DNA of 26,940 bases from a virus (taxonomy: Duplodnaviria; Caudoviricetes): the IMG/VR virus record IMGVR_UViG_3300030110_000658, positions 1 to 26,940 of that record; one strand, given 5' to 3'. This document shows positions 1 to 26,940 of the stretch, piece after piece (the first letter of the stretch is position 1; every line of letters starts with the position of its first letter). The notes under the pieces were generated by a model. It had not been told where the DNA came from. It made no database searches and saw only the letters and a program-made list of their open reading frames with translations. The position numbers and the translations under genes were made by a program.

Positions 1-37
1 TTTCTTCGGCTTCCCATTGTAGTGTTAGTGAACTCAT
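1..37 (-). CDS. 5' fragment of a hypothetical gene running off the window (MSSLTLQWEAEE...)
   Basis: ATG at 37-35 directly follows the TAA of the previous gene (40-38); the frame is open to the window edge. Only 12 codons are visible. Confidence 0.5.
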   Translation of the reverse strand, partial: MSSLTLQWEAEE

Positions 38-880
38 TTAAAATAATCCAAATTTCTTTTCTTTTTTAGGTGGCTTGACTTTGACTATAGGTACTATATC
101 CTGACACAAAACTGACATGTCTGTATTAGGTCGTATCTGAAAGCCTTTCTTTTGTAAGTCAGCACACTTATGGGCTCTTGTAAGTTCATACTCAAGCCTT
201 AGTTTCTCTTCGTAGCGTTTAGCTATGTTCTTACATTGTGCGTATCCTTTCTTATCTAATGGAACCATAAAGTTAATCTGGAACCCCCAGTTTTCTGCTA
301 AGGTATAACTACTAGGCTGCATAAATTCATCGAGTGGCTTTGTATGGTTGCCCATATAAAAAGGCTGGAATGTCATTGTACTTCCATTACAGCTTATATT
401 TGGACCCATATACTGTCTACTCTGTGCTCCGTTGTTCTGGAACTGTACAGCTTGGTTAGTTACATTACCCGTAGCAGCAGCTACAGGATTACTCACATTG
501 TTATCGTCTCCTTCAGCAAGTACAGGTGTACCTATTGAGAGAAGATAGAGTAAGATGAAGTAGTACTGTCTGTTTCGATTTCTCTTTCGATTGAGATTGT
601 TTCGATTGTGCCTGCTTCTCTGGTTGTGATCTGTAGATCCCAGTCCGTTGCATCGGTTGTTGGTGCATAAGTTGCGTTGTCTGCTCCTATGCTGCCAGTC
701 ACAGTAATATTTGTACCACTCCAAGAAGAAGAAGCCGAGCCCATAATGTCGTGCTCGATTGTTTCTGTTATTGTTTGTTGTGTTGTTGTCGTTGACTGCA
801 TCGACCCTGTTGTAAAGGATGGCGTTACAGTGTTTGCTCTCGCTATTGTGGGTGACAACAATGCTAAGAGAAGAATCCAT
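38..880 (-). CDS. Membrane-anchored or secreted Cys-containing phage protein; start uncertain
   Basis: Hydrophobic segment YYFILLYLLSIGTPVLA, then NPVAAATGNVTNQAVQFQNNG...SCNGSTMTF...WGFQINFMVPL and a helical C-terminus with several Cys. It resembles genes I recall from marine cyanophages. There is no ATG, GTG or TTG near the hydrophobic segment; the nearest in-frame ATG is at 880 (the ORF track extends to 949). Confidence 0.7.
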   Translation of the reverse strand: MDSSLSIVVTHNSESKHCNAILYNRVDAVNDNNTTNNNRNNRARHYGLGFFFLEWYKYYCDWQHRSRQRNLCTNNRCNGLGSTDHNQRSRHNRNNLNRKRNRNRQYYFILLYLLSIGTPVLAEGDDNNVSNPVAAATGNVTNQAVQFQNNGAQSRQYMGPNISCNGSTMTFQPFYMGNHTKPLDEFMQPSSYTLAENWGFQINFMVPLDKKGYAQCKNIAKRYEEKLRLEYELTRAHKCADLQKKGFQIRPNTDMSVLCQDIVPIVKVKPPKKEKKFGLF

Positions 881-888
881 TTTTTCAT
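532..888 (-). CDS. Secreted Thr/Ser-rich acidic protein with signal peptide (118 aa)
   Basis: Classic Sec signal MKKWILLLALLSPTIARA; ATGA overlap with the stop of 885..1181; no Cys, so not a lipoprotein. Confidence 0.85.
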   Translation of the reverse strand: MKKWILLLALLSPTIARANTVTPSFTTGSMQSTTTTQQTITETIEHDIMGSASSSWSGTNITVTGSIGADNATYAPTTDATDWDLQITTREAGTIETISIEREIETDSTTSSYSIFSQ

Positions 889-1181
889 TGTTTTGGTTTA
901 GTAGGTTCTTTCTTATCTGTCTTCTTACCATTACCTGTAGACAGCCCAAATGTTGCTAGGGCTCCCGTAAAAATCGAAGCGACGAACGTGATGTCGCCTG
1001 CGGTACTTGACTTTTTAATCATAGGCAGCTCAACATAACTTAGTGTAATAATAAACCCTGACCAGATTACAACACCTAGACGCACTGCTGCACCTAGTAC
1101 TTGCATCTGTTCATCATGGTCATCTACATTTTCTTTGAGCTTTGTAAGGAGTCCTTTTTTTTCTGGCGGTTTTCCTTCCAT
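885..1181 (-). CDS. Small protein with two transmembrane helices (holin-like topology)
   Basis: Two hydrophobic segments (VLGAAVRLGVVIWSGFIITLSYV; ITFVASIFTGALATFGL) and a Lys-rich C-terminus; located after the fibre genes. Holin function is an inference. Confidence 0.75.
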   Translation of the reverse strand: MEGKPPEKKGLLTKLKENVDDHDEQMQVLGAAVRLGVVIWSGFIITLSYVELPMIKKSSTAGDITFVASIFTGALATFGLSTGNGKKTDKKEPTKPKQ

Positions 1182-1519
1182 TTGTTTATCTTACCTTGTA
1201 GGAACTTCTGTAATTTCTTTTTAATACTTTCTATAATCGGCTGAGTAAGAGTTGTAGCAGCTACCGCTGTAACAGCCGCTGCTGCCGCTGTAACAAGTAC
1301 TTCAGTCGAAGGTATAGGAATAGGTGGTAAGGGTGGTAAGTTTAACCTAGGAGCCGGAGGAACCTCTTTAGTTTCTACAGGTTTAGCACCTTCTGGATCT
1401 CGTAGATCGCTAGGAGGTACAACCATAGGAATATAGTAAGGTACGTCAGCTCTCGGTAACGGTATCTCCACCGTATCTATCTGTTGGGCAGGCGGTAAAC
1501 TTATGGTGGGTATTTCCAC
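1124..1519 (-). CDS. Proline-rich protein with one hydrophobic helix and a basic C-terminus (131 aa)
   Basis: GTG start shares a base with the upstream TAG; Pro-rich N-terminal half; hydrophobic VLVTAAAAAVTAVAATTLT; Lys-rich tail; 58-nt overlap with the next gene. Confidence 0.8.
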   Translation of the reverse strand: MEIPTISLPPAQQIDTVEIPLPRADVPYYIPMVVPPSDLRDPEGAKPVETKEVPPAPRLNLPPLPPIPIPSTEVLVTAAAAAVTAVAATTLTQPIIESIKKKLQKFLQGKINKWKENRQKKKDSLQSSKKM

Positions 1520-1806
1520 TATGGTTTAGGATACTTGTCCTTGATAGCTTTTATATCTGCCTTCCAAGCATCAATGCCTTTCCAATAGATTGCGTCAAGC
1601 TGATCTTCCCAAGATGGGTATTCAGCTGCTCTGCTTCTTTGATAAGCTTTAGCAGCATACGCATCGTCTATTACTTTGCGAGCTGCTGTTATTTTTTCGG
1701 AACTAAGTGATACTTGTTTTCCGTCTTTGTCAAATGCACCAGTAGAGTCGTCTATTGTTACGACTTCGCTGTATACACTGCGTATTGCTTCGTGATCTAA
1801 TGCCAT
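1519..1806 (-). CDS. Tail-fibre-associated small protein, family B copy 2 (possible assembly chaperone), 95 aa
   Basis: Start moved from 1842 to 1806 because MALDHEAIR matches the start of its paralog 2803..3120; both share Y.S..DQLD and the ending KYPKP. Confidence 0.85.
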   Translation of the reverse strand: MALDHEAIRSVYSEVVTIDDSTGAFDKDGKQVSLSSEKITAARKVIDDAYAAKAYQRSRAAEYPSWEDQLDAIYWKGIDAWKADIKAIKDKYPKP

Positions 1807-1809
1807 AAT
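1779..1809. repeat. 31-bp near-identical repeat (29/31) at the start of both family B genes; other copy at 3093-3123
   Basis: TGCGTAT[T/C]GCTTCGTGATCTAA[T/G]GCCATAAT at both positions. Confidence 0.85.
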
Positions 1810-1811
1810 AA

Positions 1812-2306
1812 TTATGTTGAAATTTCTAAAAGGGTTAAACAACCCGGAGAACTTTGTCTGTTAACTGTGACAGAAGGGCTATTTCCACTATGAGTATTAG
1901 CCATTTGTATTTTATAAGTAGTTGCAGAAGTAGTTGCAGGGCTATCTAAAAAATTAATACTGTGAATATACCTAAAAATTATTCTACTTTGGCTAGTTGT
2001 GTCAGCTTCAGCGTGTAACTCTTGATCTCTTTTAGAGATAATAGTGCTTCCTCTCATTAACTGTATTGCAGCTCCAGTTTCACTAGCACTTCTAAATAGT
2101 TGAACTTGAAAACTTGCTAACACAAGTATCTTACTAGAGTTACTTTGCGGTGTAATAGTTGCAGTTATACCTGTGTCTACATAGCTAGTACCAGTAGTGC
2201 TTGTTTCAGAAGTTGTAGATGTAAAAATAGATTGTATTATTCCACCATTAGCACCACTTGGCAGTCCACCGACTGGTACTATTGAATTTACTTTTATTTG
2301 GCTCAT
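1812..2306 (-). CDS. Tail-fibre-associated beta-rich protein, family A copy 3
   Basis: MSQIKVNSI N-terminus; TGITATITPQSNSSKILV, DSPATTSATTYKIQ and TLLEIS motifs shared with paralogs; GGAGG SD and ATGA coupling. Confidence 0.85.
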   Translation of the reverse strand: MSQIKVNSIVPVGGLPSGANGGIIQSIFTSTTSETSTTGTSYVDTGITATITPQSNSSKILVLASFQVQLFRSASETGAAIQLMRGSTIISKRDQELHAEADTTSQSRIIFRYIHSINFLDSPATTSATTYKIQMANTHSGNSPSVTVNRQSSPGCLTLLEIST

Positions 2307-2320
2307 GCTGACACCTCCAT
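2303..2320. repeat. 18-bp exact direct repeat TCATGCTGACACCTCCAT, copy 1 (copy 2 at 3155-3172)
   Basis: Read directly from the sequence. On the minus strand it encodes MEVSA-stop and contains GGAGG plus an ATGA overlap. Confidence 0.9.
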
Positions 2321-2806
2321 CAAAATAATTCTGCTATGAGTTCCGTCACTGTTAGCTCTAGCAGCAGTACCAGAACCTCCTAAACTTCTTTTTATTTGAG
2401 TTTTATATGTATGTGTACCAGCACCGGGAGAATCTTCGTGAACAATAGATGCAATGCAACTAGAAGCAACAAAATATGAACCCGAACCGGGTCCACTTGT
2501 TACACAAGCTCTTTCACCTGTGTAAAGAGTGGTAGAACTTCCAGATGTTGTTCTTACAAGTATTAAACCACAACCGGCAAAACCAGTAGCATTATATTGC
2601 CTTGCTTCTAATGATTGAGCTACAAATATTAAAACTTTATTTGTACCAGTTGTAGTAATATTAGCTGTAAGTCCAGTGTCAACATAACTAGAACTAGTAG
2701 TTTCTACCTGACCAGACTTAACCGCACTGACGTTTTGTAAAATTGTACCAAATGGAAAAGCTGAACCATCTGTTTCAGTTATAGCATTAACTTTTAATGT
2801 ACTCAT
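2303..2806 (-). CDS. Tail-fibre-associated beta-rich protein, family A copy 2
   Basis: MSTLKVNAI N-terminus; TGLTANIT, DSPGAGTHTYKTQ and ILMEVSA motifs; ATGA coupling with the upstream gene. Confidence 0.85.
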   Translation of the reverse strand: MSTLKVNAITETDGSAFPFGTILQNVSAVKSGQVETTSSSYVDTGLTANITTTGTNKVLIFVAQSLEARQYNATGFAGCGLILVRTTSGSSTTLYTGERACVTSGPGSGSYFVASSCIASIVHEDSPGAGTHTYKTQIKRSLGGSGTAARANSDGTHSRIILMEVSA

Positions 2807-3120
2807 GGCTTAGGATATTTAGCTTTAACAGCAGCAACGTGATCTTTCCATGTAGTCGTGCCATTAACAGTATCTTTGTACTGCATATCTAACTGATCGC
2901 CAACAGAAGCATAAATTGTGTCTGTAGTACCAGCAGCACCAGTTCTTTGAGATTGATAAAGAATTGCAGCAGCTTCATTATTTAAAGTAACTCTCGCAGC
3001 ATCTATATCAGATTGCGTTAAAGAGATTGCGTTACCGCTTGCATCAAAAGCACCAGCACCATCATCAATCGTAACAGCGTTTGGATAGGCTTTGCGTATC
3101 GCTTCGTGATCTAAGGCCAT
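2803..3120 (-). CDS. Tail-fibre-associated small protein, family B copy 1 (possible assembly chaperone)
   Basis: MALDHEAIR...YASVGDQLDMQY...WKDHVAAVKAKYPKP; paralog of 1519..1806. Confidence 0.85.
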   Translation of the reverse strand: MALDHEAIRKAYPNAVTIDDGAGAFDASGNAISLTQSDIDAARVTLNNEAAAILYQSQRTGAAGTTDTIYASVGDQLDMQYKDTVNGTTTWKDHVAAVKAKYPKP

Positions 3121-3137
3121 AATCAGGTTTTAATTAG

Positions 3138-3145
3138 ATTATACA
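3138..3145 (-). promoter_or_regulatory. Possible -10 box (TG-TATAAT) upstream of gene 2803..3120
   Basis: Perfect TATAAT in a 34-nt intergenic gap, 17 nt before the ATG. No clear -35, and the AT-rich context weakens the call. Confidence 0.35.
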
Positions 3146-3154
3146 TGGAAGTAA

Positions 3155-3172
3155 TCATGCTGACACCTCCAT
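3155..3172. repeat. 18-bp exact direct repeat TCATGCTGACACCTCCAT, copy 2
   Basis: Identical to 2303-2320; the copies are 852 bp apart. Confidence 0.9.
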
Positions 3173-3697
3173 TACTGTAATTCCTGAGGTATCAATACAT
3201 TGACCTCCGCCACCTGTACCATGAGTTTCTCTGTTGATATATATTGTGTTATTTGTTGATTCATCTATGTGTTGTATTTTATAAGTTATTTGATTTGTTG
3301 AACCAGCCGTATCTAAAAAAGAACCAGTAAGGAGATCAGGATAACCTTGGTTAGCACCTGAGCCAGTAACAGGAAATGTAGCTCTTGTTGAACTGCCTGT
3401 AGCACTACCTCTAAATGGATAAGTTGTAGTTCCACTATCAACTTTTGCAAGTAAAAGAGCATGACCACCCCAATGCGTACTTGCTGTTGTAGCTACATGA
3501 ACATGAATAAGAAGTTTGCTAGTAGAAGATGTAGGTGTAATATTTACAGTTAATCCTGTTACATCTTGAGCAGTACTTGTTGAGGTTGCAGAAAAAGCAT
3601 CAGTTTTACTTACTGATACCACTTGTATAATTCCACCACCACCGCCTGTCGGTACACCTGCTACTGGAATTATGCTGTTGACTTTAAGTTGACTCAT
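3155..3697 (-). CDS. Tail-fibre-associated beta-rich protein, family A copy 1
   Basis: MSQLKVNSI N-terminus; TGLTVNITPTSSTSKLLI, TYKIQ and ITVMEVSA motifs; starts 3 nt after the fibre stop. Confidence 0.85.
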   Translation of the reverse strand: MSQLKVNSIIPVAGVPTGGGGGIIQVVSVSKTDAFSATSTSTAQDVTGLTVNITPTSSTSKLLIHVHVATTASTHWGGHALLLAKVDSGTTTYPFRGSATGSSTRATFPVTGSGANQGYPDLLTGSFLDTAGSTNQITYKIQHIDESTNNTIYINRETHGTGGGGQCIDTSGITVMEVSA

Positions 3698-3700
3698 GGT

Positions 3701-6700
3701 TTATACGATTGTAAGAGTTTCATTTGCACCCACTGTAACAGTGTTTCCGCTTGCAATAGTTATAGGCCCTGCTGCCATTGCGTTGCGACCATTGGTAATT
3801 GTGTAATCGGCTGAAACTGTTGTATTGTTTTCGTAGAATACACCACCTTGAGTTACTGCACTAGCAGAGATTTCATAACTTATACCGGGAACTCTAAATT
3901 TAGTATGACTGCTGTTACCAAGAGTAATTTCATTATCAACACCCACTGCACTTGCTAATGCCGCATAACCAATAATTATATTGTTATCGCCAGTAGTTAA
4001 CGCTCCAGTTCCATCAGTTCCATAACCAGCTAGTGCACCTAGAAAACAGTTTTCATCTCCTGTAGTAACGTTATAGCCTGACATCCTTCCAAAGGCTGCG
4101 TTATGGTTACCAGTTGTATCGGAATATAATGACGCTCTTCCTACAGCAGTGTTGCCTTGATAAGGGTTTGAAGTCTGATCATTATAACTATATAAAGCTC
4201 CCTGACCTATAGCAACTGTTTGTCTTGCGTGACTATCAGTTTGTAAAGCTTCCTGACCTATAGCTACGTTAGTATTACCTTCTGCTGCTCTACCAGCACG
4301 GTATCCTATAAAAACACTTGTTTGGTTTCCTCCAGAATTTTGTCCAGCTTCAATTCCAATATAAACGTTATTAAGGACGCTAGAAGTTGCATTTTGACCA
4401 GCAAGGTTTCCGATATAAACTTGGTTTCCACCATCAGTACTAGCATCAGTTAAATCATTTAATGATGATGCACCAGCAGCAGCTGCAAATCCAGCTTCAC
4501 CGTTGGAATCAACTGTTAGTACATGACCAGTAGTTGGTGTACCGCCATTGTCTTTAAGGGTTACGTTAATACCGGGGATTTTAACTTTGGTTATACTAGT
4601 ATTACCAAGGCATATTTGGTTACTGCTATCAGCAGTTGCAATATATCCAATAGAAATTGCATTTGTTAAACCACCTGTATTACCAGCTTCTCTACCTATA
4701 GCAACACATTGAGCTCCACCATTTTTTAAAGCTCTAAAACCAAGAGCAACTGCGTCTGCACCACCAGTGGCATCACGCATAGCTCCCATACCCAAAGCAG
4801 TGTTACCACTACCGCCTTGTGATTGTCCAGCTTTATAACCTACAAAAGTATTATATTCTCCACCAGAGTTTTCTCCACAGAGTGATCCTACATAAACATT
4901 TAATTCTCCACCTTGTTGACTTTTACCAGCTCTATATCCAACCGCAACGTTGTCATAGCCATTAGTAAGATTTGTTAATGACTCTCTTCCTATAGCTACG
5001 TTGTTATCTCCAGTTCCAGCGTCACATGCTTGATAACCAATAGCTATTGTATTGTTTCCAGTACAAGCATAACCAGCTTGATGTCCAACAGCAGTATTAT
5101 TAGCACCTGTGCTAGCACCTAAAGCTGATTGACCTACAGCAACACTATTACTTGCGGTAGTATTAGCGTCTAAAGCATAATTACCTACGGCTACGTTACC
5201 TTCACCAGATGTATTAGCTTTTAACGCTTCAACACCGATAGCAACTATATTTGATTCTGTATGATTTTCACCAGCTTTATAACCTATTAGAACGTTATAA
5301 CTACCTGATGCACAACTTTCTAAAGATTCTGAACCGATCGCAGTATTATAATCTCCGCTTGTTAGAGCTGTACCAGTATTGTATCCATACAATGTATTAT
5401 GATTTGCACTTGTACCACTAAAACTGTCTCCAGCATTAGTACCAGCTACAGTGTTATTTTGAGAATCACTTGTTACACCAGTAGCTATACCTGTTAAGTT
5501 GGAACCGTCTCCACTAAAAGCATTGGCTGTAACAGTGCCAGAAAAATTACCAGCAGCACCCCAAACAGTATGCCATCTATAACCGTTATAACCTAAATGT
5601 ACAGTACCATTATTGTAAGGTAATAAATTTGCATCGCCATCTATTTCTAAATACTTAGAATTTAATCTTTCAAATTTAATTACACCATTACCAGTATGTT
5701 TTATACCTAATTGACCAGTAGTGCTGTTTATTTCAGTATTTGTGCCATTATGAAATATCTCTAAATCATTACCAGTTCCAAATCTAGCTTTTACGCTATC
5801 GTTAAAATCAACTCCAGTAGATCCTCCTACACCAGCAGGGACAGTTGCCCATGTAAGACCACCTGTATTACCAGACTGTGCTGATAAGAAGTAGCCATTA
5901 GTAGGTGAGTTAGATACCTTTAAGTTTGCTTCGTCTACTACGTTGTCCGCAATAGTTAAAGCACCACTACCTGTAACTTCTCCTGAGTGAGTAGCGTTGG
6001 TTGTAATACCACTAACTGTTGAGTTAAGTGCAGCAATGTCTACACCATCAACTGTTCCTGTAACTGTTATGTTTCCTGTTACATCAAGACCACTATTACA
6101 ATCTACATTTGTATTAAAATCAAAAGTACCATCTGATGCAAGAGAAAGTCTGACAGCACTATTACTTTCATCTTGTATTGCAAAGTTACCACTATTAACA
6201 ACTATAGAATAATCTGAGTCTTCGTTTGTATCAGTAAATATTAATTTAGGTGCAGTATTACTTATCGTCTGCGTTCCTGTAAACGTGTTACTAGTTAAAG
6301 CAGCCAAGTTACTAGTATTAGTTACACCCTGTACCCAACCTGATCCAGTATGTATTCTTAACTCATTATGTGTCGTGTTAAAGTATAAATCTCCAGCAGC
6401 TAGTGTATTACCTCCACCATCTGTTGATGGGTTAGAAGACGCTATTTGATATTGGTCTGCAAAATTATTAACGTCACTAATATTACCTGCAACTGTATTA
6501 ACGTTACTTATAGAACCAGCAACTGTTGTGATGTTACTGTTAGCTCCAGCTACTGTTGTGATGTTGGAGTTAGCTCCGGCAACTGTAGTTATATTACTGT
6601 TGTTACCAGCTACCGTGTTTATATTACTTGCGTTAGATACAGCAGCATTAATGTTACTTGCATTAGATACTGCACTATTTATATTGCTTGAGTTGTTTGC

Positions 6701-9109
6701 TACAGAAGTTACGTTAGATGAGATACCAGCTACTGTTGTTATATTTGCTGAAATGTCAGCTAGTGTATCCATATCAGATACAATTGCTGAAGTAGCCAAC
6801 GTATTCATATCAGCTACAACATCTGTCGTACCAAGTATTGCTAAGTCTGCAACAGCATCCGCTGTACCTAATCTGCCTATCTCTGTTGCCTTACCAGCTA
6901 CAGTACCTATATCAGTTGCATCCGCTGCAACAGCATTAATGTTTGTAGTATTACCAGCTACAGTTGTAACATTAGATGATATGCCAGCCACAGTTGTAAC
7001 GTTTCCAGATACACCAGCTACCGTGTTTATGTTGCTTGCATTGCTAACAACTGAATTGATATTAGATGTGTTTGCTCCAGCAGCAGCAATGTTGGTTGCG
7101 TTTGTAGCTACAGTTGTAACCTCTGTTGCTTTTGGTACTAATCTATGAAAAGTATAAGTATTAAGTGTACTGGTTGTTTCTACAAGTAAACCGTATCCAG
7201 CACTGTAAGTTGTACTGTTTGCTGTTCCTGTAATAGTTACAGTAGAATTTCCAACAGTTCCGTTAGAAATAGTTATAACACCACTACCACTAGATGTATG
7301 GTTAGAAGCTAAAGTAGATATACTAACAATAGTTCCTGTACCGTTTTCAGCATCAGGGTTAGCATTTGGAAAACTTGTTTCGTTTGCTATTGGTACAAAA
7401 CCACCAACATCATCTACAAGATCAATAATCCTGTCGTTGATAGCTGCGGTTGTAGCAATAGTTGTATCGTTATCTGGAAATGTATCGCCATCTTTTATTG
7501 TATCGCCTGTACTTACATTAAAATATCTAGCGTCAGATTCTGTTTCTGTATAGTATCTACCGTCTAATGCACCTGTTGCTATTTCACTAGAAGTTAACTT
7601 GTCAGACTGTAGTAGTGTTTTTATTTCACTTGCTGTCTGGTCGGCTGTAGCAGATGCTTCAATACCAGCTAATTTACTTTGTTCAGCATCAGAAAACTCA
7701 TTAGTATCTGAGTTTGATTCATATAAAGTTTTTATCTCACTAGCAGTTTGATCTGCTGTAGCAGCAGCTTCTATACCGTCTAGTTTGCTGTGATCTGCGT
7801 CAGTAAAGACATTACTGTTAGATGCAGCTTCTACTGCTGTTCTTATTTCAGCATTAGTAGGATTTACTTCAGCACCAGTTTCTATCCCATCTAGCTTGTC
7901 GTGGTGAGTTGTAGACATCACACCAGCAGCAGAGCTAGTTGCTTCTCCTATTGTTGCATTAGTTCCATCACTACTATTGATAACGACTGATGCAGTAGCT
8001 GTAGTAGTACTAAGGTTTGTTGTTACGTTTGTGACCTTTGCATTGTTAGCTGTTATGTCAGAAACAATAGAGTTTGCAAGCTTATCTGTAGTAACCGCAT
8101 CATCAGCTAATTTTGCTGTTGTTATCTGACCATCTGTTATGTTAGCAATACCTGCTGCTGCTGATGTAATCCTACCTTGTGCATCTACTGTGATGTTTGC
8201 ACTATTGTATGTACCAGCAGTTACAGAAGTGTTTGCCAGTTTAGCAGCAGTAACTGCATCATTAGCTATATGTTCTGTATCTATACTGCCATCTGAATAA
8301 TGTTCAGAATTAATAGCATTGTCAGCTATCTTTGCACTAACTATTGCGTCAGCAGCAATTTTAGAAGTAGTAACTGCATCTTGTGCAATTGTTAAAGCTT
8401 CACTTCCAGTGACATCACCTGTATGAGTTACATTACTAATTGTATTATTTAATTTTGTATGATCTGCATCTGTAAAAACATTGCTATCACTAGCACTTTC
8501 TACTAAAGTTCTTATTTCTGCTGCTGTTTGGTCTGCGGTGGCATTGCTTTCAATTCCATCTAATTTAGTACCGTCTGCACTTACGTCTCTACCATCAACC
8601 GTTGCAGATACACTAAGATCACCAGAACCGTCAAATACTAAAGTTTTGTTTGCACGAGTAGCTGCATTTTCTGTTATTTCTAAACCACCAACAGTTTGTG
8701 TTAACGGAAATCTAATAGTTTTATCTAATATGCTTTGTTGTTGTTGATCTAAAATTACCGCTTTATCTAATACATCATTTATAACTTCTGGAAAAAATCC
8801 ACCTTGGTTTGTTATTTCTGTTAGTTGTAATGGACTAACCTTAGATGTAATAACAATGTTATATCCACTAGCTAAATTTTGTGCACTACCACTAGAAACT
8901 AAAGTTACAGTACCACCGGGGTTTGCATTTTGATCATCGTTAAGAGTAACAGTATAATTTGTAGTTATTGTTAATACTGTTTCTGCACCATTACTAGTTT
9001 GTATCTGTATAACTTTTACATCGCCAACTTCATATACTTTAAAAGCAAAAGCAAAATTATTACCACTAGTAAACGCAGTAGTCTGGCGAGTTGTAGTATT
9101 TATTGCCAT
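3701..9109 (-). CDS. Long tail fibre protein (1802 aa)
   Basis: N-terminal podovirus fibre attachment domain (FAFAFKVYEVGDVKV...TNQGGFFPEVINDVLDK); KLDGIE..ATADQT..EI repeats; 10-aa AVTTAKLADD and NITTVAG repeats; about 14-aa N.AVG..AL repeats resembling YadA-type heads; located after the internal virion genes. Confidence 0.92.
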   Translation of the reverse strand: MAINTTTRQTTAFTSGNNFAFAFKVYEVGDVKVIQIQTSNGAETVLTITTNYTVTLNDDQNANPGGTVTLVSSGSAQNLASGYNIVITSKVSPLQLTEITNQGGFFPEVINDVLDKAVILDQQQQSILDKTIRFPLTQTVGGLEITENAATRANKTLVFDGSGDLSVSATVDGRDVSADGTKLDGIESNATADQTAAEIRTLVESASDSNVFTDADHTKLNNTISNVTHTGDVTGSEALTIAQDAVTTSKIAADAIVSAKIADNAINSEHYSDGSIDTEHIANDAVTAAKLANTSVTAGTYNSANITVDAQGRITSAAAGIANITDGQITTAKLADDAVTTDKLANSIVSDITANNAKVTNVTTNLSTTTATASVVINSSDGTNATIGEATSSAAGVMSTTHHDKLDGIETGAEVNPTNAEIRTAVEAASNSNVFTDADHSKLDGIEAAATADQTASEIKTLYESNSDTNEFSDAEQSKLAGIEASATADQTASEIKTLLQSDKLTSSEIATGALDGRYYTETESDARYFNVSTGDTIKDGDTFPDNDTTIATTAAINDRIIDLVDDVGGFVPIANETSFPNANPDAENGTGTIVSISTLASNHTSSGSGVITISNGTVGNSTVTITGTANSTTYSAGYGLLVETTSTLNTYTFHRLVPKATEVTTVATNATNIAAAGANTSNINSVVSNASNINTVAGVSGNVTTVAGISSNVTTVAGNTTNINAVAADATDIGTVAGKATEIGRLGTADAVADLAILGTTDVVADMNTLATSAIVSDMDTLADISANITTVAGISSNVTSVANNSSNINSAVSNASNINAAVSNASNINTVAGNNSNITTVAGANSNITTVAGANSNITTVAGSISNVNTVAGNISDVNNFADQYQIASSNPSTDGGGNTLAAGDLYFNTTHNELRIHTGSGWVQGVTNTSNLAALTSNTFTGTQTISNTAPKLIFTDTNEDSDYSIVVNSGNFAIQDESNSAVRLSLASDGTFDFNTNVDCNSGLDVTGNITVTGTVDGVDIAALNSTVSGITTNATHSGEVTGSGALTIADNVVDEANLKVSNSPTNGYFLSAQSGNTGGLTWATVPAGVGGSTGVDFNDSVKARFGTGNDLEIFHNGTNTEINSTTGQLGIKHTGNGVIKFERLNSKYLEIDGDANLLPYNNGTVHLGYNGYRWHTVWGAAGNFSGTVTANAFSGDGSNLTGIATGVTSDSQNNTVAGTNAGDSFSGTSANHNTLYGYNTGTALTSGDYNTAIGSESLESCASGSYNVLIGYKAGENHTESNIVAIGVEALKANTSGEGNVAVGNYALDANTTASNSVAVGQSALGASTGANNTAVGHQAGYACTGNNTIAIGYQACDAGTGDNNVAIGRESLTNLTNGYDNVAVGYRAGKSQQGGELNVYVGSLCGENSGGEYNTFVGYKAGQSQGGSGNTALGMGAMRDATGGADAVALGFRALKNGGAQCVAIGREAGNTGGLTNAISIGYIATADSSNQICLGNTSITKVKIPGINVTLKDNGGTPTTGHVLTVDSNGEAGFAAAAGASSLNDLTDASTDGGNQVYIGNLAGQNATSSVLNNVYIGIEAGQNSGGNQTSVFIGYRAGRAAEGNTNVAIGQEALQTDSHARQTVAIGQGALYSYNDQTSNPYQGNTAVGRASLYSDTTGNHNAAFGRMSGYNVTTGDENCFLGALAGYGTDGTGALTTGDNNIIIGYAALASAVGVDNEITLGNSSHTKFRVPGISYEISASAVTQGGVFYENNTTVSADYTITNGRNAMAAGPITIASGNTVTVGANETLTIV
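3900..5480 (-). repeat. Two blocks of ~14-aa N..[VI]G..A[GL] beta-roll repeats resembling trimeric adhesin heads
   Basis: NTAIGSESL, NVAVGNYAL, NTAVGHQAG, NVAIGQEAL, NTAVGRASL and others. Each block ends in a similar neck (NQICLGNTSITKVKIPGI; NEITLGNSSHTKFRVPGI). Confidence 0.85.
6470..7130 (-). repeat. Degenerate 30-bp (10-aa) tandem repeats, NINTVAG/NITTVAG type, in the fibre shaft
   Basis: Clear 30-nt periodicity at about 6480-6750 and 6930-7130, for example ccagc-aactgttgtgatgtt followed by ccagc-tactgttgtgatgtt. Confidence 0.9.
7600..8580 (-). repeat. KL[DA]GIE..ATADQT..EI[RK]T repeats (~38 aa unit, about four copies) separated by AVTT.K[IL]A decapeptide repeats
   Basis: Visible in the translation; one copy at about 8455-8575 and a tandem group at about 7600-7900. 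Confidence 0.85.
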
Positions 9110-9138
9110 GAAATAAAAACTGTTTTACCTATTTATTA

Positions 9139-9172
9139 AGGTTACAACTGATTCTTTGTATTACGGTCACAC
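9139..9172 (-). promoter_or_regulatory. Putative late promoter, copy 3: GTGTGACCGTAA-N16-TAACCT, upstream of the tail fibre
   Basis: 12-mer at 9161-9172, identical to two other intergenic copies; -10-like hexamer at 9144-9139 at the same spacing. Confidence 0.8.
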
Positions 9173-9173
9173 C

Positions 9174-12100
9174 TTATTCCCTACTTCTGCGACTAGCTTT
9201 ACCTGTAATCAATGCTCTAATATGATCTGGTAGATTTTGTGGATCAACAACACCTCTTTCTATATCTATTTGTACTCCCACTGGTCTGCCTAATATAGTA
9301 AATGGTATACCAGTACTTAAAGACATTAAAGTTAAAATATCTCGTACATTTTTACCTGTAATTTCTTTATCAGGATCAGCAGCATTTATAAGAAATCTAG
9401 CAGTACCTACACCTGCTGCTTCTAAAGTTGAAATAGATGGACTTGTAGTTATACGATCATCATAAGGTAAATCATTAAATGAATTAAATGGCACAATAGC
9501 TATGTTTCCAAAAGGCACAAGTGCAGCAGCAGATCTAAATTGCGAACCAAAAAACCAACTTGCAACATCATCTATATAACCGTCTTCATCTTCATCATCT
9601 AAGTCACCACCTGTTGCCCTAACAATTAGATCTGCAACAAAAGCTGGCATACCAAAACCTAACAAATAAGTCATAAACAATTGTCCTTTCGTTCCTTGCC
9701 ATCCAAGATCGTTAAATAATTTTTTATATTGTGTAGCATTTAAATTTGCAATCATATTAAAGTAACCACCAAATTGCACCATAGTTTTATAAAAAGGTGA
9801 ACCAACTTGAAATGCTGCTAAATCTTCTGCTTGTAAACTATCTTGTGTTAAACGTACATTTGCATCTGCTTGTTGTATAGCTTCTTTTTGTACTTCTGTT
9901 TCAGACATTGTCTTTGGACTTTCTGTTAATACTTTGTTGTAAGAAGCAGCCCATACAACAGTATCAACCTGATTTTGAAATGCTTGTTGTATAAAATATC
10001 CATGTCTTTCTGCCCATTTTTGTATTTTCTTAAACTGATTTGGATTTAGTAATAATTGATTTAATGTATCTTGCACATCAAATATTTGGTTAAATTGACG
10101 TTCTTTCATATATGGTGATAGTTCAGCTATTTCTTCTTGTTGTTTCATAGGATTTTGTAAATATGTGCCTAATGCTCCTTTTAAATATTTAGGTTCTACT
10201 TTTATCATTGCAGGGAAATATCCTGTCAACTGCTGCAATGCGTTTCTTATATTTGCAAACATTATACCAATACCTGTTCTAGCTCTAACAGCTAACCAAA
10301 ATTTATTAAAGCCTTTAAATCTACCGGGAACCATTGTTATCTGTCGAGCAGAACGATTAAGCCAAGGCATTAATGCATCGTCCATAATTGTTGGATCTAA
10401 TTCTGATAGCCTATTTGCAAATCTTTTATTTTTTAAAATTTTAAATACATCTTCTATTGCAGGTTGTACAAATGCAAAACGCAAAGCGTCATCTATATGT
10501 TTAGTCATTAACCGCAAATCTAAAGATAGTGGCTTATTGTACTCCACACGTTCTTTTGTAAAACCATTACCAGTAGAGGGTAATGATTGTCTAAATTCAC
10601 TTCTTAAGTCTTCTAATTTTGCCTTAACTTCTGTTTCGCCAACCATAAAAGGATCTGTTTTTGCAGGTACATATCCACCTCTAAATGAACCAAATCTATT
10701 AACTATAGGTGTAGCTTCTACTTCTTTAAAATAATATCCATATACATCGCTATGTGCTCTCTGTATGAGTGGTTTCATTTGCTCGTTAAGATCCCATACT
10801 TCTTGTAAAAACACATAATCTTCATTAGTTAAAATTCCTTCGTTTATCATACGATCTACAAAAGTATTCCATTTAGTTGTATTTAATGAGCCATCTTCAT
10901 TAATATCTGCCCAACCTCTACCTAATAATAATTTGCGTAAATTACTAGTATTTCCAGTATGCAACATAGCTCCAAGCAATTCAGCTTTACCATACCCACC
11001 GTTAGCACTGCCAAATGTATAATCAAATTCTCCAGACATAATTTTAGTTTGAGGTATATCTAGTTTGCCTATCATTTCTGAATATTTTTTTGTGTAATTA
11101 GCTCTTTCTATTCTGTATTGATTAAGTGCATCTTTTACTGGTCTCCAAATATATCTGGTAAATGCACCTGCTTGTACCTCGTCACGTTTTAATACAACAC
11201 TACCTATTAATCCTTCTCCAGTTTTAGTTGCACCGTCCATACCATCTGCCCAATGTTCAATGCGTCTAACCATTGCTTTACCTTGTTGCATTGTTCTTAA
11301 AAATCTAATTTTGGTATCTGGTGCTTCTGCTACTCCTACAGGAGTTGGTGTTTCCATTCTTGACATGACACTAAGTAATTCATCTACTACCGCATCTACT
11401 TTTACTTTTTTGCCATCTATAATAACTTGCTTATCTCTTTTTGATTGATACCACAATGTTTGAATCATTTCGTAAAGAGTATCAAATTCTTCTCCTGTTA
11501 AGTCTTTTATGTCTTGAATATCTTTATTTGTAAGGTCTTCTATTAATGGATTTAACTGCTCAAACATATCAGGATTATAAGCTTTTAATTTTTCTGTATA
11601 TGCTGAAGGTTTATCTACAACAGGGCCAAGTCCATAAGCAGCCAATATAGCTTTAGCTGCACTAGTTAAATCTGTATTCCTATCTAAATCTGCTATTTTT
11701 TTGTCTGGTTGAAATACCTTTTTAAATAGCTTTTGTGCATCATCAAATGTTTTATGAATTTCTAATGCTTCTTTAGCTAACTGGTTATTTAATAATTGTG
11801 ATTTTTTAGCTTTAATGGCAGCAGCAGTGTCAGCTTTTTTCATTGCTGCTTCAACAGCTTTTGCTGCTTTTATTTCATTGCGACTAAATTGTGATGGTCT
11901 TATATCTCTTAATTTCTTTTTAGCTAATAATTCTTTTGCAACTTGTCTAGCAGCAGCGACTTGATATCTAACTGGCTGCATAGATTTAGATATAAACCGT
12001 AATTCAACAGATATAAATCTTGCTCTAGCTTCATTATGTATTGCTTCTTGTACTTGTAATTCTTGTCTTCTTGGATCACTTAAATCACTGTATTCATTAA

Positions 12101-15100
12101 GCATACGTTGATCTGTACGTTCCCTAACTACTTCTTTCATTGGCTGCATACTTACTAACGCATTAATCATTTCTATTGAATCAGTAAATCCAAACATATC
12201 AGCAATCATTTGTATAGGCATCCCTTCTTTCCCAACCATGCGTTGCCTACGCAATTGTTGTATTTCAGACTTCATGTCATAAAAAGGTATTAAATCTTGT
12301 AATGAATCAATTGCTATTTTGTAACCTGATCCAGCTACAACTCTTTCTCCTTGTTTATTTGTAAATTCACCACGTTTTAAAAATGCTTGCAATTGATATA
12401 ATTTTTCTTTTTCAATTTTATTTGTTTCTTCTTGCATAACTTTTTTTCTAGTTTTTGATTCATTTCTTTGTAAATTTTTAATGTATTTATCTTTGGCATT
12501 TTCTAACCATTTTACTTGTCGCACACTAGCTTGAGTTAATTGTTCCATTGATTTATCTTCTGCTTCTTGCATTGCTTTTGTATAGTTATTCCATGTTGCG
12601 TCATCCATACCACTTTCTTCTTGTGTTTGGAACATAGCCTTCATTCCGTATATTTGTTCGGCTTGTGATATTTGTTCTTCACTAGCTATCATGCGATCCA
12701 TAACACTTCTTATTTCGTCAGTTAGAATTGGCAAATCTGTACCGTTTTCTTTTCTATATATCACATTTAATTCATCTCTAATTGATCTGTATATTCTGCG
12801 TAAAAATCTACTAAATCTAGTAAATATTTCTTGTAATTTTATGTTGGGAGCTTTTCCTTCAAATAAATAAATTTCATAATTATAAGCAAAACTTTCATGA
12901 AATTTTCTTTTTTCTTGTATAGATAATTGACTCCAAGATTCGACATCTGCAACATTAAAAAATTTTAAAAGAGTTTGAAAATCATCTGTTTGCTGTTGTG
13001 ATGCTTGATCAGACATTGCTATGTCTTCCATAACAGTTAACATATAATGTGCTGTCTCATGTAAAAACGTAGAAAAATCAGATTCTTTTGTTAATACTGT
13101 AGTTAAAGTTTTTGGATCAAAACCACCTCTTATACCGTCAGGATTTGCTTGCTGTAAAAATTCTCCTACTTTTACTTGAATAGACCCTCTAGGCTTTCCA
13201 ACTGAGAGTCTGAAATCTCTTCGTCCGTTTGGGAATTCATCATCGAGACTAAGTCGAGAAGGTTCGACTCTGATTGCAACTGCGGTATCACCGTAGCCAG
13301 TATCTGTGATAGCTCTGGTGGTAACGTAGACATCAGGTTCGCCAGCACTTCTAAGTTGACCTGTGGCTCTGATTTGTTCTGCTGCTTTTCTGCTGGTGTG
13401 GTGATAGACGGTAACTGTTCCGTCTGCATTAAGGGGGAGTTCTGTGGCTTCGTCAATTCTTCCTTGTTGTTGGAAAGTTCTTCCAACATCTGTGTTATCT
13501 GCTCGTCCTGTACCATCTCGTTGTGTTGTTGCTGCAAGCTCATCGGATTGTAACTGTAACTCATTATCAACCTCCTGTAATTTAGTTTGTATAAGGTCAT
13601 TTGCTATACCTAGTTTAGCAGCAAACCCAACCGCAGCATTAGCATAATCTGGTGCTTCATTATCGGCATAACCTGTTTCTACTGCTGTCTCTTTTAATTT
13701 TGCTGAGTCATATAATTTTTTTTCTGGATACCATACAAGTGCTTGCAAATCTGCCATTGTTAATTCTGGCTCTGTTTGTTGCATTGTTTCCAATACTTGT
13801 GTAAATACTTTTACAATATTTCTTCTTTCTGGAGCACCACTAGGAGCTTCTTTTTGTCCATCATTATCTTTAGCTAATAAATTACCTCTTTTACGCAATA
13901 AATCACCAAGACTTAATGTCTTATCACCTTTTCTAGGTTGACCCATTATGTCTAAAAATATTTGCTCATGCTTAGAATCCTCTGCAAATGTTGCAATTTT
14001 TGCCATAGCAACACGATTAGCAGGTGCAGTAGATGCGTTCTTAATTGCTAAAGCTACGTTATCAATATCACCTAATGAAAGTTTTCTTTTTATTATTGCT
14101 TCAAATGCTTTCTTTTGTTCTTTAGTTAATGACCTAATAATTTGTTGTATATGATTTCGTTTTATTCTTGCTTGTTTTGTTTTGTCCGTAACTAAAGTAG
14201 CTGTTACACGACCCCATGTACGCATTAACCATCTATCCATAGTTAACTGCTCATAATTACCATATAAATTTGCAAAAAACCCATTACCAATTTTTGGCCC
14301 TGCTATTGCAGCACCATAAACTTGTTCATCTAATCCATAACCACCACCTACTTTTATTTGTTTTCCATTTTTATTTTTTCCAACATATTGTTGTACTTCT
14401 CTTACCGTATGCATTGTTCTCATAAATTCTTCTAATTCTGCAAAAGGTTTTTCATCTAATAATTTATTCATGTTTTTAAAAGCTATTTCCATAGCTTCTC
14501 TAGCTTCACCGCCTTGTTCAAACACTTCTGGTAATGCATTGTTTTCTTTATAAAAAGCATATACTTGTTCTGCTAGTTCAAAGTTTTTATCAACTTTTAT
14601 ACCGTTAGATGTAACTGCTAATGCCCATTTAAAAATAAAATTAGATTTAACATCAGTCGCAATCTCAGGGTGAATTATTGATAACACACCTAATGCTTTA
14701 TTTACTTTTTCGTTGTACCAACCAACTGCATTTGCATTTTCTTGTAAAGCAAAACGTGCGTCATCTAATAAAGTTTGTACAAGGTATTTTTCTACTTCTA
14801 CAGTAAATTGAGAAACATCTACTTTAGCTTTTTTAGCTTCTTCTTTTATACGGTTTTGTATTTCTAATTTAAAATCTCGGTTGGTTGCAAAAGGTTTACT
14901 AGCTGCAAAGTCAAAATTTTCTACAATTCGTGCTATTTGAAATACAGCCTGTGGTATTGGTTTACCTTTTTTTTGTTTACCTCTCTGTGCCAATATTTCT
15001 TGTACTTGTTGTTTATATATATTTGCTATCTCTGTATTCCATGTGCCGCTATTCATTGTTGATTTAACTGCTTTAGGATCAAATACAACTATTTCTTTTA

Positions 15101-17471
15101 CATCTCTCATTTCACCGGGCATTATTGCACCGTCATGTCCTTTTGCAATAAGGTTATCTCTAAATTGATCTGCCGTTACTTGTCCTGATCTAACTAATTC
15201 TTTATCATCTAAAGTTGCTTCGTATGGATTTTCTAAACGTACATACAAAGGCATAATAATTGGATCTGTAGGCCCGGCAGGTAAACGACCATCTTTAATT
15301 CTTAGTTTTTTTAATTTTGTATATTCTTGAGCTAAAAGAATATTATCAGTTACATAAACTCCAGTACCTAACCAGCCACTATCTAATCTTTTTGGATGAT
15401 CTAATTTAAATTCACTAATGCTGTCTGTAGTACCGTGGTAAACAACCTGTGGTGTGCCATCAGGATTTTTTAATACAGATTTGCCAAAAAACTTTTTAAA
15501 CTCAGGTGTGTCTAATTTGACTGACCCATCTTGGTTAAATAATTGTTGTTCTGGCGATATATTAAATTTTTCATCAGTAGTTATGTTGTAAAAATATTTA
15601 CTAAAAAATTCACTAGGTTTTATTTTTAATTGGTTTGCTTGGGTAACTACAAAATCCCTAACAAATGTAGATAAAAATTTTGTTTGATTTGGTGTATAAA
15701 CACCAGTTTCTTTTAATTGATTACTTATGTTTTCACGAATTGTATTAGCATCTTTTCTTATTTCGTCTGTTTGTTCTTTTTGTTGGTTTAATATTTGTTC
15801 TGCTTCTTTTTGCAAAGTTTCCCTTTCATTTGCAAATTGACCTGCTTCTGCTGCACTCATGCTGTCTTGAGTAACACGCATATGCGGTTGCAATGCAGTG
15901 CCTAATTGTGTACCAGCAATTTTTGCAGCATATGTTCCTGTTGGTATTGCTACATCACCTTGTCCACCTGTACCATTTATTTCTTTTAAATCATTTGCTA
16001 TTTCTGGAGAAAACATTTCTAGTTGCTCCATTGTGATGCCATTATCTCTTAGCTGTTGATTAAAAATTTCTGCATCTACAAAAATGTTTGGTACTTCTTT
16101 ATCATTTGCAACGTCCTGTATATACGATTGAAATAATGTTGGATTTCTTTGTTTTGTTTTACTTGTAGTAGATGCATTAGTTAAAGAATCAATAAATGCA
16201 GAATCTTTTGTTGCTTTTTTTGCTTTAGTTACATTAGTGACAAAGGTAGGGCTTGCACTTATACCAGCAAGAGGAAGCATACCAGTAGCAACCATTTCAA
16301 ACACAGCAGCAAGTCTTTGTGATATTTCTGCTCTTCCTTCTTTTGTGTCTAACTTACTTTCAAACTCACCTGTGTCAAAATACTTAGCAAAATCTTCACC
16401 TGCAATATTTACTAATTCTTGAAGTTGTTCAGTACCTACTTCTGTTGCCCAATTACGAAAAGCTACAGTTCCTGTTTTGCGTAATACCTGTACCATCGTA
16501 GGTTTAATTAAAGACTTGTTAACTTCTTGCATTGTCTCTCTTATTAATAAACTTTTAATTGGTGCTGCAACTGTACTTAAACCAACAAATTCTAATCCAC
16601 CATTTACAAGACCAACTGCAACACCAACATTTCTAGCTACATCATGAGAAATACCCATATCTATTAGGGCATTATATTGATGACCTGCTTCTATCATTGT
16701 TGATTCTTTAGCAGAACCAGTTGTCATACCCCATACAAATCCAGTAATAATGCCACCTTTTACAGTAATAGGTGCAAATGGGCCACCCATTAATCCTAAA
16801 GTTCCACCTGTTGATGCACCTGCAAGTCCAAATTTTACTGACTCTTGCATAGTCTTAGACCATTGACCACCTATAGTAAAAGTGTTTTCCCATAGTCCAG
16901 ATCCATCGCCTTCTAATTCTTCTAGCCTTACACCTATTTCTTGTATGCGTTTATCTATTATTTCATTAGATAAACCTTGCTCAACATTAAGTGCTTTTTG
17001 AAAACCTAGTTTGCCTTGTTCAGCTTGCAACCTACCTTTTTCAAAACCTTGTGCTGCATTCTCAGGAAAATTTTGTATACCAGTAAAAGCACCTTCTAAT
17101 AAACCTAATTGTTCTACATTATCTTGTGCTATTGCTGCAAAATTAGGATCAGTTAAATGACGCATCAATATTGGATTTGTATTAGCTAAATCCAACGAAT
17201 ATATGTTTTGTTCTTTATTTCTTTTTTTTAATATATCTAAAGTTTGTTGACTTTCTAAAGCAACTCCAGATGGTAAATCTAAACGCTCTGCTAATTTTTG
17301 TGCTTCACCTGTTTTGTCTGGATCTAACGAAGAAACTGTGTATAATATTTGTTTTAATTTTTTTTCTCTTTCTTTATTTTCTTGTTCATATAATTGCTCT
17401 AATGGATTAGTAGCTTCATAATTTTGACTTGGTGCAAAGTTATAAAGATTATCTAGTCTATTTTCAGACAT
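9174..17471 (-). CDS. Giant internal virion (ejection) polyvalent protein, 2765 aa
   Basis: Last and largest of three genes between nozzle and fibre. LPD22-like N-terminus (~17080-17370); Gly-rich hydrophobic segment (~16710-16835); ART-PolyVal-like domain YHGT...GVYVT...IVVFDP (~15055-15515); HhH-glycosylase-like domain (~13700-14800); second ART-like domain YHHTS...VYVT (~13175-13425); HETAH zincin-like motif (~13047-13061); helical C-terminus. Confidence 0.9.
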   Translation of the reverse strand: MSENRLDNLYNFAPSQNYEATNPLEQLYEQENKEREKKLKQILYTVSSLDPDKTGEAQKLAERLDLPSGVALESQQTLDILKKRNKEQNIYSLDLANTNPILMRHLTDPNFAAIAQDNVEQLGLLEGAFTGIQNFPENAAQGFEKGRLQAEQGKLGFQKALNVEQGLSNEIIDKRIQEIGVRLEELEGDGSGLWENTFTIGGQWSKTMQESVKFGLAGASTGGTLGLMGGPFAPITVKGGIITGFVWGMTTGSAKESTMIEAGHQYNALIDMGISHDVARNVGVAVGLVNGGLEFVGLSTVAAPIKSLLIRETMQEVNKSLIKPTMVQVLRKTGTVAFRNWATEVGTEQLQELVNIAGEDFAKYFDTGEFESKLDTKEGRAEISQRLAAVFEMVATGMLPLAGISASPTFVTNVTKAKKATKDSAFIDSLTNASTTSKTKQRNPTLFQSYIQDVANDKEVPNIFVDAEIFNQQLRDNGITMEQLEMFSPEIANDLKEINGTGGQGDVAIPTGTYAAKIAGTQLGTALQPHMRVTQDSMSAAEAGQFANERETLQKEAEQILNQQKEQTDEIRKDANTIRENISNQLKETGVYTPNQTKFLSTFVRDFVVTQANQLKIKPSEFFSKYFYNITTDEKFNISPEQQLFNQDGSVKLDTPEFKKFFGKSVLKNPDGTPQVVYHGTTDSISEFKLDHPKRLDSGWLGTGVYVTDNILLAQEYTKLKKLRIKDGRLPAGPTDPIIMPLYVRLENPYEATLDDKELVRSGQVTADQFRDNLIAKGHDGAIMPGEMRDVKEIVVFDPKAVKSTMNSGTWNTEIANIYKQQVQEILAQRGKQKKGKPIPQAVFQIARIVENFDFAASKPFATNRDFKLEIQNRIKEEAKKAKVDVSQFTVEVEKYLVQTLLDDARFALQENANAVGWYNEKVNKALGVLSIIHPEIATDVKSNFIFKWALAVTSNGIKVDKNFELAEQVYAFYKENNALPEVFEQGGEAREAMEIAFKNMNKLLDEKPFAELEEFMRTMHTVREVQQYVGKNKNGKQIKVGGGYGLDEQVYGAAIAGPKIGNGFFANLYGNYEQLTMDRWLMRTWGRVTATLVTDKTKQARIKRNHIQQIIRSLTKEQKKAFEAIIKRKLSLGDIDNVALAIKNASTAPANRVAMAKIATFAEDSKHEQIFLDIMGQPRKGDKTLSLGDLLRKRGNLLAKDNDGQKEAPSGAPERRNIVKVFTQVLETMQQTEPELTMADLQALVWYPEKKLYDSAKLKETAVETGYADNEAPDYANAAVGFAAKLGIANDLIQTKLQEVDNELQLQSDELAATTQRDGTGRADNTDVGRTFQQQGRIDEATELPLNADGTVTVYHHTSRKAAEQIRATGQLRSAGEPDVYVTTRAITDTGYGDTAVAIRVEPSRLSLDDEFPNGRRDFRLSVGKPRGSIQVKVGEFLQQANPDGIRGGFDPKTLTTVLTKESDFSTFLHETAHYMLTVMEDIAMSDQASQQQTDDFQTLLKFFNVADVESWSQLSIQEKRKFHESFAYNYEIYLFEGKAPNIKLQEIFTRFSRFLRRIYRSIRDELNVIYRKENGTDLPILTDEIRSVMDRMIASEEQISQAEQIYGMKAMFQTQEESGMDDATWNNYTKAMQEAEDKSMEQLTQASVRQVKWLENAKDKYIKNLQRNESKTRKKVMQEETNKIEKEKLYQLQAFLKRGEFTNKQGERVVAGSGYKIAIDSLQDLIPFYDMKSEIQQLRRQRMVGKEGMPIQMIADMFGFTDSIEMINALVSMQPMKEVVRERTDQRMLNEYSDLSDPRRQELQVQEAIHNEARARFISVELRFISKSMQPVRYQVAAARQVAKELLAKKKLRDIRPSQFSRNEIKAAKAVEAAMKKADTAAAIKAKKSQLLNNQLAKEALEIHKTFDDAQKLFKKVFQPDKKIADLDRNTDLTSAAKAILAAYGLGPVVDKPSAYTEKLKAYNPDMFEQLNPLIEDLTNKDIQDIKDLTGEEFDTLYEMIQTLWYQSKRDKQVIIDGKKVKVDAVVDELLSVMSRMETPTPVGVAEAPDTKIRFLRTMQQGKAMVRRIEHWADGMDGATKTGEGLIGSVVLKRDEVQAGAFTRYIWRPVKDALNQYRIERANYTKKYSEMIGKLDIPQTKIMSGEFDYTFGSANGGYGKAELLGAMLHTGNTSNLRKLLLGRGWADINEDGSLNTTKWNTFVDRMINEGILTNEDYVFLQEVWDLNEQMKPLIQRAHSDVYGYYFKEVEATPIVNRFGSFRGGYVPAKTDPFMVGETEVKAKLEDLRSEFRQSLPSTGNGFTKERVEYNKPLSLDLRLMTKHIDDALRFAFVQPAIEDVFKILKNKRFANRLSELDPTIMDDALMPWLNRSARQITMVPGRFKGFNKFWLAVRARTGIGIMFANIRNALQQLTGYFPAMIKVEPKYLKGALGTYLQNPMKQQEEIAELSPYMKERQFNQIFDVQDTLNQLLLNPNQFKKIQKWAERHGYFIQQAFQNQVDTVVWAASYNKVLTESPKTMSETEVQKEAIQQADANVRLTQDSLQAEDLAAFQVGSPFYKTMVQFGGYFNMIANLNATQYKKLFNDLGWQGTKGQLFMTYLLGFGMPAFVADLIVRATGGDLDDEDEDGYIDDVASWFFGSQFRSAAALVPFGNIAIVPFNSFNDLPYDDRITTSPSISTLEAAGVGTARFLINAADPDKEITGKNVRDILTLMSLSTGIPFTILGRPVGVQIDIERGVVDPQNLPDHIRALITGKASRRSRE
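13172..13564 (-). CDS. Nested +1-frame gene encoding a 130-aa acidic, probably helical protein (candidate antitoxin or immunity protein)
   Basis: AGGAGG-TTGATA-ATG at 13576-13562; frame open to TAA at 13174-13172; covers the linker and second ART-like domain; local GC rise and avoidance of NTA codons in the host frame. Confidence 0.75.
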   Translation of the reverse strand: MSYSYNPMSLQQQHNEMVQDEQITQMLEELSNNKEELTKPQNSPLMQTEQLPSITTPAEKQQNKSEPQVNLEVLANLMSTLPPELSQILATVIPQLQSESNLLDLVSMMNSQTDEEISDSQLESLEGLFK

Positions 17472-17473
17472 TG

Positions 17474-20071
17474 TTATTCACTCCTTGAAGTCGAAAATAA
17501 TTCACCTACGTTTGCAGGTTTACCTACTCTTACCCAATCTTTAGCTATATTTTTTTGAGTTACTGGTTGCCCATATTTGCGTAAATTTTTAGTAATTTCT
17601 CTTATAACTTCTGGATCAATTGTACTTGTAAATACTCTTACATTTTCATCGTTATAAGGTACGTCAACAAAAACATCTTCTAATCTATCGTAATCAACTA
17701 AATTGTATACCACATTTTTATCGTCACGGAACCTATTATCAACAGTAACTAAATCTTTTAACAAGATCATATTCAGAGCATCTTGTTTTTCACCCATTGT
17801 TAATTTTGTATTATTATTGGATATTTGTCGTGCGTTTATTTCTTTTAACCACGCATCATATATAGCAATATATTGTGGTTTTTTTCTTTTTTGTTTATAT
17901 AAATTGCCCATTTCATGTCTTTCTAAAGTAGCTTTTAACATATTTACATTGCCTGTAGCTTCTACATATTTGTTTTCTGATTGCAATTCTTTTGCATAAT
18001 TTTTTAAATTCATATACATTGATCGATTTAACATATCACTGTATGAATTAAGATTATCTCTAACTAAGGCAGGGTTATTAATTAATTCAACAACTGTATC
18101 TACATCCGCTTTTGCTGGCTGTCCTTTTTTCAATATTTTTTGGTCTTTTTCAGTATACATTTCAATATCAATACCATTGGCTTCAAGATCTCCTAGTTCT
18201 CCTGTAAATACTATTTCTTTGGAATTGTTAAGTGACTCATTATAAATTCCTGTCCGTTCATTTTCTAATTTGTTGTACTTAGTTTTTAAATCCTTTGTTG
18301 CATCTGCAAGTTGTTCTGAATCTGTAATTGTATCTTTTAACTCTTCTTTTAACTCTTTTATAGGACGTAAACCTGTAACAAAATCTATATTATCTGTAGT
18401 TGCTATATCATAATTTATACCTTTTTTTATAACTCCTAAATCGTTAGCAATTTGATCTTTAAATATTTTTTGTTTTTGTAATTTTTCTTCTTTAAATTTT
18501 ACCGCTGCATCTCTTCCCACTCTTGTTTTTGTACCTGTCATAGCTTCTAAATTTTCTGTAGCTACACCGGGATTAACTTGTACTTGGTTTATTGGGTTAT
18601 TTTTAAACTCTTTTATAGCCTTACTAAATGCTTTACCTCCAGAACTTGTATTAGGAAAATCACTTCTTTTAGGTTCATTAGGAAATGTAATTTTTGTTTT
18701 GCCATAAAATCCAGAGAATTTTTTTTCAGTTGCTTCAATAATTAAATCATTGTATTTATCTACTATTGCTGCATTTATTATTTTTTGATTTTCTGGATTT
18801 TTTTTAAATTCTTCTTCAAATTTTTTCTTAGCTGTATTAAGAGCTTTACCTGTAAGACCACTTTTAAACTCAGGAAGTTCGTATTCTCGTTGTGCTTTTA
18901 AATATAAAGAATCAGCTTTAGCAACACCTATATGTTCTACAGCAAACAAATGTGTTGGTTGGTGTTCTTTAATTAAAGTTTTATTTGAATTAAGTTTATA
19001 AAATATAGATTGATTTCTTATTTGTTCTAATGTATTAATATTTTCATCTTTAGTAGAACCTGCAACATTTACTTCGTTACTATGCAAACCGTTTCTAACA
19101 GAACCGCCTAAACCATCATCAACAAAATGATTGCTTTTTAAACATGACATTTTGCTTGCTTGACTTAAATACTGACCATCGTTTTGATTACTGTTATTAT
19201 TTAATATACCGTTAACAGTACAAGCTACGTTGTGTTCTTCGTGTTTTTTGTCTATATATTCTGTGTTATTGGTAGGAATAGTTTTATCAGGATTAAATGT
19301 ATTTTCATATTGTTTAGCTAATTCAAAATCGCCTTGTGCTGTTAATCTTTTTACAACTTCTTTTGCAACTTCAGTTTTATATTCCATTATATCTTTTAAA
19401 TATACTGAACTTAATGGGCCATTTTCTATATTAGTATTTTGTCCATTTAAAATTGCTTTATTTTTTATAAGAACTAGCCCAGATTCAAGAAATTTTTCAT
19501 AATCACCATCAGGTTGATTCCATGTTTCGTAACTATTTTTTGCACCTTCTTTATGTAATTCAATTTTTGCAGTGTTTTCAGCTACTAAAGCTGCTTGTTT
19601 TTCTTTAATAGAATGTTTAGTTGTTTTACTAATATGTATTCTTTTATATGCAGAAAATTTACTATTAAAAATATCTCGTGCATTTTTTGTAGTTAACTTA
19701 CTACGTTCTTCATTAGCAAATTCATCTAAATCTAAACTAACCTGATCTGGCATTCTAACAGTTTTATTTGTTTCAAGATCTACTCTTACTGGAGCTACAG
19801 CAGCCGAACCTTTTAATGATAAATATTCATCTACTTTTTTTTGTGCTTTATCTTGATATCTACCAACTGCTTCACCTGCATCTAACTCATCTTGATCATC
19901 TTGCAATTTTGCTGCTATTTGTGCAAATTGCATTTGTGCTTTACTTAAATTATTTATACCTTGAACAGTGCCTGTATCTTGTACTGGTTGGATATTAGTA
20001 GGAGAAAATAATGGTGCTTGACCAACATCTAAATTTACCGAAGGTGTTTGCTGAATAGGTACTGTTGCCAT
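17474..20071 (-). CDS. Internal virion (ejection) protein, 865 aa
   Basis: Middle of three ejection-type genes; MATVPIQQTPSV N-terminus, helical Lys/Glu-rich composition, and a Y..LKG..A motif I recall from this position in BPP-1-like phages. Confidence 0.8.
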   Translation of the reverse strand: MATVPIQQTPSVNLDVGQAPLFSPTNIQPVQDTGTVQGINNLSKAQMQFAQIAAKLQDDQDELDAGEAVGRYQDKAQKKVDEYLSLKGSAAVAPVRVDLETNKTVRMPDQVSLDLDEFANEERSKLTTKNARDIFNSKFSAYKRIHISKTTKHSIKEKQAALVAENTAKIELHKEGAKNSYETWNQPDGDYEKFLESGLVLIKNKAILNGQNTNIENGPLSSVYLKDIMEYKTEVAKEVVKRLTAQGDFELAKQYENTFNPDKTIPTNNTEYIDKKHEEHNVACTVNGILNNNSNQNDGQYLSQASKMSCLKSNHFVDDGLGGSVRNGLHSNEVNVAGSTKDENINTLEQIRNQSIFYKLNSNKTLIKEHQPTHLFAVEHIGVAKADSLYLKAQREYELPEFKSGLTGKALNTAKKKFEEEFKKNPENQKIINAAIVDKYNDLIIEATEKKFSGFYGKTKITFPNEPKRSDFPNTSSGGKAFSKAIKEFKNNPINQVQVNPGVATENLEAMTGTKTRVGRDAAVKFKEEKLQKQKIFKDQIANDLGVIKKGINYDIATTDNIDFVTGLRPIKELKEELKDTITDSEQLADATKDLKTKYNKLENERTGIYNESLNNSKEIVFTGELGDLEANGIDIEMYTEKDQKILKKGQPAKADVDTVVELINNPALVRDNLNSYSDMLNRSMYMNLKNYAKELQSENKYVEATGNVNMLKATLERHEMGNLYKQKRKKPQYIAIYDAWLKEINARQISNNNTKLTMGEKQDALNMILLKDLVTVDNRFRDDKNVVYNLVDYDRLEDVFVDVPYNDENVRVFTSTIDPEVIREITKNLRKYGQPVTQKNIAKDWVRVGKPANVGELFSTSRSE

Positions 20072-20077
20072 AATTAA

Positions 20078-20656
20078 TTAATCTTCAACGCTATCAAAAA
20101 GGCCATAGCCTTTGTTTGTTGCAAAGTCACCAACACCTGTCATTAAAGTGCTGGTTATATTTAACAAAGGACTAACTGCTGATGCAGTAGCAAACATATT
20201 ATTTGCAGATACACCTAACATATCTCCTTTAATATCAGCTTGCACTCCTCTTGTTCTCATCTGGTTTACAGCCCTTACTTTATTACTATTCATTGTTAAC
20301 TTATCTATTTCTTGCATAATTTTTTGTGTTGCAAAAACATTTGCTGTACTACCCACTCCTAATTGTCCTCCCCTTGCTGCAAATGTTGCTCTAGCACTAC
20401 CTGTTTTTAAACCAGCGTCCATTGTTTTTGTCATGTATTGCCTGTCATATGCTCTTGCTATTTGTTGTGCCTGTAACTCCAACATATCAGCATTAATTTC
20501 TGCCATGTCTTGCTGATGCTCAAGGTTTAACCCTGCACTTCTAGCTTCGTATTTTGCTTTATCTGCTGCTGCTATGCTGCCAATAATACCGCCTACAGTA
20601 CCGCCTATAGACATTATCCCGCCTACAGTATCCCAACTATTCCAGTTTATTGCCAT
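20078..20656 (-). CDS. Small internal virion (ejection) protein, 192 aa (positional analogue of T7 gp14)
   Basis: Gly-rich hydrophobic N-terminus, Ala/Gln-rich helices, motif ARATFAARGGQLGVGS; directly after the nozzle gene. Confidence 0.82.
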   Translation of the reverse strand: MAINWNSWDTVGGIMSIGGTVGGIIGSIAAADKAKYEARSAGLNLEHQQDMAEINADMLELQAQQIARAYDRQYMTKTMDAGLKTGSARATFAARGGQLGVGSTANVFATQKIMQEIDKLTMNSNKVRAVNQMRTRGVQADIKGDMLGVSANNMFATASAVSPLLNITSTLMTGVGDFATNKGYGLFDSVED

Positions 20657-20681
20657 AAGTACAACACCTTCTTATTTTTAT

Positions 20682-20715
20682 ACTATACAAACAGTTTATC
20701 TGTTTACGGTCACAC
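20682..20715 (-). promoter_or_regulatory. Putative late promoter, copy 2: GTGTGACCGTAA-N16-TATAGT, upstream of the ejection-protein genes
   Basis: 12-mer at 20704-20715; TATAGT at 20687-20682. Confidence 0.82.
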
Positions 20716-23219
20716 TATCCACCTACACTTACTTCTAGTGTTATACCTACAACTGTTAGTGGTAATGGATCAGTTTGCCTTATAAATATTTGACCATAGT
20801 CTTGCCATGATGGGGTAAGCATAATTTTTATATCTTCTGTTTTTAAATTTGGTGGTGATCCAAATGGTTCTGTAGTACGTTGTTTTGCTTCTGTTAATTT
20901 ATCTGCATTAGGGCCAGCAAATATACCAGAACTCTCAAACACACGAAGCCATCCATGATTAATATTTTTTACTCTACCTTGACCACCTGCTTCTGTTTGC
21001 AACATTAATGGCAATGTTTGCAAATCACATACATAGGGTAAACCTATATGAACAACACTAGCTGCACGGTTTAAAACAATACCGCCATTAGAATCTACTA
21101 CTTTAGTTGGATGTACAGCACCGTCAGCTAATATGTTTACTGTTTTGCCAATTAAATGATCTAACCCTAATAATGTTCTTTCTGCAATTTCATAAGACGT
21201 TATAGCTGTATTTTGTAAACTACTTGGCAAATCTCTATCCAATTTAACAGTTGCAGTATGATTATCTGCAATTGCTGTAATGTCGCATCTATAAGTTTCA
21301 GTGCCATCAACTATTATTATTGCATCATTTAAATCTGTAGTAAGACCATTACCGCTAAATTTAAATACAGGTATAGAAGATGGAAATTCTAAAGTAACAG
21401 AACTACCTTTTGTATAATTGCCACTGCTAGTTATAGTTACAGTTCGTGCTGTATTAGTATTTGTGCCGTTATATGTTAAGCCAGAATCTACAAAAAAACT
21501 ATCACGTTGAGTTGTATAATTTCTTGTACCCATACGTTCTATATATCTTTTTGTAGCACCTCCAATAGTTCTTTTTACAACGCAATAAGCTGCGTCTACA
21601 CTTCCTTCAGCTACTGTCGTAACGCTTTCAAATGTACCGTCTGTATCATGCTGATGCCATGCTCCAACTTGTTGCTCTGGTACATATGTCAAACCTAATA
21701 ACTTTCCATTGCTACTAATCATCCATACAATTGGAATTGGTGCTTTTGCTAACGTCATATCTGTAATATCTAAACCGTCAAACAAATGTGATGCCCTTAT
21801 AGATAAATCACCAGTAATAAAACCATTAGATTGCCAGTTATATCCTAGTTCTCTAGCATGACCACCACGACTTGCTATATATACCATGCTGTTATTAACA
21901 ACTACAGGTTGTGAATCATTAGCACCAATATATGATTGTGGCTTTACTGCTATAGATGTAGGAGTTATTGCATCACTATTTACAGAAGTAACTCTCCATT
22001 CCGCTGCTTCTGTCATAAATAATAACTGCGTTAACGGTACAATATGTTTTATTCTGTTTGCTTCACGAGCAGCAACTTTAAATTTTATACGGTCATCATC
22101 TCTTATTGGTAATTTAAATGACATATCACTTTCAGTACCAGATCTAGTCATAAATATAGTTTGTGGTTCATTATTAGTACCAGCAAAAACTCTGCGTTGT
22201 TCAAAATAAGAAACAGCAGAAGGAAAATTGTTAGAACCAGAAAATGTAGTTTCGTACCTTGGTGGAGTTACTGAAAAATCTTGTGCAATATTATTATCTA
22301 CAATACTGTATGTACTTGGATTGCTTGATGAATCGTGATCTTTTTCACCAATAAAACCAAAAAGACCACCTTGTTCTTTATAAACTCTGTATCTTAATGC
22401 ACCTGTTACTCTGTTCCATGTAATAGTATTTTTAGCTCCAGTAACAAAAATATTGTTAGATACAGTTGATTCACTTGATTGTTCACTTTCTTGTATCCCA
22501 TCACTTGCTACTGCTGTAACAACATATGTATGGTCTTCATTTGTATCATTATTAACGCTTGCAGAAGAAGGTACATATGCAACAACAGAAGCTATAGTTG
22601 GAGCGGAAATTGTTGCTGCAAAATTTATATCAATAAATTGCCAATTAGTAGCACCATATCTTCTTAGTTCTGCTGGTTCATGATTTGGATGTACTAACGT
22701 CATTACGTCAGAAGATTGTACAAATTTTATAGCAAATAATTCTGCTTCTAAATATGGTGACGGTATTTCATATGTCATATCAGAAGGCAATGCATACCAA
22801 TTTGTAGAGTTTGGTGGTGTGCTGTTTGAATGTGCTGTTTTTGCGTAATAATTTACGTTGTTATGTTTTGCTATATCGCCAATAGAATAATTAGTACTGT
22901 TGCTCCATGCTGACCCATCTGCATATTGTAAAGTTGCACCTAACGTATGAAATCTAAAATATTCATTACCCATTTCTATAACCATTGTTTGCGACACGTT
23001 AAATCTAAAAGGTATTAATCTAGTTTGTTTTGTAGAATCTTTTACTTCTTTTACAAAAAATAATCCCGGTCTGTTTTCTGCTGGCCCTTGTGGTTGTGCA
23101 ATAAAATTACGCATGGTAGCTGCACCTTGTTGATATTTACTGTCATCAATACGACCTGCCATTTCTGGTGATATTTCACCACTAGAAAATGATTTAAGAA
23201 AAGTTCTTGTATTTGGCAT
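20715..23219 (-). CDS. Tail tubular protein B / nozzle (P22 gp10 or T7 gp12-like)
   Basis: SFSSGEISP...GRID N-terminus, RLIPFRFN, FPSAVSYFEQRRVFAG, AWHQHDT.G and QTDPLPLTV motifs; beta-rich, 834 aa; follows the adaptor gene. Confidence 0.92.
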   Translation of the reverse strand: MPNTRTFLKSFSSGEISPEMAGRIDDSKYQQGAATMRNFIAQPQGPAENRPGLFFVKEVKDSTKQTRLIPFRFNVSQTMVIEMGNEYFRFHTLGATLQYADGSAWSNSTNYSIGDIAKHNNVNYYAKTAHSNSTPPNSTNWYALPSDMTYEIPSPYLEAELFAIKFVQSSDVMTLVHPNHEPAELRRYGATNWQFIDINFAATISAPTIASVVAYVPSSASVNNDTNEDHTYVVTAVASDGIQESEQSSESTVSNNIFVTGAKNTITWNRVTGALRYRVYKEQGGLFGFIGEKDHDSSSNPSTYSIVDNNIAQDFSVTPPRYETTFSGSNNFPSAVSYFEQRRVFAGTNNEPQTIFMTRSGTESDMSFKLPIRDDDRIKFKVAAREANRIKHIVPLTQLLFMTEAAEWRVTSVNSDAITPTSIAVKPQSYIGANDSQPVVVNNSMVYIASRGGHARELGYNWQSNGFITGDLSIRASHLFDGLDITDMTLAKAPIPIVWMISSNGKLLGLTYVPEQQVGAWHQHDTDGTFESVTTVAEGSVDAAYCVVKRTIGGATKRYIERMGTRNYTTQRDSFFVDSGLTYNGTNTNTARTVTITSSGNYTKGSSVTLEFPSSIPVFKFSGNGLTTDLNDAIIIVDGTETYRCDITAIADNHTATVKLDRDLPSSLQNTAITSYEIAERTLLGLDHLIGKTVNILADGAVHPTKVVDSNGGIVLNRAASVVHIGLPYVCDLQTLPLMLQTEAGGQGRVKNINHGWLRVFESSGIFAGPNADKLTEAKQRTTEPFGSPPNLKTEDIKIMLTPSWQDYGQIFIRQTDPLPLTVVGITLEVSVGG

Positions 23220-23222
23220 TAA

Positions 23223-23891
23223 TTACCTCCCAGATGTCCAAGGTACAATATGTTCTACCGTTATATCTCTATGTGAATTGTCTTGTTGTTTTGCACTTGC
23301 CAAATAATTACGCATCATCTCGGTACATTTTTTTGCTTGTGCCATACCTTGATCACCTTTTATCATTGGCCCTGCCAACATAGACGCTAAATGCCAAGAC
23401 AAAGTAACAATAAATAATGGGGAAAATTGTGTTGAATCAGTTATTAATGATTGATATCGCAACATTGCATTTTCTTGATTGCTATAAATATAAGTTCCTT
23501 CTACTGCAAATTGTTGTGGTGTATATTGCCCTGCCACTATTGTTGGAGAATAATTAGATGTAATACCACCGGGTGTATCGCCAGATGACATTCTTGTAGC
23601 GTAATCGTTTTGTGCTGTTGGAGATATTATTGCAACAGGTGTCATCATGTCAGCAGGTGCAACATATGCATAATCCCATTGGGTAAGAGTATTTGTTGTA
23701 GTTGCTAAACTTGCACGTTTTGCAGCAAAATTCCAAGTGTGTGATTCTAGCAAAGTGTTTCTTGCTATAGGATAAAATCTTGCAGCGTGTTCCGCTTGTG
23801 CAGATCCTTCTGGTGGTTTTATCGAAGCAATAGTTGCATCATCACCTAAATATGCCAAGGCAAGGTTGCAAATATCTATTTCAGTTGCCAT
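23223..23891 (-). CDS. Tail tubular protein A / head-tail adaptor (T7 gp11-like)
   Basis: DICNLALAYLG...ARNTLLESHTWNFA..RASL and F...F...L...LA motifs; AGGAG SD. Confidence 0.9.
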   Translation of the reverse strand: MATEIDICNLALAYLGDDATIASIKPPEGSAQAEHAARFYPIARNTLLESHTWNFAAKRASLATTTNTLTQWDYAYVAPADMMTPVAIISPTAQNDYATRMSSGDTPGGITSNYSPTIVAGQYTPQQFAVEGTYIYSNQENAMLRYQSLITDSTQFSPLFIVTLSWHLASMLAGPMIKGDQGMAQAKKCTEMMRNYLASAKQQDNSHRDITVEHIVPWTSGR

Positions 23892-23901
23892 TACATCTCC
23901 T

Positions 23902-23940
23902 AAAAAAATAGGAGGTCAGTAGTATTACCACTAGCCCCCT
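23902..23940 (-). terminator. Intrinsic terminator between head and tail genes
   Basis: Minus strand AGGGGGCTAGTGGT-AAT-ACTACTGACCTCCT forms a hairpin with GU pairs and one mismatch, followed by A and T7. Confidence 0.8.
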
Positions 23941-23964
23941 TGTAAATAAATAAGAAGACTTAAC

Positions 23965-24258
23965 CTATTTATTAGCTGCTTCAAGTTGTGAAATTAAAGT
24001 ATCTTTTGTTTGTCTTCTATCGAGTTCAATACCGATAGTACGACCATAAACTTCAAGTTCTGCTTTAGTCATCAATTCTAAATTAGTTGCCTTTACTTCA
24101 GCTTTAACAGGTGTAGTAGACGCTACAGGTGTCTGAGGTTCAGACCCACTAACTAATTCAAGATGCTTGCAAAATTCTCCGTTATACTCAAATTCTTCGT
24201 CAGGTTCTCGTAATGATTGACCAACGAAACACTTAATTTTAGCTTTGTAAATAGGCAT
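23965..24258 (-). CDS. Small protein with a C-terminal helix-extension-helix (Rho-N/SAP-like) motif, 97 aa
   Basis: Short beta-type N-terminal domain, Pro/Thr linker, then LELMTKAELEVYGRTIGIELDRRQTKDTLISQL. Confidence 0.75.
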   Translation of the reverse strand: MPIYKAKIKCFVGQSLREPDEEFEYNGEFCKHLELVSGSEPQTPVASTTPVKAEVKATNLELMTKAELEVYGRTIGIELDRRQTKDTLISQLEAANK

Positions 24259-24273
24259 AAGTCATTCTTAATT

Positions 24274-24705
24274 TTAAGCTACGGTAAAGCCAGAAGCATA
24301 GTACTTTCTACCGTCACCGATTGTTTCTACTATATCAGCAGTAACTTTACCAGCGTTAAAAGTACCAGCAATTGTGTATCTAGCACCAAGGTATCTTTGA
24401 CCTTTGCCAGCAATATCTGGGTTTAAACGTACTACTACGTTCTTACCAAGAGTAAGTGCTGCTGTAAGAACAGCATCGCTGCTGCCAATAACAGTAGGAC
24501 TAGACAAGTTAGCGTTTGCACTAGTAATAACTTCAAACTTTACGCTTGTACCGTTTGCTAATGCAGTAGTAACGGCAAAGTTCATGTATAAAGCAGTACC
24601 TTCACCTATGTCTCTAGCAACACTTAAATCAACAGTGTTTGTAGAAACAGCAGTTGTAGTTAATGCTTGATCTTCGCTCACTCTGAGCAGTGAATCTGTA
24701 ATCAT
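24274..24705 (-). CDS. Capsid cement/decoration protein (Bbp16-like)
   Basis: MITDSLLRVSEDQALT...STNTVDL...RDIGEG and RYLGARYT...AGKVTA motifs; directly after the capsid gene; AAAGGAG SD. Confidence 0.88.
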   Translation of the reverse strand: MITDSLLRVSEDQALTTTAVSTNTVDLSVARDIGEGTALYMNFAVTTALANGTSVKFEVITSANANLSSPTVIGSSDAVLTAALTLGKNVVVRLNPDIAGKGQRYLGARYTIAGTFNAGKVTADIVETIGDGRKYYASGFTVA

Positions 24706-24732
24706 TGTAAATCTCCTTTAATAATAAATGTG

Positions 24733-25752
24733 TTAACTTACCGCAGCTTCGGTATTAATTAGAGCATCTACTCTTCTTAAAGGAACACCTAAGAATGATA
24801 AGTAGCTTTGTGCTGATCCAAATTGTGTTAGACCTTCTTGGATTGCTAATACAGACTGTGATTTGTCCATTGCAGCAATAGATAAACCTGAGTGAACAGT
24901 TCTATTCATATAGAATGCCGCTCTTCCCATCGCCATGTTAGGAATTCTGTACAATGCTCTAGCCATAAGTTTTACAAGAGCAGTAGAAGCAGAAGAAGCC
25001 TGTGTGCCAGTACTTCCTAGAAGATCAGAAATGTCAACATTACAAATACGAACAACGTATCTCCAATCTTTAACAACTAAACCGTTTTTCCATTGGTAAC
25101 GAGTAGCAAATGCTTGTAGCCTTGTACCGTCACTGTTGTAAACAGTCTGTTCGCCTAGGTCTTCGTGTGTCAAACCTGCTTTAGATCCTTTAGGAAAAGG
25201 ACAATAAACAGTATTATCACCCCAAACTACTAGATATACAGAAGCATTATCAGAACCTGATCCACCTGCACTAAGAATGTTAACTGCGTTATCCGCTGAA
25301 AGATCACCGTATCTTGGTGCTAGACCTAGAAATTTTTTAGGATCTGTTCCGGGATTGCCGTAAAACATTGTTTCTGCCTGAGTCTGGTTCATTGCTTCCA
25401 AGAACGCAGTGTCTTCAGATAGACGGAATTGTGCAGTGTTACCATTTAACATTGCCAAGTCTTTATCAACTTCAGATCTTGCTTCTAGAATTCCACAAGC
25501 TTCATCAATCTGGGCTGTTGTTGACTTAGTTGATGGGATACCTTGGTTTAATGCTCTCCAGTAAACTCCGGGTAGTCCTGTTCTAATAACTACACGTTCT
25601 CCAGTAGGTAAGTTACCTTCTTTAAAAACGCAGTCATCTAGTATTTCGTTTGACTGTGATAACAGTTCTGCAACGATTGGAACTCTACCGTCTGGGTCAG
25701 ATCTTTTTGCCCAATCCGCTAGTGTTAAATTTGAATTTGAGAGAGTAGCCAT
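24733..25752 (-). CDS. Major capsid protein (BPP-1/epsilon15-type, HK97 fold)
   Basis: LTLADWAKR.DP...IVAELLSQSNEILDD, RTGLP...WR.LNQG, SEVDKDLA, DWRYVVRICNVD and FLGVPLRRVDAL...E..V; AAGGAG SD. Confidence 0.95.
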   Translation of the reverse strand: MATLSNSNLTLADWAKRSDPDGRVPIVAELLSQSNEILDDCVFKEGNLPTGERVVIRTGLPGVYWRALNQGIPSTKSTTAQIDEACGILEARSEVDKDLAMLNGNTAQFRLSEDTAFLEAMNQTQAETMFYGNPGTDPKKFLGLAPRYGDLSADNAVNILSAGGSGSDNASVYLVVWGDNTVYCPFPKGSKAGLTHEDLGEQTVYNSDGTRLQAFATRYQWKNGLVVKDWRYVVRICNVDISDLLGSTGTQASSASTALVKLMARALYRIPNMAMGRAAFYMNRTVHSGLSIAAMDKSQSVLAIQEGLTQFGSAQSYLSFLGVPLRRVDALINTEAAVS

Positions 25753-25763
25753 TAATTAACTCC

Positions 25764-26447
25764 TTATTTAGATTGCTGATTAGAATATAGTGCGTTTGCT
25801 ATGCCGTTAAAATCTTTTGGAACATTGGATTTACCAACAGCACCTTCAGAATTACCAACATAACTATCTTCACTAATTGCCTTACCTGCTCGGTACATAA
25901 ACCGAATTACTTCGGGGTGATTTCCCAAGCCTGTTTCTTGTAGCAGCGACTTTAAAGCATCAGTACCAAAAGTATCAAGCGATGCCTTTGCAACATCTAA
26001 GTTGTCAGTTAAACTTTCGCCACCAAATTCTTGATCTGATTTTGATTGGTTTGCCCATTCAACTTTTGTTTGCTCGATAACTTTGGCTTGTTTTGCCTGT
26101 ATTACAGGTGCAACTTTATCTAATACTTTTTGTGCAGCTTCTTGTGGCAGGTTTAGTTCTTTAGCGACATCACCGAATGCAGTTAAGACTTCGGGGTCGA
26201 GTTCATCTGGAGCGTCAGCTACTTTAGAATTAAACTCGTATTTCTCAGGTGCACCTTCTGGTGTTTCTGATTCGCTAGTTTCACTTTCAACAGTGGTTTC
26301 ATCCGAAACTTGTTGATTCTGTACACTTTCGGCTTGCTGCTCAGTGTCAGTAGTTGCTTCAGTTGATTGCTCAGTTGTTGCGTCTACTGGCTGTTGAGTG
26401 TCGCCTTCATTTGTTTGGTTGGCTTCCGTCATCAGCGTCTCTGACAT
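25764..26447 (-). CDS. Capsid scaffolding protein
   Basis: Acidic low-complexity N-terminus; APEKYEF, AKELNLPQEAAQK and TGLGNHPEVIRFM..AGKAISED motifs; directly before the capsid gene. Confidence 0.9.
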   Translation of the reverse strand: MSETLMTEANQTNEGDTQQPVDATTEQSTEATTDTEQQAESVQNQQVSDETTVESETSESETPEGAPEKYEFNSKVADAPDELDPEVLTAFGDVAKELNLPQEAAQKVLDKVAPVIQAKQAKVIEQTKVEWANQSKSDQEFGGESLTDNLDVAKASLDTFGTDALKSLLQETGLGNHPEVIRFMYRAGKAISEDSYVGNSEGAVGKSNVPKDFNGIANALYSNQQSK

Positions 26448-26751
26448 TTTTTTGTTCCTTTATCATTGTCGGATATAGTTCTGGGCAGAGAGAGTGAACC
26501 AAGTTCAGCAATTGCAAACCATAGTTTCTGTTACCTTCGCTAAATGACATTGCCATTGCGTTGGTGTTAAACGATGATCGAAATACACCTGCTTGCTCCA
26601 GAAGTCTCCAGACTAATCTGCGACCCCTCTTGCTGCTCATGAGCCACTTAATATCCGATTCCTCGTTCTGTCGGTCAATTTTTTCAACAAACTTTTTATT
26701 GTCTTTTGATTTTTGTTGACTTTTGAGATCGAGAGGATTGTATTCGCTCAT
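26407..26751 (-). CDS. Conserved head-module protein (Bbp19-like)
   Basis: DIKWLMSSKRGRRLVWRLLEQAGVFRSSF...SFSEGNRNYGL motif, which I recall between portal and scaffold genes in BPP-1-like phages; 41-nt overlap with the scaffold gene. Confidence 0.85.
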   Translation of the reverse strand: MSEYNPLDLKSQQKSKDNKKFVEKIDRQNEESDIKWLMSSKRGRRLVWRLLEQAGVFRSSFNTNAMAMSFSEGNRNYGLQLLNLVHSLCPELYPTMIKEQKNVRDADDGSQPNK

Positions 26752-26756
26752 GTTCT

Positions 26757-26790
26757 AATATATCTAGTTATTACTTGGTTACGGTCACAC
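26757..26790 (-). promoter_or_regulatory. Putative late promoter, copy 1: GTGTGACCGTAA-N16-TATATT, upstream of the head genes
   Basis: 12-mer at 26779-26790; TATATT at 26762-26757; ATG 5 nt further on. Confidence 0.8.
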
Positions 26791-26940
26791 CTAACCATAC
26801 AACTTTTTAGCCATTTCTTCTTTACTAGTTCTTTTTGCTTTCTTAAATGCTGCATCAGTTGGTGCACCTTTGCTACCTTTTTTACGCATACGTTCTCCAG
26901 AACCATCTTTAATTCTTTTACGTTTTGCGTGAATGTTTTC
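26791..26940 (-). CDS. 3' part of a small, highly basic protein (...ENIHAKRKRIKDGSGERMRKKGSKGAPTDAAFKKAKRTSKEEMAKKLYG)
   Basis: My translation gives 50 codons open from the window edge to TAG at 26793-26791. The NIHAKRKRI..GSGE.MRK.GSKGAPT motif is one I recall from small marine phage proteins. Confidence 0.8.
   Translation of the reverse strand, partial: ENIHAKRKRIKDGSGERMRKKGSKGAPTDAAFKKAKRTSKEEMAKKLYG

Follow-up and report, generated by a model that had tools for sequence, protein, structure and literature searches.

Genomic context and domain organization of the giant gene

The window is a 26.9-kb virus record. Its minus strand carries a podovirus-like structural module composed of a protease, a GP7-type capsid protein, Bbp16, tail proteins, an internal-virion protein, an 865-aa ORF, a 2765-aa gene and a tail-fibre gene. 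The giant gene (9174..17471, minus strand), referred to as the host gene, encodes a polyvalent protein of 2765 aa with LPD22, ART-PolyVal and phrog_9880 matches, and phrog_418, phrog_376 and phrog_212 were found around it. Its location between the internal-virion and tail-fibre genes of the module points to an ejection role for the product. The LPD22 domain (aa 47-134; 17070..17333, minus strand; Pfam E 1.3e-13) is followed by a first ART domain, ART-PolyVal (aa 671-808; 15048..15461, minus strand; Pfam E 1.3e-13). Next comes a DUF7178-like domain ending in APDYANAA (aa 831-1300; 13572..14981, minus strand), a putative HhH-type DNA glycosylase/lyase which is called the upstream domain here. 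A second ART-fold domain is situated behind it (aa 1340-1439; 13155..13454, minus strand). The phrog_9880 match covers aa 1440-2759 of the giant protein. An HExxH motif seen in the sequence after the second ART domain (HETAH, aa 1471-1475; 13047..13061, minus strand) presumably marks a zincin-like domain. Across the first ART domain no long ORF was found in the +1 frame, and the four genes neighbouring the giant gene showed no further long same-strand nested frame. A search for promoter-like sites in 13100-14100 gave none. Two antisense ORFs on the plus strand, one of 189 aa over the giant gene (10165-10734) and one of 206 aa over the tail-fibre gene (6528-7148), are probably shadows. As far as the main text of PMC5512222 describes them, the 2765-aa product fits the polyvalent proteins.

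A nested +1-frame gene spans the domain boundary

The nested gene (13172..13564, minus strand) encodes 130 aa in the +1 frame of the host gene, from an ATG at 13564-13562 to a TAA at 13174-13172. Its Shine-Dalgarno sequence AGGAGG (13571..13576, minus strand) is written in the host codons CAG GAG G, 6 nt before the ATG, exactly as the first-pass annotation had described for a 130-codon ORF opened by SD-N6-ATG inside the 2765-aa gene. That annotation had also placed the ORF on the ART domain. This holds for about 94 of its 131 codons, because the start lies 37 codons ahead of ART, where the preceding domain ends. The stop-free +1 stretch around the ORF is 143 codons long while the next longest in the giant gene is 51, in a frame with 252 stops in total. 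If the protein is kept and codons are drawn at the usage of the giant gene, the overlap should contain 8.8 +1 stops (P of none ~8e-7), and none of 20,000 simulated overlaps was free of +1 stops.

The composition of the overlap is also distinct. The GC counts given earlier were reproduced exactly (116/240 at 13201-13440 and 63/240 at 12781-13020), and the codon-choice claim holds: A is the last base in 0 of 15 Leu, Ile and Val codons that precede A or G within the overlap vs 222 of 353 outside. The GC rise comes from third-position C and not G (C17, G1 at four-fold sites), in line with a coding constraint in the +1 frame. A donor of higher GC may have contributed as well, given that ART homologues lacking the ORF mostly sit in loci of GC 0.50-0.69. 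Neither chance nor pure GC import was accepted as sole explanation; the stop expectation, the selection in the +1 frame and the conserved start speak against both. A near-perfect inverted repeat at 13468-13488 (plus strand), within the overlap and terminator-like on the non-coding strand, is at chance level (0.8 expected).

The nested protein is acidic, as noted before, with a pI of 4.05 (range 4.05-4.19). Its predicted structure (mean pLDDT 67.5) begins with a helix, continues as a disordered spacer and ends in four helices. The acidic N-terminal helix with its S-x-Q-Q/E-E-H-N-E motif (13466..13564, minus strand) recurs in nested ORFs of phages without the ART domain, and the host frame across it is unconstrained linker. 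The C-terminal four-helix part (nested aa 71-129; 13178..13354, minus strand) lies over the ART core and is specific to a marine clade; its blocks reach pLDDT 80-88. Fold searches with the nested model gave no clear match (best Z 5.0, nothing at E<=0.001) and none for the C-terminal part. Searches by sequence returned no Pfam match and one weak PHROGs match. A search for stand-alone homologues retrieved 68 proteins of 68-242 aa, all resembling the same nested family.

Conservation of and selection on the nested frame

Homologues were collected from 361 loci, and removal of duplicates and incomplete cores left 151 distinct cores. The +1 frame is open in 128 and closed in 23 of them, in a set biased to open loci as two of the searches feeding it used the nested protein as seed. 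A search seeded with the host protein (80 loci) gave the same picture, L078 being the single closed locus and L003 falling short by 11 codons. Among the open cores the stop is situated at host codon 1433 in 120 of 128, the stop codon being TAA in 79 and TAG in 49, and each contains 5 or more stops in +2. The start codon, anchored on a host motif, was scorable in 124 of 127 loci and was present in all 124 as ATG (87), TTG (30) or GTG (7), always at the same spacing from the SD. These swaps change host residues. AGGAGG is intact in 121 of the 128 open cores, and the Glu codon in it is GAG in 123 of 124 loci vs 10% elsewhere. In-frame +1 stops directly precede the nested start in most loci. The expectation of a conserved ORF with its own SD was thus borne out.

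Suppression of synonymous variation, which had been anticipated as well, was observed among 73 sequences, where four-fold-site differences amount to 0.056 (linker) and 0.18 (ART core) vs 0.39 and 0.44 in the flanks. Frame-wise dN/dS was estimated from 36 disjoint pairs. In the linker, which holds the 5' part of the ORF, it is 0.31 in the +1 frame vs 1.39 in the host frame. The host frame shows the lower value over the middle spacer (host codons 1340-1372; host 0.47, +1 0.88) and over host codons 1373-1432 (host 0.40, +1 0.64), and the control +1 values in the flanks are 0.91-0.98. Nested changes at host-synonymous sites have a BLOSUM score of -1.71 against -1.86 expected, with similar values in the flanks. 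No stable RNA structure was found at the nested start (z 0.93). RNA runs showed shares of 0.05-0.07 and yielded short, sparse contigs only. Taken from sequence comparison, the nested gene is very probably real, and it is likely translated separately, from the mRNA of the giant protein.

The overlapped second ART domain

The model of the second ART domain (pLDDT 87.9) matched best to TreTu (7zhl; Z 7.3, rmsd 2.6, 81 aligned), followed by 6b, Tpt1 and others. All twelve rows at Z>=5 are titled as ART-type toxin, Tpt1 or related; the Z values are middling and the list is consistent. Foldseek matches of the model had E>0.001, and Tox-ART-HYD1 was matched weakly by 22 of 67 members of the family. 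The family has 729 representatives at E<=0.001, and in the best 150 of these the H, Y and D are conserved in 148, 147 and 149, respectively. The predicted ART fold with intact H1357, Y1382 and D1410-D1411-E1412, the strand assignment of which was taken from the model, agrees with the earlier description of the domain as ART-like and suggests a predicted H-Y-D/E ART domain. Tblastn of the region against annotated phages gave no match. The domain is mobile, being found at many positions within large proteins and once as stand-alone. The latter case (L263/L264) is a 113-aa ORF of an AT-rich phage with the +1 frame closed. L358, from a metagenome-assembled genome, has an ART homologue that is interrupted by in-frame stops and appears decayed. 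The ART His or Tyr is altered in 11 of 127 cores with the nested ORF intact. Such loss of ART residues with retention of the ORF was seen in L159, L177 and the L101-L110 group; in the L101 group the otherwise invariant ART Glu is also replaced, and the changes in the nested protein are conservative.

The upstream domain is a distant relative of DUF7178

The Atlas assigned the upstream domain (0.96) to a cluster with 33% PF23802. DUF7178 (PF23802) was matched by 29 of 61 members at E<=0.5, the best at 1.4e-4 and all below the cut-off of 27, and the window protein itself gave no match to Pfam DUF7178. HHalign of the domain to a DUF7178 member gave E 2e-5. Judged from these profile comparisons, the upstream domain is a distant DUF7178 relative. 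Residue conservation analysis showed invariant W-Y, S, K1060, D1079, W, R and Q-A-W-E, with K1060 and D1079 invariant in 76 of 76 and 19 apart. This Lys-Asp spacing is reminiscent of K249/D268 in OGG1 and also of Nth, a putative equivalence judged by eye. With DUF7178 excluded, Ogg-HhH and AGOG came up as weak Atlas leads (0.77). PDB sequence searches with the domain were empty, and HHalign to small Nth/MutY profiles was not significant. An enzyme of DNA glycosylase type is a plausible and unproven assignment.

The nested gene accompanies the upstream domain

Distribution of the nested ORF was compared with that of both domains. Apart from 7 cores left out of the classing for insufficient in-frame upstream sequence, the +1 frame is open in 123 of 124 ART cores with an adjacent upstream domain and closed in 19 of 20 without it. 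The upstream domain is adjacent to ART in only 3 of the best 150 of the 729 family representatives. A pattern scan for APDYANAA, the end of the preceding domain, listed at least 120 of ~370 loci, and the matches listed comprise 109 distinct loci, of which 34 have ART, 71 are without ART and 4 are too short. The first-pass annotation had proposed that the nested gene moves with ART as a cassette, with loss of the ORF predicted where ART is missing. The ART-less loci contradict this, as 70 of 71 among the matches listed still have an open +1 frame at this site (codons 31-51 after APDY). The +2 frame over the same codons is open in 32 of 71. Other +1 windows of ART-less loci are open in 16/70, 29/70, 61/70, 18/44 and 24/44 of the matches listed, the 61/70 being the +1 control at -30 to -10.

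A profile of the first 33 nested residues gave 8 matches at E<0.005 among 4670 six-frame segments of ART-less loci, all of them in the +1 frame and at codons 31-33 after the motif. The N-terminal motif, defined post hoc, is present in 41 of 70 ART-less loci vs 0-1 of 70 controls among the matches listed. In 17 ART-less pairs dN/dS is 0.40 in the +1 frame vs 0.72 in the host frame, and 1.25 in the +1 frame just upstream. Beyond the first helix the nested products diverge widely, and only 46 of 70 ART-less products among the matches listed are net acidic over codons 30-55. The upstream domain and the nested ORF co-occur across at least six different downstream domains, which we label GNAT-like, zincin-like, JAB-like and others by motif. 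The nested tail varies along with the following domain, and a form of ~71 aa is common to 27 loci with their own conserved C-terminal motif. For the GNAT-like follower no clean case without the upstream domain was found (24 with both, 5 truncated, 1 deletion-like).

A cultured member of this group is Limnohabitans phage DC33 (L481, PQ492659.1). Its CDS XLZ15523.1 contains an unannotated 71-codon +1 ORF just after locus position 7293, opened by AAGGAG-N6-ATG, and two Manatee Spring phages have the same layout. The words 'overlap' and 'proteom' are absent from the available text of the DC33 paper (PMC12195039).

Individual loci extend this pattern. L267 has both domains adjacent and a short nested ORF with the motif, which stops before ART. 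L242 possesses a 153-codon open +1 frame over ART (~2800-3250, GGAG-N6-ATG, GC 0.49) and no upstream domain; it falls among closed rows in the ART tree and is perhaps an independent overprinting. After the distant upstream-type domains of L484 and L512 no such ORF was evident. A distant upstream-domain relative in L513 is followed, after position 3236, by a long open +1 frame over the linker. L385, L389, L394, L412, L418 and L472 have another acidic product encoded in +1 behind the upstream domain, with the motif DWDLL..L..EEEGQ. In L540 the upstream domain is in frame with the nested ORF after an apparent deletion, possibly an assembly error. On this comparison of sequences, the nested gene appears to track the upstream DUF7178-like domain and not ART, and therefore likely encodes a partner or inhibitor of that domain.

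Evolutionary history of the overlap

In a quick, midpoint-rooted tree of the upstream domain, 29 ART-bearing marine rows formed one group (SH-aLRT 100). Two rows classed as 'other' lie inside it, L331 with a broken frame and L422 with a cut locus. The midpoint-rooted ART tree grouped 26 open marine rows (92/87) among closed ones. The simplest order would be that the nested gene came first, that ART was then inserted into the linker and that the nested gene was finally extended over ART. The ancestral nested gene would have started within the terminal helix of the upstream domain and continued for 40-100 codons through the linker, so that the host 'linker' may largely be the other-frame reading of the nested gene. 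The ART insertion presumably happened within one AT-rich marine clade, and loss of +1 stops would then have extended the gene over ART with gain of a new four-helix C-terminal part. L304 and L305 represent the same locus twice on one 69-kb contig, possibly a concatenated assembly.

Possible role of the nested protein

We tentatively propose, at a little short of an even chance, that the nested protein, a product of the late mRNA alongside the giant protein, uses its acidic N-terminal helix to bind the upstream domain and silences a DNA-acting enzyme in the producing cell. The upstream domain would be that enzyme, a putative glycosylase kept silent by the acidic protein while phage DNA is copied and packaged. 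Inhibition would act by charge or DNA mimicry through the N-terminal helix, and the nested protein would stay behind when the giant protein enters the next host. The charge contrast (pI 4.05-4.19 for the nested protein vs 9.0 for the upstream domain) is consistent with such binding. The linkage may also be positional only, because the codons for the final helix of the upstream domain supply the SD and start. The C-terminal bundle, which is under selection over ART, would also allow a secondary contact with ART. An extension of the proposal, which we regard as doubtful, is that ejection proteins carry immunity genes in their +1 frame, that this inhibitor, regrown over the inserted ART, may neutralise both effectors and that polyvalent 'linkers' are the read-throughs of such genes.

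The helical and acidic product and its place within the virion module would equally suit an assembly chaperone or a small internal-core or ejection helper, coupled in expression and without inhibition. This is rather unlikely, as the start and N-terminal motif are tied to one domain despite very different downstream domains and ejection proteins with ART but without the upstream domain have no ORF. The same strict tie would go unexplained if the product were an independent small protein against a host target late in infection, borrowing the mRNA and a permissive linker. The variable C-termini favour that reading, and small acidic proteins are often DNA mimics against host enzymes in the excerpted literature on them, yet we consider it improbable. 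Several observations do point to the antitoxin or chaperone of the overlapped ART, moving as a cassette, which was proposed initially: the ART fold with its H-Y-D is present, the nearest fold TreTu was solved together with its immunity protein, 120 of 128 open cores share a stop at the ART end, the nested C-terminal part is under selection (+1 dN/dS 0.64) and L242 has an open +1 frame across ART. However, ART occurs without the ORF in 19 of 20 cores and the ORF without ART in 70 of 71 loci among the matches listed, the ORF of L267 ends ahead of ART, the ORF is kept where the ART His, Tyr or Glu is lost, and both proteins are acidic (ART pI 5.6). The antitoxin identity is accordingly given a low probability, similar to that of the host-directed protein.

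It is very improbable that there is no separate product and that a frameshift isoform, a pause site or an RNA-level constraint explains the locus. The RNA evidence, consisting of short contigs only, would agree with this. The start codons, on the other hand, swap between ATG, TTG and GTG at fixed SD spacing in 124 of 124 loci at the cost of host residues, +1 stops stand in frame directly before them in most loci, selection acts at the codon level in +1 and the start lacks stable structure. Silencing of the upstream domain is retained as the working proposal.

Comparison with known systems

In phage lambda, the spanin gene Rz1 is nested in the +1 frame of Rz with its own start, and the two products are partners. 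The gene described here is likewise contained entirely in another phage gene, is read in +1 and has its own start. Unlike Rz1, it is a 130-codon gene in the middle of an 8.3-kb multidomain gene, lies across a domain boundary and varies in length with the following domain. The upstream domain resembles DUF7178 in its sub-cut-off Pfam matches, and its Lys and Asp 19 apart may correspond to those of the HhH-GPD glycosylases (Nth, OGG1); it differs in its size (~450 aa), its large insertions and the non-significant match to Nth/MutY profiles. The immunity genes of the Rhs ART toxins in TreTu/TriTu and RhsP2/RhsI2 are separate and downstream. These pairs (PDB 7zhl, 7zhm, 7rt7) include the closest folds to the overlapped domain; in contrast to them, no immunity protein was matched by the nested model, and the distribution of the ORF does not track that of the ART family.

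The giant protein shares with the polyvalent proteins of PMC5512222, as described in its main text, the giant injected architecture, LPD22, H-Y-D ART domains and a zincin-like motif. The words 'overlap', 'glycosylase' and 'linker' are absent from that main text, and the excerpts considered mention no nested partner gene; the upstream domain may be listed under another name in the supplements. Ugi, p56 and SAUGI are, according to excerpts of PMC3711442 and PMC3902945, acidic DNA-mimic inhibitors of host uracil-DNA glycosylase encoded by stand-alone genes. The nested protein is similarly small and acidic and may be their functional analogue, although no likeness to them in sequence or fold was found.

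No publication on these nested genes was found in the open-licence literature. Because gene callers miss such genes, abundant aquatic phages, cultured DC33 included, harbour a family of small proteins that goes unannotated. The locus bears on how phages produce injected enzymes without damage to their own DNA. It also presents what may be overprinting in progress, in which a nested gene already in place would have been lengthened across a folded domain that was inserted later. In one subclade the conserved ART residues are changed while the nested protein is conserved. The comparison singles out one candidate partner and supplies a host-phage pair suitable for tests, Limnohabitans sp. DCL3 with DC33. 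Nested phage genes were already known, and the present case differs in that a predicted folded enzyme domain is overprinted, the co-occurrence partner is clear and a cultured system is at hand for tests.
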